Shown: positions 1 through 64,000 of the stretch, in pieces | Layout of the letters: each line of letters begins with the position of its first letter | Position numbering within the stretch: the first letter of the stretch is position 1 | Source of the DNA: a phage | DNA length: 64,000 nucleotides | Direction: 5' to 3' (one strand) | Assembly (NCBI GenBank): GCA_017676145.1 | Contig: GCA_017676145.1_3628.1 | Made by a program: the position numbers and the translations under genes | The notes under the pieces: model-generated | Told to the model about the DNA's origin: nothing | Databases searched by the model: none | What the model saw: the letters and a program-made list of their open reading frames with translations, nothing else

Positions 1-385
1 CGACCTTCGGATCAAGTGCCTGGAAGATCTTCTGAACAATGGCTGCAACGATCTGCAGGTAGCCAAGGAGAAGCTTACAAACATCCACAAGGAGGAGGTG
101 ATGAGCACCCTCAGTAAGAGGTCAGTGCACAAAAAGATGATGCTGAACTTTGCAATGGGTATCTACATGGATGGGTATAAGGGTGGGGATCCGATCCTCA
201 AGCTTCGCTGCCCAACACTGTGGGAAAGAGTGGTTGACAGTAAGGACGGTACTGCTCTTCTTGAGCTCCACACTTCGGGTTGGATATGGAAGTATGTGGA
301 CGGATACCCTCTGTGGGCATGTGGAGCTGGCGAGTTTGTTGACAGACCTAGCGCGGTGGTGGACTTGCTATTGCAGTTTGAATAA
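1..385 (+). CDS. hypothetical protein, 5'-truncated at window edge
   Basis: Frame starting at nt 2 is open from the window edge to the stop at 383-385; listed ORF 98..385 is its C-terminal part; no recognisable motif. Confidence 0.5.
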   Translation, partial: DLRIKCLEDLLNNGCNDLQVAKEKLTNIHKEEVMSTLSKRSVHKKMMLNFAMGIYMDGYKGGDPILKLRCPTLWERVVDSKDGTALLELHTSGWIWKYVDGYPLWACGAGEFVDRPSAVVDLLLQFE

Positions 386-441
386 AAGGTGAGTTATAAG
401 GCATTTATACACTTATCAACAATACAACAGGAGAGACTGAG

Positions 442-717
442 ATGACGAAAGAAGAGGCAGATGTATTAGACTTTGCATTAGAAGCTACGCAGGAGGCTTT
501 GGTGTTGGCTTGGAAAATGAACCAGCGTGCTGCAGAATGCAACCGCCGCATCAATGAGATTCTAGGCATGTCTATGTATGATTTCACTATGCATGCTGGA
601 GAGATTCCTGAATTAACTGCTGAGATGAATGATCTTGACAATAAAATTAATATCATTCTGAAGACAGCAGAAACAACTCACCAAACCGCCCGTAAATTTA
701 TCAACGAGAAGGTGTGA
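442..717 (+). CDS. hypothetical protein (91 aa)
   Basis: ORF with purine-rich RBS (caggagag) a few nt upstream of ATG; stop overlaps region of next start. Confidence 0.5.
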   Translation: MTKEEADVLDFALEATQEALVLAWKMNQRAAECNRRINEILGMSMYDFTMHAGEIPELTAEMNDLDNKINIILKTAETTHQTARKFINEKV

Positions 718-719
718 AT

Positions 720-1193
720 ATGGACTACAGCTACTGCGGAGAAGAAGTACCTTTTAACTACAGCAATCTCACCACGAGCAATCCATATGAGACTCGTCAC
801 GGCACACACATCATTGCTATTGACTTTGATGGAACGTTTAATGCGAGCCCTTTCATCTTCTCCCGCCTTATTAAGGACCTGAAGAAGGAAGGGTGGACAG
901 TCTATCTTGTGACTTTCCGATTCATAACTCAAGACAATGTGGACATCGAATACTGGCGCAAGGAGCTAGATGTTGGAGTGTTTTATACTGGAGGTGTTCA
1001 GAAGGCTGCTTATCTGGCTCAGTTTGATATCTACCCGGACATCTGGGTTGATGATTCTCCAGCTTGCATTCCAGCCAAGAATCAGCTAGAGTTTGCAATG
1101 AAGGAGATCAAGTATAAGTCTGACGCTAAACGTAACGGATGGCCCTTTATTATTGAAGATTACCCAGATCCTGAACCGGAGAAAGAGCCATGA
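720..1193 (+). CDS. HAD-superfamily phosphatase-like protein (possible nucleotidase or 3'-phosphatase)
   Basis: ATG at 720 preceded by gagaagg; N-terminal IIAIDFDGT matches HAD motif I (DxDG[TV]); later WVDDSP acidic motif; function inferred from motifs only. Confidence 0.5.
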   Translation: MDYSYCGEEVPFNYSNLTTSNPYETRHGTHIIAIDFDGTFNASPFIFSRLIKDLKKEGWTVYLVTFRFITQDNVDIEYWRKELDVGVFYTGGVQKAAYLAQFDIYPDIWVDDSPACIPAKNQLEFAMKEIKYKSDAKRNGWPFIIEDYPDPEPEKEP

Positions 1194-1360
1194 AACGAAG
1201 ATACCATTACTTGATGTGGAAGTTATATCAGGGTGCTGCTAAAACTTATCGCACCGTGTTTGGTAATGACAATCACTATATTGTGTTACACCTTGCCGCC
1301 ATTAAGCATCACAATGAGTGGATTCGTGCAATCGTAATAGGTGACAAAGACTTTAAGTAA
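1190..1360 (+). CDS. small hypothetical protein (56 aa), translationally coupled
   Basis: ATG at 1190 overlaps stop of upstream gene (ATGA); uninterrupted 56-codon frame ending TAA 1358-1360; below the ORF-track size cutoff. Confidence 0.3.
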   Translation: MKRRYHYLMWKLYQGAAKTYRTVFGNDNHYIVLHLAAIKHHNEWIRAIVIGDKDFK

Positions 1361-1411
1361 GGTATGCCTCAAAAACGTAATAGTGTGGATTTCTAAATGG
1401 AGACTGATTAA

Positions 1412-1792
1412 ATGTGCAAGTGTAAATCCTATAATTGGAAAGTGAAAGGTGCCAAGCATCAAAATGTTATCGTTGATGTGCCTAAAAAGCTCCGTGACGG
1501 CAAAAAACGTGTGTGCCTTGGTAAGTGCATGGCTAAACCTATCATGAGCTTGTGGGCAGCAGGATTGAAGACTCTAAACTGCTGCTGTGGTCATAACAAA
1601 GATGCTCCAAGCATCATTATCCCAGAGGATGCAGACCCTAAAGCTTATGCCAAAATACTGACTCGCTACCCCAGCACCTTTCTGATCGGAAAATGGTGTC
1701 ACGATGAACTTCAATGGTGGATAGCATACGGCAGCATAGGTACTGCTGTTGGCTTTCCAGCTTTGTCAGAGCGCTACGTCAAAGTGTCATAA
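1412..1792 (+). CDS. Cys-rich hypothetical protein (126 aa)
   Basis: ORF with GGAG RBS upstream; CxC...CxxxC...CCCGH cysteine pattern suggests metal binding; no family assigned. Confidence 0.5.
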   Translation: MCKCKSYNWKVKGAKHQNVIVDVPKKLRDGKKRVCLGKCMAKPIMSLWAAGLKTLNCCCGHNKDAPSIIIPEDADPKAYAKILTRYPSTFLIGKWCHDELQWWIAYGSIGTAVGFPALSERYVKVS

Positions 1793-1955
1793 TCGATTTT
1801 AAGGCCTCAAACGAGGCCTGTGCCTTCATAAACTTCCTACCTATGTGCGATTACCCTTCTGAATAAAATACCCTCTCAAATTGCTTAAAATTAAGCTTGA
1901 CACTAACACCAGATTTATATATGATTATCTCACCAACCCAACAGAGGAGATTGTC

Positions 1956-2363
1956 ATGGATAATCTTGCAAGTGTAAACGTAGAAATTGTTAAACTAAAG
2001 TTCTTGGGCTTTCGAGACCCTAATTCTCTAACAGCTATACTGATGGATACCCACTTCACACCGGGGAAAGAGTACACTGCCTTCCGTTATACTCACGGAG
2101 ATCACGAATCGGCCTATAGTGTGAATACAAACCTCGGTGAGGGATATTTCATCAGAGATATCACAGATCACTTGTGGGGTATGTGGGAATTGGTGGGAGA
2201 AGAGAATAAATCCCTTCCCAAAGAGATTTGGGTGCACACCTTCCACACAGGGAAGTTTGGTGGAACGGAGCATAAATCTATCCACTATGATGAAGGAAGT
2301 GCCATCAAGCAACAAGCTGTGCTTGGCGGATCTGTAGAAAAATTTGTTAAATGCGAGGACTGA
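1956..2363 (+). CDS. hypothetical protein (135 aa)
   Basis: Internal ATG at 1956 preceded by gaggag RBS preferred over the listed 1881 start; promoter-like TTGACA-17-TATGAT just upstream. Confidence 0.5.
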   Translation: MDNLASVNVEIVKLKFLGFRDPNSLTAILMDTHFTPGKEYTAFRYTHGDHESAYSVNTNLGEGYFIRDITDHLWGMWELVGEENKSLPKEIWVHTFHTGKFGGTEHKSIHYDEGSAIKQQAVLGGSVEKFVKCED

Positions 2364-2366
2364 GAA

Positions 2367-2567
2367 ATGGCTGATTTTTGTAAAGATTGCTCTGAAGAGT
2401 TGTTTGGCTTTGACTGCAAAGATTTGGAAGGTCTGATCACTGAGGATCAGTGGAAGGAAGGCTATGCAGCACCTGTTATTTGTGAAGGTTGTGGCTATAC
2501 CTATGTTGACCATAAAGGTAAGCGCGTCAAGCCGTCTGAAGATGGGGCATGTTGGGAGTATTACTAA
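2367..2567 (+). CDS. small zinc-ribbon-like protein (66 aa)
   Basis: Paired Cys motifs (CKDC ... CEGCG ... C); followed by a strong hairpin terminator. Confidence 0.5.
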   Translation: MADFCKDCSEELFGFDCKDLEGLITEDQWKEGYAAPVICEGCGYTYVDHKGKRVKPSEDGACWEYY

Positions 2568-2577
2568 CTATAAAAAG

Positions 2578-2603
2578 AAAGGGGCCGTTTGGCCCCTTTT
2601 TTA
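2578..2603. terminator. bidirectional rho-independent terminator
   Basis: GGGGCC-gttt-GGCCCC hairpin flanked by A-run upstream and T-run downstream, between convergent genes ending at 2567 (+) and 2616 (-). Confidence 0.7.
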
Positions 2604-2615
2604 TTTACCCCCTTG

Positions 2616-5600
2616 TTAACGAGAAAAGGTTGCGTAGGCTTCTAGACGATACTGCTGGTCACCAGGGAACATAACACCTATAGAGGCTGTCCCTAGAATC
2701 CTGCCTTCCTTTCCAGACTCCATTCTGAACCCTACCCATCCTGAACTCCTTGCAGCATCGATGTTGTCTCTATACCCGAAAGTGGCAAGATCGTCAACAC
2801 CAGCCCCAAACAGCAACTGAAGCTGACTTCTCGGAAGCCCTATAATTTCAGGAATATACGCACCAAAGTACACCATCTGCCCTACCTTAGGACCGCTGCC
2901 GTACTCCATCGGCTTGCTTGTAGAGAAAGTCTTCATACCAGAAGTCCCTGCCGGATTAGGATATGCCCCGTTTGTTGCTGTACCTATCCACATTCTCCAC
3001 TGTGGTGCCATCTGTTTGACAGTAAAAGATGTTGAAGACGTTTTGCGCCCTGCATCATCTGTAACTACAAACTTTATAGTGACATTCCCAGTAGCTTTAA
3101 ATGTTACCAGCCCTGTGGTAGCATCCACTGTTGCAATGTTGGTATTACTACTTTCCCAAGTCTTTCTGATTCCTGGCACATTGGAAGGGGTAATAGAAGG
3201 TTCCTGCATCTGCAGTTTACCACCTACAATCCCTATCCCGTTTCCTGGATTATACAACGCACCAACCTCGTCTACAATGTTACCTGCCTTGAGGCTGTAC
3301 TTTTTAGAGAAGTTGTAAGTGCCGTTATATGTGTGTGTCCCTGAGAAGGTTACATCTGCTTTTCCGTAAGAGATGCAAACCAAAGCATACTTCCTGTCAG
3401 GCAACGGTGCCCCAGTTTCTGGGTGAGTTTTACCCACCTGAAACACACTCGGGTCAGTGGAGTCTTGGCTATCACTAACGGAGTTTGGACCCCCCATCAG
3501 TTGTGACAGGCAATTCCTTACCCATGTCCAGTTATTATCGCTGGAGAAGTCCACAGTTAAATCAAACACAACCCACTCATTTGGCTTCCACACAGGTGTT
3601 GCAATGGACTTGCCTACACCGCCTCCTTGGAGTGTTGCCGACTGTTCAGTGATCAGGGCCGCGTAGGCCAGAGTTCCTAAACTCAGAGTTTGGCTTGCTG
3701 TCCTCACTACCTTAGAATCAGCATCTGTGAAGTTGTTGATGATCTGGAATGTGCCATAAGTGTTTTTACAGGTAATTCTGGCGTTCAGCGTGTCAATCTT
3801 CCTCACATCTGCCATAGCAGTGTTAGACACAGAGAAGTCAGAAGCTTTAGCTGAGTTTGCCGCAACAGCAGGATCAACGTTAAGAGTTGCGTTGAACTGA
3901 CAAGCTGGGGTAACCAGCAGCTTGTTATCACCTATTTGCTTCCATGAAACACTTTGAACAGGGAGATTCCATTTAATACCTGAGAAAACTTTAGCAACCC
4001 TTGGCCCCAGAGCTCCAGTCCTGGTGTCTTTACAGCACATGGACATGGTGATCGTTGACGGAGTGGCCTGACCAAACAATTGCTGTGCTTTTGCAGAGGA
4101 CATGGTGTAGAAATTGTCCTTAACAAACTCATCAGCCGCCAATGATCCGTCAGATCTCCACCATTGCACCTGGTACCCTGTCTTATCCCAGCCACCGACC
4201 TGCTTCAGGTCCTCCCAGGAGATTTCCAGATCCCCAGTGGTAGGGTTGATTGCAGCAGTTCCTGGTGTTCCAGAGGACCATAATGGGATATCGAACCATG
4301 CTGGTTTAACAGATTGTACTGCGTTCGGTCCTATTGCAGCAGCAAGTTGCTGACCCATCAACACACGAGAATCTTTTACCAAGCCCCATTCAATCATGGA
4401 CCCAGAGTAGCCTTCTTTCTTATAGGCCGAAGATCCGTTCAAATGGATAAGCCTGCTGCAGTCGAAACCATACGCCCCGCCACCGTTAGGATCTGCAAAG
4501 TTAGTTATGATTCTATCCCTTATATTTTTCCATGCCCTGCCTCCAATCTCGTAGTCATGGTCATAACATCTCTGCAGCGTTGTCCAGCAAATGATTGCCA
4601 TTCTTCTGCCACCAGTAAACCCGAAAGCGCCGTCATTCAACTCTTTCCACAGATAGCAGTTAGTTGCCCACATAGCTCTGTGGATATTGAACCAGTTTAT
4701 AGACTTAGCAGAATTGTCCCACTGAGTTCCCGGTAATTCAGGCCACACTGCATTAACCAACATGTCTTCTGTTCCTGCATCAACTAAGAACCCTCTCACC
4801 TTTTTACCCATACCTGCCCTGTCTTTAGCAATCCAATTGCCAAACAGTCTCAGTTTTGGACCATAAACGACATCCTCTGGGTGCTCAAAAGAAACATACT
4901 TTAAGTAGATTGTTGGGTCACCGTAGGTGCCATCACAAACACTTTTGTGCATGTTTTCGCCAAGATCTAGACGAAGCCCTGTCACCACTTTAGACGTGTC
5001 GGTGAATTTGTCTGTTAAATCAAATTCATACCACCACCATCCACCACCAAGCATAAATTTCTTGCATCGAGCATTGTCTGTATCAGATATTCTCTTATCC
5101 CCTGCAAAAGGTGAATCAGCAAACTGATAATGCAGAGCAGTCTCGAATAAATGTGTTGAGGTTCCGTTTTCTGCAAGAACTTGCTTACCTATTAAGTCGC
5201 ACTTAATGATCATCACAACACGTTTGTACCCGTTTGTTACTGGAACTTGCATAGACATGGATGTCCCATCCATGTTTGATCTCAGCACGGTCATGACGAT
5301 ATAAGGGTCAACGGCATTGCCCAGAGTTTCAGGACCAGGGATTATCTTGTACTTCTTAACCTGCCCCATAAACCTGTCACTGGCGTAAGTTGCAGCCTCG
5401 AAGCAAGATCCTCCATTAGGTAGTTCGCCAGGACCCCAGAAAAATGCGCCATAACAGTTATAAAACCACTTGTTAGGATCGTATTTGTTCTTGAAGGTCT
5501 GAACCTCGTTAGCCTGTTTTGTCAAGAAAACCTGAGTATCTGTGAAGATTGCAGGATTCACTCTTGCCTGTCGATCAGCATATCCAGGTTGGTTAAACCA

Positions 5601-8252
5601 CTGATTGCAAGAATAGTCCCGCATATAGTCATAATCAGAGTATTTGTTGTTTGCATCCTCGTTCCAACACATATTAAGGTTGGTGCCGCCCATGCACACA
5701 ATATATTCTTCAACATATTTATCACTTCTGGTGGGAATACCTGTGAACCATCTGTTAACAGGTTCGTTCCAAGCGGTACGCTCATCTTTAACGCAGATCG
5801 CAATCCAGTCATGTGTTCCTGTTTTCTTGCACACATCTCGCTTCATACCATAGTAGAATTCTTTAGTATTCGGCTCAGGTGCGCTTATCAGGTAGCTCCA
5901 CGCTTGGTCTGCATAGGTTCCGTCGGTGCGTGGGTCATGATCAAAAGCGTACATAATGATCCTTTCCCCGCCAAGATGTTCACCAAGAGTAACTTTGATG
6001 TTCACATCCCCGTAACCATTGCGAACAACATCCATATTGTCAATAGAGATGCCTCTGGGTGTGTAGGCAATTTTCAGCGAGTTATCCTCACTGGTGCCGC
6101 CAAGAGTAATCCCAATATTGTTTGTCGTCCCGTCGGCATATCTTACCGTGGCTTCCCAGCGTATTCCGAAATATCCTACGTCATGGCTGACAATTTTTAG
6201 TGTACGAGCACCTGGGTTCGGTTTCCCAGGATCAGGCCAAGGGTTTGGGTGTTCGTGAACAGTCAACGATGTCCCGTTTTGTTCGTTGACCTGCAACATT
6301 TTACCACCTCTGCCGTTTGGGTTGAACTCCCATAAGGCCTGTGTCTGCACCAAGTTATCATAGGTATTTCGTCGCTGATTATAAATCTCTTGGGTAACAT
6401 CAGAAGTTACTGATCCAGCATCCATTCTATGGAGTCTGATCATATACGATGTATCCCCTTCTACTGCAGGCTGAGCCGCATTCAGTCCAAAGTATACGGT
6501 GTCATTAACATGGAACTGTTTGTTTCTACCGGCAGTATGCCATTTACCATCAGACGGGTACGCTGGGACGATAGTGTTCCAGTTCAAATTCCTTGTTGTG
6601 TGGGTCCTGCCTGTGCCATGTTTGTCATGATAGGTTATTTTTACAGAGTACAGGCCACGTCTATTAACATTCCTGTTATACTGGGTAACAATAACTTCGT
6701 TGGCCCCACCGTGGTTCCAGTTGGTAGAGAATTGGTAATTTGCATCTGTAACAACCGTGCCTGCAGCATTTACCAGTTCAATCTTATCAATAATGAACGT
6801 GGCCCCTTCTGGTTGAGGCTTCAATTTCATCTTGACCGTATCACCAATGTAAATATTGCTAACACTGCTAACACCGTTAACGTCGAAAATATCTTCAACA
6901 CCCCAACTATCTACTGGGACATTTTTATACCAATTCTCAGGTACCTCCGTGAACCCTTGGCTATTAAGTCTGCCGCCAAACAGGTTATTAGAGCCTGCAA
7001 AACTTCCCCTTGGGATACCTGACCACCAAAGTTTACCATTAACAACAGTAAAGGTTCCTAAAAAACCCTCCCTGTGAATGCCTTGGAAATAAACACTCTC
7101 TGTCCAGCTAACTGGGAGGCGTTGCTCAACGTATTTGGCTGTGGCAAGAGCTTGGTAGTGGATAAAATTGGCCCTAGGGCTATTGTTTGCAGATTGTGCA
7201 CCAATATCATTACATAAGTTGCGAGAGAATCCACGATACTGCTTAGTGCCATTATTGAAGAAAATACCGCTTGTTCCGTACCCACGAGCCATTATTACTT
7301 CATGGGTGTAGGTAATATTTAAGGAACGCCATGTATCATCTCCCCAGACATTTTGCCCGTAGAATACGTTAACAAGCTGCTGGTCATCAGGTCTGTGCAT
7401 TCTTTGTGTTACAACCACTGCCCCGTTCGGACCGCACATGAACCCTTTCCACTCCTCATCTGCAGGAATACCTCTCAAATCGTCACGGGTAATCTGAGCA
7501 GGAGGCCAAACAAGGTCGTTTCTACTGTTGTTTCTCAGAAAATCGTACCCAGCAATCCAGAAACCTCTAGGACCACCGAAAATAACAGAGTTATCATGCA
7601 CCTCACAGTTGATGCTTGGGTTTTTCCAAGGACCTGTTTCAGGATTTTCCGATGTTTCACCAATCTTTACAGGGGTTGCATGCTGGTTTTTATCCACATG
7701 TAAAGATCCGTAGGTGTTGTTACCAGATCCGTACAGGTGTAAAATGCCAGTGCCTTCTGCCTCTGCAATAACCCAAACAGTGTTGTTAATACCGCCCATC
7801 ACCTCAACAAGACGCTCTGGGTGGGTGTCAAGGTGCAACCCTTTAACAATCTGTTCAGGAAGAGGTGTCCACTCGCTTACGTAAACATCATTACCACCTG
7901 CCGCAGTGGATCCGATAAGACCTGCAGTGCAGCCGATGTAGAAAAACTGGTTATCAAAAGTCCGAATCACAAACGCACGGTCTGCTCTCCACACATGATC
8001 AACATTCCAGGCTGTTTCGCTAGGGTAGTTTATAGGGTTACGATCCCCAGTGCGACACTCCCCGAACTTGTTATAGCCAGTGATATTAAGTTGACCGTCG
8101 TCAAAAAGTATAGCTAAGCTATTTACATAGGCTACTGCAGTGCTTGTACCGTCACTGTTGTCTATTGGGTATGACAGAACAGCAAGTTCCTTAACTCCAC
8201 CCCTCTTATCGAGGAAATGACGACCAAGTTTTAGCAAAGGGATTGGAAGCAT
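2616..8252 (-). CDS. giant virion-associated protein (1878 aa), putative tail fibre/tailspike with C-terminal Ig-like domain
   Basis: Single uninterrupted 5.6-kb ORF at the distal end of the structural operon; C-terminal segment resembles bacterial Ig-like (Big_2-type) folds; Gly/Asn/Thr/Trp-rich composition typical of fibre or depolymerase proteins. Confidence 0.55.
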   Translation of the reverse strand: MLPIPLLKLGRHFLDKRGGVKELAVLSYPIDNSDGTSTAVAYVNSLAILFDDGQLNITGYNKFGECRTGDRNPINYPSETAWNVDHVWRADRAFVIRTFDNQFFYIGCTAGLIGSTAAGGNDVYVSEWTPLPEQIVKGLHLDTHPERLVEVMGGINNTVWVIAEAEGTGILHLYGSGNNTYGSLHVDKNQHATPVKIGETSENPETGPWKNPSINCEVHDNSVIFGGPRGFWIAGYDFLRNNSRNDLVWPPAQITRDDLRGIPADEEWKGFMCGPNGAVVVTQRMHRPDDQQLVNVFYGQNVWGDDTWRSLNITYTHEVIMARGYGTSGIFFNNGTKQYRGFSRNLCNDIGAQSANNSPRANFIHYQALATAKYVEQRLPVSWTESVYFQGIHREGFLGTFTVVNGKLWWSGIPRGSFAGSNNLFGGRLNSQGFTEVPENWYKNVPVDSWGVEDIFDVNGVSSVSNIYIGDTVKMKLKPQPEGATFIIDKIELVNAAGTVVTDANYQFSTNWNHGGANEVIVTQYNRNVNRRGLYSVKITYHDKHGTGRTHTTRNLNWNTIVPAYPSDGKWHTAGRNKQFHVNDTVYFGLNAAQPAVEGDTSYMIRLHRMDAGSVTSDVTQEIYNQRRNTYDNLVQTQALWEFNPNGRGGKMLQVNEQNGTSLTVHEHPNPWPDPGKPNPGARTLKIVSHDVGYFGIRWEATVRYADGTTNNIGITLGGTSEDNSLKIAYTPRGISIDNMDVVRNGYGDVNIKVTLGEHLGGERIIMYAFDHDPRTDGTYADQAWSYLISAPEPNTKEFYYGMKRDVCKKTGTHDWIAICVKDERTAWNEPVNRWFTGIPTRSDKYVEEYIVCMGGTNLNMCWNEDANNKYSDYDYMRDYSCNQWFNQPGYADRQARVNPAIFTDTQVFLTKQANEVQTFKNKYDPNKWFYNCYGAFFWGPGELPNGGSCFEAATYASDRFMGQVKKYKIIPGPETLGNAVDPYIVMTVLRSNMDGTSMSMQVPVTNGYKRVVMIIKCDLIGKQVLAENGTSTHLFETALHYQFADSPFAGDKRISDTDNARCKKFMLGGGWWWYEFDLTDKFTDTSKVVTGLRLDLGENMHKSVCDGTYGDPTIYLKYVSFEHPEDVVYGPKLRLFGNWIAKDRAGMGKKVRGFLVDAGTEDMLVNAVWPELPGTQWDNSAKSINWFNIHRAMWATNCYLWKELNDGAFGFTGGRRMAIICWTTLQRCYDHDYEIGGRAWKNIRDRIITNFADPNGGGAYGFDCSRLIHLNGSSAYKKEGYSGSMIEWGLVKDSRVLMGQQLAAAIGPNAVQSVKPAWFDIPLWSSGTPGTAAINPTTGDLEISWEDLKQVGGWDKTGYQVQWWRSDGSLAADEFVKDNFYTMSSAKAQQLFGQATPSTITMSMCCKDTRTGALGPRVAKVFSGIKWNLPVQSVSWKQIGDNKLLVTPACQFNATLNVDPAVAANSAKASDFSVSNTAMADVRKIDTLNARITCKNTYGTFQIINNFTDADSKVVRTASQTLSLGTLAYAALITEQSATLQGGGVGKSIATPVWKPNEWVVFDLTVDFSSDNNWTWVRNCLSQLMGGPNSVSDSQDSTDPSVFQVGKTHPETGAPLPDRKYALVCISYGKADVTFSGTHTYNGTYNFSKKYSLKAGNIVDEVGALYNPGNGIGIVGGKLQMQEPSITPSNVPGIRKTWESSNTNIATVDATTGLVTFKATGNVTIKFVVTDDAGRKTSSTSFTVKQMAPQWRMWIGTATNGAYPNPAGTSGMKTFSTSKPMEYGSGPKVGQMVYFGAYIPEIIGLPRSQLQLLFGAGVDDLATFGYRDNIDAARSSGWVGFRMESGKEGRILGTASIGVMFPGDQQYRLEAYATFSR

Positions 8253-8300
8253 TGTGTTCTCCAGATAAGAAAACCGCCCCGTCAGGAGCGGTCAGATATA

Positions 8301-10046
8301 TTAACGTTGTGCAATAACCACATCCACAATATCACCAACACCACAATATGTCAATTGTAGCAAGGTAACGCTGTTGGCTTTGTTGTTAATGACAGGGGTA
8401 GCCGACAGTATGGCATATTTATCGTGCAAAGTCACGTTGTGGCCTACAGCATCTTGAATGACATAGATGATTGCAGTAAACGGGTAAGGTTTATCTTCAG
8501 CCGATGTTCCAGGCCATTGGCCTATTGTAAAATCCCCTTTCGCGTGGACAACATACATGCTGGCCTGCCCGTTAGGTGTCCATGTCCCACTAGATGCGTC
8601 AACCTCCTCTAAATCAAAATCTACCTTCCCTGCGTGGAAAGTAGGGGCAGTAATAGTTTTACCAGCCTCAATTTCTTGAGAGGTGGTTATCTTACCACTG
8701 GAGTTAATGCCGTTGCAGACAAAGTTAACATTAGAGAAGTCTGGCAGCCACCCAGTCACCGTGCCGGATATTTCAAGGTTGTGAAGATAAGTGGTTCCCG
8801 TACCTGCTGCGTTTAAACTAACATCTCCATTTACCTGCAAGTTGCGGGTAACGTTGCAGTTTTCAGAGTTTGCAGTTGTTGCAGTTAGAGTAGTGGTTGT
8901 CAGCTCGGTAATTGCACCTTTGTTGGCTGTAAGCCCTTCTCCTTCAAAAGTGGCACGCTCATTCACCCTCAGAGTATTTAAAGATATGTTCTGGACGGAT
9001 GCTGTGCCACGAATGACTATAGATCCGCCAACCTCTAAATCTCCATTGATCAGTGCATCTCCCGTGCTTTCAATATAGCTAGGGTAGATCATGGTGCCAT
9101 CTACAGAGTAGGTTATCCCTGTAACGGTACCTGTCACCTCAAGGTTCTTAACCCTGGTGGTCCCATCAACCTGCAATGTCGGTTCGGTTGCTGCCTTCAT
9201 GGCATTACCACGAATGTACACGTAGTCAAAAAAGTTATTACCTAGACCATCAAAATGCACATCGTTGTTATTAGCCACTGGTTTCCCAGAAGTTATAGTG
9301 TCAGCTATAACTCTGTGGGTGGCTACTTCATGAGGTTGCAGCTCTGTGCTTCTCCAGTCTGCATGCTTAGGATCGCTCCACGCAAAAGTCAGTGTAGAAG
9401 TATTTGCAGTAAGGATTAGGTTCCTGAAGCGTGCAGTAGAATCCGCTCCATTAACAGGCCCGTGTAAGGTAAGGGTGCCACCAACTATGGTGTTAGCAAG
9501 TTCTGTAAGACCTTTTACCACCAAAGACCCTACAGTAACTTTCATCCCCTCCATGGCTTTAAATATGCTATCCACATAGTCCACAACAAACTCTGTGTTT
9601 GCTATAGACTCGGACTTATCGTCCATTGGAGGTGTAGGTACTCGCGGGTCACCTTCGAATCTTGGGCTGTTAAGTTTTGCGTAGTATTTTGCCATTACTG
9701 CAGAATCGGTATATAATCTCCAGTTCGGAGATTGTGAAGGATCTGCTGGCATCCTAACCGGGTTAGATTTTGATGCTGCTGGGGCGTACCACCACTGAGG
9801 GCCTGTATCCCCTTTAAACTCATACAACTGGTTAAAAACTGTTGTGGATGCACCATACGCCCAAGGGATTGGTGGCGTTTTAAAATAAAGGGTGTCAAGC
9901 ATGGCTTTTCGTACCGTAGGGATGGTGGTCCCATCCTCTACGACAACTTCATCCACAGCGTTACCGTTGACAATCAGGTGCAAACGTTCAGAATCAACAA
10001 TTACTTGATCTACCGCCTGCTCAAAGCTTGTCATGTCTTGCGCCAT
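8301..10046 (-). CDS. tail fibre protein (581 aa)
   Basis: Position within fibre gene block; Gly/Thr/Asn-rich repetitive beta-type composition. Confidence 0.5.
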   Translation of the reverse strand: MAQDMTSFEQAVDQVIVDSERLHLIVNGNAVDEVVVEDGTTIPTVRKAMLDTLYFKTPPIPWAYGASTTVFNQLYEFKGDTGPQWWYAPAASKSNPVRMPADPSQSPNWRLYTDSAVMAKYYAKLNSPRFEGDPRVPTPPMDDKSESIANTEFVVDYVDSIFKAMEGMKVTVGSLVVKGLTELANTIVGGTLTLHGPVNGADSTARFRNLILTANTSTLTFAWSDPKHADWRSTELQPHEVATHRVIADTITSGKPVANNNDVHFDGLGNNFFDYVYIRGNAMKAATEPTLQVDGTTRVKNLEVTGTVTGITYSVDGTMIYPSYIESTGDALINGDLEVGGSIVIRGTASVQNISLNTLRVNERATFEGEGLTANKGAITELTTTTLTATTANSENCNVTRNLQVNGDVSLNAAGTGTTYLHNLEISGTVTGWLPDFSNVNFVCNGINSSGKITTSQEIEAGKTITAPTFHAGKVDFDLEEVDASSGTWTPNGQASMYVVHAKGDFTIGQWPGTSAEDKPYPFTAIIYVIQDAVGHNVTLHDKYAILSATPVINNKANSVTLLQLTYCGVGDIVDVVIAQR

Positions 10047-10055
10047 GATTTCTCC

Positions 10056-10322
10056 TTAAGCTTTTTGCTCTTCGTTTTTAACGTGGTCAGGGTGCTGGCA
10101 ACCCCACCGGAGCGAGATGAATTTGCTAATAAGCTGGGGGCAAGCTACTGAAGGTGCGTATATCCACGCATACCATTCAGGAAGCGTATCATTGTACCCC
10201 ATATGAATAAACACCCCAGTCATCACTGCCATGCCTATGTTTGACCATAGCTTAGATTGGGACACTTTTGTAGGGTCATCAGATGCTGCAACCAGTCCCC
10301 ATAAAAACTGAGTTAATTTCAT
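10056..10322 (-). CDS. small membrane protein (88 aa)
   Basis: Hydrophobic segments (LWGLVAA, IGMAVMTGVFI); lies immediately downstream of fibre paralogue A. Confidence 0.4.
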   Translation of the reverse strand: MKLTQFLWGLVAASDDPTKVSQSKLWSNIGMAVMTGVFIHMGYNDTLPEWYAWIYAPSVACPQLISKFISLRWGCQHPDHVKNEEQKA

Positions 10323-10331
10323 TTACCCTCT

Positions 10332-11378
10332 TTAAGCATAAGATATGGTGATCCATTGACCGTTTACAAATTTTTGAATGGCTCCAGTCCAATAGTCGCC
10401 CTGATACGGGTGTTTATATGCGTAATTGCCGGAGCACATTACATGCCCAGGGTATACTCTTGATTCTCTGTAGGTGGTTCTGAAACGGTTTGCTATCCTT
10501 ACATCTTCAACACCTCTACTAGGCATAGGAATAGTAAGGTTACCACTACTGTCTGCGCTACTACCATTTACCCTGCGGACCACGTTTCTTCCACCAACTG
10601 TTGCATATTGACCCCTGGCGGTTTTATCGTTACAATCTACTCTTCCACCTATTTGAGCGCTGCCGCAGGATTGTTGCCCATTAACAGTGGATCTAGGTAT
10701 CGTTACCGCATTAGCATTTGCAGAGGAGCTTTTTGCATCATTGCATTCAAGATTTCCTTGGATAGCCAGTCTTGCACGGTTGGCAGTTATAGCATTGAGC
10801 TTCATAGCCGAAAACACAGGCTGCCCACCAGAAGGTTGAAATCTCCAACGGAAACCGTCTATTTGGTGAGAGGGATCATCAAGGTCTGTGCCGTCAGCAC
10901 CACCGATGTTGTCCATAATCCAGAAATCCATCATCGTCTTGTCTGGAGTTATGGTGGTGTATATCGCCGCACTATCTGTTGACGCGGATGCAAACTCGAT
11001 TCTTTGAAGACCTAAAGTTTGAGTCTGGATCATTGTGTCTCCAGCCTTGTCAACATAAAGGTCATCCATTTCTTCAGGCGAGTATACATTGAGAACTTGA
11101 CGTGCAGCAGCTTTGTCTGGAACGTCTGCCAGATTATTAGTGACCCTTAAGAATCTATTATCCCATCCTGGGACAACATCTTCTGTTAAATGCTTTAGCC
11201 ACGCAGAGAGCATGTGGAGTTCAAAGTTAACAACTTCACATGCTATCCTTTGTGTCATATCCCAACCTTTCAATCTCTCTTCTTTGTTCGGTTGAGATTT
11301 GTTCAACTCTCCTGTATTTTCAAGCACAACATCCTGATTGGCCCAAATATCAAGAGGGATAACTGGTTTAGTCATCAC
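10332..11378 (-). CDS. tail fibre protein, paralogue A (348 aa)
   Basis: Clear paralogue of 12391..13431 (shared PLxIWA N-terminus, GDTM motif, LQRI(E/N)F, FRWRFQP, C-terminal NGQWIT(I/V)(S/N)YA); GDTM(T)G-type motif common in phage tail fibres. Confidence 0.55.
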   Translation of the reverse strand: MMTKPVIPLDIWANQDVVLENTGELNKSQPNKEERLKGWDMTQRIACEVVNFELHMLSAWLKHLTEDVVPGWDNRFLRVTNNLADVPDKAAARQVLNVYSPEEMDDLYVDKAGDTMIQTQTLGLQRIEFASASTDSAAIYTTITPDKTMMDFWIMDNIGGADGTDLDDPSHQIDGFRWRFQPSGGQPVFSAMKLNAITANRARLAIQGNLECNDAKSSSANANAVTIPRSTVNGQQSCGSAQIGGRVDCNDKTARGQYATVGGRNVVRRVNGSSADSSGNLTIPMPSRGVEDVRIANRFRTTYRESRVYPGHVMCSGNYAYKHPYQGDYWTGAIQKFVNGQWITISYA

Positions 11379-11465
11379 GTTCTCCTGAGAAAATTCCTTA
11401 AGGACTATTTTAACACTTTAGAGAACAAAATGCAAGAACGGCATCCTTGCCGTTCTGACCTTTGT

Positions 11466-11780
11466 TTACCTTTTACTATGCTCTACAAGCATGTGTAAAA
11501 TCTTTTGCACATCGGCTCTGATACCGGAGACATCTGTCCTGACATCTTGCTTAAGGTCGTTAATATCGGCCTCTAGCTTACTTAACCGGGTCTCAATAAT
11601 GGAATCAAGTCTATCTTTTGTAACCATGCTATTTTTCACTAAAATGAGGTCTTTCTCCAGCTCATCCAACCTCTTGGAAATGCCTTTCCATTTGGTGTGC
11701 CACTGGTTGAAAGCCCATACACAGATCGGGACAACGGTACCCATGCAGATACCGTACAATGCCGCCAAATCCAACTCCAC
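11466..11780 (-). CDS. membrane-anchored coiled-coil protein (104 aa)
   Basis: N-terminal hydrophobic helix (ALYGICMGTVVPICVWAF) followed by heptad-like charged region. Confidence 0.4.
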   Translation of the reverse strand: MELDLAALYGICMGTVVPICVWAFNQWHTKWKGISKRLDELEKDLILVKNSMVTKDRLDSIIETRLSKLEADINDLKQDVRTDVSGIRADVQKILHMLVEHSKR

Positions 11781-11791
11781 AACACCTCCTC

Positions 11792-12376
11792 TTAGAGGGT
11801 AGGTCGTTCCGGGAAGAAAATGTCAGGGGCTTTAGATGTATCTATTTCAAGAAGTTTTACCCTGTACATTTTCAAATCTCTGATGTTGCGTTTTTGGTCA
11901 TCAGTGAGATCGTATTCAAGGTCAATCATGTCTTGATAGGCACCAATTCTAGCAGTAGCCCAAGCAAGTTCTGTCTCTATGACACCCTCTGCCTGTTGAA
12001 CAAAGAATTCATTGTCTGTGACAAATTCATCACCAACTAAACGCAAAGCGTCGTGGTGGAGCATAATGTTTTCTGGTACCTCTTCTTTTTTGGCGATAAC
12101 CACACGAAGACCTGGAGCAGGCCACAAGGCATCAGGTTCTTCTGTAGATGTCTTAAGAATACCCTTCTCGTCAACAAGTAGGAAGATACAGCCTGGATTT
12201 TCTTGTCGTAGTGTTCGTGATTGCACATACCAATCGCCATCATCATTACGTAAAAAATATCCAGTGTATGCCGTATAATCCTCAACCTCCTGAGGAGTCA
12301 GCTCCTTGGTACCTTTGTTGGTGTGGTATTCGCCAGATCCCGGTTGGTAAAGCTTAAACTCTTGAAGTATTTTCAT
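11792..12376 (-). CDS. tail fibre assembly protein (lambda Tfa-like chaperone)
   Basis: 194 aa; C-terminal KMYRVKLLEIDTSKAPDIFFPERP closely parallels the lambda Tfa C-terminus ([21 protein letters not shown], recalled from memory); sits directly downstream of a fibre gene. Confidence 0.7.
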   Translation of the reverse strand: MKILQEFKLYQPGSGEYHTNKGTKELTPQEVEDYTAYTGYFLRNDDGDWYVQSRTLRQENPGCIFLLVDEKGILKTSTEEPDALWPAPGLRVVIAKKEEVPENIMLHHDALRLVGDEFVTDNEFFVQQAEGVIETELAWATARIGAYQDMIDLEYDLTDDQKRNIRDLKMYRVKLLEIDTSKAPDIFFPERPTL

Positions 12377-12390
12377 GCTAGTCCTCCGAT

Positions 12391-13431
12391 CTACGCATAA
12401 TTAACAGTGATCCATTGACCATTTACAAGTTTCTGTAAAGGCCCTGCCCAGTAGGTTGAACCACGCATCTCTTTTTTATCACCAAAATGCCAACCTGTGA
12501 CAACGTAGCCGTTGCGAACTGGAGATTCAGAAACACCATCAACAAGTCTTGCGCCGATTCTGATATCCTGTACACCTGTCTGCGGGATGGTGATCGTTAC
12601 ATCCCCGTTGCCGTTAGCCGTCACTCCATTCACAGAGCGCACCACATTTCTGTTACCGACAACACAATGCTGGCTTCTTACAACCATACTGTCACAACTT
12701 GCACCGCCATTGACATATACTGACCCAGCCGTCAACTGACTAGCTACATTGCAGTTGGTGAATGTTGCTGTGCTGCTAATGGTGAGGTTATTACATCGCA
12801 TGTTATCAACAACTTCAACATTGCCCACCACTTTCAACAACGCACGATTAGCCGTGATTGCGTTCAGATACATCAAAGTGAACTCTGGGTTAATGTCAGG
12901 CTGAGTTGGCTGAAATCTCCAACGGAACGCATCTACTGTAGAGGTGCCACCATCATCAAACGCCCCAATATTATCACTTAACCCAAAGTCGAGAGTTGTC
13001 TTATCTGGGCCAATAGTTGTCTCTATCCAAGCCTTATCTGTCTCGGCAGCTTTAAAGTTGATACGTTGCAAACCCAATGGGCCTGTCATTGTATCACCTG
13101 TAACTTTCACATACCTGGCGTCTGCCTCTTCCTTAGTAATAATACCAAGGTTTCTACGGGCAACAGGGATGTTCAAAAGATCACTCAAGTTATTATCACG
13201 TACCAGATAACGGCCTTCTTGAGCGGGGATCTGCTCGTCAGCAATGTATTTTGCCCAAGTCCCGAGCATATTGAAAATATAGTTAAGTTCTTCACAGGAT
13301 GGCTTTTGACCAAGATCCCAACCTTTTCTCCACAAATCATCAATCGGGCGTAGCCTGTTCTGTCTGTGGGTGTTAGGCAGAACCTGATCCTCCTCTGCCC
13401 AAATCTCTAATGGAAAACTAGGTTTTGACAT
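12391..13431 (-). CDS. tail fibre protein, paralogue B (346 aa)
   Basis: Paralogue of 10332..11378; contains VTGDTMTGPLGLQRINF fibre motif. Confidence 0.55.
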   Translation of the reverse strand: MSKPSFPLEIWAEEDQVLPNTHRQNRLRPIDDLWRKGWDLGQKPSCEELNYIFNMLGTWAKYIADEQIPAQEGRYLVRDNNLSDLLNIPVARRNLGIITKEEADARYVKVTGDTMTGPLGLQRINFKAAETDKAWIETTIGPDKTTLDFGLSDNIGAFDDGGTSTVDAFRWRFQPTQPDINPEFTLMYLNAITANRALLKVVGNVEVVDNMRCNNLTISSTATFTNCNVASQLTAGSVYVNGGASCDSMVVRSQHCVVGNRNVVRSVNGVTANGNGDVTITIPQTGVQDIRIGARLVDGVSESPVRNGYVVTGWHFGDKKEMRGSTYWAGPLQKLVNGQWITVNYA

Positions 13432-13443
13432 TTTATCTCCTGA

Positions 13444-15516
13444 TTATGAGAAGTCTGGCGGGACAACATCTTCTACATACCCTTTCAGAGCAACCTGCCC
13501 CATATGGAGCACGGTAGAATCCCTAGCGGTAACAGTGATGCTGTCAGACATTACTTGCGGGTATGCCCACACATACTGTTTTACCTCAGGGTATCTATAC
13601 TCTATGGTTGCCATGTTCCCGCAGATACATCTCCATAAAAATTCTTGGTAATTCCTGGTTGGGTCGTAGCCATATACCGGAGCAAGCTCTTTGCTAGGAA
13701 CGAACCCTGCAAGGTATTGTATTTCAGACGGTTGCCAACCTAACTTAACGATAGGTATGTTTACAGACTCTTTTGCCTTTTCAATACCACCCTGCATCAC
13801 CCAATCGTAGCACTCAGTGCAGAAGAAATCAAGAGCACCTGCTTCCTTTTTATATTGGTCAGCAAGGTTCAGCTTTTGCGTAAGCTCGGTTTCCATAATG
13901 GTCGGGAAAAACAGCAAAGCTGTCATCTGAGCCGATGCAGCGTGTGCTTTTATTGCCTTTGAAATAGCTGCAATACGAGCGCCAAGCTTACCACGACAAA
14001 ATGCTACATACTTGTCATAAACACCGCCAGTTTTAGGATCGTCAATAGTCCCAATGTCTAGTGCATATTCACCAGTCTCATCATAAAACGCCTGTTTTGT
14101 AGGGTAGTCATAAATACAAGGCTTACGAGTATCGGTATTGAACCACCACCACGGTTCACCAATCTGCATAATTACTGGCAGGTTGTTTCTCATAGCGGCT
14201 GATGCAAAATTCTTAAATACTGCAGTAAGGAAATTCATACCCTCTTCAATGGTTGGAGACAAGAGGTAACTACAAGGCGTATAGCCTGTTTTAGCATAGT
14301 TATCGTTCCAATCTCTCTGGGTCCATTCCAACGGACAGGCATCGCTATAAAGCTCAAAGCTTACAGACTGCATAACGTCGAAGTCATGTCGCTTGGCATT
14401 ATACATAAAGTCATCGTGCCATTTATAAGCTGCAGCGTTTAGAGCCCCTGTCCTGTTTATAGACCATTGGGTTCCGGACCATGTGTAATCATAATAATGG
14501 CTCATACCAACATAATGGTTTATGGTTCCGGTATAGCCCAGACGCTTGATATTGCTCACCACCCTTAAAGGAGATACGTTCCACATATCGTCATATGCTG
14601 TGCAGATCCCAACGTCGTGCTCTTTCACCTGGATATTGTTAAGTTGCATCATTTTCCAGCCTGTGTCTGGCTGAAGCAGATCTAGACGCAACTCACACTC
14701 TACATTTTCCGTTCTTGGGTCTGTACTATTACTTACCCAATCTTTAGGCATAAGTGGTATTAGAATCCTTCTCACCTGTCGAGGATCAACACCCATCATG
14801 TTGTTGTTCTGGTCCATCCCGACGCAGTCCTCGAAATCAATATGAATTTCTGCAACATTCTTATCCTCTGAGATGCTGACAGCATATTGAGCTAAAGGAA
14901 CATAGATGATTGTGCCATCAACAAGGTCTACAGTCATAATCATCTTTTCAGGGGTGGAGAAGTTGCTGGCATTGGTTATTGACATTCTGAACCAAAGCTT
15001 GGTGTTTCTCATCTCGTAGTGATCATCAAATCCAATGCCGAAATGGTCATACTTGTCAACTGTTTCCCAAATGCACCCAGCCATGCCTCCATATGTTCTT
15101 GACACTAAACGGTTAATACAGCAGTTATTATCTGCAACAATACAGGTGCTTTCAGTCTGCTGGGTAGTTGTAACCCAATATCTTGGGTGAAACATTCTCT
15201 CCTCAACAGTATCCCAAGATATTCTGTCAAGATTCTCATCTGAAACTATTGTGCATTTCGCTCTTTGTGTTCCAATCATAACCCCTTGAGAGTTTGATGA
15301 AAACTCCATAAAGAAGCTTCTTGGCAACCTGTTTGGCAATTTGTCAACAATTTCTACAGGGATCTCAATACTGGTTGCCCCAACCGGGATAGTTACATCG
15401 CCCTCAACATGATCATAATCTCTACCTGGAACTGCAGTATCCTGAACTGTGCGGTAATGAAACCGTGCAGCCATCGTAGAGTAATCACGGTAAGGTTTAA
15501 AAACAGCTGTTGCCAT
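13444..15516 (-). CDS. virion protein with Calx-beta-like N-terminal domain (690 aa), possible tailspike/enzyme
   Basis: N-terminus GRDYDHVEGDVTIPVGATSIEIPVEIVD resembles the Calx-beta motif; large Trp/Tyr-rich body. Confidence 0.45.
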   Translation of the reverse strand: MATAVFKPYRDYSTMAARFHYRTVQDTAVPGRDYDHVEGDVTIPVGATSIEIPVEIVDKLPNRLPRSFFMEFSSNSQGVMIGTQRAKCTIVSDENLDRISWDTVEERMFHPRYWVTTTQQTESTCIVADNNCCINRLVSRTYGGMAGCIWETVDKYDHFGIGFDDHYEMRNTKLWFRMSITNASNFSTPEKMIMTVDLVDGTIIYVPLAQYAVSISEDKNVAEIHIDFEDCVGMDQNNNMMGVDPRQVRRILIPLMPKDWVSNSTDPRTENVECELRLDLLQPDTGWKMMQLNNIQVKEHDVGICTAYDDMWNVSPLRVVSNIKRLGYTGTINHYVGMSHYYDYTWSGTQWSINRTGALNAAAYKWHDDFMYNAKRHDFDVMQSVSFELYSDACPLEWTQRDWNDNYAKTGYTPCSYLLSPTIEEGMNFLTAVFKNFASAAMRNNLPVIMQIGEPWWWFNTDTRKPCIYDYPTKQAFYDETGEYALDIGTIDDPKTGGVYDKYVAFCRGKLGARIAAISKAIKAHAASAQMTALLFFPTIMETELTQKLNLADQYKKEAGALDFFCTECYDWVMQGGIEKAKESVNIPIVKLGWQPSEIQYLAGFVPSKELAPVYGYDPTRNYQEFLWRCICGNMATIEYRYPEVKQYVWAYPQVMSDSITVTARDSTVLHMGQVALKGYVEDVVPPDFS

Positions 15517-16202
15517 TAACCCTCCTGTCTAGTTGCGTTTACTGTAATACTTTCACAATAAATAGTTGTGGTGTCCCAATCAGGTCTTACGTCAGGAACA
15601 TATAGCAAAGTAGCCAACCCACCAACTCCGAACTGGTTTTCTTCCCACACCGATCCGAAGCCGAGAGCTGTAGAATCGCCTTCAAAACCAAAAGCTTGTC
15701 CTTGCGATTCTGTAAGACGCAAATGACAAGGCAGTGGTAGCATATCTAAGATCTGATCTATGGACTGTAATATGTCAAAGCAAGTTTTTCTAATGTTTAT
15801 GTCAAATCTAAAGTTGTCACCTTTCCACGTATCGAAATTGTCTCTTCCGAACAATTGTCGCAAGGTTGAGATGACATCTTCACGAGTCCCGCCCCTCGAT
15901 GCTGCTGCCTGCTGAATAATCAGGGTAGCACGAAAATCAGCATCTGAAAGCCCATTCCGAAGAATACCGAGTTGATTACCAACTTCGTCAAGGTATCTTC
16001 CACTGGCATTGTTAAGCAATCTTCCTTCAGCCAAACCTACCAGCATCTTATCAACATTCTCCAACCTTTTAAGGTACACGGTTAAGAATGTGACTAAATT
16101 AACCTTCTCAGCCAGAAAATCTCCAGGCAGGTAGTCAAGACCCCCCTGAACAAAATCTGGCAGAGTGTGGATGTGGTTAACATCCGACTTAATCTCTGCC
16201 AT
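15516..16202 (-). CDS. baseplate protein (P2 gpI-like, tentative)
   Basis: 228 aa gene overlapping the next by 1 nt directly downstream of a baseplate-J-sized gene; assignment by position and size only. Confidence 0.3.
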   Translation of the reverse strand: MAEIKSDVNHIHTLPDFVQGGLDYLPGDFLAEKVNLVTFLTVYLKRLENVDKMLVGLAEGRLLNNASGRYLDEVGNQLGILRNGLSDADFRATLIIQQAAASRGGTREDVISTLRQLFGRDNFDTWKGDNFRFDINIRKTCFDILQSIDQILDMLPLPCHLRLTESQGQAFGFEGDSTALGFGSVWEENQFGVGGLATLLYVPDVRPDWDTTTIYCESITVNATRQEG

Positions 16203-16214
16203 ATCCCCGCCGCC

Positions 16215-17705
16215 TTAAATAGTTTGTTGGAAAGTTATATTGCTTTCATCGAGGTCAAACACCTCGGTCATGTTCGCAACAACATCGTTTGTAGTGTAAG
16301 CTTCGTCAGAGGCTCCTACAGGTTTAACTTGAATTACCAATCTGTTAAATCTGCCTATCGACACAGCAGCCGATGCAGCACCTACCAATTGGATATTATA
16401 CAACGTATCGGCAACATCTAAGCCGTTAACAACTTGCAAAAGAGCCTCTGTAATGGCATCTTTTTCGGTAGTAGAAAGCGCAGCACCTGAGTAGGTAATT
16501 CTCATATCCAGGCGGTAAGTGTTTGCCTTAGAATAATAAATCCTTTCAGTCTGACCGTCTGATGTGGTAATATCGTAGAAGATATTCCCATAAGTTCTAT
16601 TTGTGCAAGCTATGGTTTGATACAGCGCCTGACAGATATCCTCTGTTGCACCACCGAACACCACCACTTGAAACTTATAAGGTGGTATACCTTTCGCATC
16701 CGTTTTATCGGTGTTGTTAGAGAACACTCTTACTTTCTCAACACCCTTCACCTCGCTTACAGCGCTAAGGATTGCAGGACGGGTAGCTTTAGATGTTAAC
16801 TGTTTAGTGCTGGAAGCTCTTAAGCGATACTCTGAGTCCTTCTCAACATCCCTGCCCTCATTGAATCTTTCTCGGTTGGTAAGCTTGATAAATCCGCTGG
16901 GAGTAGGCGACATTGTTGTCACGGTTTCTGCCTCTCTTGACAGCTCACCAGCCTCGTTAGCTATAACATCTAAGGTGATAGTTCTTTCACCTACAATCGG
17001 GGATACTCTGAAATCTACTCTGCTATTAAGACCAACTTGATCAAGATTCGAATTGTATCCTATCCACAACGTTCCTGTCAACATATCGATCTGAATCAAA
17101 TCGTCGTTCAACAGGGTTGTATTATCTACAATGAATTGCTTAATCTCGCCGTAAAAGCTTGGTAAATCAGAAGAGTCCAGAGACTTATCGGTTAAAACCA
17201 GACTTTTTGTTTTGATACTTCCATCTGTCTGGTTGGTAATTTGAAAGTTGTATTTACCAATCCTTAGGTCTGGAGCATTTATTCTGTGAGCAATAAGATT
17301 CCCTGCTACTTGCACATCGTTGCTAAGAACAAAGTTGCCACTGTCCAGCGTATAAGTTTTGGAATCATAAATCATATTGTACGGCACAGTTGTGTTGATT
17401 GTCAACTGGCAAGTACCCGATGATTTAGAACGGCCTCTTCGGTAAATACCCTGTCTTCCAAGAAGCTCATCCAGGTAAATACCTTCTGCCCCATACAGCG
17501 TCTGTGATGCGTATACAGATGCTGCCATAAGAATAAGTTGATACTCTCGCTCGTTGAAGATAGTGGTCAGCTTATCTGCAACGGAGTTACTCTGTACGTT
17601 GAAGTTTTCGCCAAAAGCACGGATCAGGCTTTGCTTAGTTTCAACGATTAGGTCATTTAGGGTTGGTATAACGAAACCAGCCTCTGTCAATCCATACTTA
17701 GCCAC
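16215..17705 (-). CDS. baseplate wedge protein (gpJ/gp6-like, tentative)
   Basis: 496 aa; position between central fibre gene and gpI-sized gene; no decisive motif. Confidence 0.35.
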   Translation of the reverse strand: MAKYGLTEAGFVIPTLNDLIVETKQSLIRAFGENFNVQSNSVADKLTTIFNEREYQLILMAASVYASQTLYGAEGIYLDELLGRQGIYRRGRSKSSGTCQLTINTTVPYNMIYDSKTYTLDSGNFVLSNDVQVAGNLIAHRINAPDLRIGKYNFQITNQTDGSIKTKSLVLTDKSLDSSDLPSFYGEIKQFIVDNTTLLNDDLIQIDMLTGTLWIGYNSNLDQVGLNSRVDFRVSPIVGERTITLDVIANEAGELSREAETVTTMSPTPSGFIKLTNRERFNEGRDVEKDSEYRLRASSTKQLTSKATRPAILSAVSEVKGVEKVRVFSNNTDKTDAKGIPPYKFQVVVFGGATEDICQALYQTIACTNRTYGNIFYDITTSDGQTERIYYSKANTYRLDMRITYSGAALSTTEKDAITEALLQVVNGLDVADTLYNIQLVGAASAAVSIGRFNRLVIQVKPVGASDEAYTTNDVVANMTEVFDLDESNITFQQTI

Positions 17706-17772
17706 GTCACTCCTCCGGTATGAAAATCTCTACAAGGTATTTTACCAAATTTTGTAACAATAGTCAATCTGA

Positions 17773-17802
17773 GCATAAAAATAAACCCCGCCGAAGCGGG
17801 GC
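17773..17802 (-). terminator. rho-independent terminator
   Basis: On minus strand GCCCCGC-ttcg-GCGGGG hairpin followed by TTTATTTTTAT, immediately downstream of gene ending at 17811. Confidence 0.65.
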
Positions 17803-17810
17803 TTTAAAGG

Positions 17811-20800
17811 TTAGTCGTGAGACTCGTTCCAAGGTCCCTGGAAGCTTGAGTTAGAACGACTAACGATCACAGTGGGACAGGAGATTGTGACACCTGTCAC
17901 GCTAGACGTTGACCACGGTGTGTAAATCTCGATAACAATGTCTATAGTTTGTTCACCCAGACCTGTTATCCCTACCGCACACATGCCGTTGTTGTCGTTA
18001 AAATACTTCTTGCCAGCAAGGATCTGATGACCAGCTATCCATGCATTCAGTTGGGAGCTGGCAAGAGTACCATTCAGTTTAAAGAAGAATGTTACGTTCT
18101 TACCCTGACCTGAAACGTTATCTACGTATCTCCACCTCCAACGGCAAACCCTTTGCTGGGAGTTATATACTGGAGCACAATCCCCGTAAGTCCTGTGTGC
18201 AACAATTGCACCTTCGAACTGGTTAGCGCGGATAACAGAAGCTTCTACACGACCACGGAAGGTACCTCCGGTTGCATCTATGGTGCCTCTAAAGCTACCA
18301 TTATTGGCATAAACATCCCCACGGAAGGTACCACTGGTGGCGTTAACTGCCCCTGTGAAGTTACCTGCACTAGCGTTGATGTTACCTTTCACCCACACAT
18401 CCATAAACTGGGCGTGCCCGTTCTTGTTAATATACCAACCGTATTTGTGGTACCCGTTGCCATCGTAGTTGTTAGACGAAATTTCTTGTGCAATCTTGGC
18501 AGAAGAGATCGTCCCGTTCTCTATAAAGGCATCTTTCAAGAACGCTTGGTTGTTCTTAATTGCGAAAGCAAGGGTTGCTGTTCCATTCCCAGGGTTGTAT
18601 ACCGCAAAGTTGTTTGCACTAACCATGAAGTATGATTGAACTTGGCCTCCAGAACCTTCCATGCCCAATTGGATACCTGCCACATACTTATTCCCTGCGG
18701 AGTCTACCTGTATTTTTGTGCCCCATTGAGCATTTACTTTGCCCTCTAAGTCGGTCACAGCCTTAGATGTTGTAGCCACTGCAGCTCTTAGCTCTGATAC
18801 ATCCCCAACATCATCAATGATCTCCTGCTTAGCAACAGCAAGTTCTTGACGAATAGCTGACGCTGTGCCGTTAATAAGATCCACAGTTGCTTTGTTGGTA
18901 TCGGAGATTGTAGCGTCCAGTGCTGTTTTTGTGGAGGTCAGCTTACCATCCAAATCCGCAATCGCCTGTTTGTTGGTAGAAATCTCCCCACGTGCAGAAG
19001 TTATCTGCTCAGACAGTGCGGAGGTTTTCTGATTCAACAAATCTGTGGTGGCCTTGTTGGTATTGGCAATCAAGGTATTGAGATCAGTTTTTGCGGTAGT
19101 TATCTTACCATCAAGGGTGGCATAGTTCTTAGATACCGTCGCGTTTGTCTGACTGATCTTTTGATCCAGAGTTTCAGAGGTCCTGTTAAGAAGATCCACT
19201 GTCGCCTTATTGGTGCTCAAGATGCTTGCGTCAAGTTCTGTTCTCTGGGTATTGATCTTGCCATCCAGAGTTTTATCTCCGGCAAGGTATCCGCTCTCCA
19301 CTCCACCTATTTGTTCTACCAACTCCCCTTTGGCTGCAACCAATTTCTCGTCTAAAGCCTCTGTCTTTTTGTTCAGAAGATCAGTGGTTGCTTTATTGGT
19401 TGTCTCAATCAGGGATGCCAGTCTTCCACTTTCAGTGTTCAGATCGTTGGTGAACTTGTTCTGTGCAGCAACAAGTTTCTTATCCAGCGCTGTGATATTG
19501 CCATTGACATCCTCAAACTTCTGAGTTGTCTCTGTAACTACAGCACCTATCCTATCCCCAAGTTGTTGGAATGCCTCATCTACCCTTCCGTCCATGTACT
19601 TGTTAAGTTCTGTGACACGATTTTCAACCTCTTCAATAGAGGAATCTAAAGTGCTCATCAACTCTTTATAAGTTTCTGTCTTTTTAAATTCAGCATCTAT
19701 CTGAGGCATCAAATCTTCAATGGAGGTATAGCAGCGTGCAGCACACTCTACAAACTGAGAACTACCAAAAGCATTTGTGGTTCGAATATACCAATAATAA
19801 ATCTTATCGTTCTGCAGACCTTCAGATGTCCAAGTTGAACCAACACCCATGCGGGTGGCTTTTGAAGTAACGGTTGCATCACTTGTGTCCGGCAACCTTG
19901 TCATACCAGATGTCCAAAAGTCATACTGGGTGCTTACACTTGCCAAGTCCCTACTGTGTGGAATCAGGGTGATAGCAAAGTACCCCTGCTTAACTTCTAC
20001 AGAAACCGGAGCTTCAGGTGCCTGAATGTTAAACTCGCAGTACGCTTCTGGAGATACACCGCCTTTATAAGATGTTGCAACCACGGTTGCTGTGTATGAC
20101 CCTTTGGTCAATCCTTCTACGCGGACAAACTGCTCGACTGTTTGTGCTGTCCAAATAATCTCTCCGTTCTTTCTTACCTGCACAATATTTTGAGCGTAAG
20201 TCCCAACGTTGTCCCAAGCTAAAACACCGTGAGTTACTTCTCCAGCTTGGAGAACGGAATATCTGAAGTTTTGCGGTTGAGCTACACCAGATGGGGATAT
20301 CGGAATATCTACATCGCCAGAATCCGGAAGTTGCCCTGTGGCATCATTCCACTCTTTAGCATCTTGACGAAGTTTTACCTTGACACCGCCCTTTTTGGTG
20401 AACTCCCATTCAAGAACCCTCATTTCTTGGCCCACTATACCAATACTTGGGAGGTCCATTGTAACATAACGGCCAGGCTTAAATTTAAAACCTCGCATAT
20501 TGCAGGTGACTTCAATAATCCTGCCAGCTCTAGCACGTCTTAAGAAGATTGCAGAAACACGTTGAGCTTGATAAGGACTGGTAACAAAGCGATAGTCTAT
20601 ATCGATTATCTTTCTTTCTCCATCCTTCTCTATCCACTCTGGTACAAACACTGATGGGAAATCTGTTTCAGAATACCCTTTGGTCGGACTAGTGAATCTG
20701 CCAGTTATCGTGTTAGATCTTTTGTCAAATGAGGCTTCCGGATAGATCTTAACCTCACCACAGACACAGTCCTCACTCAATGTCATTGTTGCCGGACCAT

Positions 20801-21650
20801 AGTATGCACCAACCAGCAAACCATACTTACCAGCAACATAACTAAGGTCTGCACCGCAAGCTTTCAGCATTTCTGCCATAATACTTGCTGGGGCCTCATC
20901 CATGTCAAACTCACCGTTAATGGTGTAACGTCGCTCACTGGTGCCGTCAGCGTTTTTTACCGCCTCGTCGCATATGTTGGCAGCCTCCTTGAAGGACTCC
21001 CAGTTGATGGTTTCGTCAGGACATTTAAGGTACGTTCTTAAATAGTCTAGGATCACCAAGGCCGCGTTATTGGTATACACCTCTTTACTGGTGCGAGGAT
21101 CATAACATTTTTTACCAACCTTGATGAGTGTAACGTTTGGCAACCCAAAAGGAAACTTGTTAGGGTCAAACCTGAAGCTAACACGTAGCCAGCTGATCCC
21201 TCTACCTATCATGTCCGGTGACCACGATGGGCAGTGTGTGCCCATGAAAGGATCAGAGGTTTTTCTGTCGTTATGTAGCTCCCACGATACCAAATCTCCA
21301 TACGAAGAAATAGGATTACCGTCGATAAGTATATCTTCTATACCTTCTAGCGGGTGATTGGCAAGAACAATGGCACAATGGAGGGTTCTGTCTCTATCCT
21401 GCTCCAAAAACGCAAGCAATCCAGATGTGCGTGTCTTCCCATACACTACAGAGCAAGGTGCAGCAGAAGATCTGAGAAGCTTTTGTCTATCTTGCTGACT
21501 TCTGTAAGATTTGTTACCCTCGAAAATCTTATCCAGAGTTCTGGTGGTAACAGTGTTCAGACTGTCAGCCAGAGCTGCCTTGGATGCGTTCCAGTCATAG
21601 CTTGAAGATCTTGCAGAAGCAACGATGTTATCAATCATTGCAATTGGCAT
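17811..21650 (-). CDS. lambda gpJ-like host-specificity/central tail fibre protein (1279 aa)
   Basis: C-terminal half shares collinear blocks with lambda J recalled from memory (KYVAGIQLGMEG...NNFAVYNP vs HYVAGIGLSMED...NRIAFIDP; FN3-like GYFAITLIPH.../YYWYIRTTNAFGSS); central coiled-coil-like repeats. Confidence 0.7.
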   Translation of the reverse strand: MPIAMIDNIVASARSSSYDWNASKAALADSLNTVTTRTLDKIFEGNKSYRSQQDRQKLLRSSAAPCSVVYGKTRTSGLLAFLEQDRDRTLHCAIVLANHPLEGIEDILIDGNPISSYGDLVSWELHNDRKTSDPFMGTHCPSWSPDMIGRGISWLRVSFRFDPNKFPFGLPNVTLIKVGKKCYDPRTSKEVYTNNAALVILDYLRTYLKCPDETINWESFKEAANICDEAVKNADGTSERRYTINGEFDMDEAPASIMAEMLKACGADLSYVAGKYGLLVGAYYGPATMTLSEDCVCGEVKIYPEASFDKRSNTITGRFTSPTKGYSETDFPSVFVPEWIEKDGERKIIDIDYRFVTSPYQAQRVSAIFLRRARAGRIIEVTCNMRGFKFKPGRYVTMDLPSIGIVGQEMRVLEWEFTKKGGVKVKLRQDAKEWNDATGQLPDSGDVDIPISPSGVAQPQNFRYSVLQAGEVTHGVLAWDNVGTYAQNIVQVRKNGEIIWTAQTVEQFVRVEGLTKGSYTATVVATSYKGGVSPEAYCEFNIQAPEAPVSVEVKQGYFAITLIPHSRDLASVSTQYDFWTSGMTRLPDTSDATVTSKATRMGVGSTWTSEGLQNDKIYYWYIRTTNAFGSSQFVECAARCYTSIEDLMPQIDAEFKKTETYKELMSTLDSSIEEVENRVTELNKYMDGRVDEAFQQLGDRIGAVVTETTQKFEDVNGNITALDKKLVAAQNKFTNDLNTESGRLASLIETTNKATTDLLNKKTEALDEKLVAAKGELVEQIGGVESGYLAGDKTLDGKINTQRTELDASILSTNKATVDLLNRTSETLDQKISQTNATVSKNYATLDGKITTAKTDLNTLIANTNKATTDLLNQKTSALSEQITSARGEISTNKQAIADLDGKLTSTKTALDATISDTNKATVDLINGTASAIRQELAVAKQEIIDDVGDVSELRAAVATTSKAVTDLEGKVNAQWGTKIQVDSAGNKYVAGIQLGMEGSGGQVQSYFMVSANNFAVYNPGNGTATLAFAIKNNQAFLKDAFIENGTISSAKIAQEISSNNYDGNGYHKYGWYINKNGHAQFMDVWVKGNINASAGNFTGAVNATSGTFRGDVYANNGSFRGTIDATGGTFRGRVEASVIRANQFEGAIVAHRTYGDCAPVYNSQQRVCRWRWRYVDNVSGQGKNVTFFFKLNGTLASSQLNAWIAGHQILAGKKYFNDNNGMCAVGITGLGEQTIDIVIEIYTPWSTSSVTGVTISCPTVIVSRSNSSFQGPWNESHD

Positions 21651-22087
21651 TAATACCTCCAGACATCAACAACGATAGAATCTTTCATATCGAACGTAAA
21701 GATCCCTTTATCACCTTTCGCCCAAATCTGGTTGTTCCAGAACACACCAGCGGTGAGGCCGTTCAGACCTTCGAAAATAACAATATCGCCACGCTGAACC
21801 TGTTTAGGAGTATCCAGTCTAGTCAAAAAGAGATCAAAAATAGTAGGCAGGTGTGTGGTTTTGAAACGGAGCATGCACCATCTCTTGCTTTCCAACTCTG
21901 TTTTATACGTTCCTTCAAAGTTAGAAAGAAAATCTGTTCCGTATTGGGCATCAACACACTTAGCCGCAAAAGTGCAACAATCGTGGAATCCCCATTCAAA
22001 CGGGACGGTGGCTTCTTCGTCAAATACTTTCCACAATTTTTCTTGCCAGTCTACTAAACGAGGGTGTGTGCTCATTAAACCTCCCAA
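21650..22087 (-). CDS. tail-associated protein with Cys/His motif (145 aa), possible gpK-like peptidase-fold protein
   Basis: Immediately upstream of J-like gene with 1-nt overlap; HDCCTF motif; assignment tentative. Confidence 0.3.
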   Translation of the reverse strand: MGGLMSTHPRLVDWQEKLWKVFDEEATVPFEWGFHDCCTFAAKCVDAQYGTDFLSNFEGTYKTELESKRWCMLRFKTTHLPTIFDLFLTRLDTPKQVQRGDIVIFEGLNGLTAGVFWNNQIWAKGDKGIFTFDMKDSIVVDVWRY

Positions 22088-22641
22088 ATGATCGGGCGGC
22101 TCGCCACCTGATCCACATATTTAAAAAATCTGTCATTATCGTTTCTTGAGCTATGGCTTTCCTCTGTGTATCGGTAAGGAAAACCTCTTAACCAGCTGTT
22201 GAAGATGGAAGAGATGGATATGGACAAAGCACTATTCTCCCCTGTCTGAATAGCCATGTCCGTTATAAGGCCGTCAAACAAGCCATTAGTTGTAACAGGC
22301 AAACCATTCTCCATAGCGGTGATATACAACGTGGCACGGCAACCGGAATACTCAGTCTTCAGAAGATCACCTACATACTTGGGATCAAACCCGTTCAATG
22401 TTGCTACCACAGATCCGAAGTTGGTGGCATCTTTCTCAGACACAGCAGTCAATGTTGCTGATCCACCTATCCCTATAAAATGTTGCCCCTCAATAACCAC
22501 AACACCAGTTCCTGAGCACACCCTGACAGTCCCTGTTGGCAGCTCTAGCTTTGCAGCAATTAAGATCTCAACACCATCAAGCTCTAGCTTTTCAAGAAAT
22601 AAATTATCTAATGGCGCTCTTATCATCTTAGAAATCCTCAA
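22075..22641 (-). CDS. tail protein (188 aa), unassigned
   Basis: Overlapping, co-oriented ORF in tail tip gene block. Confidence 0.35.
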   Translation of the reverse strand: MRISKMIRAPLDNLFLEKLELDGVEILIAAKLELPTGTVRVCSGTGVVVIEGQHFIGIGGSATLTAVSEKDATNFGSVVATLNGFDPKYVGDLLKTEYSGCRATLYITAMENGLPVTTNGLFDGLITDMAIQTGENSALSISISSIFNSWLRGFPYRYTEESHSSRNDNDRFFKYVDQVASRPIIWEV

Positions 22642-23218
22642 AGAAGTTGATAACTATATTGTCACCTTTCTGCATAGCATCAACCTTTTGCTTAATTTTA
22701 TAAAGATCTCGGATATGAAATCTACCCTTCGGAGATTGAGTTATTATTTTCATGGTATCCCCTGCGGCAATGGGTTTCCTAAGTCTTGGGGATATGTTTA
22801 TAACAGCGGCCCCAACACCATCACTTCGTACTGAGGCTGTCACCACTTTCAACTCATCATTGACAGATATTTTATCTCCAGCTCTGGCTATATCCCTGTT
22901 AGGCTCCCAACCAACCGTCTTCAAAAAATCGTCGTTACCAGTCGGTCCTAGAGCGATTGGCTCATTGGAGGTCACTGAATGCCCATAAGCCTTGATAAGA
23001 AAAATGTTTCCATCTTTGTAAACCTGATCAACAAAACTTTTAAGCTCTAACAACTGAGACTCGCTGATATTGGAAACCGTCAAAGTGCCTTTCCAATTAG
23101 GTGTGGCATAGGTTACTTTTTGCGTTTTACCTGTAAACGGGCTTTTAAACGTAACAATATCTGCCAACAACTCCAATCTAATGTCTGGAAGGTATCTAGG
23201 CCTTTCCCATAAAAACAT
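22628..23218 (-). CDS. tail protein (196 aa), unassigned
   Basis: Overlapping, co-oriented ORF in tail tip gene block. Confidence 0.35.
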   Translation of the reverse strand: MFLWERPRYLPDIRLELLADIVTFKSPFTGKTQKVTYATPNWKGTLTVSNISESQLLELKSFVDQVYKDGNIFLIKAYGHSVTSNEPIALGPTGNDDFLKTVGWEPNRDIARAGDKISVNDELKVVTASVRSDGVGAAVINISPRLRKPIAAGDTMKIITQSPKGRFHIRDLYKIKQKVDAMQKGDNIVINFFEDF

Positions 23219-23281
23219 TGTGCCTCCAGGTTAAACAATCATGATAATTATTTTACCAGATTTTAAGTTAATACGCAATAT

Positions 23282-23310
23282 AAACAAAAAGCCCCCGCCG
23301 AAGCGAGGGC
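23282..23310 (-). terminator. rho-independent terminator
   Basis: On minus strand GCCCTCGC-ttcg-GCGGGGGC hairpin followed by TTTTTGTTT, directly after stop of 23318..27124 gene. Confidence 0.65.
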
Positions 23311-23317
23311 AAAACAG

Positions 23318-26300
23318 TTACTTCAATTTTCCTTGTAACTCGGTGACAACCTCTGTCAATTTTTTAACCTGTTCCTCAAGGGAGGTTATTCTATCATCTT
23401 GTTCTCTGCAAACCTGAACAAGCAATCCTGTTACAGCAGCATAGTCAACATTATAGAATCTTTCCTCGGTCATCAGAGGAATACCATCTTGAGTAGGACC
23501 AGGAACCTCTTTCCTTTTCACGAAAGAACCAACCGCTTCAGGTAATGCTTCCATAACCTCTTGAGCAATTACCCCCGCGTGAGGCATACCATTCTCTTTT
23601 AGAGTGTAGGTATAGCCTTTCATCTTACGGATAGCTTCCAGCGCGTTAGGAATAACCTCTATGTTATCCTTCAGGTCACGGTCAGAGCTCTGGCTGACAG
23701 CAGTGCACTCTACTACGCCGTTAACAGCAAGGTACCTTGACTTGGCCTCATCTGTCTTAGCACCACAATGCCATACCCAACTGGCAGATGTAGCGTTGTC
23801 GTTTATCTGGAACTCAAGCACGTTCTTCCTGTCTGCGCCATTACCCCAGTAGTACATTCTGCCTGTATTAGAAGGCATGTTGGAAGTGTTGGTAACATCA
23901 GTCCCACCACCTGTATGTATCATGAACTCCGGGTCAAGATTGGAGCCTGCGGTTTTAAGAGTAATTCCCTTACCACCAAGCTGCTGCCAAGGTCCCCATG
24001 TGAAAACACTACCTATTGTTGTTCCATAACGCAGGAATTTTTCCCCAAGATATGATATATACTCCTGTACGCAACTCTCTGGAACATTGGCGTAGTTCCT
24101 GTACACTATAAGCGTACCTGCTCGGGAGCATGGGTAGTTTCTATCAGGTGTGGCTTGAGCATTGGCCTCCTGATGATAAAAACCTTCCCTATCCCCTTTA
24201 TAGTCGTTAAGGTCATTAACCCCCAGACCTTGCCCTCTGTGTTGTATGACCTTGTTCCACGCTCTATGGTTACCACCCTCGATAGACCTGGTGTATAACT
24301 GATCAAGGCGACCAGCCATTTGGAAAGCATAGTTCCCAGAAAAAGCCACAGACAGTCCACCAACAACCATCGAACCTTCTGGTCCGTTGACGTTGCCAGC
24401 CATTATTTTGGACGGGTTATTAGGCCCAAACTGGTTGTTCCAGTCTGCACCAGTGTGGCATACAAAACCACCAGGAGCTGAGAAAGTGCCATCTTTGTTG
24501 AAGTTGTAGAATCTGTGAGCAGAACCTACAACATCACGAACAATAACTTGACCAGCCTCTGGAGTAGATCTGAACTCTGCCTGTCCTTGCAGTCTTGCGC
24601 CATTACCGCATTTAGAGGTAAAGGTATTGTTGATCAGATCCTCTGTTCCTTCCGATGCAGCTTGGAACCCTGCGTTAGAGAACAGTGCTTTTCTAGTGGT
24701 TTGGCTACCCGGGCAAATGTAGTTAAGACCGTTGTACCACATCTCTACAGGGGGCATTTCTGTCTTACTCATCAGAACCATTCGGTCAGGTGTGCCTATA
24801 TAGTGCCGATCTGTACTACCGCCTGTATAGAACCCAGGTGTTCCCTTGAACTCCGCAAGAGTCCTAGTGTTTGTTACATCATCACCTTTAATTGCAAGGC
24901 TTAAATTATCCGACGCAAGAGGGGCGCAAAACTTGACACCATCTTGGTTATTAGTAACATTTCCTACCTGCCAGTCATTTTCTCTGGTAAATACCTCAAG
25001 AACGTTTCTGCTTGTGTAGACACTGACAGGGAAAGCACGCGACTCAACATAGAATGCAACATACTCCTGCTTTCCTCTGGTTGGGGATACACATCCAAGA
25101 ATTGCTTTCTCGTTTTGGTAGAAATTAATAACCCCTTGGAAAGAATCCCCTCTGTCTGTCCACCCACCGGTTCTATAGTGACACTGTAAGGTCGCACAGT
25201 TCATAGGGTCACTGCCAGATGACGATCTGGTAACTATAGTAATATCAGTACCAGTTGTGGGCGCATAGTATGGATCTGTTCTAACGATGATTGGGTAGTA
25301 TTTCCCATCTTCCATTCCTGCAGTTCTTGGCAGTGTTAAGAAATCTTTTACGCCTGCCGCTACAGGAACTTTGAACAGATTCTGAGCATCTGCTAAAGTT
25401 GTAGCTCCAGTGCCACCTGCGGCCTGAGGTAAAGGTTCCCACTTGGCCTTCCGGTTGTTATAAACACCCCATTCCAGAGTACCATTACCGGACTCATCCA
25501 TCCCTCCATCCCAGACGACCATCTTGGCGGCTTTCTTGGAACCCCAGAATCCTCTTTCTGCCCCTGAACTACGAATCCATTCTCCAAGTCCCCAGTTTGT
25601 CAGCTGACCAGTGAGATCCCCGACCTGCATGTACTTAGGACAATCTAATACACCATCTTCACGGAATCCTAAATACCGATGAGTTTCAGATCCTTTTGCG
25701 CCTTTGTGCAGGTGGACTGTTAACCAAGTCTTATTGTCGTTTCTTACCTCGGAGTAGATCCTATACCCATGCTCAAGGACACCGTCAGCACTGTATTTGT
25801 CCCCGTTAACAATACCTGATGCCGACTTAACATCAGCAGAGCTTTGAGACAGGTAAAGGTGCCCGAAGGTAGGGGAATTTCTAGACCCAAGACCGATGTG
25901 CGATCTAAAAGTATCATCGTTACGAGGTCTGACCATTGGCTGCCATGCAGTCCACTGGTTTGTGTTGGCCTGATAGGTTCTTAAATACCAAACATCTACG
26001 TTAGAGAATGGATAGTATTCCTGACGACAGCCAGTGCCACCGTTAGCATTGTTCTGCCAAACAATCAAGTGACCAGCACCAGAACCTGCAGGATAACCAT
26101 TTGCCTCAGTTGCATTAGCTGTCATCGGCTGGTAGTATATGCCGTCCTGATTACCAGTCAAGTTATTGATATTGAAATTTGCCTCAAGGGCTGCACGTTG
26201 CTTATAGAAAGCACCGATATTGATACGGACTCCAGCGGCATCTCTGGCTCCTGTACCGCCTTGCTCTATAGCAAGAGGTTGCCACGAGGCTGTTTGCTGG

Positions 26301-27124
26301 TTCCACATACCCCAACGGCCTGTTGCATCAAGCTGCAAGTACCCTGCCGTGTTTAAATCATCTCCAGCACGGATAACTGTTCTTGTTGGGTTGTTTGCCT
26401 CCAGGCGTTTAAATTCATCACGAAGTGCTATTCTTTTTGTTGTTGCTACACCGTTGGTTACTGCAATGGTATACATGGCTCCAGAGGTAGCGCCACGGAA
26501 AATACCATCAACAGTCGTAGTATCACGACGAGATACCACACCGTTCAAAAATTTTTCACCAGCTGCTTCAGAGGGGTAGTTAGTAGTTCTTCCCTCTTCA
26601 ATAACTGCAGGACCAACAAAGTTGACAAGGTGAATAACATCGCCTACAGTATGCACTGTACCAAAATCTACCCGCTGTGCAAGTGCTTTAGCATCGTTGG
26701 CTGTCTGAACCGTAACATCCATTACATCCTGGACAGACTGCCCTTCGGCTGTCATGATCATAGATGCGCCAATGGTAGACTCCAACTCCTCCCTTAAGGA
26801 CGGGTCTGTATATACCATCCATGCAGCATCAGTAATCCCACCATCAGAGTACGGTGAAGACAGTGCAGGCACAGTGTGTGGAAATTCGCCTTTCCAACGC
26901 AGGTAGAGGTCTTCCTCTTCGAAGTAGGCAAAATCCATTGGGCCGTTTAACTTACCACCTTCCTTAAAGGAGATTACATGAGAAACAGTCCCATCCACAT
27001 GGACAACATCGCCAATTTTTACACGACGGGTCAGGTCTGGTTGTTGAACAACCAGGTAATCATCCTCTGTCACTGCGGTAGTGGCAGGAAGAGATTCAAT
27101 TCTGACAACTTTAATATCAGCCAT
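23318..27124 (-). CDS. tail fibre/tailspike protein (1268 aa)
   Basis: Large ORF; N-terminal domain homologous to N-terminus of 29759..30427 product (DD[YF]LVV.Q.D.TR..KI.DVV...EGG.L...DFAY); coiled-coil terminus. Confidence 0.5.
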   Translation of the reverse strand: MADIKVVRIESLPATTAVTEDDYLVVQQPDLTRRVKIGDVVHVDGTVSHVISFKEGGKLNGPMDFAYFEEEDLYLRWKGEFPHTVPALSSPYSDGGITDAAWMVYTDPSLREELESTIGASMIMTAEGQSVQDVMDVTVQTANDAKALAQRVDFGTVHTVGDVIHLVNFVGPAVIEEGRTTNYPSEAAGEKFLNGVVSRRDTTTVDGIFRGATSGAMYTIAVTNGVATTKRIALRDEFKRLEANNPTRTVIRAGDDLNTAGYLQLDATGRWGMWNQQTASWQPLAIEQGGTGARDAAGVRINIGAFYKQRAALEANFNINNLTGNQDGIYYQPMTANATEANGYPAGSGAGHLIVWQNNANGGTGCRQEYYPFSNVDVWYLRTYQANTNQWTAWQPMVRPRNDDTFRSHIGLGSRNSPTFGHLYLSQSSADVKSASGIVNGDKYSADGVLEHGYRIYSEVRNDNKTWLTVHLHKGAKGSETHRYLGFREDGVLDCPKYMQVGDLTGQLTNWGLGEWIRSSGAERGFWGSKKAAKMVVWDGGMDESGNGTLEWGVYNNRKAKWEPLPQAAGGTGATTLADAQNLFKVPVAAGVKDFLTLPRTAGMEDGKYYPIIVRTDPYYAPTTGTDITIVTRSSSGSDPMNCATLQCHYRTGGWTDRGDSFQGVINFYQNEKAILGCVSPTRGKQEYVAFYVESRAFPVSVYTSRNVLEVFTRENDWQVGNVTNNQDGVKFCAPLASDNLSLAIKGDDVTNTRTLAEFKGTPGFYTGGSTDRHYIGTPDRMVLMSKTEMPPVEMWYNGLNYICPGSQTTRKALFSNAGFQAASEGTEDLINNTFTSKCGNGARLQGQAEFRSTPEAGQVIVRDVVGSAHRFYNFNKDGTFSAPGGFVCHTGADWNNQFGPNNPSKIMAGNVNGPEGSMVVGGLSVAFSGNYAFQMAGRLDQLYTRSIEGGNHRAWNKVIQHRGQGLGVNDLNDYKGDREGFYHQEANAQATPDRNYPCSRAGTLIVYRNYANVPESCVQEYISYLGEKFLRYGTTIGSVFTWGPWQQLGGKGITLKTAGSNLDPEFMIHTGGGTDVTNTSNMPSNTGRMYYWGNGADRKNVLEFQINDNATSASWVWHCGAKTDEAKSRYLAVNGVVECTAVSQSSDRDLKDNIEVIPNALEAIRKMKGYTYTLKENGMPHAGVIAQEVMEALPEAVGSFVKRKEVPGPTQDGIPLMTEERFYNVDYAAVTGLLVQVCREQDDRITSLEEQVKKLTEVVTELQGKLK

Positions 27125-27159
27125 TCTTTCTCCTGAAAGGGGGCAAACAGCCCCCTATG

Positions 27160-29757
27160 TTAAAGGTACAATCCACGGTATTGAGCATAAAGTCCCAGAC
27201 CGCGAAGGATTTCGCCAGAGTGATAGCCTACCGGATCAGAAACTGCCCAGCAGCCGTTTAAAACATTATCCCCGTTAATGAAGTGGTGCTTTTGCAGTAA
27301 CTTCACACAGGCTTCTACAACAATATCTATTTGAGGTATTGTCTCTGAATACCCGCAAAGACCTAGCCAGCAGCAACCTGCAAGCCATTCACCTACCACC
27401 CACATCCTGTCACCTCTGTCTTGATAAGAATATCCTCCTGAGGTGTTAAAGTCTGTAGGGAGATTTCCGGAATGAGATGACTGGAATCTGTTGAGGAACC
27501 ATGCCCATTTCTGGCAGAACAGGAACAGTCTTTCGTCAACAGGTTCTTTATGTTTCTTAAGCTCATATAGTGTGCGGCACGCAGCAACAAAGGCTCTTGA
27601 TTGGAGTTTAGAGTTATCTACCATCTCCCACCAACCAGTCAACCCTTCATTACCCCTCTGCCATACGTAGCGGGATGCAACTGGTCCTTCTGTTTTAAAT
27701 GTGTTATTATACCAAACTTGGGAGTCGTACATAAATCCAATTGTATTTGCCAATCTTTGACGATCTATGTTTTCCGCACCCATACAGTAGACTACCGGAT
27801 ATTGCATTCCGGGATAGGGCCAATTTGGCCTTTCCTCTAGAAGATAATTTTCCTTATCTATCACCTTTCCGGCAGGGAACACACCTGGAGTGTGTCTGTA
27901 TGCGCCTTGCTTGTAGTTTCTGACATAGCAATCACCAACCTTGGCGGTTGATTCTGTCTTGCTTGCCATCCATACACTAAACCAGATCAGATAAGCATCC
28001 CTATCTGCAACATAAAATTGCGGCAGCGTGTTGACGCAATACAGATCGAACAAGCCATTACCTATCTGCCTGTCGCTCAGACTGAAATCTACAGAGGTAA
28101 TTCCTTTAGGGTTGGCAAAGAAAGGTTTAATCTCATCTTCTGTGTGATGAGGTTGTGTTGGATCTAGTTTAAAATCACCTAGGGTAAGAGTTTCTGTTAT
28201 CCATTGTCCGTTAGTGGCATATAGATCAGCATACCATAACCAACGGTCTTTGTCAAGAAATTTGACCCTTACCATCTCATCATCTGATCGATAAGTTACT
28301 GAATTTAAAGAAATCTCTCTTCCAAAATTGAAAGTTACTTTGCCTCTTACTATGTTGCAACGGGTGAAGTTGTCGGAGTGGTTGTAAATGTCGGTATCAT
28401 ACTGCATACTAACACTAGCGCCACCGCTTACGGCAATGTTTTCCTCTTTTGGCAAGAGATACGGGTTACCGTCTTTACCAACCACCTCTACGAAATCAGT
28501 AACTTTGGCAACTGTCTCTGTTACTTCTGACCCTCCAAAAGGGACCCCTATCCTATACTGTTTTTTGTTATTGTTGCCATCATTAAGGATGAAATGTGGC
28601 TGGAACAGAACCCCCTCTCCTCCGAAATTCATAACAATTTCAGCATCTCTGCCTATCTTGTATGTAGTCCCTTTTTGGATTATTTCGCAAGGCTGGCGTG
28701 CGTTCATTCTAAAATTGATATACCCGTCGCTGTCCCTACTCATGACAGGAACTGTTCCTGCAACGAGACAAGTACCATCTGTGAACGGTGCCTTAATCAA
28801 CGTGGTCTTTCTAAACAACTTGTCGTAGGCATTTATATCACTGAAATTAAGCAACTTGTTGTAAGACTGTTTAAACGCGGTGTAATACTTTTCCTCGCCT
28901 GTCAAAGTGTAGAGTTGATAACAAGCGTCACACCACATTTCTTCCCCGTCCAACTCTGGGGCTTGATTGTCTGCAACCACATTTATAGGGTTTACAATTA
29001 CAGGGGATCCAGCAGGTATCACCGATCCACCCTGCTCTTGTGGCAATCTCACACAGTAGGTTACCTTGTGGCTGCCTGTAACACCCTTATCCTGCAGTTG
29101 GATTGTGCCGAACTCTGCAGACGTATGACCACTGTCGGCTATGCTACCGTTGGCCCAATAGCGGTTACCATCCCATGCTATATACCACTCAACCCACCAA
29201 CTTAATCCAGATGTTGTCCAATTTGGGTTAGCATCCGTGCCGCCGTAAACATCAGAGTCTACAGTGTTTCTTCCTAGCACACCGTTATACGCTTGAAATG
29301 CCTTGTCTAGGTATTCACCCCATGTCGGAGATCCAGCTGGGATTTTTCCTCTACCATTGGTAAAAGACACCACTACATCTTTAAACCCACCATGTGATGG
29401 GACCCCGTCTGTAGATAATGGGTAGTGGGACAATCTTTGCATTTTACTTTCTACTGCATATGCACCCAGAAGATGACTGTTGTAGGCTTCCCAGGCTTCT
29501 TTGGCCCTATCTAGATAAAAATCGCTTTTCGATGCCCTGTATGCTTCAATGTATCCCAGAATCAACACAGCCTGAGCTTCATGCATTGCCCAATCATTAT
29601 TTATCTTACTCCCTGACCAACCTGACGCTATAAGTCCATCCTGGTTTACCAGCTTGTTCTGCGTGGAGAGATTGGTAATGCCTGTGTTATTATCGAGGCA
29701 CTTCCTGTGCCCCTCAATCATCTGAAATACGTTATCAATGTTGTGTTGAATACGCAT
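27160..29757 (-). CDS. tailspike-like virion protein (865 aa)
   Basis: Large Trp/Tyr/Asn-rich ORF in fibre block; possible glycosidase-type tailspike, unverified. Confidence 0.4.
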   Translation of the reverse strand: MRIQHNIDNVFQMIEGHRKCLDNNTGITNLSTQNKLVNQDGLIASGWSGSKINNDWAMHEAQAVLILGYIEAYRASKSDFYLDRAKEAWEAYNSHLLGAYAVESKMQRLSHYPLSTDGVPSHGGFKDVVVSFTNGRGKIPAGSPTWGEYLDKAFQAYNGVLGRNTVDSDVYGGTDANPNWTTSGLSWWVEWYIAWDGNRYWANGSIADSGHTSAEFGTIQLQDKGVTGSHKVTYCVRLPQEQGGSVIPAGSPVIVNPINVVADNQAPELDGEEMWCDACYQLYTLTGEEKYYTAFKQSYNKLLNFSDINAYDKLFRKTTLIKAPFTDGTCLVAGTVPVMSRDSDGYINFRMNARQPCEIIQKGTTYKIGRDAEIVMNFGGEGVLFQPHFILNDGNNNKKQYRIGVPFGGSEVTETVAKVTDFVEVVGKDGNPYLLPKEENIAVSGGASVSMQYDTDIYNHSDNFTRCNIVRGKVTFNFGREISLNSVTYRSDDEMVRVKFLDKDRWLWYADLYATNGQWITETLTLGDFKLDPTQPHHTEDEIKPFFANPKGITSVDFSLSDRQIGNGLFDLYCVNTLPQFYVADRDAYLIWFSVWMASKTESTAKVGDCYVRNYKQGAYRHTPGVFPAGKVIDKENYLLEERPNWPYPGMQYPVVYCMGAENIDRQRLANTIGFMYDSQVWYNNTFKTEGPVASRYVWQRGNEGLTGWWEMVDNSKLQSRAFVAACRTLYELKKHKEPVDERLFLFCQKWAWFLNRFQSSHSGNLPTDFNTSGGYSYQDRGDRMWVVGEWLAGCCWLGLCGYSETIPQIDIVVEACVKLLQKHHFINGDNVLNGCWAVSDPVGYHSGEILRGLGLYAQYRGLYL

Positions 29758-29758
29758 C

Positions 29759-30427
29759 TTAGATAGCTCCTGCTATAATCAGTGCCCCGTACCAAGTTAA
29801 CCCGTTGTCGTAGGTTTCTAACTTGAAAATATCTGTTGCACCAGCTGTAAATGTTAGGATAGGATCTCTTCCGTATGCCCATTTAACATTATCAGGCCAA
29901 TAGACTTTGTTACCGCCAGAGGTCTGAGTAATGCATACGGTTATAGTTCTCGCTACCCCTTCAAGACCTTCTGTCTGATTTTCAAAAGAGATTGTGGTAT
30001 TTGAAGTTAGTCGAACTTTAAAAGTGTCCGCAACTTCAAGATCCATATCAAGCTGACCACCAATAGATCCGTAATCAACTATTCTGCCAGAAGAAGTTGC
30101 AGCAAGCTCCCCAAAAACAGACCAGGCTTTTGCAGACACACCCCCAGCACCCTCTACAGTAGAGTCTGGGAGGATTATTTTAGGATAATCCCCGTTCCAC
30201 GTGTAGTAGCGCTTAGTTTCTGGATCATAAGCAAAGTCCTTCTTGCTCTTAAGATAACCACCCTCTGTGAAATAGACTATCTTAGTAATGCTAAGATCGT
30301 TGACAACATCGTCAATCTTAGCCTTTCTTGTCCCATCAGTCTGGTTGACAACCAAGAAGTCATCACTCAGGACTGTTTCTGCATCTTCAAGATCTGGAAT
30401 TGGTATTGTAGGATAAGCTACAGCCAT
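29759..30427 (-). CDS. fibre-anchor domain protein (222 aa)
   Basis: N-terminus shares the conserved attachment-like domain with the 1268-aa fibre. Confidence 0.4.
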   Translation of the reverse strand: MAVAYPTIPIPDLEDAETVLSDDFLVVNQTDGTRKAKIDDVVNDLSITKIVYFTEGGYLKSKKDFAYDPETKRYYTWNGDYPKIILPDSTVEGAGGVSAKAWSVFGELAATSSGRIVDYGSIGGQLDMDLEVADTFKVRLTSNTTISFENQTEGLEGVARTITVCITQTSGGNKVYWPDNVKWAYGRDPILTFTAGATDIFKLETYDNGLTWYGALIIAGAI

Positions 30428-30436
30428 GATTTCTCC

Positions 30437-31153
30437 TTAGTTAACATCAATAGCACGACCAGACTGGTTGGCAATAGCCTCATCATTAGAGGTAGCAATA
30501 ACACCAGAGTATTCGCGCTCATCTGGAGCAAGCGTCCAGGTATTGCGGTTAATGGTTTGTTCTGCCTCGGTCATCAGTAGATCTTTATCCTGAGTCAACA
30601 GAGAGCCTACAGGGATTGGGTTTTCCATCTCAGGACCAGCATACTGGTTCCACCATGTGGCATCCCCGGTTCTAGGCAACCTGAAGTTGATCAGGTAGTA
30701 CAGCTTATTAGCCCACTTAATCCAGCCTTCATCATCACAGAGAGAAGTTGTCCCAGCATCAGGTTGTGGATAGGTAAACTGATCAAGACCTACGAAAGCA
30801 AGTCTTACAATCTCGTTCTCCTTGGTAACAACCTCGAAGAACGCTTGATATGTTCTCGATCTTCGATCCATGGTAGATTGGAAGTTTATGATGTTTAGCA
30901 CATCCGGCTCTTGTCTTGCCACTTCCATAATCTTGTTATCAAGAACAGTCTTCATGACCTTCTTGCTAAGAAAGTCCATATAAGGGAAGCCAAACAATTC
31001 GTCAAAGTACCAGCTCCCTTTCCAGGTATTAAACCTCATCCACAGGCGCTGGCGCAGACTTACCTGGTTTGAGTCTATCAACTCAAGACCTTTGTCTATC
31101 GCCAAATCGCCTGTCTGTGGGTCCATCAATATATCACTATAAAGCGTAGCCAT
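30437..31153 (-). CDS. baseplate protein (238 aa), unassigned
   Basis: Position immediately after spike gene. Confidence 0.35.
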   Translation of the reverse strand: MATLYSDILMDPQTGDLAIDKGLELIDSNQVSLRQRLWMRFNTWKGSWYFDELFGFPYMDFLSKKVMKTVLDNKIMEVARQEPDVLNIINFQSTMDRRSRTYQAFFEVVTKENEIVRLAFVGLDQFTYPQPDAGTTSLCDDEGWIKWANKLYYLINFRLPRTGDATWWNQYAGPEMENPIPVGSLLTQDKDLLMTEAEQTINRNTWTLAPDEREYSGVIATSNDEAIANQSGRAIDVN

Positions 31154-31165
31154 GCAAGCCCTCTA

Positions 31166-31843
31166 TTAGTGCGGTCCACTTGTCTCACCATCAGGGCAAG
31201 AGTGGGTATGACCTTTATATTCTGCATAGAATGAGTCCAAATCCACACCAGCAGCAGTTATGATTCTACCCGATGGGTCTATTGTGGCACCATTCATTCT
31301 AATATTTCCATCCACAGCAGCTCGTAAATTGGCAGCTCCGTTGGTGAAAGAAAACTCCCCGCTACTGTCGCACCGTAATGTCCCACCAGGTGTTTGAAGC
31401 TCAAAATCACCAGAAGGTGTCAGCTTAAAATAAACCCTATCATTCCATAACTCTACATTATCAGGATCGATCTGCAGAGCATTAGAGTCTGAATGAACAG
31501 AGGTTATTGCCCACCCCGGAAACAGGCCGTGAGTTTGTTGATCATCGTTATTGTTTTCATTTCTCTCTGAAAACTGCAACCCTACAACATCTCCAGCCTT
31601 AATAGGGAGTGTTAACCTTGCCTTCCCACTGTTTGCAGACATCACCTGGATTGGCACATCATAGATAAGAGGGTATCTCTCAACATCTCCGTCATCAAAC
31701 GTGGTTTCAGCTATTGGCTGCACGGCTGCGGAAGGGATACTGTAATCTACGCTGACAACTCTAGCCCTGATACTGGTGTGGTAGTCCCTCATTATTTTTT
31801 CTATAAAGGATCTTACGGCAGCATCTTTCCTATTTATTGCCAT
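31166..31843 (-). CDS. baseplate central spike protein (P2 gpV / Mu gp45-like)
   Basis: 225 aa; OB-fold-like N-terminus and C-terminal YKGHTHSCPDGETSGP apex motif (HxH) typical of gpV-type spikes. Confidence 0.55.
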   Translation of the reverse strand: MAINRKDAAVRSFIEKIMRDYHTSIRARVVSVDYSIPSAAVQPIAETTFDDGDVERYPLIYDVPIQVMSANSGKARLTLPIKAGDVVGLQFSERNENNNDDQQTHGLFPGWAITSVHSDSNALQIDPDNVELWNDRVYFKLTPSGDFELQTPGGTLRCDSSGEFSFTNGAANLRAAVDGNIRMNGATIDPSGRIITAAGVDLDSFYAEYKGHTHSCPDGETSGPH

Positions 31844-32841
31844 TATACCTCCTCAGTTTTGTCAACAACTCCACCTATTGTTTCCCCAAGGCCAAGCTCT
31901 GTAGTGTAATCACCGCCCTCTATGGTGCCCTTATGGTGCACCGTGATCACCTTATAGAAGCCTGTGTATTGCCTGCTTTTAAGATAAATGGTGGACTCTG
32001 GGAGGATAGCTCCGTTAAGGCATGTTGTTACAGTAAGACCAACATCCTCTCTCGGGTTTTTCTTTTTCTTACTTGTGCCACCCTTCGCAGCAGCTTTAGC
32101 TTTTCGTTTTTTAGCAGGTTCTGGGTTTTTAGGGGTAGGTGATCCGTGCATCCCAGACTCTGCACTTATTTCAAACACAGAGTCCTTGAACCTTTTTCCA
32201 ACCTTGGTCCAATACAAAGCCCCATCCTGAACGCTAAACGTCGAGTTGGTCAGCCTTGCAAACCTGCGGAGGTTCTCTGCAGTGTTTCCAGAGAAAGCCA
32301 TGGAGTATTGCAGAGTCTGGTTTCCAAAACCAACAACCCTACCTTTTGGCAAGTTCATATCCTTCAGCAGGTCATTAAGCACAGAGTTCAGAGGTGTGCC
32401 TTTCTGATAAGATCTTGTGCTTTGGCACTTAATGATGTTCTCAGTGCCATCACCAAAGATGAACTTAGTTTTTCTGGTCGGGCCTTCCCATCTGTCCTCA
32501 ACAAACTCTACAGTTCCGGAGAATATCAACTGGTTCTCATTATCATAGCCAGCCTCAAACATAACTGCAAGAGCATCAGCTTGATGCATATCTAGATAGT
32601 TGACTGTATCGTCAGACAGATTGTAAACTGTCACATAGCCTTTGTTTGGCTCTTTAGTATTGTCCTTTTGTATGTCAAACTCTATATTGGCAGCACCAGT
32701 GTCCGAGCTAATCTCATAAACTCCGGAATCACTCTCTCCTTTCTTTTCAACAGATTTTGGGATATTGGTTTTTGATTTACCGCCATGCTCTACAGGGCGA
32801 CCAAACAACAGTCGCCATGTTCTACGTCTGTACTCTGCCAT
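31843..32841 (-). CDS. baseplate hub/assembly protein (332 aa, tentative)
   Basis: Position between tape measure-proximal genes and spike; Lys-rich C-terminal tail. Confidence 0.35.
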   Translation of the reverse strand: MAEYRRRTWRLLFGRPVEHGGKSKTNIPKSVEKKGESDSGVYEISSDTGAANIEFDIQKDNTKEPNKGYVTVYNLSDDTVNYLDMHQADALAVMFEAGYDNENQLIFSGTVEFVEDRWEGPTRKTKFIFGDGTENIIKCQSTRSYQKGTPLNSVLNDLLKDMNLPKGRVVGFGNQTLQYSMAFSGNTAENLRRFARLTNSTFSVQDGALYWTKVGKRFKDSVFEISAESGMHGSPTPKNPEPAKKRKAKAAAKGGTSKKKKNPREDVGLTVTTCLNGAILPESTIYLKSRQYTGFYKVITVHHKGTIEGGDYTTELGLGETIGGVVDKTEEV

Positions 32842-33221
32842 TATTCTAACCCTTGCTGTTCCTTGTAAAGATCAACTGGGGTACCGTATACAAGTTGCAG
32901 CTCAGATCTTGCTCCAAGGTTGTATCTTCCAACCCGTCCCCAATATTGATCGTCTTTAAACGACAGCACCATCAATCTACCTTTCGGTAAGTCGTCTCTG
33001 TAATGCAGTCCGTCTAGAATATCTTGACAAGCTGTTACTTTTCTGGTTACTAAAGGGCTGTCACCTACCGGACCAAGAGATAACCACCAGGACTCATCCC
33101 TCTCATTCCATTGCATACGCATTTCATACGTCTCATTGTCTAAAACAACACGCATGGTTTGATCAGGAAAGCCGTCAATGTCCCACACAAAGGTGATTAT
33201 GCACCAATCTTTAAGCTCCAT
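32841..33221 (-). CDS. tail/baseplate protein (126 aa), unassigned
   Basis: Overlapping co-oriented ORF. Confidence 0.35.
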   Translation of the reverse strand: MELKDWCIITFVWDIDGFPDQTMRVVLDNETYEMRMQWNERDESWWLSLGPVGDSPLVTRKVTACQDILDGLHYRDDLPKGRLMVLSFKDDQYWGRVGRYNLGARSELQLVYGTPVDLYKEQQGLE

Positions 33222-33233
33222 TACACGCTCCCC

Positions 33234-34145
33234 TTATTTTCCGTTAACTTTGTTGTAGTTTCCCTGTTCAGATGGGACTATGGTAGAAGGTCTTCCATAT
33301 TCCTGATAATACCAATCCGCAGCAGATTGGGTAACACCGTTTTCATCCGTCCACATCATAGATTTGTATGGCTGCCACTCTTCTGCAGCATTTGTGGATG
33401 CAGTGTCTGCAAATGCCCCTGTGTCCCTCTTGTTACCTACGTTACTGCCATTCTTACAATCGTTGACAGCACCTTTTTGCTGGGTCTTGCCTACTTTCTT
33501 AGGGTTGCTGTATACAGTTGCATTAACAACCTTGTTCAAGTAGAATGTGCGGAACTCTGTGAGTTCTACATCAAACACCATCGCAGCGCCTTCACCAACA
33601 GACTTGTTGGCAGAAAGACTGGTTATGATGTAGTTCTCAAGGAGTCTCTCCTCGGTAACCAAAGAAACCAATTGGCGCTTATTAATGATCTCAGTCAAAG
33701 CCTCCAGTGCAGCGCCCGGTCGCATAGATGCTGCAGGGTTTTTAGAGTCAGTATTCCTGTCAATGTAGTTTTGCTCATAGATTATATGTGGTGATGTATT
33801 TACCCTACCAGTAAAAGAAAATACACCATCTTTAATTACAGCGTGGTCTGACAGGGTAGATTTATCTTCCACCGCAAAATCAGTCTTATCAACAGAATGT
33901 TTGAAAGAGTAATTCTCAACCTGATCGAAGATAATGGCAAGATCGTTAGTAAAGTTTTTACCCTTCATCTCCGTATTGCGACCACCATAGTTAAGACCGC
34001 TGACAAACATAGTGTATTTTACATCACTTTCAGTTTGCTGCTCTGCCTTTTCAGCCTTTGGAGATTTAACCTCTTGAGGCTTGTACAGGTCTTTTTCATC
34101 AACTATATTGCTTGGCATAACCTCTCCAGGACACTCCGATACCAT
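33234..34145 (-). CDS. tail protein (303 aa), unassigned
   Basis: First gene downstream of tape measure; co-oriented. Confidence 0.35.
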   Translation of the reverse strand: MVSECPGEVMPSNIVDEKDLYKPQEVKSPKAEKAEQQTESDVKYTMFVSGLNYGGRNTEMKGKNFTNDLAIIFDQVENYSFKHSVDKTDFAVEDKSTLSDHAVIKDGVFSFTGRVNTSPHIIYEQNYIDRNTDSKNPAASMRPGAALEALTEIINKRQLVSLVTEERLLENYIITSLSANKSVGEGAAMVFDVELTEFRTFYLNKVVNATVYSNPKKVGKTQQKGAVNDCKNGSNVGNKRDTGAFADTASTNAAEEWQPYKSMMWTDENGVTQSAADWYYQEYGRPSTIVPSEQGNYNKVNGK

Positions 34146-34184
34146 CTAAATATTGTATCATAAAATAGCCGTTTTTACAACACC

Positions 34185-34211
34185 GATAAAATAAAGGGGG
34201 CCGGAGCCCCC
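34185..34211 (-). terminator. rho-independent terminator
   Basis: On minus strand GGGGGCTCCGGCCCCC hairpin followed by TTTATTTTATC, just downstream of tape measure gene. Confidence 0.6.
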
Positions 34212-34216
34212 GTTTA

Positions 34217-36556
34217 TTACCAAAGGTCGGTAGACATGAAGTTGATATCTTTATTGTTCTCCCACTCAAGTTTTGCATCAAACATTTTGTTAAACTCACC
34301 CTCATCTATTGAAATCGTGATTTTCCCATCACTGATCTCTAAAGGTAGCATTTCCATAGTTCTTAATTGAGAAGCAAAACCAGGGCCACCTGGCAACGGA
34401 AGAGTACCGCCCGGTAAGGTATCCAAAGGATCAACAAACCCGTTACCTCCCGATATGATATCTTTGCGAATCATATCGCTGATAGTATCCAGTTGCTGAT
34501 TTCTCTCACTCAGTGGGTTGAAACGGTCATTAAATAACTCCCCGGCACTTAATATTGTACCGATAATACCAAGCTTACCAAGCAGGCCAACTTTACCACC
34601 AGGTGTCTTGAGGCCACCTCCTCCTTTTCCTGCTGCACCCCCACCAGAACCTTCTGTGGTAGCTGCACCCGCTGCTGCTGCTCCAGCTGCACCTCTTATA
34701 GAGCTAAGGAATTTGAAGGTTTTTACAAGCATAGATGCCATGACAAAACCTTTTGTCAGGGCGTTGACTACCAGCATGATGGCAGCAGCAAACCCTGCCC
34801 ATCTAGCATAGCTAAAGGTGTCATGAAGCTCTTCAGAGTATTCCTTCGTCTTAGCTGTTATGAATCCCCATTTAATCCCCCATTCAAGGAAAAACATGCG
34901 GATCTTGACTATAGTGTTGTTTAGTTCACCAACTACCCAGTTAAGGCCTCTCACAAACCCGCTAACAAAATCACCAGAGGCATCCCACACAAATTGCAGA
35001 GTCTCACCAGTGCGGATTAGTGTATAATAGAACTCTGTTAGTTCGTCAGACCAACGGGTGAATAGTTTCTGACGAGTCAGTTCGATGAAGGTTTTCAGTC
35101 TGTTTTCTGCCAGCACGTTAGACTTCTGCATTCTTTCATAACCAGCTGCAGATGCCTCGTTCATGTACTTAGCCACATACTTCATGATCTTGGCTGTTTT
35201 AACCTCACCTTTCTTCATCATATCCATGAACTGATCCATGGAGAGTTCAGAAAGACCAAAAGCCTCTTTGGTGGCCTTGATAAAAGGTTCGTATGCACCA
35301 GGCAATGCTTCAGCAAGTTGTTGCTTCAGTTCTTCGGACATTACTTGTCCTTTACCGAGCATCTGTTGGATTGCCATGATACCACGCTGGTATTTTACCT
35401 CATCGGCACCATAAGCAGCAGCATACTGGGAGTATGCAGAAAACAGCTCATGCACTTCCTGATTTGTCATCTGGTTTTTGGCGTTTACCGACATCTGGGC
35501 GTAACCTTGAAGACCAGATTTGAGATCAAAACCAAGACGCATAGCCTCTTGCTGGACAAACGCAACCTCACTGTTGGCTTTGTTTGGATCTCCAGTAACA
35601 GCAGTAAGAGCAGCACTTGCCCCCTCCATCATGTGACCGGATCTGTTAACCGCAGCAAATCCAGAAAAAGCTGTATACGCAGCTGTTGCATTAATAACAG
35701 ATCTACGTAAGTCTCTCATGGCATCGCCTAGTGTAAGCGTTTGGCTGGTGGCGCTTTTAAACCCGGACTGCAGCGCTGACAGGTGGGCGTTAAAGGTTGA
35801 CTTCTTCATCTCCCCGCGAGCAAACCTGGACTCTAACTCTGAGTATCCTGGCAAGCTTCCACGGAATCCGGCCCCATACTTGGCAGAAAGTCTTATCGCG
35901 GAGTTGTAGAGGTGGGTTCTCCTTGCCTCACGATCCGACATAAGCTTATTATCCATACCAGCTTTACTGTCTCTTCTTAGCTGTCTATGATAACGATTCA
36001 TAGCGGCTGTCTGAGCTTTCACAAGGTTAGGGTCGGAAGCCACACCACCCATATTAGGGTTACCTGGGATATACTTGAAAGATTTAGCATTAGCCAAAAC
36101 TCTTGCCTTGGGTGCCTTATAGCCGCCGTAAGACACTGGTGCAGATTTGGCAGCCTTTTTGGCCTCTTTAGCTTGCTGCTGGTAGAACTTACGCATCCTG
36201 GCCATTTCTGGATTTTTAGCGGTAAGATTACCTACAGCCTGTTTACGTCTTGCGTTCTCCCTACGTTCTATTGCAGCCCTTACTGCAGCCTCTTTCTTGG
36301 CTTGTGCTACGCTCTCCCTGTGAAGTTTAGCATTTGCCTGAGATTGCTGTCTGGCAACCCGCTGCATTGTTTGCTGAGTTTTAACAGCCACTGCTTGCCA
36401 TCTACTCATTGGGTTGGCTGAGTTAAAATCCTCGCCCAGTTTCCTGAACTCCCTCCCAATACTGCGAATTTTCTCTACAGCTTTTTTGTAGGAGGAGTTC
36501 TCTATCTCAAAGCCAATCTTGTTGACTGTTGTGGCAACTATTTTGTTTGTAGCCAT
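34217..36556 (-). CDS. tail tape measure protein (779 aa)
   Basis: Long Ala/Gln/Lys-rich alpha-helical N-terminal part, Gly-rich middle (GAAGAAAAGAATTEGSGGGAAGKGGGGLK), preceded by chaperone pair with frameshift. Confidence 0.7.
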   Translation of the reverse strand: MATNKIVATTVNKIGFEIENSSYKKAVEKIRSIGREFRKLGEDFNSANPMSRWQAVAVKTQQTMQRVARQQSQANAKLHRESVAQAKKEAAVRAAIERRENARRKQAVGNLTAKNPEMARMRKFYQQQAKEAKKAAKSAPVSYGGYKAPKARVLANAKSFKYIPGNPNMGGVASDPNLVKAQTAAMNRYHRQLRRDSKAGMDNKLMSDREARRTHLYNSAIRLSAKYGAGFRGSLPGYSELESRFARGEMKKSTFNAHLSALQSGFKSATSQTLTLGDAMRDLRRSVINATAAYTAFSGFAAVNRSGHMMEGASAALTAVTGDPNKANSEVAFVQQEAMRLGFDLKSGLQGYAQMSVNAKNQMTNQEVHELFSAYSQYAAAYGADEVKYQRGIMAIQQMLGKGQVMSEELKQQLAEALPGAYEPFIKATKEAFGLSELSMDQFMDMMKKGEVKTAKIMKYVAKYMNEASAAGYERMQKSNVLAENRLKTFIELTRQKLFTRWSDELTEFYYTLIRTGETLQFVWDASGDFVSGFVRGLNWVVGELNNTIVKIRMFFLEWGIKWGFITAKTKEYSEELHDTFSYARWAGFAAAIMLVVNALTKGFVMASMLVKTFKFLSSIRGAAGAAAAGAATTEGSGGGAAGKGGGGLKTPGGKVGLLGKLGIIGTILSAGELFNDRFNPLSERNQQLDTISDMIRKDIISGGNGFVDPLDTLPGGTLPLPGGPGFASQLRTMEMLPLEISDGKITISIDEGEFNKMFDAKLEWENNKDINFMSTDLW

Positions 36557-36611
36557 GCTTTCCTCATAATAAAAAAGGGCCAGATCCCAGAAAAGGAATC
36601 CGGCCCTTAGA

Positions 36612-36860
36612 TTATCCTCTCCTGCGCTTAGCTTTCGCAGCAGCTGCGGCAGCCTTCTGCTCCCGCTCCATTTCTCTGTTTTGGACGGTATCTAGGAATT
36701 CTTCGATATCAAGATACTCACAGAGCTTCAGGAAATACGCCATATCTGCAAGATTTAGCGATTCAAAATTTTCCCCTTTGAAATTCTTGAGCACCCTGCA
36801 CCAAAGAAAGTCGAACCAGTTAAGTGAACTGTTCTTGGCTGCCCACTCACTGGCCCTCAC
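36612..36860 (-). CDS. tail assembly chaperone, -1 frameshift extension (GT-like C-terminal part)
   Basis: ORF in -1 frame relative to 36872..37345; its frame is open upstream through the end of the upstream ORF and past a UUUUUUC slippery heptamer. Confidence 0.55.
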   Translation of the reverse strand: MRASEWAAKNSSLNWFDFLWCRVLKNFKGENFESLNLADMAYFLKLCEYLDIEEFLDTVQNREMEREQKAAAAAAKAKRRRG

Positions 36861-36871
36861 AACAACCTTGC

Positions 36872-37345
36872 TTATTCCTGCTCTTCCGGAGTCTGATCCA
36901 GATTGTTCACCTGCTGGATCATACCCATCTGCTGTAACATCTCCAGAAGGCTTCCTAAACCGTCTTGTGTGAAAAAACAGCCGTAGTTAACCTCCAGAAC
37001 CTTACCTGCCAGCTTAATCATCTCCAGCAGATGCCCTGCAAACACAACATCAGGGTTAAGCTTATCCACACCATCCACGGTAATATCTTCGAACAAGATT
37101 TTAAATAACTCTTCGATAGAGTTATCATCAAGTTCTTGGAACAGGTAAGCCAGGGCTGTAGGAAGGACCTCTGCCATATTCTGACCGCCTGAGAGAATAG
37201 ATCCACCGATAGCACCTAGCGGGACAGCTACAATCTTACCGATTTTAGGCATGTTTTTCATTGCTTTCATCGGTCCCCAGTGGGTGATCACAAAGTTGTG
37301 CCCTGCTAAATCAATCTCTGTTGTAGGTCTAAAGTTTATAGCCAT
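36872..37345 (-). CDS. tail assembly chaperone (G-like)
   Basis: 157 aa acidic protein immediately upstream of tape measure; classic chaperone position. Confidence 0.55.
   Translation of the reverse strand: MAINFRPTTEIDLAGHNFVITHWGPMKAMKNMPKIGKIVAVPLGAIGGSILSGGQNMAEVLPTALAYLFQELDDNSIEELFKILFEDITVDGVDKLNPDVVFAGHLLEMIKLAGKVLEVNYGCFFTQDGLGSLLEMLQQMGMIQQVNNLDQTPEEQE
36971..36977 (-). other. candidate -1 programmed ribosomal frameshift site (U UUU UUC)
   Basis: Heptamer TTTTTTC in the X XXY YYZ register of the chaperone frame (codons tgt ttt ttc), ~30 codons before its stop; -1 frame open from here into 36612..36860. Confidence 0.45.
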
Positions 37346-37388
37346 TTTATAGCATCCTTATTAGTCATGTTGTGCACCATATTTGTGT

Positions 37389-37417
37389 ATTTTACCATGA
37401 TTATGGTGCATTGTCAA
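37389..37417 (-). promoter_or_regulatory. sigma70-like promoter (TTGACA-17-TAAAAT) with flanking inverted repeat
   Basis: On minus strand TTGACAatgcaccataatcatggTAAAAT; inverted repeat TGCACCATA / TATGGTGCA brackets the -10; located upstream of chaperone/tape measure genes. Confidence 0.5.
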
Positions 37418-37454
37418 TTTAACCTTTCAAGCAATTCAAGAACGTGTGTCAAAA

Positions 37455-37489
37455 CCATAAAAGCAAAAAGCCCCACCCGAAGGTGAGGC
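37455..37489 (-). terminator. rho-independent terminator
   Basis: On minus strand GCCTCACC-ttcg-GGTGGGGC hairpin followed by TTTTTGCTTTTATGG, downstream of 157-aa tube-like gene. Confidence 0.65.
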
Positions 37490-37507
37490 CTATGCTAAAG
37501 TGTGCCC

Positions 37508-37981
37508 TTAGATAATACCTGCAAGACCTGCGAGGCCAGTGAGAGCACCAGTGATGTTGTCACGGTTGAGCCATGCATCCAGAATACCGATATCCCAGTC
37601 CAGTTGACCTACTTCGGTTCCGTAAGTCAGGTCAGGCTGCTTCTGAATCCAACCGATTGTGGAAATACCAGGACCCTGGCTGCCCTCCAGCAGAACTGGG
37701 AAGAATACCAGACCAGTAATCGATGCCTGTTTCTGCCAGTCAGAGAGGTAAGCGTTCCATACAGAAGTGTTCTGCAAAGACACAGTCATAACACCTGATT
37801 GGTTACGAGACAGTGCCGCAGACATTTCGCCATCCACACCAACATGAGGGTAGATGTTGTCTTCGTTTCTTGAAACAACGATCTTGGTGTCAGCAGCGAA
37901 GCCAGTGACACGCTGCTGCATCAGATACAGTTTGACCTTTTTAGGGTCATACGCATAAGGAGTTAAAATTTGAGTTTCCAT
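37508..37981 (-). CDS. tail tube protein (tentative)
   Basis: 157-aa gene immediately downstream of a 458-aa sheath-sized gene and followed by a terminator; pattern typical of contractile tails. Confidence 0.45.
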   Translation of the reverse strand: METQILTPYAYDPKKVKLYLMQQRVTGFAADTKIVVSRNEDNIYPHVGVDGEMSAALSRNQSGVMTVSLQNTSVWNAYLSDWQKQASITGLVFFPVLLEGSQGPGISTIGWIQKQPDLTYGTEVGQLDWDIGILDAWLNRDNITGALTGLAGLAGII

Positions 37982-37991
37982 CTAGGCTTCC

Positions 37992-39368
37992 TTATTCAGT
38001 CATTGCAACAGCATTGGTGGATTTAGAACCAACTTTGTCCAGAAGGACGTTGATCCGGATACGAACGAAGTGCAGGGCGTTGTTATACACCAGTTCTACT
38101 TTCACACCTTCCAGAACACGAGCAGCCAACTGATTGGTTGGGATCTCTGCACGTTTAGGAACTGTGATGATCGGGTCGTAGAACACATTGTTGTCTTCGT
38201 CAAAACCTGTCAGGATCGCGCCATTCTTAATGCCAGTATTGATCGGGTTGTTCATCAGAACAGACTTGATAACCGGAAGATCATCATCAGACATCTTCAT
38301 GCTTAAACCCATATTGGAGCGGCGATGCATGTACCCGAACATGGATTCTTCAGATCTGAACTTGATCCAGTGTGCAAAACGAATAGCGTCTGCATACTGA
38401 CCTGAAGCACACTTACCTTCCCAGAAAGCGCCAACACCGTTAATCATTCTATAGAAGTTAACGTGGTTTTCCCAAATCGCCATGCGCTGAGTTAAAGTCA
38501 GAGATGGTGCAATCACACCCGGCATCTGTTTTAAGTGCAAGCTGTCACCGTAAGACGGATCGTTGGATGCCATAGCGCCTACGATACCACCCTCTGGAAA
38601 ATCTTTATCAGCACGAGGATCGTACATGCCGACACTGTCATACTGTGCAGCCATCAGTTTGGTGGCGATGTTATTATCTTTGCCAGTCACATCTTCTGCA
38701 GTAGAGTAGACATGCAGCTTGTAGTTAGCCTGAGCCCACTTGGCACATGCTTCAATGTCGGTGTGGTCTTCATGGCACAGGAAGTACCAATTGTCACGCT
38801 CAGCATTGATCTTATCAACTACTGTAGAAGGTTTTTCAGCATTGGCGATATTTTTGATTGTGTAGTTACCAGTATGATAACCAACAGTGCAGTTACCAGT
38901 GATGGTGAGAACACCTTCAGCAGCCTCTACAGTGATATCGTTCAAGCTATCATCTGCTTCAATTTTAGTCTTCATTGACTCTGCAATCTGAGTTGCACCT
39001 GTTCCACCAGAGATAGGCACTATCAAAGAAGTATTGTAGCTACCTTTTGCAATAGTCATTACAACATCGGTATCAGCTGCGGCAGCAATACCTTTAAAAT
39101 CTACAGTGGTCTTTTCTTTGGCCTGTCTGCCGATCATAACGTATTGTGGAGGGAATACACCACCAAAAGCTTTTGCTGCAAACTCATACGCTGCAGAGCC
39201 TTGTGCGAAACCATCTTCCACCATCTGATCCAGCTCTGCATATACGCGAGCTCGCTCAGTAAAGTTGTTGTGGATAGCGATGAACAGGGGAGTTTCGAAA
39301 CCTACAGTGTCAATAGGCTGGGTTCCGAGGTTAACTGTAACATCTACCACTTTATCTAAATATGGCAT
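37992..39368 (-). CDS. tail sheath protein (tentative; alternatively a large major tail protein)
   Basis: 458 aa, first gene of tail block with its own promoter-like region; assignment by size, order and downstream tube-like gene. Confidence 0.45.
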   Translation of the reverse strand: MPYLDKVVDVTVNLGTQPIDTVGFETPLFIAIHNNFTERARVYAELDQMVEDGFAQGSAAYEFAAKAFGGVFPPQYVMIGRQAKEKTTVDFKGIAAAADTDVVMTIAKGSYNTSLIVPISGGTGATQIAESMKTKIEADDSLNDITVEAAEGVLTITGNCTVGYHTGNYTIKNIANAEKPSTVVDKINAERDNWYFLCHEDHTDIEACAKWAQANYKLHVYSTAEDVTGKDNNIATKLMAAQYDSVGMYDPRADKDFPEGGIVGAMASNDPSYGDSLHLKQMPGVIAPSLTLTQRMAIWENHVNFYRMINGVGAFWEGKCASGQYADAIRFAHWIKFRSEESMFGYMHRRSNMGLSMKMSDDDLPVIKSVLMNNPINTGIKNGAILTGFDEDNNVFYDPIITVPKRAEIPTNQLAARVLEGVKVELVYNNALHFVRIRINVLLDKVGSKSTNAVAMTE

Positions 39369-39440
39369 TTGTTTCCTCTTAATATCTGTGCACGGATATC
39401 AAACACGCAGTGTAATCATTACACTACACAATTATAACGA

Positions 39441-39992
39441 TTACTGACCACTGTCTGTAACCGCTTTACCAGAATTGGGTGAAGGGAAGTGTGTGGTTAT
39501 TTCAGCCTTAATTCCCTGAAGATCCTCAAAAGCCCCAATGTCTGTCTCAACAAACCTTACGTTAAATGTCAGCATCACAGTGGCTCTATTTTCATACGTC
39601 TGCTTATTCAACGGCACTCTTTGAGGTGAGATTGTTGAATTGTTAGAGTAGGCAAAGCACGATCCCAGAGGGAAATACTTGTCATAAAACATTGGAAGAT
39701 TTATTGCTTGCAATACTCTGCTAAGTGCAGCATATGCCCTGCCACGATAAGCTGTTAGCAGATAGGTAACAGTATAGCTGTGGGTGACGTAAGCATTACC
39801 CTCCGCATCTTGAAACTCATTATCTTCCCAAGTGGTAGGATTGATCGCCAAGGTTTGTAAAAGTACAAACTCACCTTCCGGCTTCGGTATGGTAGAGCTT
39901 TCTGCCAGAACTACAGTTCTTCCTGTGGCAACCTTGACAAGCTTAGCAATGGTTGTTTCAAGATCAGAAAAAACTTTTTCGAAAGCTTCCAT
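39441..39992 (-). CDS. head-tail joining/tail completion protein (183 aa), unassigned
   Basis: Position between head and tail modules. Confidence 0.35.
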   Translation of the reverse strand: MEAFEKVFSDLETTIAKLVKVATGRTVVLAESSTIPKPEGEFVLLQTLAINPTTWEDNEFQDAEGNAYVTHSYTVTYLLTAYRGRAYAALSRVLQAINLPMFYDKYFPLGSCFAYSNNSTISPQRVPLNKQTYENRATVMLTFNVRFVETDIGAFEDLQGIKAEITTHFPSPNSGKAVTDSGQ

Positions 39993-40417
39993 TAGTTTTC
40001 TCCTTCAGGCTCTTCTACCACAAAAAATCTATATCTCCCACCACCAGAGGTAACATATGCATCGCATTTTAAAACGGTAAACCATTTCAAGTCACCACGG
40101 ATGTCAGGAAGTTGAATTTGATCAGCCATTGCGTATGTTCCTTCATCCGGACTATACAACTTGGTTGAGGAGTAAACTGTAAAAGCCTCGTACTGTCTGT
40201 CACCTTCAGGGTTTATTTGAGAGGAATAATCTTTAGCCGCCCTTCCTGTCAACGGCTGCACAACACACTCTAAGACATCAAACTCTTCATACTCAAGTTC
40301 TAACCCCTCGTTGGCAAAAGGGCCACCAACTGTTTTGTTATACACTCTGTGGCGACCTTTGAATGTTTTACGAGGTATTAGTCTGTTCTTTCCTATCAGC
40401 TTATAACCTGCTGCCAC
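39992..40417 (-). CDS. head-tail joining protein (141 aa), unassigned
   Basis: Position; 1-nt overlap with downstream gene. Confidence 0.35.
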   Translation of the reverse strand: MAAGYKLIGKNRLIPRKTFKGRHRVYNKTVGGPFANEGLELEYEEFDVLECVVQPLTGRAAKDYSSQINPEGDRQYEAFTVYSSTKLYSPDEGTYAMADQIQLPDIRGDLKWFTVLKCDAYVTSGGGRYRFFVVEEPEGEN

Positions 40418-40432
40418 TCAACCCCCTTATTT

Positions 40433-40903
40433 TTACTGTCCGATTTTAAAGGTTGCAGATTCAAGCAGCACATCGTAATGCCGCATAGCCTCGTTGAAGC
40501 CTTTCTCTTGTGCCCACTGCTCGCTAACAGTAGGATTACTAAACTGCCCAGCCTCAATAACAAACTGGATAGCTTTGGCCCCTGTGTCCCCCATCTGCTT
40601 AAGAATAGCCTCTGCACTTGATCCTCTAGCCATAGCTCTCAACAATTTTTCTGTCAAGGTCTGTAGTTGAGTGCTGTGAAATGCAAAGGCTGTCTCCATG
40701 AAATTGCGAACAGGCAGCCCGTTCCAACCGAAGTTGTGAATGGCTGCCAATGTTGCCATATTTAAGCCTGACGGGTGAGGTTCGTCATAAAAGCCGTAGG
40801 TTATTGTTTTACTTTCAAGTCTCACAAGTTCTTTGTAGAAGCGATCTAAACGCTTTAGGTTGAACCTTGTTTGACATTTAACCTTTAGCATTATATCCCT
40901 CAC
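40433..40903 (-). CDS. head completion/neck protein (156 aa), unassigned
   Basis: Position between capsid and tail genes. Confidence 0.35.
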   Translation of the reverse strand: MRDIMLKVKCQTRFNLKRLDRFYKELVRLESKTITYGFYDEPHPSGLNMATLAAIHNFGWNGLPVRNFMETAFAFHSTQLQTLTEKLLRAMARGSSAEAILKQMGDTGAKAIQFVIEAGQFSNPTVSEQWAQEKGFNEAMRHYDVLLESATFKIGQ

Positions 40904-40944
40904 TAATGTATTTTACCACAAAGATACATCAAAAGCAACAATTT

Positions 40945-41565
40945 TTAAAAACTGCGTTTGCGTCTTGGGTGGCGAGGAGGTTGGTTATTTAGACCACTGA
41001 TAGGTGTAATCCCCTGGACATCGAACGGTCCGTTGCTGTTTTCATTAAATTTAACCCGAATTCCTTCGTCTACACGAACACCACCAATGATAATCATTCT
41101 GCTGTAAGCATCTAACTCAGAATCTACATAGTCTGGGTGTGCCAGCAGCCAATCAAGGAAATCTTTCCATTGGGCGTAGGAAGATCCACCACGAATCTCT
41201 ATGGTCTCATCACCTATTTTTTCCAGACGGGAAGTTATACTTGCATTACCGCTGGACACTTCCTGCATCATCAGCCACCGCACAAGCTGCACAAGCACAT
41301 TGTACTTAAGCAGAGGCAGCTTATCAGGATCTGCCGGATAATTTAGTTTCAACTTCTCCATGTCAAGGAATGTTTTAATTACCTCGTCAGGGAGGGTTTC
41401 CTCATCAACATTGCCAAGCAACAACCTCATAATATTAATAAGAGGTTGGTCTGGATCAGGTTCCGGAGGTACAGGATCTTCTTTTGGTGGTTCTTCTGGG
41501 GTATCTACTGCACCATCATGGTTAGGCGGGGACGGGATAATCTCTTCATCTTCATACCATGCCAT
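40945..41565 (-). CDS. head-associated protein (206 aa), acidic Pro-rich N-terminus
   Basis: Position; N-terminal acidic/Pro-rich segment. Confidence 0.35.
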   Translation of the reverse strand: MAWYEDEEIIPSPPNHDGAVDTPEEPPKEDPVPPEPDPDQPLINIMRLLLGNVDEETLPDEVIKTFLDMEKLKLNYPADPDKLPLLKYNVLVQLVRWLMMQEVSSGNASITSRLEKIGDETIEIRGGSSYAQWKDFLDWLLAHPDYVDSELDAYSRMIIIGGVRVDEGIRVKFNENSNGPFDVQGITPISGLNNQPPRHPRRKRSF

Positions 41566-41624
41566 TTGAAAATACCTCGTAAAAATAAAGCCCCATTCCT
41601 AATTTGGAAGGGGCCTTAACAAAA

Positions 41625-42467
41625 TTATGCCAGTGCAGCCTCAAAATCTTTCATCATATTTTGGAAAGTTTTTGCCTTACTTAAGGTAACACCGTGCTCT
41701 TTGGCGAAGGTTTGGAGTGCATCTTTTGAACCACTTTTGTCATCTTCGTTGTTAAGAGCTGCGGCCTGCTGTAGTAGGGCATCAACATCACTGCGAGAAG
41801 ATCTTGATTCTTGTGCCTGTTCAGGATCCTGCTCAGTGCCTCCCTCCGGTACAGTCGGACCTTGGGATTCTTCACCACCAGGTTCAGTAGGACCTACAGG
41901 CGGCTCCGGCTCTGGTTGAGGCGGTGGAGCTATCGTAGAGACCAGCCCAAGATTTACAACCTGAGAACGTTTCTTAGGCCACTCAATGGTGAAAGTTTGG
42001 GTATCTTCTTCATAAACAACGTTGCATTGCTCATCGTTTATGGTCACCTTTTTAGGCATCCCTACAGGGTCCCATAGATGGCCCTCTGCCACTGAAACTT
42101 GGAAAGCCGCATCTACCTCTTTAAACACTGACGGGGTGAGTGTGATATTGACATCCCCACTTTGCAGTGTTAAAGTGCTTTCATCAAGGTTCTCTGTGAA
42201 GAACAGAAGAATAACACCCATACGGATAGTTGAAATACCAGTATCAATTGGCAGGCCTGTGTGTTTTGCAATCTTCTGGAAGAAGTCTACAATCGTTCTG
42301 CATGGATAGTGCACACTGCCAATAACGAATTCTGTTGGCGGCAGCAGGGCTGATAAACCAACATTGATTTCTGGGTTATATTGTGCTAAAAATTGATAAA
42401 AACTTAACTGATTGTTGAAAACTCTTAATAGAGGATCATACTCGACTGGGTAGACGGTTCGCTTCAC
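41625..42467 (-). CDS. head-associated protein with Pro-rich linker (280 aa)
   Basis: First gene after capsid terminator; internal PPPQPEPEPPVGPTEPGGEE linker. Confidence 0.35.
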   Translation of the reverse strand: MKRTVYPVEYDPLLRVFNNQLSFYQFLAQYNPEINVGLSALLPPTEFVIGSVHYPCRTIVDFFQKIAKHTGLPIDTGISTIRMGVILLFFTENLDESTLTLQSGDVNITLTPSVFKEVDAAFQVSVAEGHLWDPVGMPKKVTINDEQCNVVYEEDTQTFTIEWPKKRSQVVNLGLVSTIAPPPQPEPEPPVGPTEPGGEESQGPTVPEGGTEQDPEQAQESRSSRSDVDALLQQAAALNNEDDKSGSKDALQTFAKEHGVTLSKAKTFQNMMKDFEAALA

Positions 42468-42490
42468 GGGACACTCCTGTTAAACCCTAA

Positions 42491-42524
42491 TAAATAAAAA
42501 GGGGAGGGGGAGAACCCCCTCCCC
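42491..42524 (-). terminator. strong rho-independent terminator
   Basis: On minus strand GGGGAGGGGG-ttct-CCCCCTCCCC 10-bp GC hairpin followed by TTTTTTATTTATT, directly after the capsid gene. Confidence 0.75.
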
Positions 42525-42548
42525 ATATGGGATGAATCACATCAGTGA

Positions 42549-43559
42549 TTAGCCACCGTTTTTCAGAGTTACTTTAACAACCAGCTCTGGACGGGTGTTA
42601 ACTGCCAGCATGGAAGTTTCAGATTCAATCTTCTCTTCACGCAGGTATGCAGAGTGTTTATACCACATGTACAGTTCCTGGGCTGGGGTATTTGCTTCGT
42701 TAACATCATCTGCTGGAGCAAAGTGCAGCTGGAACATCTGATCAATACCCATAGGCAGAATGCGAGCTTCTTTCTTCGGAATATTGCCAGAGATATCTTC
42801 GATAAAGGTGATACCTTTATGCTCAAACACACGGTATACGCTGTCTTGACCGCCAGCACCCAGACGGCGACGCAGAGGTTCCTGAGCAGAGCCGTAATAT
42901 GTGTATGCCAGTTCTACCAGAGGGTGATGGGTAATAGCACTGAAGAACTCTGGTGAGCACAGGGCTACGATGCGATAGCCAGCTGCATTATCGCCAGCTT
43001 GCAGTGCGATGTGCAGACGAGCTTCTTCCAGAACCTCCATAGGATCCTGATCTGCTTTTGCAGGGTCGATCTCAACAGATTTCTGAGACACACCCCACAG
43101 AGTGTAGTAATCATACTGGCAGGTAGCGTCACCAGGTGCATAGGATTTACCCAGAATAGCCTGGAACAGAGCTTTCTCACGCAGTGCTTCATGAGAAACA
43201 CGGATACGACGAACAACGCGGGTTACTACGTCCTGAACAGTTTTCGGAGCATCAGGAGTGAAGTAACGACGGAAGTTCTGAACATCTGCGGCAGTGATGC
43301 CTTTGTCCAGAGGGAAGAACGGGATGTTCAGGTTTTTAACCTGAGCACGTTCACTACCAACATAGTTACGTTCACCACCACGACGGCGTGCCGGAATGTC
43401 GGTTACAACTTCATCAACACGCTCGATCTGAGCAATTGTTGAGGTGCCGAGACGGGTTTCGAACAGATCCATACCGGTGATCAGTCGGAATTGGCGCGGA
43501 ACAAGGTCCAGAGTAGCACCTAAATCGACAATGCCAAATTCATCTTTACGAGTAATCAT
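42549..43559 (-). CDS. major capsid protein (putative)
   Basis: 336 aa gene following scaffold and a small decoration-like gene and followed by the strongest terminator in the window. Confidence 0.55.
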   Translation of the reverse strand: MITRKDEFGIVDLGATLDLVPRQFRLITGMDLFETRLGTSTIAQIERVDEVVTDIPARRRGGERNYVGSERAQVKNLNIPFFPLDKGITAADVQNFRRYFTPDAPKTVQDVVTRVVRRIRVSHEALREKALFQAILGKSYAPGDATCQYDYYTLWGVSQKSVEIDPAKADQDPMEVLEEARLHIALQAGDNAAGYRIVALCSPEFFSAITHHPLVELAYTYYGSAQEPLRRRLGAGGQDSVYRVFEHKGITFIEDISGNIPKKEARILPMGIDQMFQLHFAPADDVNEANTPAQELYMWYKHSAYLREEKIESETSMLAVNTRPELVVKVTLKNGG

Positions 43560-43610
43560 TTATTTCTCCAAAGTAAAACTTAAATATTTTCCCGAACAAT
43601 TTAGGGCTTA

Positions 43611-43997
43611 TTATTCACCAAGAGTCTGGACGTGAACTTTGTTACCTAAAGCTTCCAACTTATCCAGAATTCTTTGGTCTGCTTTAGCTCCATCTGCACC
43701 TAACAGCATATCTTTTGCAAAGGTAACACCATGGACGGCAACAACCAGGTTATAGGATTGACCTACTTCTAAAGGTTTTGCAAGATGAACCGTACCAGCA
43801 TCTTTGACAAGAGCACGGTCAACAATAACGCCGTACACATCAGAACCGTCTGCGTTAGCGATGGTACCTGTTTTTGTTACAACAGTACCAGCGTGGTGAT
43901 GCTCTGTCAGTGTTACCTTAATCTCTTTAAAATTGTAGCCAGCATCGCTAGAATCAACTTTGCCGAGCACGATATCAGAATATTGAGCGGTAATCAT
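43611..43997 (-). CDS. head decoration-like protein (128 aa, tentative)
   Basis: Small beta-rich protein between scaffold and capsid genes. Confidence 0.35.
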   Translation of the reverse strand: MITAQYSDIVLGKVDSSDAGYNFKEIKVTLTEHHHAGTVVTKTGTIANADGSDVYGVIVDRALVKDAGTVHLAKPLEVGQSYNLVVAVHGVTFAKDMLLGADGAKADQRILDKLEALGNKVHVQTLGE

Positions 43998-44017
43998 TTA
44001 TTTCCCCCGTTAATGTC

Positions 44018-44995
44018 TTATTTGTTAGATTCTGCACGTGCACGAGCAAGTGCTTTTGCAACGTTTTCAGCAAGAATTTCTTCTGCGGATTTTGCAATAT
44101 CATCCACAACAGGTTCGCCATCATTACCATGTTCAGTGGTGGCAAACTCTTCTTTAGTTTTATGCACCTCTGCTTCCAGCTCTTCAATTTTTGCTTGAGC
44201 TTTCTCCAGCATAGCTACGATAGGTTCGTTAGCTTTCTCCAGCATGAAGTCAACCAGGGTTGCGTGATCTTCTTCACCAACAAAGCTTAAAGCTTGAGCC
44301 TTAGTCAGCATTTTAGCTTTTTCAACTTCAACCTGGGCCTTGATGATTTCTTCAGCTTTACTCTGGGTTGCTTTCAGCTCTTCTACTTGCTTCAGCAGAT
44401 CCAGATACTCTTTAGTTTTGGTTACGTCCACCGGATTCTCCTCGGTATTTGCGGATTTTGCAACATCATCCACCTCGGTAGTTTTATCCACCTCAGTAGG
44501 TTCCTGTACCGCCTTGATCAGGTTCCCTTCTTTATCGAAGAGATCAGCGGTTACTTGTTCAAAAATCTGTTGTGTTTTTAGCAGGCTGTACTGATCTACC
44601 ACACTAAGCTGCTTGCCTTCTTTTGCAGCTTTATGAATGGTCACGTTATCACAACGCTCTTCCAGCCATGAAATACAAGACTCTGCGTCAGCTTGCGCCC
44701 ATTCCCAATCAGGATGCTCTTTAGCCCAAGCTTCCTCTTCAATCTCAAAACCAAGCATGTGTGCAAGTGCTTTGGCATCATCATACCACATATCGAAGAA
44801 ACGACGCAGGTATTCTTCAAAACTAAGCTCCACAGTAACTTGGCGAAGTGCCTTAACAATATCTTCTGTTAACTGCTCAGGCTGAAGATCACTCTTCATC
44901 AAAAGAGATACAGGTCTGTTGTTAGCGCTATAGCCTTGAGCCTTATGGCACAGGGCAATCCCCTTCTCTTTAATAGTAATCGTTTTTTCAGACAT
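44018..44995 (-). CDS. scaffolding protein (putative)
   Basis: 325 aa, highly acidic, Glu/Lys/Ala-rich coiled-coil composition; position after portal. Confidence 0.55.
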   Translation of the reverse strand: MSEKTITIKEKGIALCHKAQGYSANNRPVSLLMKSDLQPEQLTEDIVKALRQVTVELSFEEYLRRFFDMWYDDAKALAHMLGFEIEEEAWAKEHPDWEWAQADAESCISWLEERCDNVTIHKAAKEGKQLSVVDQYSLLKTQQIFEQVTADLFDKEGNLIKAVQEPTEVDKTTEVDDVAKSANTEENPVDVTKTKEYLDLLKQVEELKATQSKAEEIIKAQVEVEKAKMLTKAQALSFVGEEDHATLVDFMLEKANEPIVAMLEKAQAKIEELEAEVHKTKEEFATTEHGNDGEPVVDDIAKSAEEILAENVAKALARARAESNK

Positions 44996-45426
44996 TATTC
45001 ATTGCCCTCTTCTACAACACTGATCCCGAAGTTTACGTTGGTAATTTCACCAGTCTCTTCATCAACATTACCTGTTGCCTGAATGCTTAGGCCACCAACA
45101 ATGCCAGCCTTCTTAGCTTCCCATAATTCAGGATTATTGTATTTAACTTTAGCAACCCAAGAGCCAGCCTTGATGACCTGCTCAGTGCCAATCACTACAA
45201 CATCAAACTCTTCTTGAATCCACGTCTTTTCAATGGTGAAAGCATCTGTAGAGGTCAAGTGAAAAAGGTTTTCAGAAACTAGGCCTGCGGCGTATGCTGC
45301 GTCCCAGTTATCTTTAGCCTTTTTGATGGTGTCTTTACTCATCCACTCGCCGTGAGCATCTTTAGTGTCAGGTTCGTAGATGATTTCGTAGGAAATCATT
45401 TCTTCCTGTGGCATCTTATTCCCCAT
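44995..45426 (-). CDS. head maturation protein / possible prohead protease (start uncertain)
   Basis: ORF overlapping the portal 3' end; internal start near MGNKMPQ preferred over the listed 45570. Confidence 0.3.
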   Translation of the reverse strand: MGNKMPQEEMISYEIIYEPDTKDAHGEWMSKDTIKKAKDNWDAAYAAGLVSENLFHLTSTDAFTIEKTWIQEEFDVVVIGTEQVIKAGSWVAKVKYNNPELWEAKKAGIVGGLSIQATGNVDEETGEITNVNFGISVVEEGNE

Positions 45427-45481
45427 GTGGATTATTTTATCACGCCAAAGGAGGTTTTGCAACCCCCTGTGTTGATAATTT

Positions 45482-47038
45482 TTAATTTTCCATGTTAGAT
45501 ATGGAGTTATCTCTGGTTGATGACATCTTAGAAGTGCCGTTGCCAGTGGATCCTGCAGCCATTCCATCACCAGCTCTACTGATGTCCTGGCCCAAGAGCT
45601 TCATTAGCTCTTCCTGATCCATGTCCTCGTCAAATCTTTCATCAAACCCGCCTACTTCAAGAATCTTATTAATTACTGCAGGAGTTTTTGGCAAGTAACC
45701 TACAGCACCGATCCTCTGGACAAACTTGGAGAAGCTCTCCATGTCCACTTCTTCAATCAGACCAGGTTTCAGTTTAGGCATATCATCATCTTCAAGGATG
45801 ATACCATTCAATGCCAGAAGCTGTGGAATAAGATCTTTATTGAAGGCCTCAGTGATAATATCTATATCACGCTGAACAAAATGACCATGGATAGATTGTT
45901 TTGACTCAGACAGCGAGAAAGATCCAACGTTATCGTTACCGAGGTTAATAAAGCCAGCACCGAAACGGTCAAGAATCGCCTTCTTACGGGCATCAATCAA
46001 ATCTTTAGTGGAATACTGCTTACCCATGCCGTCAACCCCCTTCAGGGTCATGGAGTAAAGCTCTTTACCAGACTTATCTCTATCAGACGGAAGTATAAAG
46101 AAACTTTGCTCCCCGCTATGGGCATTTGCTGCGTCAAGCATAAGATCTGCAACCATTCTCCCTTCCATTGAATTCGGGTCAATGCTGGCCTTGTTCAGAA
46201 TATTGGAAGGAATTTTCAGCTCAAGCACACCACCAAGGTCTTTGGAGCAGCCAACAACCTCAAGGTTTTCAATCAGAACTTTCTCACGGAAAGATCTGTA
46301 GCAACCTATCATTGGTGACACACCTGCAGGGTTAGATTCTGTTCCTGACAGGGTCATAAGCATAAGCTTTTTAGCAGGGATGAAAATTTCAGGCTCATTA
46401 AAGCCTTTTGAAGGCATTGCAGCAAGAGGTCCAGCCCAGCGTGCATTCTGCGTGTTTAGAAATGCATTAGGTGATTGATAAATACCTGTCAGTGTTCTAC
46501 TATTCTTGTCAAAGACAAACGGCTCTGATCTTGACAAACTGGCCTGAGGTCGAAATGCAATTTTATCAATAAGAAGCATCCCGGCGTATTTACCTTCTTT
46601 CTCTCTGCGGTATACTTTCTCAAACAGTGAAAAACCATACTCGTTAAAGGTAGCTGCGCTTCTTGCAATATCTCGAAGAGTTTGTTGGTTTGCCAAATTA
46701 CGTAAAGAATACTCTATAAGCTCGGCAGCTTTCTTAGAGTCTTCACTTTTAACATTATAAAGGATCTTAAAATCATTGAATGCTTTCGTGATGAAAACAT
46801 ATTTTGTATCTAAGGCAGTAGCAACTGTGGAATCACATTTCATAGTCTCCACTGTAGCAATCAGCTGAGGCCAACGCAATTCCTCAACCATCATAGATTG
46901 TGATTCTGCCATAATTTGGGAAAGTGCGCCAGAACCGATCTCACTCATACGAACATTATGAGTTGGTGCGCCTGCGTTCCCAGATTTATTCACAGTTTTG
47001 GCTGTGGCGTTGTGTTTCCTGCGGTTCTTTTTGGACAC
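45482..47038 (-). CDS. portal protein (putative)
   Basis: 518 aa gene immediately downstream of terminase large subunit. Confidence 0.55.
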   Translation of the reverse strand: MSKKNRRKHNATAKTVNKSGNAGAPTHNVRMSEIGSGALSQIMAESQSMMVEELRWPQLIATVETMKCDSTVATALDTKYVFITKAFNDFKILYNVKSEDSKKAAELIEYSLRNLANQQTLRDIARSAATFNEYGFSLFEKVYRREKEGKYAGMLLIDKIAFRPQASLSRSEPFVFDKNSRTLTGIYQSPNAFLNTQNARWAGPLAAMPSKGFNEPEIFIPAKKLMLMTLSGTESNPAGVSPMIGCYRSFREKVLIENLEVVGCSKDLGGVLELKIPSNILNKASIDPNSMEGRMVADLMLDAANAHSGEQSFFILPSDRDKSGKELYSMTLKGVDGMGKQYSTKDLIDARKKAILDRFGAGFINLGNDNVGSFSLSESKQSIHGHFVQRDIDIITEAFNKDLIPQLLALNGIILEDDDMPKLKPGLIEEVDMESFSKFVQRIGAVGYLPKTPAVINKILEVGGFDERFDEDMDQEELMKLLGQDISRAGDGMAAGSTGNGTSKMSSTRDNSISNMEN

Positions 47039-47140
47039 AAGCTTTACCCCTCAAAACAGTATAACAAAATAGCCCTCGTGTTAGAGGGCTAGTATCTCCG
47101 ATTACTCTATTCTACCACATCTAATTAAGATTGGCAACAC

Positions 47141-47920
47141 TTAGATAAAACGCTTGAACATAGAAGGTGATGAGATTGATGGAATCACACAAGGAAGTGC
47201 TACCTCCTCTTTCTCCAGGAAATTAATCGCAGAAGCCACACAGTCGGCCCAGTCGTCTTTTCTGTTAAATGTTGATCTTTCCCCGTTGAATTTTTCAAGT
47301 TCAGTCAGAAATGCTTCCAGAGTATCAGGATGGAAACTGGATTTTACAATCCTCACCATTCCTTGTTGGGCAAGATTGGCAAAAGGTGAGAACCTTGTTA
47401 GTTTAGATTTGTTGGAAGGCATTGGATCTTCTTCAACCCTAAACCCTTCGGCGAGTAAGGATCTGGAGGAGGTTAAGAACTCACTCTTACCTGCCTGACC
47501 TGGGTCCACAGAGAATACGATTATACAATCATCACCATCAAACTGCGCCTGTTTCCTGATGATCACATCTCGTTCACCAGCCTTTTTACAGAACTTACCT
47601 TCCAGACCTGTGGAATATCTCCCGTCATCCACGTTCTCAGGACAATAATCACCGGACAGGTAATAAAAGCCGTCGCTATCTTTACTTACCTTAACACTGG
47701 CGGTAAAGTCAGGAAATTTATTACCGGAAGTTCTCTCGGTTCCTGCCTTATCCCATGCCCTACAAGATACTGATCCAAGGGGTACTCTATCGGCATCACG
47801 AAGGAAAGATCTTTGAAAATAGTTTGCACCCTCAGGCTTTGCAAACCAGTTACCATGAAGAAGCTGAGCTTTTTCCAGTTCCGGCAGACCTTCAAGGAAA
47901 GCAAGGTATTCGGGGTTGTC
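47141..47920 (-). CDS. terminase large subunit, exon 3 (nuclease domain); 5' boundary approximate (+/-30 nt)
   Basis: Frame is open upstream of the listed 47632 start back to a stop at 47948-47950, reading ...DNPEYLAFLEGLPELEKAQLLHGNWF...RAWDKAG...; continues terminase after intron 2. Confidence 0.65.
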   Translation of the reverse strand, partial: DNPEYLAFLEGLPELEKAQLLHGNWFAKPEGANYFQRSFLRDADRVPLGSVSCRAWDKAGTERTSGNKFPDFTASVKVSKDSDGFYYLSGDYCPENVDDGRYSTGLEGKFCKKAGERDVIIRKQAQFDGDDCIIVFSVDPGQAGKSEFLTSSRSLLAEGFRVEEDPMPSNKSKLTRFSPFANLAQQGMVRIVKSSFHPDTLEAFLTELEKFNGERSTFNRKDDWADCVASAINFLEKEEVALPCVIPSISSPSMFKRFI

Positions 47921-48923
47921 TCTTAAGCAGACAGGATTATCGAATCCTTATATTCAAAGGTGGTCGCAACACCACCTTCCGCACCTTTACGTGCTGCTGC
48001 ATGTTACCATGCAGAGTAGACTATATCACCACCCATCTCAGGGTGCTTCGCTTTTCGAGCGCCATAAGCTTGCGCCCTACTCCCTCTCGGGATAGTCGTT
48101 GAACTACATTACCAATCGTAATTGTTTGAAATATAGGTGTAAGTCTTACGATCTTTTATTCCTTTAACAACACTAAAACTTACTCCCCACTTCTTAGCTA
48201 TTTTATTTACACACAAAACCCTGTCGCTAAGATCCTCGCAGATACCTATTATCTTGTGCTCACTTATCCTATTAGAGGTTGGCACTTTTCTAAAGTTAAA
48301 CTCTTTAGAAATATCTGGGTATACTGAGCCATTCTTTATACCACTTACAAGTGGTTGATTGACACCAAACATTTCACAAATGTCTTTTACCCTTGCACCT
48401 TGCTCTAACAGCCTACATATTTCAAGAGCAGTGGCATCATCTAGGGACCTGTATCTATTGATATAGTCCTTTTTAAGTCCCATTTCATGAGCGTGATGTG
48501 TGTTTTCCTCAGGCGTTGTCCACTCAAGGTTCCATGCGGCGTTATTCAACTTATTACCATCCAGGTGGTTTACTTGAGTTTTCACGCTGGGATTATCATT
48601 ATCAACAAAAGTCATAGCAATCACTCTGTGGACTAGCACTTGGAACTTTTTACCGCCCTCGCACAAAGTTACCATAGCATAGCCAGTCTTTTTCTGCACA
48701 TTAGGATGGAGGAATTTATTAGAATACAGACTGTAAATTCTTCCATCGTATGTAGCACAATAATGATTGTAACCTAAAAAGCCTAAATTTTTCATTTCAA
48801 ACATCTCCCTACTACAGGTTCGGAAGGGTAATTATAGCTGCTGATTGTCCGTTTAGCAATCGGATTTTCCAGCAATTAACGAAGTTATTCGACGTGCATT
48901 TCTGCACGAAGCCACTATCATTT
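47921..48923 (-). mobile_element. group I intron 2 in terminase large subunit gene, carrying an HNH homing endonuclease ORF; ends approximate
   Basis: Minus-strand core elements P AATTGCTGGAAAA (48866-48878), Q AATCAGCAGC (48837-48846), R GTTCAACGACTA (48083-48094), S GATATAGTC (48019-48027) in canonical order; in-frame stop right after the exon; ORF between Q and R. Confidence 0.75.
48109..48804 (-). CDS. intron-encoded HNH homing endonuclease (231 aa)
   Basis: NHLDGNKLNNAAWNLEWTTPEEN HNH motif; located inside intron 2 between Q and R elements. Confidence 0.8.
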   Translation of the reverse strand: MFEMKNLGFLGYNHYCATYDGRIYSLYSNKFLHPNVQKKTGYAMVTLCEGGKKFQVLVHRVIAMTFVDNDNPSVKTQVNHLDGNKLNNAAWNLEWTTPEENTHHAHEMGLKKDYINRYRSLDDATALEICRLLEQGARVKDICEMFGVNQPLVSGIKNGSVYPDISKEFNFRKVPTSNRISEHKIIGICEDLSDRVLCVNKIAKKWGVSFSVVKGIKDRKTYTYISNNYDW

Positions 48924-49241
48924 AATGGTTGCGCCTATAAACGAGAATGACAACGGTCTTGGCTTAATCTCCACACCTAGTCCGTTAACCGTGGTGTATT
49001 TCTCTATTAACTCCTCTTTAGAGTCTCCCCAGATAAATTCACCGTCGCGCCGGATAAAATATCTTTTCTTACCACATTTCTCCGGATCTGGATACCCTTC
49101 ATCGTCCAACCACCACCTAACCAGTTTGGCAAGCATGTGTTCTGAGTCGGGGTTACAGCTGATAACCATTCTTGATGGATACTTTGACTGAGATCGCAGA
49201 CGAGACATTAGATAGTCTATCTGCTCCCATTCGAATTGCGT
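48924..49241 (-). CDS. terminase large subunit, exon 2; boundaries approximate
   Basis: In-frame segment ...(T)QFEWEQIDYLMSRLRSQ...VISCNPDSEHMLAKL...; bounded upstream by intron 1 and downstream by a stop at the start of intron 2. Confidence 0.6.
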
Positions 49242-49560
49242 CGTTTATGTTCAGGCAAGGTCGCTAGTCTTGCCCCGCCATTTTCAGGCAGCTGCATGTC
49301 TCCATGCAGACCAGACTATATCTTATAAGCTATAACAACAGCTTACCCTCCCGTTTCGAATCGCTTGATTCTACGTCTTTCGACTAGTCGTTGAACGTTC
49401 ATCCTCTCGGATGCTTCGCTGCGGATTATCTAAATCAACACTCTGTTACCATACCTTCGATCTCTCTTCGAAGCCTCTATTATGTTACCATAACAGGTTG
49501 GTGGTGTTAATAATAAAGATTTCCCCGCAATTAGGGAGGTTTTACGAGAGCTACAAATTA
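49242..49560 (-). mobile_element. group I intron 1 in terminase large subunit gene (no ORF)
   Basis: Minus-strand P AATTGCGGGGAA (49521-49532), Q AATCCGCAGC (49418-49427), R GTTCAACGACTA (49385-49396), S GATATAGTC (49316-49324); exon ends GGT followed by TAA, as in T4 td-type introns. Confidence 0.75.
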
Positions 49561-49986
49561 ACCCTCATCGAAGCAAACCATGGTGTACTCAAGCCCTTGA
49601 TGGTTAAGCTTATCTTGGACATACTCCATGTGGCAGTATTTTACAACGGCCCCTTTTTTGCTCCTGTCCCACTTGCCAGTGCTCGGATCAAACCGTGGAA
49701 AAATAAACTTATGATCCTTCTCTCTGAACTTTGGTTTAATGTTTTCAGGCAGATCACTGTAAATAGCTACTGCTTTAGGCCATAGACCTCCTTCACCCTC
49801 CAGCTGCGGGGTTGTTCTTCGGAACATAACCACAGAGCTGTGTGGGTCATCAATAATTTTAAGTGGCATTAGCTGCAAGAGGAACGACTTGCCAGAACCG
49901 GCTGCACCTCCGATCACCAAAATATCTGCATCGTTCTCAAGGATCATCTTCTGCTTTTCAGAACACGGTCCGTAAATCTTAGACAT
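49561..49986 (-). CDS. terminase large subunit, exon 1 (ATPase domain)
   Basis: Walker A GGAAGSGKS and Walker B MVCFDEG; start ATG overlaps the o-spanin stop (TAATG). Confidence 0.75.
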
Positions 49987-50273
49987 TAACCTCTCTCCTT
50001 TGGAAACAGTGTTCTTATATAGTCTTGCAAAATGATCAATTTAGCTCTATCATTACTACAAGACAGGTTATTATCCCTCATAATGCCAGAATTCACCGCA
50101 TCTGGCGCACCTTTCTTCAAAGGGATAGCTTTAGCAGGTGGTTTCATAGCACCCTCGGGAGGTTTAACAATCAACCTTCCTACATCCGGAGGGTCAATCT
50201 TATATTCTTTTTCGACACTTGTCGCACATCCGCACAGCAGTAAGCAAGCAACTAACAATACGGTGGCTCTCAT
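49986..50273 (-). CDS. o-spanin (Rz1-like outer-membrane lipoprotein)
   Basis: Signal peptide with lipobox-like LLLCGC, Pro-rich mature region, 95 aa; 4-nt overlap with upstream i-spanin gene. Confidence 0.6.
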   Translation of the reverse strand: MRATVLLVACLLLCGCATSVEKEYKIDPPDVGRLIVKPPEGAMKPPAKAIPLKKGAPDAVNSGIMRDNNLSCSNDRAKLIILQDYIRTLFPKERG

Positions 50274-50668
50274 CTACCCTCCTGATTAATGCTCTCGTTA
50301 TAGATATCTATAAGCTGGTCAGGTAGTGTTGACTTCTTACCTTCAGGTGATTGGAGGTAGATAATCTGCTTTTCTTTACCTGCCTTCTCAGCCATATTTA
50401 ATTTATCCTGTAAGTCAGAAAGAGATTTTTCAAGGTTTTTAACCTCCTCTGCGTGGCCCATTTTAATTTTGTCGGCCTGCTTTTGTTGTTGGTCAAGGAT
50501 CCGTTCCCACTTTAACTCTGTTGCTGACACACCTTCCTGATAAGCATCATTGAGCTTAGAGTTAAACCAATACACGGCCCCAAGATAAGTCATGCCTATA
50601 GCCGCTGCAAAAACTAAACCTTTTATGATCCCTCTGTATTTACTCATCAATGTTAAAACTGAAATCAT
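50270..50668 (-). CDS. i-spanin (Rz-like)
   Basis: N-terminal transmembrane helix (GLVFAAAIGMTYLGAVYWF) then coiled-coil charged region; followed by the lipoprotein gene. Confidence 0.6.
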   Translation of the reverse strand: MISVLTLMSKYRGIIKGLVFAAAIGMTYLGAVYWFNSKLNDAYQEGVSATELKWERILDQQQKQADKIKMGHAEEVKNLEKSLSDLQDKLNMAEKAGKEKQIIYLQSPEGKKSTLPDQLIDIYNESINQEGR

Positions 50669-50685
50669 TTTAAGGCTCCAGAAAC

Positions 50686-50717
50686 GAAAAAACCCCGCAG
50701 CTATGCAGCTAACGGGG
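50686..50717 (-). terminator. rho-independent terminator
   Basis: On minus strand CCCCG...CGGGG hairpin followed by TTTTTTCGTTT, between the 89-aa gene and the spanin gene. Confidence 0.55.
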
Positions 50718-50773
50718 CGGGTTAAAATTGAGTAACCTAAATAGATCGAAACTAACTAAAAGGAGACTAATAC

Positions 50774-51043
50774 TTATCGAGGCACTCGGTGGATGATTCT
50801 GACAGTAACTGCATTCTCATTCATCAAGTATGCATCCACATCTCTGTAAATATAAAACTTCTGCTCGCTATCAACAACACAAGCCACTGCCCCTTCAGAG
50901 TTGTCTTCAAAGAAGACCACAACTGCATCGCAGCTTAGTTCATGATACGACTCTCGAAGATTTACAGCAAGAGGGTTGAAATCGTCACGAAAATCTACAG
51001 TATGGGTTGGATTTACACGTTCTACAATTTTAAGTGTATACAT
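50774..51043 (-). CDS. hypothetical protein (89 aa)
   Basis: ORF downstream of tRNA array with AAGGAA RBS. Confidence 0.45.
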   Translation of the reverse strand: MYTLKIVERVNPTHTVDFRDDFNPLAVNLRESYHELSCDAVVVFFEDNSEGAVACVVDSEQKFYIYRDVDAYLMNENAVTVRIIHRVPR

Positions 51044-51089
51044 TTTAAAGGTTCCTTTTGTGTGTATATATTTAAAGTATAACTAAAGG

Positions 51090-51166
51090 TGGTCTCCACG
51101 GAGTGATTCGAACACTCGACCTCCTGATCCCAAATCAGGCGCTCTACCAAGCTGAGCTACGCGGAG
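51090..51166 (-). tRNA. tRNA-Pro (anticodon UGG)
   Basis: Manual cloverleaf: acceptor CTCCGCG/CGTGGAG (C1-G72), D-arm GCTC/GAGC, anticodon loop TTTGGGA, T-arm GAGTG-TTCGAAT-CACTC, encoded CCA. Confidence 0.8.
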
Positions 51167-51177
51167 TATTTATAATT

Positions 51178-51252
51178 TGGTGGCCCTGGGTGGAATTGAA
51201 CCACCGTCTGGCGATTATGAGTCGCTTGCTTGAACCTTCCAGCTACAGGGCC
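51178..51252 (-). tRNA. tRNA-Met (anticodon CAU; elongator Met or Ile2 type cannot be distinguished)
   Basis: Manual fold: acceptor GGCCCTG/CAGGGCC, anticodon loop CTCATAA, T-arm GGTGG-TTCAATT-CCACC, encoded CCA. Confidence 0.75.
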
Positions 51253-51253
51253 A

Positions 51254-51329
51254 TGGTGCTGATGGCAGGACTTGAACCTGCAACCTATTGATTACAAATC
51301 AATTGCACTACCGATTGTGCTACATCAGC
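51254..51329 (-). tRNA. tRNA-Thr (anticodon UGU)
   Basis: Manual fold: acceptor GCTGATG/CATCAGC, D-arm GCAC/GTGC, anticodon stem ATTGA/TCAAT with loop TTTGTAA, T-arm GCAGG-TTCAAGT-CCTGC, encoded CCA. Confidence 0.8.
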
Positions 51330-51335
51330 AAAAAG

Positions 51336-51440
51336 GTGCTAGGTGATGGAATCGAACCACCTATGTATTCAACGACTACCTCGTCTATTTTCAGGATTAA
51401 AAATCCTCGCCCTTGCCAAAGGGCTTACCTAGCGCAATAT
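51336..51440 (-). ncRNA. tRNA-like element, non-canonical (pseudo-tRNA or small stable RNA)
   Basis: Has 7-bp acceptor-like stem GCTAGGT/ACCTAGC, D-like arm GCCC/GGGC and T-arm GGTGG-TTCGATT-CCATC, but no 7-nt anticodon loop and ~30 nt extra between anticodon-like and T arms; CCA not fully encoded. Confidence 0.35.
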
Positions 51441-51531
51441 GTTGACCATGTGGCTAGTCGGCGATGACGACTGTAACATTTGATAATCCGGTTCTGCTTC
51501 CGGCTTTCGCTTAATTACAAGGTCAACAATG

Positions 51532-51622
51532 TGGCGGAGAGTAATGGAATCGAACCATCATCGAGTCATCCTCAACGGGACGGTTTTCAAGACCGCTTGA
51601 GCACCATTGCTCCCTACCCTCC
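51532..51622 (-). tRNA. tRNA-Ser (anticodon UGA), type II with long variable arm
   Basis: Acceptor GGAGGGT/ACTCTCC, anticodon arm GCGGT-CTTGAAA-ACCGT nearly identical to E. coli tRNA-Ser(UGA) as recalled, ~20-nt variable arm, discriminator G, encoded CCA. Confidence 0.75.
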
Positions 51623-51736
51623 TTTATAAATTACACTGATAATGACACTGATTTTCGAGCAGTTAGTGACTAGTATAAACGACGATAAATATCAATGCCA
51701 TTATCTGTATGATTTATGCATTTAAAAATATAAATT

Positions 51737-51824
51737 TGGTGGTGAGTGATGGAGTCGAACCACCCGAATCGCAATGATAACAGATTTACAGTCTGCCCCG
51801 CTACCCCTACGGAATTAACTCACC
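51737..51824 (-). tRNA. tRNA-Tyr (anticodon GUA), type II
   Basis: Acceptor GGTGAGT/ACTCACC, anticodon stem CAGA/TCTG with loop CTGTAAA, long variable arm, T-arm GGTGG-TTCGACT-CCATC, encoded CCA. Confidence 0.75.
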
Positions 51825-51954
51825 TAAATACTAATATTTAAATTCTTTTTAAAATAGCTAGTGTTCTCACCACTAACTATGAGGTATCGGTAAAGTGGTT
51901 ACCGCCACTTGCCGAAGATTTACTCTGCTAAAGTAAGCTACATTAAAAAGAACT

Positions 51955-52029
51955 TGGCACCCCGTACTGGACTCGAACCAGTGTCAACGGCTTAGAAGGC
52001 CGCTGCTTTATCCACTAAGCTAACAGGGC
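51955..52029 (-). tRNA. tRNA-Arg (anticodon UCU)
   Basis: Acceptor GCCCTGT/ACGGGGT (two G-U pairs), D-arm GCTT/AAGC, anticodon stem GCGGC/GCCGT with loop CTTCTAA, T-arm ACTGG-TTCGAGT-CCAGT, encoded CCA. Confidence 0.7.
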
Positions 52030-52087
52030 ACTGGGTGGCTTTCTTTTACACCTGAGCCGCCAGAAAAGGTGGGAGACCATGTTTACA

Positions 52088-52116
52088 ATATTACACTGTT
52101 AAGCAAAGTTTGTCAA
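52088..52116 (-). promoter_or_regulatory. sigma70-like promoter for the tRNA array (TTGACA-17-TAATAT)
   Basis: On minus strand TTGACAaactttgcttaacagtgTAATAT, ~55 nt upstream of the first tRNA 5' end. Confidence 0.55.
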
Positions 52117-52125
52117 GAAAATATT

Positions 52126-52464
52126 TTAACTATTGCCAACAGGCTGTATCTCTGTGGTAAATGGCATAAAAGGTGCTGGTTTTTCAGCCTCTTCTACTAC
52201 CACCTCTTCCTCTTCACCAAACATCTCATCATATTCTTCCTGCATTCGGTCTGCCTTATCAAGGACATACTCTGCAATGCTTTGACGAATATTTTGCTTG
52301 GTTTTCGGATCCAACATCAGCTCTCTTAAAACTTTGTGAGCTTCTGGAACCATCGCTATAAAAGATTCCTTCATATCAAGAATGTTCTTCTCTAGCTGAA
52401 TGGCGTTGGACTCCTCTTTCAGAGGTCTGCCTCTACGGCGACGCTTTTTAGTTGTATCCGCCAT
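52126..52464 (-). CDS. basic/acidic bipartite protein with AT-hook-like KKRRRRGRP motif (112 aa)
   Basis: ATG at 52464 with GGAGG RBS preferred over the listed 52584 start; highly acidic C-terminus; directly upstream of the tRNA array. Confidence 0.5.
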   Translation of the reverse strand: MADTTKKRRRRGRPLKEESNAIQLEKNILDMKESFIAMVPEAHKVLRELMLDPKTKQNIRQSIAEYVLDKADRMQEEYDEMFGEEEEVVVEEAEKPAPFMPFTTEIQPVGNS

Positions 52465-52492
52465 GTTTCCTCCATTATCACGTGATAGGTGG

Positions 52493-52521
52493 ATTTTATC
52501 ACGGCAAATACTGATTGTCAA
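52493..52521 (-). promoter_or_regulatory. sigma70-like promoter (TTGACA-17-TAAAAT) with downstream 12-bp perfect palindrome
   Basis: On minus strand TTGACAatcagtatttgccgtgaTAAAAT; palindrome TATCACGTGATA (52476-52487) lies between the -10 and the RBS. Confidence 0.55.
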
Positions 52522-52809
52522 GTTCGCCGCAGGGTGGTATTCCCTGCGACTTGCCCAGCGTCCTGGACCAGAAAGACCCAACAAGTGGGTTACCAGAGAC
52601 CCATTACCGCGCTTTGGCTCGACCTTATTACAGGTTGGCTGGGGTCACATCGTCATGTGCTGGCTGCCCCTACCATTTTAAGTGTGGTGCACTATCAAGC
52701 CCTCTAAGGGGAACTCAGCATTCTCCGAACCCTGTTTCAAAGCATCCGGAGATAAAGCCATCAAACTCATCTTTAAATTGGATATTCATCATGATACACG
52801 AAAACAACC

Positions 52810-53052
52810 TCATTGTAAAGCACAAATAAATAAAACATACTTAATTTGTTTGTTATCGGGCTCAGGGTAGAAGTAGAAGATCTTGCTATCACCAATCTGA
52901 ACACCACCATCCCAACAACATAAACCATAACCCGTATTCATACAAGCTAAGTCGTTGGCAAAATCTATTGCATCATCTAGTGCACGAAATTCACCTTCAT
53001 CTTCTAAATAATCCTCATTCATGGAACGGAAAACGAGCTTAACCTTAAACAT
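52810..53052 (-). CDS. hypothetical protein (80 aa)
   Basis: Co-oriented small ORF. Confidence 0.4.
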   Translation of the reverse strand: MFKVKLVFRSMNEDYLEDEGEFRALDDAIDFANDLACMNTGYGLCCWDGGVQIGDSKIFYFYPEPDNKQIKYVLFICALQ

Positions 53053-53128
53053 AGCATTACCTGTAGACCTCGTAAGTTAAAATTGTATCACATCATATTG
53101 CAGATCTTATCAGGTAACATTATTTTTG

Positions 53129-53317
53129 TCAACAGATTCCGGCCTTATCCCTCCTGTCTGCGTATTCTTTAATCGCAACCTCACCTGCATTGGTAACCAG
53201 ATCTTCAAAGTAATTCTCAAGCTCCTCGTCAATGTCCGGTGACCAGCTCTTTTTCCTGTCAGTGTGAATTGCAGACTTGTTGAACTTATTACAGTTCTTT
53301 GCTACCGGATTGTTCAT
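53129..53317 (-). CDS. hypothetical protein (62 aa)
   Basis: Co-oriented small ORF, acidic. Confidence 0.35.
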   Translation of the reverse strand: MNNPVAKNCNKFNKSAIHTDRKKSWSPDIDEELENYFEDLVTNAGEVAIKEYADRRDKAGIC

Positions 53318-53327
53318 TAAGCTCTCC

Positions 53328-53906
53328 TCAACGTTCGTAGTAAATCTTATTCAACATTACCTCATCGTTTGCAGAAAGGATATCAAGATATGCATCACCA
53401 AATCTGCCTGCAACAACCTCTGCATGATACATCACTTCGTCAACATCGTCAAGAGTGATAACCGGATGACCATATCTTTCTGAATATTGCCTCAGGGTGC
53501 GATGTAACGAGTCGTCATCATATGCAGACTTTTTAATATCACAAACACGACGAATGGCCTTGATGTCGAAAAAACCTGTGCGATACCACCCAAGAAAAAA
53601 GTTCCGTGTGGTGTCAACATCTACATCAATACCATCAAGAACTTTATCTACAAGATAGCTGTCATCCTTTGGACCAGCGTCCTTAGTGCGAATGTAGTTG
53701 CCATCTTTTCCAGGCGATAGCTCCTTCTCATCACCAACCTGCATGCCATCATTTGGCGGTGTTAGCCACTTATCCGGATGCTTACGATCACGAGCGTTAG
53801 AATGATTACGCTGGAAACCTGGCTTCCACTTGAAAGTTTTCTCCATCTGTTCTTCATTCTGATAACGTTTTGCAATCTTTTCGCGGTCATCTTTGCGTGA
53901 ACTCAT
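53328..53906 (-). CDS. hypothetical protein (192 aa)
   Basis: ORF with strong RBS (gaagaggagg) immediately upstream of the ATG; charged, no recognised motif. Confidence 0.5.
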   Translation of the reverse strand: MSSRKDDREKIAKRYQNEEQMEKTFKWKPGFQRNHSNARDRKHPDKWLTPPNDGMQVGDEKELSPGKDGNYIRTKDAGPKDDSYLVDKVLDGIDVDVDTTRNFFLGWYRTGFFDIKAIRRVCDIKKSAYDDDSLHRTLRQYSERYGHPVITLDDVDEVMYHAEVVAGRFGDAYLDILSANDEVMLNKIYYER

Positions 53907-54410
53907 AACTGCCTCCTCTTCAAGTTATAGAAAAACTCACTGTATCGCTTTGTAACGAGCTTTTCTATCAAACTGGTGCGATTGCCTTACTTGGTATAGT
54001 TTACGCAGCTGTGTGGCGATTTAGGGGCCTTCCTGTCCGTTTCCACACATAAACTTTAACTAAACTCGCGCGGGAGGCTCTCAACCGACTCCTTACGGCG
54101 CTGGCAAGCTTTCGTCGGTGGTCCACATTAGTGCTCGGCCTTTGGCCTGCGCTATCGCTTCGCTCCCACACATGTTAACAGTCCTGCATGTATGCACTCC
54201 TGTCATTGTGTGCACTATGGAGGCCCGGCATCTCGCCCCTCGTAGGCGAGTGCCAATGAAGGGCCGACACTACCAATAGTAAGTAATAAATTTAAAACAT
54301 GGTACTTAGGATCTAGTATATTCTACATAAGTTAAGTATATGTACTTTAGTACCATAAGTACTAGATCTTTTATTTTTTATTATTTAGTTATTTTAGTTA
54401 TATTCTTTAT

Positions 54411-54496
54411 GTGTCCGTATTGCGGACAGTTAGTGTCCGTATTACGGGCAGATGTGTCCGCGTGACGGACAGTAGTGTCCGTATCACGGACAGTTA
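54411..54496. repeat. array of four tandem ~21-22 bp repeats, each an imperfect palindrome TGTCCG-N5-CGGACA (iteron/operator-like)
   Basis: GTGTCCGTATTGCGGACAGTTA / GTGTCCGTATTACGGGCAGAT / GTGTCCGCGTGACGGACAGTA / GTGTCCGTATCACGGACAGTTA; roughly two-helical-turn spacing; adjacent to a ~120-bp AT-rich tract (54290-54410). Confidence 0.7.
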
Positions 54497-54567
54497 CTAC
54501 CCTCTGCTCTTGGATGGACATAAAACATACGAATCCTTATAGTGCAGATATTTAAGTTTTCACTGGT

Positions 54568-54918
54568 CTAACCAGTTGTTGACATTCGAATAACCTCTTC
54601 TGGTGGCAAAACTTTGGAAAATGTGCATCTTTTACCTCTCCCTTGTGTGGATATTTCAACCACTCCTGCACATTCTAAAGTTTTAACGCACGCTGCTGCT
54701 TTTGTTTTCTTTATCCCAACATCTGCTGCAATTTTCCTTGTGCTGGGTGTGAAGCGTGAATTTCCTCCAAGCTTATACCAGTTGTGCAGGTAGCAGTATA
54801 CGATCTTGTCATACAAGTCAAGAACAACAACCTCCCCGGTTGTGTCATTCAAAACTTTTGACATAGACAGTATTTCAAGGGGGACTTTAAGATATAGCAG
54901 CTTATCCCCATCTTTCAT
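54568..54918 (-). CDS. small putative DNA-binding protein (HTH-like, 116 aa; assigned from sequence appearance only)
   Basis: Segment STRKIAADVGIKKTKAAACVKTLECAGVV reads as a helix-turn-helix recognition region; gene ends ~70 bp from the repeat array. Confidence 0.45.
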   Translation of the reverse strand: MKDGDKLLYLKVPLEILSMSKVLNDTTGEVVVLDLYDKIVYCYLHNWYKLGGNSRFTPSTRKIAADVGIKKTKAAACVKTLECAGVVEISTQGRGKRCTFSKVLPPEEVIRMSTTG

Positions 54919-54965
54919 ATCTCCTGATTCTCCTTGTGTGGCAATTTTCTTTAAAATAGCAGGGA

Positions 54966-55520
54966 TTACTCCCCGCTGTCAATAGCAAGACTCATTGCAA
55001 TACGGTATGCCTCTTCTAATGGTAAGAGTCTCCCCCACACATCCCAACCGACATCAAACTGCCTGCCAAACAACTGTTGCGTGGTTCCGTGAGCATGACC
55101 GAACAGTTGGACTGATCCGTGATGCTTTCTGTTCCACGTTGCAAACTGGTAATGACTCATACAGATCAAATTCTTGTTGTGGCGAAACTCGTAATAATCT
55201 ACAACCTCATGATAGAACTCTTTCATAATTCTGACAGTCGTCCTTGTGTCATGGTTGCCACGAACAAGAATAATATGTCCGTTCAACATATTTAGAATAT
55301 CTGGAAGTAAGTTGTTGATATTCTTATCATTAGTGCACGCAATATCCCCCAAGTGGAACACAGTGTCTGCAGGTGACACAACAGAGTTCCACTCGGTGAT
55401 GATTCCAGCATTCATACTGTCAAGATTGTGATCATACTGAGATCTGTGTTTTTGACACGAGTCAAACTCCATGACCCGCTGGTGGAGAAAGTGTGTGTCA
55501 CTTGTTACAAAGTATTTCAT
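54966..55520 (-). CDS. calcineurin-like metallophosphoesterase (phosphatase)
   Basis: Internal start MKYFVTSDTHF preferred over the listed 55625; motifs D-x-H (SDTHF), GD (LGDIA), GNHD, GHAH typical of the metallophosphoesterase fold. Confidence 0.65.
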   Translation of the reverse strand: MKYFVTSDTHFLHQRVMEFDSCQKHRSQYDHNLDSMNAGIITEWNSVVSPADTVFHLGDIACTNDKNINNLLPDILNMLNGHIILVRGNHDTRTTVRIMKEFYHEVVDYYEFRHNKNLICMSHYQFATWNRKHHGSVQLFGHAHGTTQQLFGRQFDVGWDVWGRLLPLEEAYRIAMSLAIDSGE

Positions 55521-55527
55521 ACATTCC

Positions 55528-55938
55528 TCATTTAAGTTTAATGCAGTTTTTAAGCTGGCGTTCCATACGATCCACGACCATGTCTGGAACATCATGAATG
55601 CTTTTATTACCGTGGCGGTTTTCAACCACGATTACGGTATAACTATACCCATGACTGATTGCCATGTCAACATATTCTTGCACATGTTTTTCTTTTGTAA
55701 ACGTATTACTTACCACGATACGGTCGTATCCCATACGCATCATATCTTCTACGTTATCTTTGCACCATTTTGCTGCAAGTGTTACTTTACTTGCATCCCA
55801 GTTGTAATTGCCGTCATCGTCGTACCAGAACATGTCGTTCTCAAAATGTGGATACAGACCTTCTAAAGATAGCGCATTTGCCAGTGTTGATTTGCCAGAC
55901 CCTGGTAGACCACGCACGATATATAGCATTTTAGACAT
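55528..55938 (-). CDS. P-loop polynucleotide 5'-kinase-like protein (T4 Pnk kinase-domain-like)
   Basis: ATG at 55938 with GGAGG RBS preferred over the listed 56094; LPGSGKST Walker A, ENDMF Asp, VVSNTF and VPDMVVDRMERQ blocks parallel T4 Pnk kinase motifs recalled from memory. Confidence 0.6.
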   Translation of the reverse strand: MSKMLYIVRGLPGSGKSTLANALSLEGLYPHFENDMFWYDDDGNYNWDASKVTLAAKWCKDNVEDMMRMGYDRIVVSNTFTKEKHVQEYVDMAISHGYSYTVIVVENRHGNKSIHDVPDMVVDRMERQLKNCIKLK

Positions 55939-55966
55939 AGCGGCCCTCCGTTTTAATTTTAATGAT

Positions 55967-55995
55967 AGTATAGCGTGCTCTTTTGAACATTTCAA
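55967..55995 (-). promoter_or_regulatory. candidate promoter (TTGAAA-17-TATACT) in divergent control region
   Basis: On minus strand TTGAAAtgttcaaaagagcacgcTATACT upstream of the kinase gene; a plus-strand TTGACA (55998-56003) faces the RNA ligase gene. Confidence 0.4.
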
Positions 55996-56038
55996 GTGTT
56001 GACATGATGCTGTTTGTGTGGGAAGATTGTGGAACAAA

Positions 56039-56974
56039 ATGACAAATGAGGAACGTATGATGAAGTATTTTAATGCAGACGACCTAGTTGACAAAGGTCT
56101 TGTAACCAGCAGATATTACCCAGATCTTGGATTAAAGATCTATAAATATGCCAGAAAAGTATTTTACAACAATTTATGGCATTTGTCTCCTCGTTTGCTG
56201 GAGTGCCGGGGAATTGTTGTCGGTAATGAAGGAAATGTTGTGGCATGGCCCTTCACAAAAGTGTTTAACTTGGGAGAAAACTCCACCAACCTGCCTGACA
56301 ATAAGCTTGTGACGGCGGTAGAGAAAAAGAACGGATTCCTTGGTGTGGTATCATCTCATAAAGGTGAACTATTGTTCTCAACAACCGGATCTCTTGATTC
56401 TCCATATTGTAACCTCGCAAAGGAAACCATCCAGGAGCAATGTGGTAATTTAGATCTTATCAAGAAGGTTATGGGCAAAGAAAACATGACATTCATGTTT
56501 GAAATTTGTCACCCTTCAGATCCGCATATTGTTCAGGAAGATCATGGCGCATATTTGATAGGCTGCAGATATAATGATTCTGGAATAATGCTACCAGAAG
56601 CAGCTTTAGATGGGATTGCCAAACACCTTGGTGCAAAACGTCCTCACACTGTGCGTGAAATTCCGTTCAGCTATGCAAAAGAATTAGCTGCAGAAACAAG
56701 AGGTGAAGGGTATATGATTCGTAAGCCTTACTACCCTTATGACCTGCAGCTGAAGATCAAGTCTCCATACTATCTGGCACGGAAGGCCGTAATGAGGGGT
56801 AAGGCTTGGAAGATTTGGGATGATGATATCTTTAAACGTATTGACGAAGAGTTTTACGGCATGGTAAACTTCATTCGTAGCAATTACACAGAGGATGTGT
56901 GGAACTGCCTCCTGGAGCAGGAACGCCGTGAGATACTTGATTGCTATTTCCACAACGAGGACTATATGCAATGA
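56039..56974 (+). CDS. RNA ligase, T4 RnlA (Rnl1)-like
   Basis: Blocks LECRGIVV, KVFNLGENS, motif I VEKKNGF (K-x-N-G), motif IV EGYMIRK, motif V LKIKSPYY align with T4 Rnl1 as recalled; start may be the ATG at 56039 or 56057. Confidence 0.7.
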   Translation: MTNEERMMKYFNADDLVDKGLVTSRYYPDLGLKIYKYARKVFYNNLWHLSPRLLECRGIVVGNEGNVVAWPFTKVFNLGENSTNLPDNKLVTAVEKKNGFLGVVSSHKGELLFSTTGSLDSPYCNLAKETIQEQCGNLDLIKKVMGKENMTFMFEICHPSDPHIVQEDHGAYLIGCRYNDSGIMLPEAALDGIAKHLGAKRPHTVREIPFSYAKELAAETRGEGYMIRKPYYPYDLQLKIKSPYYLARKAVMRGKAWKIWDDDIFKRIDEEFYGMVNFIRSNYTEDVWNCLLEQERREILDCYFHNEDYMQ

Positions 56975-57321
56975 AGAAGTTGATTGTGTGGCTTGATGAT
57001 TTTAGAGATCCGTCAGATTATGGACTCCCAGACGCTCTGTGGCTAAAGAATTCTTCTGAGTTTATGGATTTCATCGATGACAAGGGAAAGCTATATAGAC
57101 GCGTTTCTGAGTGGCATTTTGACAGCGACTTGGGAGAAATTTTTGAAGGATACGATTGCTTCTGCATACTAGAGGAAAAATTTGTATTTGGTAAGCCTCC
57201 TGTAGTTGACAACGTGAAGATTTTCGTGCATACTTCTAACCCATCAGCGGCTCGTAAATTCATGCTTGCTGCTGACTCGTTTAAAAAGTTTGGAATAGAG
57301 ATTAAACAAAACATCTACTGA
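56971..57321 (+). CDS. hypothetical protein (116 aa)
   Basis: ATG at 56971 overlaps the ligase stop (ATGA); no motif recognised. Confidence 0.5.
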   Translation: MKKLIVWLDDFRDPSDYGLPDALWLKNSSEFMDFIDDKGKLYRRVSEWHFDSDLGEIFEGYDCFCILEEKFVFGKPPVVDNVKIFVHTSNPSAARKFMLAADSFKKFGIEIKQNIY

Positions 57322-57329
57322 GGACACTT

Positions 57330-58091
57330 ATGCGACGACTGATCATTATCTCCGGCGCTGGTTTGAGCGCTGAATCTGGTATCCCAACTTTCCGATCTGG
57401 TTGCACTGCAATGTGGGAGAATTTCAGCATCGATGAGGTGTGTAACATCCACACCTTTGCCAAGAACTACTATAAGGTGCATGACTTTTACAATGCACGG
57501 CGTGTAGCTCTGGGCAGTGTTGATCCTAACATTGCACATCTCCGGATCGCTGAGTGGTATTCCCGCTGGTCTGGTCGTGTGATCAACCTGACCACCAATG
57601 TAGATGATTTGCTGGAGCGTGCTGGTGTAAAACATGAAGATATTTTACATGTCCACGGATATTTGCCAGAAATAGTCTATGAGGATGATGAAGGGAGTGA
57701 CGTCATTAAAGACATTGGATACTCTGAGGTAGATGCAAGCGAGTATACTTGGGTCAAGCCTAATGTGGTGTTCTTCGGAGAAGTAGCTCCGAAGTATACA
57801 GACATGTATGACCTGTTGACTTCTCTTACGAGTAATGATATGGTTATCCTTGTAGGGTGTTCCAACACAGTTATCAATTTTAACTGGGAGCTATTCCCTG
57901 CCTGCAATAAGGGAACCAAACTGCTGATCGTTAACAAATACGACTCACAGCAGCTAGGGGAGAATGGTATTTCACGTAGTGATATTTACCAATATGAGGA
58001 TCGCGGCATCCCAGTTTGGTTTAACGGGGCGGTTGATGCTTTCTCTGATAAAACATTCATTGAGACCGTAGAAAACTTTATGGAACTTTAA
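57330..58091 (+). CDS. Sir2 (sirtuin)-like NAD-binding protein lacking the zinc ribbon
   Basis: ISGAGLSAESGIPTFRS (GAGxSxxSGIPxFR), TTNVDDLLERAG (TQNIDxL-type), HVHG catalytic-His context, VVFFGE and GCS blocks; no CxxC pairs between them. Confidence 0.7.
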   Translation: MRRLIIISGAGLSAESGIPTFRSGCTAMWENFSIDEVCNIHTFAKNYYKVHDFYNARRVALGSVDPNIAHLRIAEWYSRWSGRVINLTTNVDDLLERAGVKHEDILHVHGYLPEIVYEDDEGSDVIKDIGYSEVDASEYTWVKPNVVFFGEVAPKYTDMYDLLTSLTSNDMVILVGCSNTVINFNWELFPACNKGTKLLIVNKYDSQQLGENGISRSDIYQYEDRGIPVWFNGAVDAFSDKTFIETVENFMEL

Positions 58092-58104
58092 AAGGAGACC
58101 TTTA

Positions 58105-58818
58105 ATGCTGAATACCAAATTAATTGACAACCTGGAAAAACTGTCCCAACCTGAAAACTACCTTTGGTCTGCCAACTGGGTGGAAAACTGGAACCGTGTG
58201 GCAGCTAAAGTGAAAAAATCATACACACCATTCGAATTACAGCTTAGCTTCATTGAGGAAGAGTTCAATGAAGTTTTGGAAGAGCTGGAGAAAGGTGATG
58301 GCGGAGATCACCTGCTAAAAGAGGCCTGCGATCTTCACGTTGTCACAAGTTATGCCGCTTATCTTGTTAATGATAATCACGAAAAGTGGTCAAACCTGTT
58401 TGATAATCCACAGGGTCTTAAGTTCAAGATCGGTGAGTTCTATGATACACTGATCGCTGCGAAAAACACCTCTAAGCAAAAAGCGTCCGCTTACCGCTTA
58501 GCAGAGTTGTCAACAGCTTTGCTGTTCCAGCTTCGCGGCGATGTGTGCGGGATGATGCGTAAGGTTCTCAAATCGAATGACAGCAAGTTTGCACGAGTCA
58601 ACCATCTACGGTATTCACACGGTGCCAGTGCAGATATGCCTGCTGAACAACTCATCGAGTTGGAGATTAAAGATCTTGAGCGACGCTTTGATGGTCGATA
58701 TGAAGGTTTTGTTGCTAAGGAAGAATTCTACAACGGAAATAAAGTTATCATATTCCTCGACAGTAAAGGTAAGATTATGAAGCCTTCAAGCTTCAAGGAT
58801 GTAACAGAATATATTTAA
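58105..58818 (+). CDS. hypothetical protein, possibly MazG-like nucleotide pyrophosphohydrolase
   Basis: Acidic helical EEEFNEVLEELEKGD...LLKEACDL segment resembles MazG EExxE/D motifs; weak. Confidence 0.35.
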   Translation: MLNTKLIDNLEKLSQPENYLWSANWVENWNRVAAKVKKSYTPFELQLSFIEEEFNEVLEELEKGDGGDHLLKEACDLHVVTSYAAYLVNDNHEKWSNLFDNPQGLKFKIGEFYDTLIAAKNTSKQKASAYRLAELSTALLFQLRGDVCGMMRKVLKSNDSKFARVNHLRYSHGASADMPAEQLIELEIKDLERRFDGRYEGFVAKEEFYNGNKVIIFLDSKGKIMKPSSFKDVTEYI

Positions 58819-58824
58819 CAACAT

Positions 58825-58855
58825 AGCCGGGGCGATCCCGGCTTTACTTGTTTCG
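58825..58855 (+). terminator. rho-independent terminator
   Basis: AGCCGGG-gcgatc-CCGGCT hairpin followed by TTACTTGTTTC after stop of 58105..58818. Confidence 0.5.
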
Positions 58856-58882
58856 GAAAGTATGCAAGTGAGGTAGAAAGTT

Positions 58883-59191
58883 ATGTACAAGCACTCCAGA
58901 GACCTTGAAAACGATGCTGTGTTTGGAGATCAGATGAAAGAATTGGTTAAACTTATAGGTAGGATAGAGGATAAGTTTGACACTAAGATCTACATCGACA
59001 GCAAAGTATTCAACCACAAAATATGGACAAATCTGTGTGTTGGACTACATGGAGATAAGGATGTGGTAAATTTAGTTGTAATTAAGTTCATAGTGTGGCA
59101 GAATAGAACCATAAGTTATTACGATCCGCACCTACTTGTTTACCCGATAAAAGATCTATTAGAGAAGGAGGACTGCAATGCCGTTATTTAA
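58883..59191 (+). CDS. hypothetical protein (102 aa)
   Basis: ORF with upstream AGGTAGAAAG RBS-like sequence. Confidence 0.45.
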   Translation: MYKHSRDLENDAVFGDQMKELVKLIGRIEDKFDTKIYIDSKVFNHKIWTNLCVGLHGDKDVVNLVVIKFIVWQNRTISYYDPHLLVYPIKDLLEKEDCNAVI

Positions 59192-59447
59192 TCTTGCTAA
59201 ACCTGTAGAAGCACACCAGTTTGATGGAAGCTCTTCATCAGTATCTGATCTGCAACGGTGGATTGATACAGGTGTGTTTACATCGTCACCTGTTCGAACC
59301 AGAGATATTCTTCGCATGTGTGAGCTTGTCGAGCCGTTTGGTAACCTTGTCTTGTACCAAGGGGATTGGTTAGTTGACTTTATGGGAGACTGGTTGGTAA
59401 TGAGCAAAGAAGAGATGTTTAAAATTTTTAAGGAAGAGGCTGAGTAA
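59178..59447 (+). CDS. hypothetical protein (89 aa)
   Basis: Overlapping co-oriented ORF; stop overlaps ligase start (TAATG). Confidence 0.45.
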   Translation: MPLFNLAKPVEAHQFDGSSSSVSDLQRWIDTGVFTSSPVRTRDILRMCELVEPFGNLVLYQGDWLVDFMGDWLVMSKEEMFKIFKEEAE

Positions 59448-60730
59448 TGCATCAGATCAAAACAACACTGTACGCACTGAACAAAGATGGCAGCTACCAA
59501 CAGTGGAAAGTATTCACGGATGGTGATAAGGTTATCGTAGAGTTTGGCAAGCTTGATGGTAAACTGCAATACAAAGAGACGATCTGCACACCTAAGAACG
59601 TTGGTCGTGCCAATGAAACTACAGCTGAGCAACAGGCTGAGCTGGAAGCGATCAGTAAGTGGGAAAAACAAGTCCGTCTGGGGTATGTTGAAAATATGGA
59701 AGATTGCGAGCAGGGTGTTGACCTTTTACCCATGCTGGTGCATGACTACCTGAAGCGTGGAAAGGCACTTAAATTACCTTGCTGGATCTTGCGTAAGTTA
59801 GATGGCCTTCGTCTACTTGTTGTTTTCCAAAATGGTGAGCCTAAATTTATTTCCCGTGGTAATAAGTCCTACCCTATTCAAGGAAAGCTTCTGGAGCAAC
59901 TTCGTTCTTTCCACTTCACCACCGGGATTAAACAGCTCGACGGAGAGATCTATATTCATGGCCTGCCTCTGCAGAAAATAGTGTCTCTTGCTAAACGGTG
60001 GCGCACACAGGAAGAGATTCAGGCCGAGATCGATAAAGACTACGAGGCAGATAAAAAACGCCGTCATGCCGCAATTAAGGCAGGCTTATCAACATACAAA
60101 AACTTCAACAAGGTAGATATTCCTGTTGATGTTGAGCCTGTTCGTGATGATTTGCGTTACGGTGGGTACTGTAGCTACGATCTAGAGTATCACATTTTTG
60201 ATATTCCTAGTGACAAGGTGTGGTGGGATCCAGAAACAGAATCTGGACGCTGCAAGGATCTTATGGATGTAGAAGATACCATTACCACTCTGATGCTTGA
60301 CCATATCAAGGTTGTTGACGCAGAGCTTGCGTACACAGTTGATCATTGCGAAGAATCTGTCGGTGTATTCATGTCCGAAGGGTATGAAGGTACTATCATG
60401 CGTAACTTCTGTGGTAAATACGAATACGGTCAGCGAACATCTGAAGCATTGAAATGGAAAAAGTTCAACGATGCTGAGGTGAAAGTTATTGACGTTGAGA
60501 AAGATAAGAATGATGAAGGTGTTCTTATCTGTGTTGACAAGGAAGGTATTGTTGTTAAAATGAAGATGAAAGGTACGCACGAGGAGCGTAGCTATGACAG
60601 GATGCAGGAAATGATCGGCAAGTTTGTCACCTTCAAATATCAAGCAAGGACAGAAGACAACAACTACCAATTCCCTGTCGGTATCTGCGTCCGAAATGTT
60701 AACCCAGACACTTGGGAGGTGCTGGAATAA
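59447..60730 (+). CDS. ATP-dependent DNA ligase
   Basis: Nucleotidyltransferase motif I KLDGLR, motif III LDGEIYI, motif IV EGTIMR, motif V LKWKK; 427 aa. Confidence 0.75.
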   Translation: MHQIKTTLYALNKDGSYQQWKVFTDGDKVIVEFGKLDGKLQYKETICTPKNVGRANETTAEQQAELEAISKWEKQVRLGYVENMEDCEQGVDLLPMLVHDYLKRGKALKLPCWILRKLDGLRLLVVFQNGEPKFISRGNKSYPIQGKLLEQLRSFHFTTGIKQLDGEIYIHGLPLQKIVSLAKRWRTQEEIQAEIDKDYEADKKRRHAAIKAGLSTYKNFNKVDIPVDVEPVRDDLRYGGYCSYDLEYHIFDIPSDKVWWDPETESGRCKDLMDVEDTITTLMLDHIKVVDAELAYTVDHCEESVGVFMSEGYEGTIMRNFCGKYEYGQRTSEALKWKKFNDAEVKVIDVEKDKNDEGVLICVDKEGIVVKMKMKGTHEERSYDRMQEMIGKFVTFKYQARTEDNNYQFPVGICVRNVNPDTWEVLE

Positions 60731-60871
60731 TTTAGGTATGTTTAGTAGATAACGGTAGCCAATTGAATGAGTGTTTTCAATTGGCACCTACATATGCCCT
60801 GATGTATGCACTGTGCAACCTAGCCACGTGCTGATCAGGGCTCGTTATGAGTGAACTGGAGAGTATGAAAA

Positions 60872-61342
60872 ATGAAACTTGATAAAAATGTTCAACGAAA
60901 AGCTTTCTTGGATATGATCGCATATTCAGAAGGTACAGATAATGGTAGACAACCTACCAAGGATCGGGGCTACGATGTCATAGTCGGGGGCAAGCTGTTT
61001 AGCGATTACAGTAAGCATCCAGGTGTTTACGTTAAACTAAATGCTAAACTTACCTCCTCTGCTGCTGGGCGTTACCAGATTCTGGAGAAGTTTGCTAAAC
61101 ACTATATGAAACAGTTAGGATTACCAGATTTTGGCCCTACCAGTCAGGACAAGATTGCGTTGCAACTGATCCGTGAGTGTAAGGCGCTCGATGATATTGA
61201 TGAAGGTCGTATTCACCAGGCCATCCATCTTTGCAGATCCCGATGGGCAAGCCTTCCAGGTGCAGGGTACGGTCAGCACGAACAGAAGATCGAAAAGTTG
61301 ATCGAGGTGTTTAAAAAGTCAGGCGGCGTTGTCCTGGATTAA
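60872..61342 (+). CDS. endolysin, lambda R-type lysozyme (lytic transglycosylase)
   Basis: QRKAFLDMIAYSEGTDNGRQ...GYDVIVGG...AGRYQ...WASLPGAGYGQ is near-collinear with lambda R as recalled. Confidence 0.85.
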   Translation: MKLDKNVQRKAFLDMIAYSEGTDNGRQPTKDRGYDVIVGGKLFSDYSKHPGVYVKLNAKLTSSAAGRYQILEKFAKHYMKQLGLPDFGPTSQDKIALQLIRECKALDDIDEGRIHQAIHLCRSRWASLPGAGYGQHEQKIEKLIEVFKKSGGVVLD

Positions 61343-61405
61343 TCATTGACATAACCATACGGATGTGGTATTGTTGCCTCATAGAATGTTCAGGAGGGTT
61401 TAACC

Positions 61406-61612
61406 ATGAAAGATTTTCTGTTGGCAATTTTGTTCATGGCAGCATGCCTTGTCTGTGGTGTCGTGTTTGCAGGTGAGACAGCGTACCTTGTAGATGTATA
61501 TCGGGACAATGGTAAACGTATTTGCCTTTATGAGACAAGCCAAGGTGAGCTATATGAGCTTGTGAAACAAGGTGAGGCAGGTTCCTGCCCTCGCACCCAT
61601 TTCTTTGAATGA
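61406..61612 (+). CDS. small secreted/membrane protein (68 aa), possible lipoprotein or lysis accessory protein
   Basis: N-terminal hydrophobic segment LLAILFMAACLVCGVVFAG with a possible lipobox-like Cys; directly downstream of the endolysin gene. Confidence 0.4.
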   Translation: MKDFLLAILFMAACLVCGVVFAGETAYLVDVYRDNGKRICLYETSQGELYELVKQGEAGSCPRTHFFE

Positions 61613-61621
61613 GGAGGATAC

Positions 61622-62086
61622 GTGGAAGACGGACGTTTAATGAAGTCTGAACGCAGGCTTATTGTGCAACTGATCCCAGAAACAGCTTGGTATAATAACC
61701 TCCGAAACGCTGTGAAGAAGAGTGAGTGGGATAAGATCCGTAAGAAGTGCTACAGAGAAGCCAACTACACTTGCGAGGTGTGTGGTGGCAAAGGTAGCAA
61801 ACACCCTGTGGAGTGTCATGAACTTTACACCTTCGAAGAGGGGGTGATCCGGCTTGTCGGACTGATAGCCCTGTGCCCAGATTGTCACACATCGGTGCAT
61901 CCTGGGTTAGCAAATATCCGTGGGAAATATGCTCAGGCAGTTAATCAGTTGGCTAAGGTAAATAAGATCACTAAGGGCATGGCTGAAGCTTATTACCGAG
62001 ACTGCTTTGCAGAGTGGCGGGAGCTTAGTAAAGTTCCGGAATGGAAGACCGACTTTTCGTGGATAGAGGGTTACCTTGATGGCTAA
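61622..62086 (+). CDS. HNH-type zinc-finger nuclease-like protein (free-standing)
   Basis: CEVCGG...HPVECHELY...LCPDCH arrangement (CxxC...H...CxxCH) resembles HNH nucleases; GTG start with GAGGAGGA RBS. Confidence 0.45.
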   Translation: MEDGRLMKSERRLIVQLIPETAWYNNLRNAVKKSEWDKIRKKCYREANYTCEVCGGKGSKHPVECHELYTFEEGVIRLVGLIALCPDCHTSVHPGLANIRGKYAQAVNQLAKVNKITKGMAEAYYRDCFAEWRELSKVPEWKTDFSWIEGYLDG

Positions 62087-62369
62087 GAAACCTGTAAAAG
62101 AAAAATTTGATAAGACAGCTTTTGTATTCGATACACCTCTGGACGACATTATTAGAGGTATGCAATCATTGTACCGGAAGGCTGAATCTGATCAGTTGTC
62201 TGAATCAGAACTTTACTGGCTTGGTTGGTGGGAGCTAAACCTTCCTAAAGCTGAAAGTTCTTGTCTGAGAACTGTTAAAACGTGCGCCCAAGAAAACGCT
62301 GCACTTGGAATCTACCACAAAAGGAAAAGATCAACAAAAAGCTCTCCAAGGAAGACTAAAAAGTCTTGA
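62076..62369 (+). CDS. hypothetical protein (97 aa), basic C-terminus
   Basis: Overlapping co-oriented ORF. Confidence 0.4.
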   Translation: MMAKKPVKEKFDKTAFVFDTPLDDIIRGMQSLYRKAESDQLSESELYWLGWWELNLPKAESSCLRTVKTCAQENAALGIYHKRKRSTKSSPRKTKKS

Positions 62370-62395
62370 CAAAAGTGTTATTAATCTGATATTAT
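62366..62395 (+). promoter_or_regulatory. near-consensus sigma70 promoter (TTGACA-18-TATTAT)
   Basis: TTGACAaaagtgttattaatctgaTATTAT about 35 nt upstream of the ATG at 62429 with AGGAG RBS. Confidence 0.6.
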
Positions 62396-62428
62396 CATTC
62401 AGATATTTATAAACCAGGAGAACTAGAT

Positions 62429-62737
62429 ATGCTTAAAATTTTTATTGTTGAAGATAAAGATATTGTCCAGTTGTATGCAAACGAGAATCATAAAGGTATG
62501 ATCCTGAAGAAGGCAAGCAACCTTCATGAAAACACCATTCAACCTGGCGATGTAATTAAGATCTGTGGCTATCTGATACCAGACTCCTTGATGAAAATAA
62601 CCCACCACTGGGGGTCTAATCCGTTCCTTTTTGAAAAATATTGGGATGTTGAGTCGCTTATTGCAGAGAGTGATGATGCATTCCATTACAGCATCCAACC
62701 ATCTTGCAGAGTAACTAACAGGAGGGTCTTTGAGTAG
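62429..62737 (+). CDS. hypothetical protein (102 aa)
   Basis: ORF with CCAGGAGAA RBS downstream of the consensus promoter. Confidence 0.5.
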   Translation: MLKIFIVEDKDIVQLYANENHKGMILKKASNLHENTIQPGDVIKICGYLIPDSLMKITHHWGSNPFLFEKYWDVESLIAESDDAFHYSIQPSCRVTNRRVFE

Positions 62738-63869
62738 AGAATATCCACTTATTGAGTCCATAGATTGTCTAGCTAATCTTCTTGAACCTGACGCTATAGT
62801 TTATTATGACTTCGATCAGGTTGCATATCAAGCTGCAGCAAGTTGCGAAAAAAGGACAATTGAGGTAACACACAAAGCCTCCGGACGTAAGAAGATGTTT
62901 AAAACACGAACAGAGTTCTGGGGGCGGCAGAAGAACACAGTTGGTGGTTGGTTAAAAGCTGAGAATACCAACCGTGAAGCTGCATGTAAAAAGGCTGGCA
63001 AGGAGTTTATTCCGTGGACACGAGAAGATTTCGATGTCTTGGATATCCAAACCCCTGATCCTGTAGAGAACTGCTTGCACACAATTAAGTGTAAAGCTAA
63101 TGCAGTCCTTAATTATCTCGGTATTCCGGAAGATCGGTGCGTGGGGGTACTTGGAGGCACAGGTAATTTCAGACTAGATCTTCCCATGCCGGAAAGATAT
63201 AAAGCCAACCGTAACAACACTCTTCGACCACTGCTGCTTGGAGATGCAAGACAGTATCTCCAAAAGCAGTATAATGCTCAAGTGATCAACGGTATCGAGG
63301 CTGACGACTGGTTAGCTATCCAGCAATTTGAAGGTTGGAACCACTACCAAAAAACAGGTAAGTTCAACAAGTTTATTATCTCTATTGATAAGGACCAAAG
63401 AACACTACCGGGGCTTGTGTTCGATCCCATGCGAAACGATAAGGGAGATTTTGTAAGGGAAACCCCTATGCTGATCGATAACGGTATGGGGAACATCTTC
63501 ATGAAGCCTAATGGAGAGGTTGGTGGTTACGGGATGCTGTTCTTCGGATACCAAATGCTGTGTGGTGACTCTGCTGACAATATCAAGCCGTATCAAGGAC
63601 TTATCGGTAAGGGTAAGTTCGGGGATGCCTCAGCATTCTACCTACTGTCTCAGTGCAGCACTCCAAAGGAGATGTGGGTGGCTATTATTGATCAGTACAA
63701 GAAGTGGTTCCCGAAAGGTGTTGTTAAGTATACTGACTTCAATGGTATTGATCGCAGAATTTCCGTAGGTCAATGGATGAGTATAATTTTTGACTGTTTG
63801 TATATGAAGCGAACATTCAATGATCAAACAAAACTTGTTAACGTTCTTAGAAATGTTGGAGCAATTTGA
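62730..63869 (+). CDS. 5'-3' exonuclease / flap endonuclease (FEN-family)
   Basis: GIEADDWLA (G[IV]EADD motif) and CGDSADNIKP (GDxSDNIPG-like) signature blocks of 5'-nuclease family. Confidence 0.7.
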   Translation: MSREYPLIESIDCLANLLEPDAIVYYDFDQVAYQAAASCEKRTIEVTHKASGRKKMFKTRTEFWGRQKNTVGGWLKAENTNREAACKKAGKEFIPWTREDFDVLDIQTPDPVENCLHTIKCKANAVLNYLGIPEDRCVGVLGGTGNFRLDLPMPERYKANRNNTLRPLLLGDARQYLQKQYNAQVINGIEADDWLAIQQFEGWNHYQKTGKFNKFIISIDKDQRTLPGLVFDPMRNDKGDFVRETPMLIDNGMGNIFMKPNGEVGGYGMLFFGYQMLCGDSADNIKPYQGLIGKGKFGDASAFYLLSQCSTPKEMWVAIIDQYKKWFPKGVVKYTDFNGIDRRISVGQWMSIIFDCLYMKRTFNDQTKLVNVLRNVGAI

Positions 63870-64000
63870 TGACTAAAAATGCTGTAGATAACGCAATTAT
63901 GGAAGCTGTTTTTGAGGATGATCATACAACAGGGACACTTAAAACAAAAAACACATTCGTTGTTGCCACAGGTGTGTGGCGGTTGTATGAAGATGACACC
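63869..64000 (+). CDS. hypothetical protein, 3'-truncated at window edge
   Basis: ATG overlapping upstream stop (ATGA); frame open to the end of the window. Confidence 0.4.
   Translation, partial: MTKNAVDNAIMEAVFEDDHTTGTLKTKNTFVVATGVWRLYEDDT

What the first reader, a model, noticed from the sequence alone, without database searches (positions are those of the whole stretch)
47921..48923. Second group I intron in the terminase gene carrying an HNH homing endonuclease
A ~1-kb insertion separates terminase exon 2 from the nuclease-domain exon. It has P (AATTGCTGGAAAA) and Q (AATCAGCAGC) upstream and R (GTTCAACGACTA) and S (GATATAGTC) downstream of a 231-aa HNH endonuclease ORF, the layout of ORF-bearing T4-type introns. 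Two introns in one terminase gene, one with a homing endonuclease, marks an actively invaded locus and is easy to mis-annotate as three separate genes.
Basis: partly seen in the sequence, partly recalled or inferred. Interest (0 to 1): 0.85.

Follow-up and report, generated by a model that had tools for sequence, protein, structure and literature searches.

The report
Known HNH-bearing intron in phage terminase
This is a real self-splicing group I intron, carrying a homing-endonuclease gene, that interrupts the DNA-packaging (large terminase) gene of an rV5-like E. coli phage, but the same element was already described and annotated in phage rV5, so it is ordinary.

Summary
The finding is correct in substance and already known. 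The window comes from a Vequintavirus (about 97% identical to phage rV5). Its large-terminase gene, on the minus strand, has three exons. Intron 2 is 979 nt (48924-47946). The spliced protein is 515 aa, not about 485.

The junctions rest on four lines of evidence:
- Intron-less alleles in related phages show the same joins.
- A U·G pair in P1 lies exactly at the 5' splice site, and the intron ends in G.
- The spliced protein aligns without gaps, 513/515 identical, to an uninterrupted TerL.
- A natural ORF-less copy of the same intron scores 95.6 bits against Rfam Intron_gpI (cut-off 50).

A hand-drawn P1-P10 model, with the P7.1/P7.2 helices I recall as typical of subgroup IA, pairs in 99.3% of cells and has 15 compensatory pairs.

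The ORF (231 aa, probably 228) sits in the P6a loop. It is an I-HmuI-type HNH endonuclease under purifying selection. The intron is present in about 1 in 5 close relatives and the ORF in 15 records, as expected of a mobile element.

Kropinski et al. 2013 and RefSeq NC_011041 already describe this three-part terminase gene with an HNH gene. The only small addition is a conserved sigma-70-like promoter inside the intron.

The parts
49561..49986 (-). TerL exon 1 (142 codons; Walker A GAAGSGKS, Walker B ...CFDEG). Ends in U 49561.
   Evidence: ORF. Junction from the intron-1-less allele ECML-10. P1 of intron 1 in the Rfam alignment.
49242..49560 (-). Intron 1: an ORF-less group I intron of 319 nt (context, not the finding itself).
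   Evidence: Rfam RF00028, 85.2 bits. Absent from L004, L007 and L009 exactly at these limits.
48925..49241 (-). TerL exon 2 (317 nt). Ends ...GCA ACC AU. In unspliced RNA the frame runs on to a TGA at 48920-48918.
47946..48924 (-). Intron 2: a 979-nt group I intron whose first base is U 48924 and whose last base is G 47946.
   Evidence: Intron-less alleles L002, L006, L008, L009 and L010 join exon 2 directly to exon 3 at these limits. Rfam half-hits. ORF-less ortholog at 95.6 bits.
48910..48930 (-). P1: exon/intron strand 48930-48924 pairs with the internal guide 48916-48910. The U·G wobble U48925·G48915 marks the 5' splice site. Guide bases 48919-48917 can pair with the first three exon-3 bases 47945-47943 (P10).
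   Evidence: Rfam alignment of the identical sequence in L003. Pair counts: P1 100% paired; P10 has one compensatory change.
48839..48908 (-).
   Evidence: Compensatory changes occur in P2, P3 and P5.
48827..48838 (-). P6 and P6a 5' strands (48838-48835, 48832-48827). Their partners are 48106-48103 and 48113-48108, so the ORF is the P6a loop and its last codons UGG UAA form the P6a 3' strand.
48831..48859 (-). Sigma-70-like promoter candidate, TTGCTA-17 nt-TATAAT. The -35 lies in the P5 loop and the -10 at the start of the ORF-associated insert.
   Evidence: One of only 2 matches in 64 kb against 0.06 expected. Kept or improved in the diverged copies L016 (TTGACA-N17-TATAAT) and TH18. The -10 is absent from the ORF-less intron. 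Function is inferred only.
48109..48804 (-). HNH homing-endonuclease ORF, 231 aa from the first ATG. The likelier start is ATG 48795 (228 aa), 9 nt after the Shine-Dalgarno GGGAG at 48809-48805.
   Evidence: Pfam HNH_3 and HTH matches. PHROG 59 HNH endonuclease, 6.9e-51. PDB 1U3E I-HmuI, 4.9e-12. In L016 the first ATG is GTG, while MKNLGF... is conserved.
47946..48104 (-).
47141..47945 (-). TerL exon 3 (805 nt including the stop): end of the ATPase domain (FDNP...) plus the RNaseH-like nuclease domain.
   Evidence: About the first 105 codons have no in-frame start codon (the only listed ORF in this frame starts at 47632), so this piece cannot be translated on its own.

Best explanation
Window 48924-47946 (minus strand) is a mobile group I intron with the P7.1/P7.2 helices that I recall as typical of subgroup IA. 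It is inserted in the large-terminase gene of a Vequintavirus, between the codons for Thr-Ile and Phe-Asp-Asn-Pro of a conserved ATPase-domain motif.

Splicing (inferred mechanism). After transcription the RNA folds into the P1-P9 core. An external guanosine attacks after U48925, which is held in a U·G pair by the internal guide. The freed exon 2 then attacks after the terminal G47946. The exons are ligated into an mRNA for an intact 515-aa TerL.

Mobility (inferred mechanism). The P6a loop carries a gene for an I-HmuI-type HNH endonuclease with helix-turn-helix DNA-binding modules. The gene is probably expressed from its own promoter-like site and Shine-Dalgarno sequence inside the intron. 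In a mixed infection with an intron-less relative, the enzyme would cut or nick the intron-less terminase allele near the insertion site. Repair from the intron-bearing genome would then copy the intron, together with a short stretch of flanking exon.

Shown here: the anatomy, the exact junctions, the conserved and covarying RNA structure, the endonuclease family, purifying selection on the ORF, and the presence/absence polymorphism. Inferred: splicing itself, endonuclease activity and specificity, and promoter use.
For: Junctions:
- Intron-less alleles join exon 2 to exon 3 exactly at 48925|47945.
- The spliced ORF is 515 aa and aligns 513/515 with no gap to an uninterrupted TerL, L009.
- Pfam Terminase_6N matches residues 25-294 as one stretch across both junctions.

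Ribozyme:
- Rfam half-hits occur in the window, and the natural ORF-less copy scores 95.6 bits.
- The U·G pair in P1 sits at the deduced splice site and the intron ends in G.
- The hand-drawn P1-P10 model pairs in 99.3% of cells. It has 15 pairs with changes on both sides, against a mean of 2.7 in shuffles (0 of 500 reach it) and 0-1 in slid controls.

Endonuclease:
- Family matches are HNH_3, PHROG 59 and I-HmuI.
- The ORF is intact in three lineages. Window versus TH18 shows 88 synonymous against 44 non-synonymous codon differences.

Mobility:
- About 120 close TerL alleles were found. Intron 2 is in about 24 of them, and the HNH ORF is in 15 records.
- The same intron occurs at the same site in lineages whose exons are only 70-79% identical, while the intron parts outside the ORF are 86-89% identical.
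- Exon base -3 is C in all 6 intron-bearing alleles and A in all 8 intron-less alleles examined.

Viability and precedent:
- rV5 carries the same architecture and is a propagated laboratory phage.
- A different HNH-bearing TerL intron in the same subfamily (CB7) splices in vivo by RT-PCR (PMC7344957).
Against: - No RNA or enzyme data exist for this intron. Splicing, cleavage and homing are inferred.
- The window copy does not itself reach the Rfam gathering score in one hit (29.4 and 23.6 bits).
- The covariation set is small: 7 sequences in 3 real lineages. The structure was drawn from one of them, and four of the 15 compensatory pairs come from the replaced P6/P6a hairpin of the ORF-less form.
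- The higher conservation of the intron core relative to the exons could reflect structural constraint rather than recent transfer. The ORF itself is only 72-75% identical across those lineages.
- The residue before the catalytic His is Asn (VNH) where I-HmuI has Asp (VDH). From memory, that Asp helps bind the metal ion.
Confidence: 0.93

Rival explanations
1. The ribozyme still splices, but the HNH gene is a decaying or inactive passenger. The element would then be inherited vertically and no longer home.
For: - ORF-less forms of the same intron exist in 9 close records, as expected in a gain-and-loss cycle.
- Asn replaces the Asp that precedes the catalytic His in I-HmuI.
- Across lineages the ORF is no better conserved than the exons.
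Against: - The ORF is full length in every copy examined, with a 2:1 excess of synonymous over non-synonymous codon changes.
- The Asn is conserved in all three lineages.
- The patchy distribution among near-identical phages and the tightly linked flanking exon base fit ongoing transfer.
Confidence: 0.1
2. The insertion is a free-standing HNH gene that splits TerL into separately translated fragments that assemble after translation, with no splicing. The paper read describes such a case for NrdA of Aeromonas phage Aeh1 (the mobE gene).
For: Many GenBank records annotate the pieces as separate genes.
Against: - A complete group I core flanks the ORF.
- Exon 3 has no in-frame start codon for about 105 codons.
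- The exon 2 frame stops two codons into the intron.
- The exon limits coincide to the base with the U·G pair and the terminal G.
Confidence: 0.03
3. The HNH protein is a packaging accessory of the terminase, as proposed for HNH proteins in the Kala et al. 2014 paper cited, rather than a homing enzyme.
For: It lies inside the terminase gene. The CB7 paper raises this idea for terminase-associated HNH genes.
Against: - It is present in only 15 records, against about 120 closely related terminase alleles. It therefore cannot be required for packaging.
- It belongs to the I-HmuI intron-endonuclease family and has HTH modules.
Confidence: 0.02

Closest known systems
Phage rV5 terminase gene rv5_gp065 (ORF64ABC, a join of three pieces) with the intron-borne HNH endonuclease rv5_gp066; Kropinski et al. 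2013, Virol J 10:76
   Same: It is the same element at the same site. The region is 96.8% identical over 2.9 kb. There are two introns, with the HNH ORF in the second.
   Different: Only point differences: 4 amino-acid changes in the HNH protein and a few base changes in helices that keep pairing. The paper gives no structure model, splice-site proof or population survey.
Phage T4 td intron with I-TevI
   Same: Both are phage group I introns with P7.1/P7.2 helices. From memory, the td endonuclease ORF also sits in the P6a loop and overlaps a structural strand. The 3' core of the ORF-less intron 2 copy shows about 72% sequence similarity to td introns of T4-like phages and 88% over 42 nt to the T4 nrdB intron.
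   Different: The host gene differs (thymidylate synthase versus terminase). From memory, I-TevI is a GIY-YIG endonuclease rather than an HNH one, and its expression signals differ (T4 middle and late promoters).
I-HmuI, the HNH endonuclease of the Bacillus phage SPO1 DNA-polymerase intron (PDB 1U3E)
   Same: The endonuclease family is the same: E = 4.9e-12 over residues 11-109, including the HNH motif. It is intron-encoded in a lytic phage. From memory, it is a strand-specific nickase.
   Different: It has a different host gene, intron and target. The C-terminal DNA-binding part does not align at sequence level. Asn replaces the Asp before the catalytic His.
TerL group I introns of other phages: Lactobacillus phage LL-H (Mikkonen and Alatossava 1995, cited) and Pectobacterium phage CB7 (PMC7344957)
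   Same: Both are group I introns in a large-terminase gene. CB7 belongs to the same subfamily, its intron carries an HNH ORF, and it was shown to splice by RT-PCR and sequencing.
   Different: The CB7 intron sits at GVD|EGT near the Walker B motif, not at the intron 2 site. LL-H is an unrelated siphovirus.

Membership tests
Group I intron (Rfam RF00028) | Score at or above the family's gathering cut-off (50 bits) | tested here: inconclusive
   The window copy gives two half-hits of 29.4 and 23.6 bits because the 0.7-kb ORF splits it. The natural ORF-less ortholog, 97.5-100% identical in the shared parts, scores 95.6 bits.
Group I intron (Rfam RF00028) | Conserved core helices P3-P8, including the P/Q (P4) and R/S (P7) pairings and the P3-P7 pseudoknot | tested here: met
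   All helices could be drawn. 99.3% of cells pair, 15 pairs are compensatory, 0 of 500 shuffles reach that, and slid controls give 0-1.
Group I intron (Rfam RF00028) | 5' splice site after a U that forms a U·G pair with the internal guide in P1, and a G as the last intron base | tested here: met
   U48925·G48915 appears in the Rfam alignment of the identical sequence. It lies exactly at the junction defined independently by intron-less alleles. The intron ends in G47946.
Group I intron (Rfam RF00028) | Removal restores an intact host gene | tested here: met
   The 515-aa product aligns gap-free, 513/515, to an uninterrupted TerL. The Terminase_6N match is continuous across the junction.
Group I intron (Rfam RF00028) | Guanosine-dependent self-splicing of the RNA | not testable with these tools
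   This needs in vitro transcription and splicing, or RT-PCR. The indirect argument is that phages with this architecture (rV5) are viable, and TerL is essential by established knowledge.
Subgroup IA introns of phages (T4 td/nrdB type) | Extra helices P7.1 and P7.2 between P7 and the 3' strand of P3 (a criterion recalled from memory) | tested here: met
   Hairpins at 48092-48081 and 48077-57 pair in 100% and 97.6% of cells, but only one-sided changes were seen. Assignment to a sub-subgroup was not tested.
HNH homing endonuclease, I-HmuI type | HNH catalytic motif and homology to a characterised member | tested here: met
   Pfam HNH_3 at 28 bits (cut-off 24.8). PHROG 59, 6.9e-51. I-HmuI 1U3E, 4.9e-12, with the His and Asn residues aligned.
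HNH homing endonuclease, I-HmuI type | Encoded in a peripheral loop of an intron, and sporadically present at one site among close relatives | tested here: met
   The ORF is in the P6a loop. It is in 15 records, against about 120 close alleles, and an ORF-less intron form and empty sites also exist.
HNH homing endonuclease, I-HmuI type | Site-specific cleavage or nicking of the intron-less allele, and intron homing in crosses | not testable with these tools
   This needs enzyme assays and mixed infections.
Packaging-associated HNH proteins (Kala et al. 2014, as cited) | Conserved partner of the terminase in all related phages | tested here: not met
   The ORF is absent from most close relatives.
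Terminase large subunit, T4-type | N-terminal ATPase and C-terminal RNaseH-like nuclease domains | tested here: met
   Terminase_6N, 4.6e-20 (residues 25-294), and Terminase_6C, 2.7e-6 (residues 394-489), both on the spliced protein.

The most novel reading that the evidence does not exclude
The endonuclease cassette may carry a host-type (sigma-70-like) promoter built jointly from ribozyme and insert. The -35 lies in the P5 loop and the -10 is the first bases of the ORF-associated insert in P6. The homing enzyme would then be made independently of, and possibly earlier than, the late terminase transcript in which the intron resides. The site is rare in the window (2 matches against 0.06 expected). 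It is kept or improved in two diverged copies, and its -10 is missing from the ORF-less intron.
Probability: 0.35. Interest if true: 0.3.

Novelty: already known. Interest (0 to 1): 0.12.

Why it matters
The main use is for annotation. The terminase of this phage should be recorded as one 515-aa protein joined from three exons (49986-49561, 49241-48925, 47945-47141), not as three genes. Terminase-based phylogenies and packaging-type predictions should use the spliced sequence.

The locus is also a convenient natural series for studying intron gain and loss. Close relatives show empty sites, an ORF-less intron and an ORF-bearing intron, a second intron with or without an EndoVII-like ORF, and further introns and an intein. 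None of this changes what is known about group I introns or homing endonucleases.

Tried and rejected
- The Rfam gathering-threshold scan of the whole window found only intron 1. Intron 2 appeared only in a permissive scan of the 1.2-kb region, as two half-hits.
- A sequence search of the spliced TerL against PDB chains found nothing at E <= 0.01. The insertion site could therefore not be placed on a solved terminase structure.
- I looked for a hairpin that would sequester the Shine-Dalgarno sequence of the HNH gene, which from memory is how I-TevI is regulated. The fold is no more stable than shuffles (z = +1.18), so I dropped the idea.
- I checked whether the RT-PCR-proven TerL intron of phage CB7 is the same intron. 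It lies at a different site near Walker B, so it supports the interpretation only by analogy.
It was rejected.
- I did not run the large protein-database searches or structure prediction, because the Pfam, PHROG and PDB sequence matches already settle the protein family.

Full report
**What is in the window**

All genes around the finding lie on the minus strand. The ORF list shows three terminase-like pieces: 49986-49558, 49208-48918 and 47632-47141. A 231-aa ORF lies at 48804-48109 between the last two. A whole-window Rfam scan at gathering threshold finds one group I intron at 49570-49292 (85.2 bits) and a tRNA cluster, but nothing at the reported coordinates. A permissive scan of 47800-49000 finds two Intron_gpI half-hits on the minus strand. 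The first, 48206-47997, scores 29.4 bits (E = 2.7e-5). The second, 48934-48573, scores 23.6 bits (E = 1.6e-3). The model is simply split by the 0.7-kb ORF.

**Origin and prior knowledge**

The 2.9-kb region is 96.8% identical to Escherichia phage rV5 (Vequintavirus) and matches about 130 close relatives. RefSeq NC_011041 annotates rv5_gp065, 'terminase large subunit', as a join of three pieces (ORF64ABC). The HNH endonuclease rv5_gp066 lies inside the second gap. Kropinski et al. 2013 have a section titled 'Introns in terminase'. [quoted passage not shown] The BASEL-collection records also annotate joined terminase genes. The element is therefore already known.

**Exact boundaries**

Relatives provide every state of the locus:
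- JohannBauhin (L002), 241Ecol014PP (L006) and three IMG/VR contigs (L008-L010) lack intron 2.
- RudolfGeigy (L003) has intron 2 without the ORF.
- ECML-10 (L004), L007 and L009 lack intron 1.
- L009 lacks both introns.

The intron-less sequence reads ...GGCGCAACAATATTCGATAATCC.... The window reads ...GGCGCAACCAT|TAAATGATAG... at the 5' side and ...ATATAAGG|ATTCGATAATCC... at the 3' side. The only join that reproduces the intron-less reading frame with a U before and a G at the end of the intron is 48925|48924 ... 47946|47945. That makes intron 2 979 nt long.

With intron 1 at 49560-49242 (319 nt), the exons are 426, 317 and 805 nt and give one 515-aa ORF. This protein aligns without any gap, 513/515 identical, to the uninterrupted TerL ORF of L009. 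It matches Pfam Terminase_6N over residues 25-294 in one stretch, plus Terminase_6C. Its estimate of about 485 aa is too short.

**The RNA**

The ORF-less ortholog, L003:1577-1844 (268 nt), scores 95.6 bits against Rfam Intron_gpI (E = 3.7e-24). Its alignment places the P1 U·G wobble at exactly the U that the comparative junction identifies.

I drew a full model and mapped it to window coordinates. It contains P1, P2 (GNRA loop), P3, P4, P5, P6, P6a, P7, P7.1, P7.2, P8, P9 (GUAA loop), P9.1, P9.2 and P10. I then counted pairs on an alignment of seven copies. These were four close ORF-bearing copies with the ORF removed in silico, the natural ORF-less copy, and two diverged copies from L016 and phage TH18 (L033), whose exons are only 70-79% identical to the window.

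- 99.3% of cells form standard pairs.
- 15 pairs show changes on both sides, against a mean of 2.7 in shuffles (0 of 500 reach it) and 0-1 in slid controls.
- The compensatory changes fall in P2, P3, P5, P8, P9.1, P9.2 and P10.

There are caveats. The set holds only three real lineages, and the structure was drawn from one of the sequences. Four of the 15 pairs come from the replaced P6/P6a hairpin of the ORF-less form. From memory, helices P7.1 and P7.2 place the intron in subgroup IA, the class of the T4 introns. The 3' core also shows sequence similarity to td and nrdB introns of T4-like phages and to many other phage introns.

**The ORF**

The ORF occupies the terminal loop of P6a, and its last codons (UGG UAA) form the 3' strand of P6a. 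It matches several references:
- Pfam HNH_3, plus weaker helix-turn-helix families.
- PHROG 59, 'HNH endonuclease', at 6.9e-51.
- The intron endonuclease I-HmuI of Bacillus phage SPO1 (PDB 1U3E, E = 4.9e-12), with the His and Asn residues of the motif aligned.

The first ATG (48804) directly abuts the Shine-Dalgarno GGGAG and is GTG in L016. The conserved start is ATG 48795, 9 nt downstream, which gives 228 aa. The ORF is full length in all copies. Window versus TH18 shows 88 synonymous and 44 non-synonymous codon differences, so the ORF is under purifying selection.

**Evidence for mobility**

- In the INPHARED phage collection, about 120 records carry a close (>=90%) exon 3.
- Intron 2 is present in about 24 of them. 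Nine of those have the ORF-less form.
- The HNH ORF is present in 15 records.
- Intron 1 is in 53 records, 30 of which have an EndoVII-like ORF inserted.
- The same intron occupies the same site in TH18 and L016. There the intron parts outside the ORF are 86-89% identical while the flanking exons are 70-79% identical.
- Within 200 nt on either side, the only exon position that sorts perfectly with intron presence is -3. It is C (ACC) in all six intron-bearing alleles. It is A (ACA) in all five close intron-less alleles and in three of five more distant ones examined; the other two (L014, L015) have a different codon there (ACT). This C pairs with a G in P1.
- Intron 1 shows a similar contrast in the single comparison made: the last exon base is U in the intron-bearing window and C in the intron-less ECML-10.

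This pattern is what co-conversion of flanking exon sequence during homing, with selection for P1 pairing, would leave.

**Mechanism**

The mechanism given in Best explanation follows from established knowledge of group I introns and I-HmuI-type enzymes. It is inferred here, not shown. Indirect support comes from two facts. rV5 is a viable phage with the same architecture. A different HNH-bearing TerL intron in the same subfamily (CB7) was shown to splice by RT-PCR and sequencing (PMC7344957), although it lies at another site.

The rivals are weak.
- A split, unspliced terminase is contradicted by the complete ribozyme. It is also contradicted by the lack of any in-frame start codon in about the first 105 codons of exon 3.
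- A packaging-accessory role for the HNH protein is contradicted by its absence from most close relatives.
- An inactive, decaying endonuclease cannot be excluded, but it is disfavoured by the purifying selection.

**One small addition**

A sigma-70-like site, TTGCTA-17 nt-TATAAT (48859-48831, minus strand), lies just upstream of the HNH gene. Its -35 is in the P5 loop and its -10 is at the start of the ORF-associated insert. It is one of only two matches to TTGMYA-N17-TATAAT in the 64-kb window (0.06 expected). In L016 it is a perfect TTGACA-N17-TATAAT and in TH18 it is TTGTAT-N16-TATAAT. The ORF-less intron lacks the -10. The rV5 paper reports that rV5 promoters resemble the E. coli consensus, and no promoter is annotated at this place in the rV5 record. 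Independent expression of the endonuclease is therefore plausible but untested.

**Verdict**

Novelty: already known. Interest is low.

Noticed in passing
window 48831-48859 (- strand): A sigma-70-like promoter candidate, TTGCTA-N17-TATAAT, lies inside intron 2 just upstream of the HNH gene. It is rare in the window and conserved or improved in diverged intron copies. Its -10 is absent from the ORF-less intron.
   Followed up: partly
window 48927 (exon 2, position -3) and 49561 (last base of exon 1): Exon bases next to the insertion sites sort with intron presence. For intron 2, position -3 is C with the intron and A without, in all alleles compared. For intron 1, the last exon base is T in the window and C in the one intron-less allele read (ECML-10). 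Both intron-linked bases pair in P1. This looks like co-conversion, or selection for P1 pairing.
   Followed up: partly
window 49242-49560 (- strand); L005:1157-1738: Intron 1 (319 nt, Rfam 85 bits) is ORF-less here. In 30 of the 53 records that have it, a roughly 580-nt insert replaces 49344-49327 and carries a gene annotated as an EndoVII-like 'recombination endonuclease'.
   Followed up: partly
L013:2034-5117; L016:1200-2210; L033:1-1340: Terminase genes of more distant relatives hold further elements. There is an intein-like insert in the Walker A motif (GGAAG|C...N|SGKS). There is another group I-like intron at NHQG|LEYT. In L013 there is a third-site intron (Rfam 70 bits) with a 192-aa ORF at RKDD|W. 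The gene is a hot spot for selfish elements.
   Followed up: partly
L016:3421-3495 versus window 49322-49247: The 3' domain (P9 to the end) of the L016 copy of intron 2 is about 82% identical to the 3' domain of the window's intron 1. This suggests that the two introns are related or have exchanged modules.
   Followed up: no
GenBank MG0656xx records: Eighteen records named 'Campylobacter phage' with host Campylobacter jejuni match this E. coli Vequintavirus region; those listed are 96-97% identical. The host label looks doubtful.
   Followed up: no
window 51093-52029 (- strand): A cluster of six tRNA genes lies upstream of the spanin and terminase genes.
   Followed up: no
window 47070-47091 (- strand): A terminator-like hairpin with a T-run follows directly after the TerL stop codon. 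It matches the position of the rho-independent terminator annotated in rV5.
   Followed up: no

Follow-up and report, generated by a model that had tools for sequence, protein, structure and literature searches.

Introns that interrupt the large terminase subunit gene (terL) of phages have been described before. In Lactobacillus phage LL-H a group I intron lies in the large terminase gene (Mikkonen and Alatossava 1995, as cited in PMC3606486), and in Pectobacterium phage CB7 (Certrevirus, Vequintavirinae) a terL intron called group I was shown by RT-PCR to be spliced. The opinion of the first-pass annotation of this DNA, that self-splicing introns are uncommon in a packaging gene, is therefore overstated. 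The closest described system is that of Escherichia phage rV5, whose GenBank record (DQ832317 / NC_011041) gives terL as a three-piece join, 'ORF64ABC', with an HNH gene inside. Kropinski et al. 2013 (Virol J 10:76; PMC3606486) include a section 'Introns in terminase' and thank D. Shub for help with locating the intron; neither a structure nor an intron class is given there, and no splicing experiment is reported. Moreover, the terL genes of the BASEL phages RudolfGeigy and JohannBauhin are annotated as joins of three and two pieces, respectively. Intron 1, with which we are mainly concerned, is thus real and already known, having been annotated and published for rV5 in 2013. The details that we did not find in the cited sources are a helix-level model, the affinity to subgroup IA and td, the three allelic states with their rough frequencies and the association of the intron with a GGT/GGC dimorphism.

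The window analysed here is a stretch of 64,000 nt whose sequence identifies its source as an rV5-like coliphage of the genus Vequintavirus. Positions 47000-50100 show 96.7% identity to rV5 (DQ832317) and are similar to more than 120 other Vequintavirus genomes. In the window terL is broken twice, by two introns (Table 1). The locus shares with rV5 the three-exon join, the HNH gene in the second intron and the same first intron at the same site (97.5% identity over 319 nt), from which it is set apart by a small number of substitutions, among them a U-A/G-C swap in P8 that is compensatory. LL-H and CB7 likewise have an intervening sequence in the large terminase gene, and the terL intron of CB7 differs in carrying an HNH gene. 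Eighteen records of 'Campylobacter phage' (MG0656xx; UNVERIFIED; host C. jejuni) are also 96-97% identical to this terL region; they are classified as Vequintavirus, and the C. jejuni host label looks doubtful. Upstream of the lysis and terminase genes lies a tRNA cluster with a 99-nt tRNA-like gene (51335-51433, minus strand), which ARAGORN reports as 'tRNA-???' with a four-base anticodon (atcc) and which matches the Rfam tRNA model weakly (35.5 bits). The calls for neighbouring tRNAs differ, with Rfam giving 51740-51824 and ARAGORN a tRNA-Ser at 51532-51622.

Table 1. Coordinates of terL, its two introns and the elements of intron 1 (positions in the window unless another genome is named)
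Feature	Position	Strand	Description
terL exon 1	49561..49986	-	Codons 1-142; Walker A GGAAGSGKS; Walker B VCFDE; last codon GGT
Intron 1	49242..49560	-	ORF-less group I intron, 319 nt; opens UAA (in-frame stop); omega-G at 49242
P1	49546..49566	-	Exon GAGGGU + intron UA (49566..49559) with guide UAGCUCUC (49553..49546)
P element	49532..49521	-	AATTGCGGGGAA; P4 partner of Q
P3			CCUCCC / GGGAGG
P4			P + Q elements
P5 and ~85-nt P5 extension	49428..49520	-	Insertion relative to the consensus of the Rfam model; folded by MFE
Q element	49427..49418	-	AATCCGCAGC; P4 partner of P
P6 / P6a			Present
R element	49396..49385	-	GTTCAACGACTA; 3' GACUA (49389..49385) pairs with UAGUC of S to form P7
P7			GACUA / UAGUC
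P7.1 and P7.2	49358..49384	-	GUC-GAAA-GAC and GAAUC-AAGC-GAUUC; between P7 and P3'
P8	49325..49346	-	AAGCUGU-UGUU-AUAGCUU; 9 pairs, one compensatory change
S element	49322..49314	-	GATATAGTC; 3' strand of P7
P9, P9.1 and P9.2	49254..49309	-	Hairpins; P9 with GAGA loop
terL exon 2	48925..49241	-	317 nt; TQFEWEQ...SFIGAT-I
Intron 2	47946..48924	-	Group I intron, 979 nt; endonuclease ORF between Q and R
HNH homing-endonuclease gene	48109..48804	-	231 aa; Pfam HNH_3 + HTH; 'HNH homing endonuclease' in the rV5 annotation
terL exon 3	47141..47945	-	End of ATPase domain and RNaseH-like nuclease domain; stop codon included
Intrinsic terminator 3' of terL	47070..47091	-	Also in the rV5 record as Rho-independent terminator
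883-nt form of intron 1	HdK5 (MK373780) 1041-1923		Also in 241Ecol014PP, JES2013, DrSchubert and others

The first-pass annotation had started from an apparent 142-aa ATPase ORF that stops right after VCFDEG. This ORF is present at 49986..49558 on the minus strand, with a C-terminus reading ...MVCFDEG and a GGT codon directly before TAA. As had also been proposed, the terminase frame is taken up again at 49241 (ACG CAA TTC, encoding TQF). The 5′ end of exon 2 has no start codon, its first ATG being found at 49208, 11 codons in. Joining the three exons of Table 1, with both introns removed precisely, restores a continuous ORF of 1548 nt that encodes a TerL of 515 aa. The uninterrupted terL genes of EduardKellenberger, FV3, phita32 and 10C2 are also 1548 nt in length, and the spliced product is identical to the EduardKellenberger TerL at 515/515 residues. 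In the spliced protein Pfam Terminase_6N matches residues 25-294 (E 4.6e-20), with both junctions inside the match, and Terminase_6C matches residues 394-489 (E 2.7e-6). The product therefore has what is expected of a large terminase subunit, namely an ATPase at the N-terminus, bearing the Walker A and B motifs, and a C-terminal RNaseH-like nuclease. The proposal of one intron in terL held for intron 1, yet it covered half of the arrangement, as a second group I intron is situated 317 nt downstream.

The boundaries of intron 1 can be read from a natural allele. Phage ECML-10 lacks exactly 49560..49242 and reads GATGAGGGC/ACGCAGTTC, i.e. GATGAGGGC/ACGCAG. Because this intron-less allele fixes the junctions, intron 1 is 319 nt long and runs from the U of UAA to G49242; the bounds first put forward, 49242-49560, were exact. 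G49242 is the last base missing from the intron-less allele, as expected of the terminal guanosine of a group I intron. Among the sequences at the intron ends, magaca and C2 have CATGAACG in place of CATAAACG. P10 is weak, with no more than 3 bp by eye in either candidate register, and does not decide the 3′ site. The sequence ...AAACG/ACG/CAA offers two in-frame Gs, with a P10 of ~3 bp (by eye) for either, and the true 3′ splice site might be sought at the next G, 49239, giving VCFDEG/QFEW and a protein one residue shorter. However, the Thr codon is present in every intron-less allele (GGC ACG CAG), and with Thr143 included the 515-aa product matches the uninterrupted protein at 100% identity. 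We therefore rejected G49239, which is scarcely credible as the splice site, and place the end of the intron at G49242. Within these boundaries no ORF of at least 20 aa lies wholly inside intron 1 on the coding strand, and the first reading of the intron as one without an ORF was thus correct. The 319-nt copy accordingly lacks the homing endonuclease gene that would be expected of a mobile intron.

A scan of the whole window against Rfam returned a single group I intron hit. It is to RF00028, the model that the first-pass annotation had suggested as a check, and lies at 49570..49292 on the minus strand, covering the full model (1-253 of 253) with 85.2 bits, compared with a gathering score of 50 bits (E 2.8e-20 for the whole 64-kb window). 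A full-model match of this score means that the P/Q/R/S pattern is not due to chance, and all four elements were found in canonical order on the coding strand at the positions originally assigned to them. The rV5-type copy of intron 1 in RudolfGeigy scored 84.0 bits with the same model. Pairing was then assessed in an alignment of nine 319-nt copies (the window, rV5, RudolfGeigy, JohannBauhin, HMD-6, JEP1, magaca, Mangalyan and C2), using a structure of 99 pairs, the P7 pseudoknot among them, that was drawn by hand from the window's own sequence. In P1 a U49561-G49551 wobble marks the 5′ splice site, as seen in the cmscan alignment, in the minimum free energy (MFE) fold and among the variants, and 8/8 pairs are invariant in the nine copies. 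All pairs of P4, P7 and the enclosing P3 are likewise standard and invariant among the nine. The P5 extension branches at a three-way junction into two hairpins, one with a GUAA tetraloop and the other with a 7-nt loop. An unconstrained MFE fold recovers P1, P3, P4, P5, P6a, P7.2, P8, P9, P9.1 and P9.2. P2 is absent or outside the RF00028 alignment model.

The T4 td intron belongs to subgroup IA2, and P7.1/P7.2 between P7 and P3′ are the signature of subgroup IA. Intron 1 shares this insertion with td, and the P7.1/P7.2 segment itself shows partial similarity to td. Moreover, 84% identity to a T4-like td intron is seen over the 3′ 79 nt, from S through P9.2. In both genes the exon ends in GGT and the intron opens with TAA as an in-frame stop; the comparison with td made at the outset is borne out, since the T4-like td exon ends ...TTGGGT and is followed by TAATTGAGG. 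We therefore assign intron 1 to subgroup IA, as td-like, on the presence of P7.1/P7.2 and the 84% identity of the 3′ domain. The similarity to td, together with the class of td itself, suggests IA2 rather than IA1 or IA3. There are also differences between the two introns: td carries I-TevI (GIY-YIG) between the 5′ core elements and R, whereas intron 1 is ORF-less; the ~85-nt branched P5 extension of intron 1 does not align to td; and the host genes are td and terL, respectively.

The fold is maintained among the natural copies. Over 99 pairs and nine variants, 99.9% of cells are standard pairs. Four pairs show compensatory double changes (alignment columns 60/133, 62/131, 77/88 and 229/238), three of them (60/133, 62/131 and 77/88) in the P5 region, and in P8 the window has U-A where the other variants have G-C. 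At pair 77/88 a C-U mismatch occurs in Mangalyan. All other substitutions either fall in loops or allow wobble pairing, and two tetraloop changes stay GNRA (GAAA/GAGA and GAGA/GAAA), the P7.1 loop being GAAA or GAGA among the variants. By comparison, control structures slid by 1-3 columns gave 0-1 compensatory pairs with 33-40% of cells paired, and four compensatory pairs were reached in 1 of 500 shuffles. The compensatory substitutions show that the structure of intron 1 is under selection, within a set of close relatives whose mean column identity is 99%. These data also bear on whether the intron of the window might be splicing-defective, in which case terL would be a pseudogene and the genome defective or mis-assembled. 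The window copy does have some substitutions that set it apart from the other variants, e.g. at intron positions 119, 221 and 230. However, the change in P8 that is private to the window copy is compensatory (U-A for G-C), and the others permit wobble pairing or affect unpaired bases. All core elements are the same as in rV5, a viable phage, and the undamaged exons specify the same protein as a functional homologue. A defective intron is hence very improbable. With the RF00028 match, the exact intron-less allele, the 515/515 spliced product and the compensatory changes all in agreement, the group I intron first proposed to split terL after Walker B is upheld, and we conclude with high confidence that 49560..49242 on the minus strand is a functional, ORF-less, self-splicing group I intron of subgroup IA, similar to that of T4 td. 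In keeping with this conclusion, rV5 and the BASEL phages with the same arrangement are propagated isolates, and terL must therefore be expressed.

In the literature searched we found neither RNA data nor biochemistry that would document splicing in this phage or in any other Vequintavirus; splicing of intron 1, its chemistry, its occurrence in vivo and the mobility of the intron are what we infer from the sequence. In the proposed mechanism terL would be transcribed as a precursor of exon 1, intron 1, exon 2, intron 2 and exon 3. Intron 1 would fold into P1-P9.2, with the guide UAGCUCUC pairing to the last six exon bases, GAGGGU, and with U49561 in the U-G wobble. A free guanosine bound at P7 would attack after U49561, G49242 would next occupy the guanosine site and the exons would be ligated to GGU/ACG. 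The ligated junction would read ...GATGAGGGT/ACGCAATTC..., restoring the codons for ...VCFDEG/TQFEW..., and with the removal of intron 2 the 515-aa TerL would be obtained. A junction-spanning tryptic peptide of the spliced protein would contain ...VCFDEGTQFEWEQ.... As in td, the intron opens with an in-frame UAA and unspliced RNA would for this reason yield only the 142-aa fragment. Since packaging needs TerL, virion production would depend on the removal of both introns.

The main alternative is that terL is split and never spliced, the fragments being translated separately and assembling after translation, with the intron-like sequence a decayed relic. Genes split in this way exist, for instance NrdA of Aeromonas phage Aeh1, which is split by mobE (as cited in the CB7 paper), and one intervening sequence of CB7 did not splice according to the same paper. 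Many GenBank records also list the pieces as separate 'terminase large subunit' CDSs. Against this, the core of the ribozyme has remained intact and its structure is under selection. Moreover, translation of exon 2 from the ATG at 49208 would drop TQFEWEQIDYL, which adjoins the Walker B catalytic residues, and Walker B would be parted from the rest of a single ATPase fold. The U at position -1 is also strictly kept in intron-bearing alleles only, and it matters only if P1 is used. We consider a permanently split gene very improbable, though less so than a defective intron, and hold to self-splicing of intron 1.

Closely related phages are polymorphic for the presence of intron 1 at a single conserved site. 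When the spliced junction of exons 1 and 2 was used as a 500-nt probe, 120 phage records were matched, some of them RefSeq/GenBank duplicates. The two exon halves lay within one place in 89 records, whilst in 30/120 they were too far apart to join, representing an 883-nt form of the intron. Among the 44 full-coverage matches listed, 12 span ~819 nt (the 319-nt intron) and 32 span ~500 nt (no intron). The intron itself was found at a coverage of at least 80% in 53 records. From these searches we estimate that, of ~120 records, ~66 have an empty site, ~23 carry the 319-nt form and ~30 the 883-nt form, i.e. ~45% bear an intron. Every combination of intron 1 and intron 2 states occurs among the relatives and therefore the two introns move independently.

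The 883-nt form has the same insertion site and the same core as the 319-nt form, with 95-98% identity outside P8. In HdK5 and 241Ecol014PP it has 582 nt in place of window positions 49344..49327, and P8 holds a 591-nt ORF for a 196-aa protein of the Endonuclease_7 family (endonuclease VII-type; Pfam PF02945, E 2.1e-21). This ORF runs from an ATG in the 5′ strand of P8 to a stop codon inside the S element. The 883-nt form differs from the 319-nt form in having a P8 stem of other sequence, GAAUGUGC/GCACAUUC, and thus neither form is a simple deletion of the other. As the ORF splits the core, neither of the HdK5 introns reaches the RF00028 threshold. The 319-nt copy, being without an endonuclease gene, would be unable to home alone. 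The 883-nt sister form probably supplies, or supplied, mobility, and the ORF-less intron may be mobilised in trans by the enzyme of this sister form or be carried along in recombination.

The state of the site is associated with the codon preceding it. Exon 1 ends in GGT in 12/12 intron-bearing alleles and in GGC in 5/5 intact intron-less alleles, a small sample of 17 alleles. Such a dimorphism is consistent with P1 requiring U at -1 and with co-conversion during homing. Position +6 of exon 2 (CAA or CAG) shows a loose association with the state of the intron. We can also speculate, while thinking it unlikely, that the ORF-less intron persists as an immunity device in competition between phages and is not a neutral relic. 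Were this so, an intron at the Walker B site would shield terL from the endonuclease VII-type enzyme of co-infecting Vequintaviruses with the 883-nt form, and the GGT/GGC dimorphism would act as a further barrier, in that P1 would contain C-G and not U-G if a GGC allele acquired the intron in the absence of co-conversion, and no TerL would be made. The Walker B codon of terL would then be a small intron/anti-intron arena that sets which phages can recombine productively. A lesion is found at or next to the intron 1 site in Escherichia phage V18 (NC_041937, ~245-275), consisting of a 9-nt tandem duplication of GGTTTGCTT and a 1-nt deletion. Together these shift the reading frame of terL, for which the V18 record lists two CDSs, and the lesion may stem from misassembly or from the repair of endonuclease cleavage.

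Intron 2 interrupts the conserved ...IGAT/IFDNP... motif. After exon 2 the frame stops at ...SFIGATIK*, and P- and Q-like elements, AATTGCTGGAAA and AATCAGCAGC, come next. Beyond the HNH ORF we found R (GTTCAACGACTA), S (GATATAGTC) and a P9 hairpin, followed by the terminase frame again. In the window this intron gave two RF00028 half-matches of 29.4 and 23.5 bits, below the threshold because the 696-nt ORF splits the core; a natural ORF-less intron 2 in RudolfGeigy scores 95.6 bits. Phage JohannBauhin lacks exactly intron 2, and this allele combined with the U(-1) and omega-G rules gives the boundaries in Table 1. Within intron 2 there is a sigma-70-like promoter match (48831-48859, minus strand; TTGCTA-17-TATAAT, 10/12), which overlaps Q and lies 27 nt upstream of the start of the HNH ORF; the number of such matches in the region is no higher than in shuffles. 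Intron ORFs with transcription of their own are described for T4, and this promoter, as a consensus match, could provide the same for the HNH gene.

Gene callers report terL as two or three 'terminase' fragments, an error present in many deposited Vequintavirus genomes. The exons are given as separate CDSs named 'terminase large subunit', 'DNA packaging protein' or hypothetical in HdK5, 241Ecol014PP, HMD-6, JEP1, magaca and Mangalyan. The Mangalyan record additionally places, inside intron 1, a hypothetical protein of 26 aa and its RBS, and in the ECML-10 record terL is unannotated apart from the HNH gene. Exact junctions are needed if TerL is to be used as a phylogenetic marker, and also for phage-therapy dossiers. 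Intron 1 opens no new question and its value is mainly one of annotation. It is a further case of homing-type elements residing at those catalytic motifs of an essential gene that are most conserved. Moreover, the site is found in three states (empty, ORF-less intron, and intron with endonuclease gene) within one genus, which makes it a convenient natural system for the cycle of intron gain and loss and for interference between co-infecting phages.

Lastly, relatives of intron 1 were found in other phages. Positions 130-316 of the intron, its 3′ two-thirds, are 72.7% identical to Pseudomonas phage fnug (MT133560) 1501-1703, an unannotated stretch between the homologues of PHIKZ071 and PHIKZ073, which are adjacent CDSs in phiKZ-like Pseudomonas phages. 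Weaker matches to the core were obtained in Felix O1-like nrdD, in T4 nrdB and in Bacillus and Staphylococcus phages. Together, the matches in phiKZ-like, Felix O1-like, T4, Bacillus and Staphylococcus phages indicate that this intron lineage is widely spread.

What the first reader, a model, noticed from the sequence alone, without database searches (positions are those of the whole stretch)
49986..50668. Lysis genes are dispersed: spanins head the late operon while the endolysin sits 10 kb away on the opposite strand, with no obvious holin
The i-spanin/o-spanin pair is directly upstream of, and translationally coupled to, the terminase gene, whereas the lambda R-type lysozyme (60872..61342) lies in the plus-strand gene block. 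No canonical holin is adjacent to either; candidates are small membrane proteins at 61406..61612, 11466..11780 and 10056..10322. This raises the question of how lysis timing is controlled.
Basis: partly seen in the sequence, partly recalled or inferred. Interest (0 to 1): 0.4.

Follow-up and report, generated by a model that had tools for sequence, protein, structure and literature searches.

The report
Scattered lysis genes of rV5-like phage

Summary
The window is 92-97% identical to, and collinear with, Escherichia phage rV5 (Vequintavirus). ORFs 50270..50668(-) and 49986..50273(-) are an i-spanin/o-spanin pair. They overlap each other by ATGA, and the o-spanin overlaps the large-terminase start by one base (TAATG). 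ORF 60872..61342(+) is a full-length homologue of lambda R lysozyme (PDB 1AM7, E=2e-56) with no membrane or signal segment. No neighbour of either locus matches a holin family.

All of this is already published. Kropinski 2013 says the rV5 holin is separated from the lysin "as in T4" and proposes gp129, which lies outside this window. Buttimer 2020 notes the spanins beside TerL in rV5, PVP-SE1 and CB7. [quoted passage not shown] T7 has the same layout.

The holin remains unidentified. The adjacent 68-aa protein is a poor candidate. The 88-aa protein at 10056..10322 belongs to a wide family with two or three membrane segments and a hypervariable charged tail. It is at least as good a candidate as gp129, but nothing decides between them.

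Verdict: an ordinary, already described arrangement. Low interest.

The parts
50270..50668 (-). i-spanin (132 aa; homologue of rV5 gp068): N-terminal membrane segment at about residues 14-35, preceded by K/R residues, then a charged helical periplasmic domain
   Evidence: PHROG 4297 E=2.8e-48. Hydropathy and charge map. RefSeq rV5 annotation 'Rz-like spanin'. Listed in the spanin census under 'separated' architecture.
49986..50273 (-). o-spanin (95 aa; homologue of rV5 gp067): lipoprotein signal MRATVLLVACLLLCG|C16, Ala at +2, proline-rich mature part
   Evidence: PHROG 1267 E=4.3e-22. Sequence read directly. The lipobox fits the PROSITE PS51257-type rule by inspection. ATGA overlap with the i-spanin.
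49558..49986 (-). First exon of the large terminase gene; its ATG overlaps the o-spanin stop (TAATG)
   Evidence: PHROG 9526/979 'terminase large subunit'. Sequence. Group I intron follows at 49292..49570.
50687..50720 (-). Terminator-like G+C hairpin plus T6 run, about 19 nt upstream of the i-spanin start; no promoter-like site between it and the gene
   Evidence: Not annotated in the rV5 record.
60872..61342 (+). Soluble lambda R-type endolysin (156 aa; homologue of rV5 gp085); the catalytic-Glu motif AYSEGT aligns with lambda AWSEGT; no N-terminal hydrophobic segment
   Evidence: PDB 1AM7/3D3D E=2e-56 over the full length. PHROG 90. No membrane segment found in the hydropathy scan.
60534..60871 (+). 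Near-consensus sigma-70-like promoter (60534..60561, inside the ligase 3' end) followed by a strongly structured 141-nt leader upstream of the endolysin
   Evidence: Promoter scan 11 of 12 matches with TG. RNA fold -49 kcal/mol, z=-4.5.
61406..61612 (+). 68-aa protein (homologue of rV5 gp086; PHROG 4641) with one strongly hydrophobic N-terminal segment and an acidic C-terminal domain containing two Cys; it has its own sigma-70-like promoter at 61346..61374. Weak holin candidate.
   Evidence: Homologue in ABPH49 without an adjacent endolysin.
10056..10322 (-). 88-aa membrane protein (homologue of rV5 gp029; PHROG 1322) packed between two tail-fibre genes: two weakly hydrophobic segments and a charged C-terminal tail. 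Holin candidate.
11466..11780 (-). 104-aa protein (homologue of rV5 gp031; PHROG 5345): N-terminal membrane segment with acidic residues before it and basic residues after it (predicted N-out/C-in), then a charged coiled coil. Conserved partner of the 88-aa gene across the subfamily.

Best explanation
This is the already described lysis gene set of an rV5-like phage (genus Vequintavirus).

Mechanism. It most likely works as the standard three-step lysis of Gram-negative hosts.
1. A holin permeabilises the inner membrane at a programmed time.
2. The holin hole releases the cytoplasmic lambda R-type transglycosylase (60872..61342), which destroys the murein.
3. The two-component spanin (i-spanin 50270..50668, o-spanin lipoprotein 49986..50273) then disrupts the outer membrane.

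Gene layout. The genes are not in a cassette but dispersed, as in T7 and T4.
- The spanins are translationally coupled to each other and to the large terminase in the late morphogenesis block.
- The endolysin sits alone in the replication-gene block behind a sigma-70-like promoter and a structured leader. It can accumulate harmlessly there because it has no export signal.
- The timing gene, the holin, is unlinked to both.

What is shown and what is inferred.
- Shown: the homologies, the topological features, the overlaps and the synteny.
- Inferred: the function of each protein, the expression times and the identity of the holin.

The confidence given (0.8) is for this general model and for its being already known. 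My ranking for the holin itself:
- The 88-aa PHROG-1322 protein at 10056..10322 in the late tail-fibre operon, possibly acting with the 104-aa protein at 11466..11780: about 0.35.
- The published candidate gp129, outside the window: about 0.25.
- The 68-aa neighbour of the endolysin: about 0.07.
- Something else: the remainder.
For: Identity of the phage.
- The region around the spanins is 96% identical to Escherichia phage V5 and relatives.
- The whole window is collinear with rV5 at 92-97% identity.

Spanins.
- PHROG hits.
- ATGA and TAATG overlaps.
- N-in TMD plus a periplasmic helix, and a lipobox.
- Listed in the spanin census.

Endolysin.
- Homologous to lambda lysozyme 1AM7, E=2e-56.
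- No TMD.

Published statements of the same layout.
- Holin separate from lysin as in T4, with gp129 proposed.
- Supplementary table listing 'putative holin' ORF 129.
- Spanins next to TerL in CB7, rV5 and PVP-SE1.
- Holin not positively identified in LL12.
- Holin still 'not identified' in a 2026 rV5-like genome paper.

T7 precedent. The gene order is tail fibre 17, holin 17.5, TerS, spanins 18.5/18.7, TerL.

The 88-aa candidate.
- It is packed 9 nt from the tail-fibre genes on both sides, so it is co-transcribed late.
- It is conserved in all Vequintavirinae genera, Stephanstirmvirinae and Aeromonas Plateaulakevirus, whatever the endolysin type (369 records).
- An exhaustive HMMER search finds 72 clusters. 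They share a conserved two-TMD core and a hypervariable, highly charged C tail of roughly 10 to 80 residues. About 14 members carry an extra N-terminal TMD, the 2-TMD versus 3-TMD pattern of classical holin classes.
- The BME3 record already labels the homologue 'membrane protein-holin'.
Against: - No candidate has detectable homology to any holin family in Pfam, PHROGs or NCBIfam. An hhalign comparison with T7 gp17.5 is negative.
- The membrane segments of the 88-aa protein are weakly hydrophobic. They were not predicted by TMHMM or Phobius in 2013 and fall below the 1.6 Kyte-Doolittle cut-off here. The AlphaFold model has low confidence, pLDDT 58.
- In distant IMG/VR relatives the gene sits between DNA polymerase/UvsX and dUTPase. 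It is never next to an endolysin or spanin, so guilt by association gives nothing.
- gp129 has two strong TMDs and a textbook charged tail, so the published candidate is not excluded.
- rV5 also encodes a second, signal-peptide-bearing SleB-like hydrolase next to rIIA, outside the window. Its role in lysis is unknown.
- No expression data were available.
Confidence: 0.8

Rival explanations
1. The holin is the homologue of rV5 gp129 (78 aa, two strongly hydrophobic TMDs, charged C tail). It is encoded about 22 kb downstream of the endolysin and outside this window, as proposed by Kropinski et al. 2013. The small membrane proteins in the tail-fibre module would then do something else.
For: - The sequence shows the classical class II appearance.
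- It is the published proposal.
- It is present in essentially all Vequintavirus records (116). That is the same phyletic range as gp086, and I infer the same for the R-type endolysin.
- It lies in a cluster with other small membrane proteins and with proteins detected in virions, so late expression there is possible.
Against: - No holin-family homology.
- The inter-TMD loop RRKVKFDD is strongly basic, which fits the N-in/C-in class II topology poorly.
- It is unusually divergent among otherwise about 95% identical genomes, at 53-90% identity in most records.
- It is not annotated as a holin in RefSeq rV5 or the BASEL genomes.
Confidence: 0.25
2. The 68-aa protein immediately downstream of the endolysin (61406..61612) is the holin. 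It would be a small single-TMD holin forming a two-gene endolysin-holin cassette.
For: - It is adjacent to the endolysin, 63 nt downstream.
- It has one very hydrophobic N-terminal segment, Kyte-Doolittle 2.86.
- It is highly conserved, 95-100% identical in about 120 Vequintavirus records.
Against: - Its C-terminal domain is acidic and contains two Cys. That suggests a periplasmic, possibly disulphide-bonded domain, not the basic cytoplasmic tail typical of holins.
- It has its own sigma-70-like promoter.
- Its homologue in Acinetobacter phage ABPH49 occupies the same ligase-to-exonuclease interval with no endolysin nearby. Seunavirus GAP31 has small membrane proteins there but no annotated endolysin. 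The R-type gene therefore looks like a solo insertion next to a pre-existing gene.
- No holin-family hit.
Confidence: 0.07
3. The conserved membrane proteins in the tail-fibre module (88 aa and 104 aa, plus a 152-157-aa polytopic protein in Seunavirus and Certrevirus) are not lysis proteins. They would instead act in membrane-associated tail or baseplate assembly or in superinfection exclusion.
For: - They have a constant position among tail-fibre and baseplate genes in several subfamilies.
- They are never next to an endolysin or spanin.
- In distant relatives the 88-aa family sits next to the DNA polymerase. From memory, that is where T4 keeps its imm gene.
Against: - No match to Imm_superinfect or any other Pfam family except weak DUF2644 hits in 3 of 70 members.
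- Late co-transcription with structural genes is unusual for exclusion genes.
- The hypervariable charged tail and the 2- versus 3-TMD variants are holin hallmarks.
- They were not reported among the virion proteins of rV5.
Confidence: 0.3

Closest known systems
Escherichia phage rV5 (V5) and other Vequintavirus: published lysis gene set (gp067/gp068 spanins, gp085 endolysin, putative holin gp129)
   Same: The genes, order, strands and overlaps are the same, at 92-97% nucleotide identity. The conclusions already in print are also the same: the holin is unlinked or unidentified and the spanins lie beside TerL.
   Different: Nothing of substance. The window is a different isolate, a few per cent divergent, and covers only about rV5 10.9-74.8 kb, so gp129 and the SleB-like hydrolase fall outside it.
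Phage T7 lysis genes (3.5 amidase, 17.5 holin, 18.5/18.7 spanins)
   Same: The spanins lie immediately upstream of the large terminase. The holin lies immediately after a tail-fibre gene. The endolysin is far away among DNA-metabolism genes (the position of gene 3.5 is from established knowledge).
   Different: There is no sequence homology (hhalign negative). T7's o-spanin gene is embedded in the i-spanin gene, whereas here the two are separate with a 4-nt overlap. T7's endolysin is an amidase, not a transglycosylase. The holin assignment here is unproven.
Phage T4 lysis genes (e, t, rz/rz1 = pseT.3/pseT.2, rI, rIII)
   Same: All lysis genes are unlinked. The holin t lies next to the tail-fibre genes 37/38. 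The spanin architecture is 'separated'. rIIA/rIIB homologues are present in rV5.
   Different: There is no homologue of T (a single TMD with a large periplasmic domain) or of RI/RIII. The endolysin is lambda R-type rather than T4 E-type.
Lambda S-R-Rz/Rz1 cassette
   Same: The endolysin is a close full-length homologue of R. The functional logic, a soluble endolysin that needs a large-hole holin plus a two-component spanin, is the same by inference.
   Different: There is no cassette and no S homologue. The spanin genes are not embedded and are unrelated in sequence to Rz/Rz1 beyond their architecture.

Membership tests
Two-component spanin: i-spanin | Small protein with one N-terminal TMD (N-in) and a periplasmic, largely helical or coiled-coil domain | tested here: met
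   The TMD is at about residues 14-35, preceded by K10/R12/K16, and is followed by a charged helical region. PHROG 4297 E=2.8e-48.
Two-component spanin: o-spanin | Outer-membrane lipoprotein: signal peptidase II signal with a lipobox Cys, no Asp at +2, and a short proline-rich mature part | tested here: met
   The signal is MRATVLLVACLLLCG|C16-A17. The mature part is 80 aa with the stretch PPDV..KPPEG..KPPAKAIP. PHROG 1267 E=4.3e-22. The lipobox was judged by inspection only; no LipoP run was available.
Two-component spanin: gene pair | The o-spanin gene is embedded in, overlapping or directly following the i-spanin gene | tested here: met
   ATGA overlap. rV5 is listed under 'separated' architecture in the spanin census.
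Two-component spanin: function | The i-/o-spanin complex spans the periplasm and is required for outer-membrane disruption | not testable with these tools
   This needs genetics or biochemistry.
Lambda R-type endolysin (lytic transglycosylase, PDB 1AM7 fold) | Full-length sequence homology including the catalytic Glu in the xSEGT motif | tested here: met
   phmmer E=2.2e-56 over residues 4-154. AYSEGT aligns with AWSEGT. Oddly, there is no Pfam hit in this Pfam copy.
SAR or signal-peptide endolysin | An N-terminal hydrophobic signal-anchor-release or signal sequence | tested here: not met
   The N-terminus MKLDKNVQRKAFLDMIAYSEG is hydrophilic, and no TMD was found in the scan. The window's endolysin is therefore cytoplasmic and needs a hole-forming holin.
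Holin (any class), applied to the 88-aa ORF 10056..10322 | Small size, at least one TMD, and a hydrophilic, highly charged C-terminal tail | tested here: inconclusive
   Across 72 clusters there is a conserved two-segment hydrophobic core plus a hypervariable charged tail, and some members have a third N-terminal TMD. In this phage, however, the segments are weakly hydrophobic and the AlphaFold pLDDT is 58.
Holin (any class), applied to all candidates | Homology to a described holin family | tested here: not met
   No holin family was hit in Pfam, PHROGs or NCBIfam. hhalign against T7 gp17.5 gives probability 0.7%.
Holin (any class) | Linkage to an endolysin or spanin gene in this or related genomes | tested here: not met
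   The 88-aa and 104-aa genes are always in tail-fibre or replication contexts. Only the 68-aa gene is adjacent to the endolysin, and its homologues elsewhere are not.
Holin (any class) | Lethal, energy-poison-triggerable membrane hole formation that releases the endolysin | not testable with these tools
   This needs inducible expression experiments.
Genus Vequintavirus (rV5-like phages) | High nucleotide identity and collinearity with Escherichia phage V5 | tested here: met
   95.8% identity over 97% of a 5-kb query. The whole window is collinear at 92-97%.

The most novel reading that the evidence does not exclude
The PHROG-1322 proteins (here 10056..10322) could be an unrecognised, widespread holin family of large myoviruses. 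The lineages concerned are Vequintavirinae, Stephanstirmvirinae, Plateaulakevirus and uncultured T4-like-replication phages. The family would occur in 2-TMD and 3-TMD versions with a hypervariable charged tail. It would always be encoded away from the endolysin, and in Vequintavirinae it would be paired with the 104-aa N-out/C-in coiled-coil protein (11466..11780) as a regulator. This would finally name the 'missing' holin of rV5-like phages.
Probability: 0.3. Interest if true: 0.4.

Novelty: already known. Interest (0 to 1): 0.15.

Why it matters
It matters little as it stands. Dispersed lysis genes are textbook for T4 and T7, and this exact arrangement has been in print for rV5-like phages since 2013.

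The only open point is which protein is the holin of this therapeutically used phage group. rV5-likes are in phage cocktails such as PreforPro. Identifying the holin would allow rational control of lysis timing and might add one more holin family, but it would not change how phage lysis is understood.

Tried and rejected
- **T4-type late promoter (TATAAATA).** It occurs 3 times against 2.2 expected, so it is not used here. Inspection of intergenic regions shows terminator-then-'TGnTAAAATA' units through the late block, but none directly upstream of the spanins, the endolysin or the 88-aa gene. Timing therefore could not be inferred.
- **Homology of candidates to known holins.** Pfam, PHROGs, NCBIfam and hhalign against T7 gp17.5 were all negative. 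A source label 'DUF2644' on one homologue was reproduced only weakly, in 3 of 70 members with best E=2e-4. No paper mentions that family.
- **Guilt by association for the 88-aa family.** Three look-ups by exact protein returned only contigs of 1-2 kb. In 50 IMG/VR loci the distant members sit between DNA polymerase/UvsX and dUTPase on the opposite strand, with no endolysin or spanin nearby.
- **AlphaFold model of the 88-aa protein.** Confidence was too low to use.
- **Functional data.** The CRISPRi-ART paper used the Vequintavirus EdH4, but only for the capsid and rII genes. The UE-M6 holin paper concerns a different endolysin type.
- **A small 2-TMD ORF overlapping the SleB-like gene of rV5, as reported for CB7.** None was found.
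- **The idea that the 104-aa protein is a second i-spanin.** Rejected because its flanking charges predict the opposite topology, N-out/C-in.

Full report
**What the window is.** A 5-kb stretch around the finding is 95.8-96% identical over 97% of its length to Escherichia phage V5/rV5 and many relatives. In all, 740 phage records match. A BLASTN of the rV5 loci against the whole window shows it is collinear with rV5 from about position 10.9 kb to 74.8 kb, at 92-97% identity. The window is therefore a member of the genus Vequintavirus, and the RefSeq rV5 annotation can be laid over it directly.

**Check of the observation.**
- *i-spanin.* The 132-aa product of 50270..50668(-) matches PHROG 4297 'Rz-like spanin' (E=2.8e-48). 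It has a single N-terminal hydrophobic segment preceded by basic residues and followed by a long charged helical region. That is the i-spanin architecture.
- *o-spanin.* The 95-aa product of 49986..50273(-) matches PHROG 1267 'Rz-like spanin' (E=4.3e-22). It starts MRATVLLVACLLLCGC, a lipoprotein signal with Cys16, has Ala at +2 and is proline-rich. That is the o-spanin architecture.
- *Overlaps.* The i-spanin stop and o-spanin start overlap as ATGA. The o-spanin stop overlaps the terminase ATG as TAATG. Each start has a GGAG-type ribosome-binding site.
- *Endolysin.* The 156-aa product of 60872..61342(+) aligns over its full length with lambda lysozyme (1AM7, 3D3D; E=2e-56), including the catalytic SEGT motif. 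It has no hydrophobic N-terminus, so it is a cytoplasmic endolysin.

The one loose phrase is 'head the late operon'. The spanins are the first genes of the packaging/morphogenesis block. On the same strand upstream, however, lie ORF 50774..51043, six tRNA-like genes and a sigma-70-like promoter at 52116..52088. A G+C hairpin followed by T6 ends about 19 nt before the i-spanin ATG.

**It is already in the literature.**
- Kropinski et al. 2013 describe the rV5 lysin (their Gp89) and found no holin homologue. [quoted passage not shown] Their Table S3 lists ORF 129 as 'putative holin'.
- gp129 lies at rV5 94058..94294, outside this window.
- The spanin census of Kongari et al. 2018 lists the rV5 pair under the 'separated' architecture.
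- Buttimer et al. [quoted passage not shown] - A 2026 paper on an rV5-like phage still lists the holin as not identified.
- The RefSeq rV5 record has no gene annotated as a holin anywhere.

**How it most likely works.** The parts fit the standard three-step model: holin, then soluble endolysin, then two-component spanin. The dispersal has clear precedents. In T7 the order is tail fibre 17, holin 17.5, small terminase 18, spanins 18.5/18.7 and large terminase 19, with the endolysin 3.5 far away among DNA-metabolism genes (established knowledge). In T4, the genes e, t, rz/rz1 and rI are all unlinked, and t follows the tail-fibre genes (established knowledge).

Here the endolysin lies in the plus-strand replication block. 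A near-consensus sigma-70-like promoter sits about 310 nt upstream, inside the ligase gene. The leader is strongly structured (-49 kcal/mol, z=-4.5), with the ribosome-binding site mostly unpaired. An endolysin without an export signal can be made early without harm, so timing must rest on the holin. These functional statements are inferences from homology and architecture.

**Which protein is the holin?** I examined four candidates.

1. *The 68-aa protein next to the endolysin (61406..61612, PHROG 4641).*
   - It has one very hydrophobic N-terminal segment, but its C-terminal domain is acidic and contains two Cys, which suggests a periplasmic domain.
   - It has its own promoter-like site.
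   - It is 95-100% identical in about 120 Vequintavirus records.
   - In Acinetobacter phage ABPH49 its homologue lies in the same ligase-to-exonuclease interval with no endolysin nearby. In Seunavirus GAP31 that interval holds small membrane proteins but no annotated endolysin.
   - The R-type gene therefore looks like a solo insertion beside a pre-existing gene. I rate this candidate low.

2. *gp129 (outside the window).*
   - It has two strong TMDs and a charged tail, and it is confined to Vequintavirus (116 records).
   - It is unusually divergent, at 53-90% identity in most records.
   - Its inter-TMD loop RRKVKFDD is strongly basic, which sits awkwardly with an N-in/C-in topology.

3. 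*The 88-aa protein at 10056..10322 (rV5 gp029, PHROG 1322).*
   - It is separated by 9 nt from the tail-fibre genes on both sides, so it is co-transcribed with late genes.
   - It is conserved in 369 phage records covering every genus of Vequintavirinae, the phi92/phAPEC8 group and Aeromonas Plateaulakevirus, always in the tail-fibre/baseplate module. These phages carry different endolysins.
   - An exhaustive HMMER search of 1.8 billion representatives found 72 clusters, and all 70 scanned members fall in PHROG 1322.
   - The alignment shows a conserved core, SHTK-F/L-W-S-N … W..Y…V…SKF.S.K/R-Y/W-G. The core consists of two hydrophobic segments followed by a hypervariable, highly charged tail of roughly 10 to 80 residues. 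About 14 members carry an additional strongly hydrophobic N-terminal segment.
   - Small size, two- and three-TMD variants and a charged variable tail are the classical descriptive hallmarks of holins. The BME3 authors have already labelled the homologue 'membrane protein-holin'.
   - Against it, the segments in this phage are weakly hydrophobic, and TMHMM and Phobius did not call them in 2013. The AlphaFold model is poor.
   - There is no holin-family homology.
   - In 50 IMG/VR loci the distant members lie between DNA polymerase/UvsX and dUTPase on the opposite strand, never by an endolysin.

4. *The 104-aa protein at 11466..11780 (rV5 gp031, PHROG 5345).*
   - It has an N-terminal TMD flanked by acidic residues before and basic residues after, so N-out/C-in is predicted. 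A charged coiled coil follows.
   - It is conserved across Vequintavirinae (224 records) and in the Aeromonas phage.
   - In Seunavirus and Certrevirus it forms a three-gene cluster with a 152-157-aa polytopic membrane protein (PHROG 7451) and the 88-aa gene. In rV5-likes a tail-fibre gene replaces the middle gene. It may be a partner of the 88-aa protein.

My ranking is the 88-aa protein at about 0.35, gp129 at about 0.25, the 68-aa protein at about 0.07 and something else for the rest. Nothing available here is decisive.

**A complication outside the window.** rV5 encodes a second muralytic enzyme, gp002. It is a 166-aa SleB-like cell-wall hydrolase (Pfam Hydrolase_2, E=2e-19) with a typical N-terminal signal sequence. 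It lies immediately upstream of rIIA in the direction of transcription. In the related CB7 a two-TMD ORF overlaps the equivalent gene and was proposed as a holin. No such ORF exists in rV5. Whether this exported enzyme contributes to lysis is unknown.

**Novelty and verdict.** It has been published several times. The remaining question, the identity of the holin, is real but small, and a candidate from the tail-fibre module has also been flagged elsewhere. I classify the finding as already known and of low interest.

Noticed in passing
window 47905..49570 (-): The large terminase gene is split into three exons. One intervening sequence is a group I intron (Rfam RF00028, 85 bits, 49292..49570). 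The other carries an HNH homing endonuclease gene (48109..48804). This is already described for rV5 and LL12.
   Followed up: partly
window 50687..50720 (-): A terminator-like hairpin plus T6 lies only about 19 nt upstream of the i-spanin start, and no promoter-like site follows it. It is not annotated in the rV5 record. It implies read-through from the tRNA promoter (52116..52088) or an unrecognised late promoter.
   Followed up: partly
window 60731..60871 (+): The 141-nt leader of the endolysin gene folds into two strong hairpins (-49 kcal/mol, z=-4.5 against shuffles). A near-consensus sigma-70-like promoter lies at 60534..60561 inside the ligase gene. This could be translational or stability control of the endolysin.
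   Followed up: partly
window 10056..11780 (-); L007 2894..3963; L008 2616..3696; L004 4154..5237: A conserved cluster of membrane-protein genes lies inside the tail-fibre module: a 104-aa TMD+coiled-coil protein, a 152-157-aa polytopic protein (PHROG 7451) and an 88-aa two-segment protein (PHROG 1322). All three are present in Seunavirus and Certrevirus. In rV5-likes the middle gene is replaced by a tail-fibre gene (10332..11378).
   Followed up: partly
L013-L061 (IMG/VR loci), match at about 5001..5450: Distant PHROG-1322 relatives carrying an extra N-terminal TMD sit alone on the opposite strand between DNA polymerase/UvsX and dUTPase genes of uncultured large phages with T4-like replication modules.
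   Followed up: partly
L064 (rV5) 1980..2480 (-), outside the window: rV5 has a second peptidoglycan hydrolase. It is SleB-like (Pfam Hydrolase_2, E=2e-19), has an N-terminal signal sequence (MKIKIFAIILSAFLSLPVVAA) and is encoded directly before rIIA/rIIB. Its role is unknown.
   Followed up: partly
window, late block: e.g. 17706..17810, 23219..23317, 37346..37507, 40904..40944, 44996..45481, 47039..47140 (-): Intergenic regions of the morphogenesis block repeatedly show a rho-independent terminator followed by an extended -10 motif, TGnTAAAATA. Some have a TTGAC-like -35 and some do not. T4-type TATAAATA late promoters are not enriched (3 found against 2.2 expected).
   Followed up: partly
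window 51335..51433 (-) and 51740..51824 (-): The tRNA cluster contains two atypical members. One is a 99-nt tRNA-like gene that ARAGORN reads with a 4-base anticodon (Rfam tRNA, 35.5 bits). The other is an 85-nt tRNA found by Rfam only (39 bits). The rV5 record annotates this stretch differently.
   Followed up: no
GenBank MG0656xx records (hits H8-H11, H31, H76 and others): More than twenty records named 'Campylobacter phage' with host Campylobacter jejuni are about 96% identical to rV5-like coliphages over this region. They are probably coliphage contaminants or misattributed hosts.
   Followed up: no
window 60872..61342 (+): The lambda R homologue gets no Pfam-A hit at all, even at E<=1, in this Pfam copy. 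The 2013 paper reported PF00959, and the PDB match is E=2e-56. A Pfam-only annotation would miss this endolysin.
   Followed up: yes
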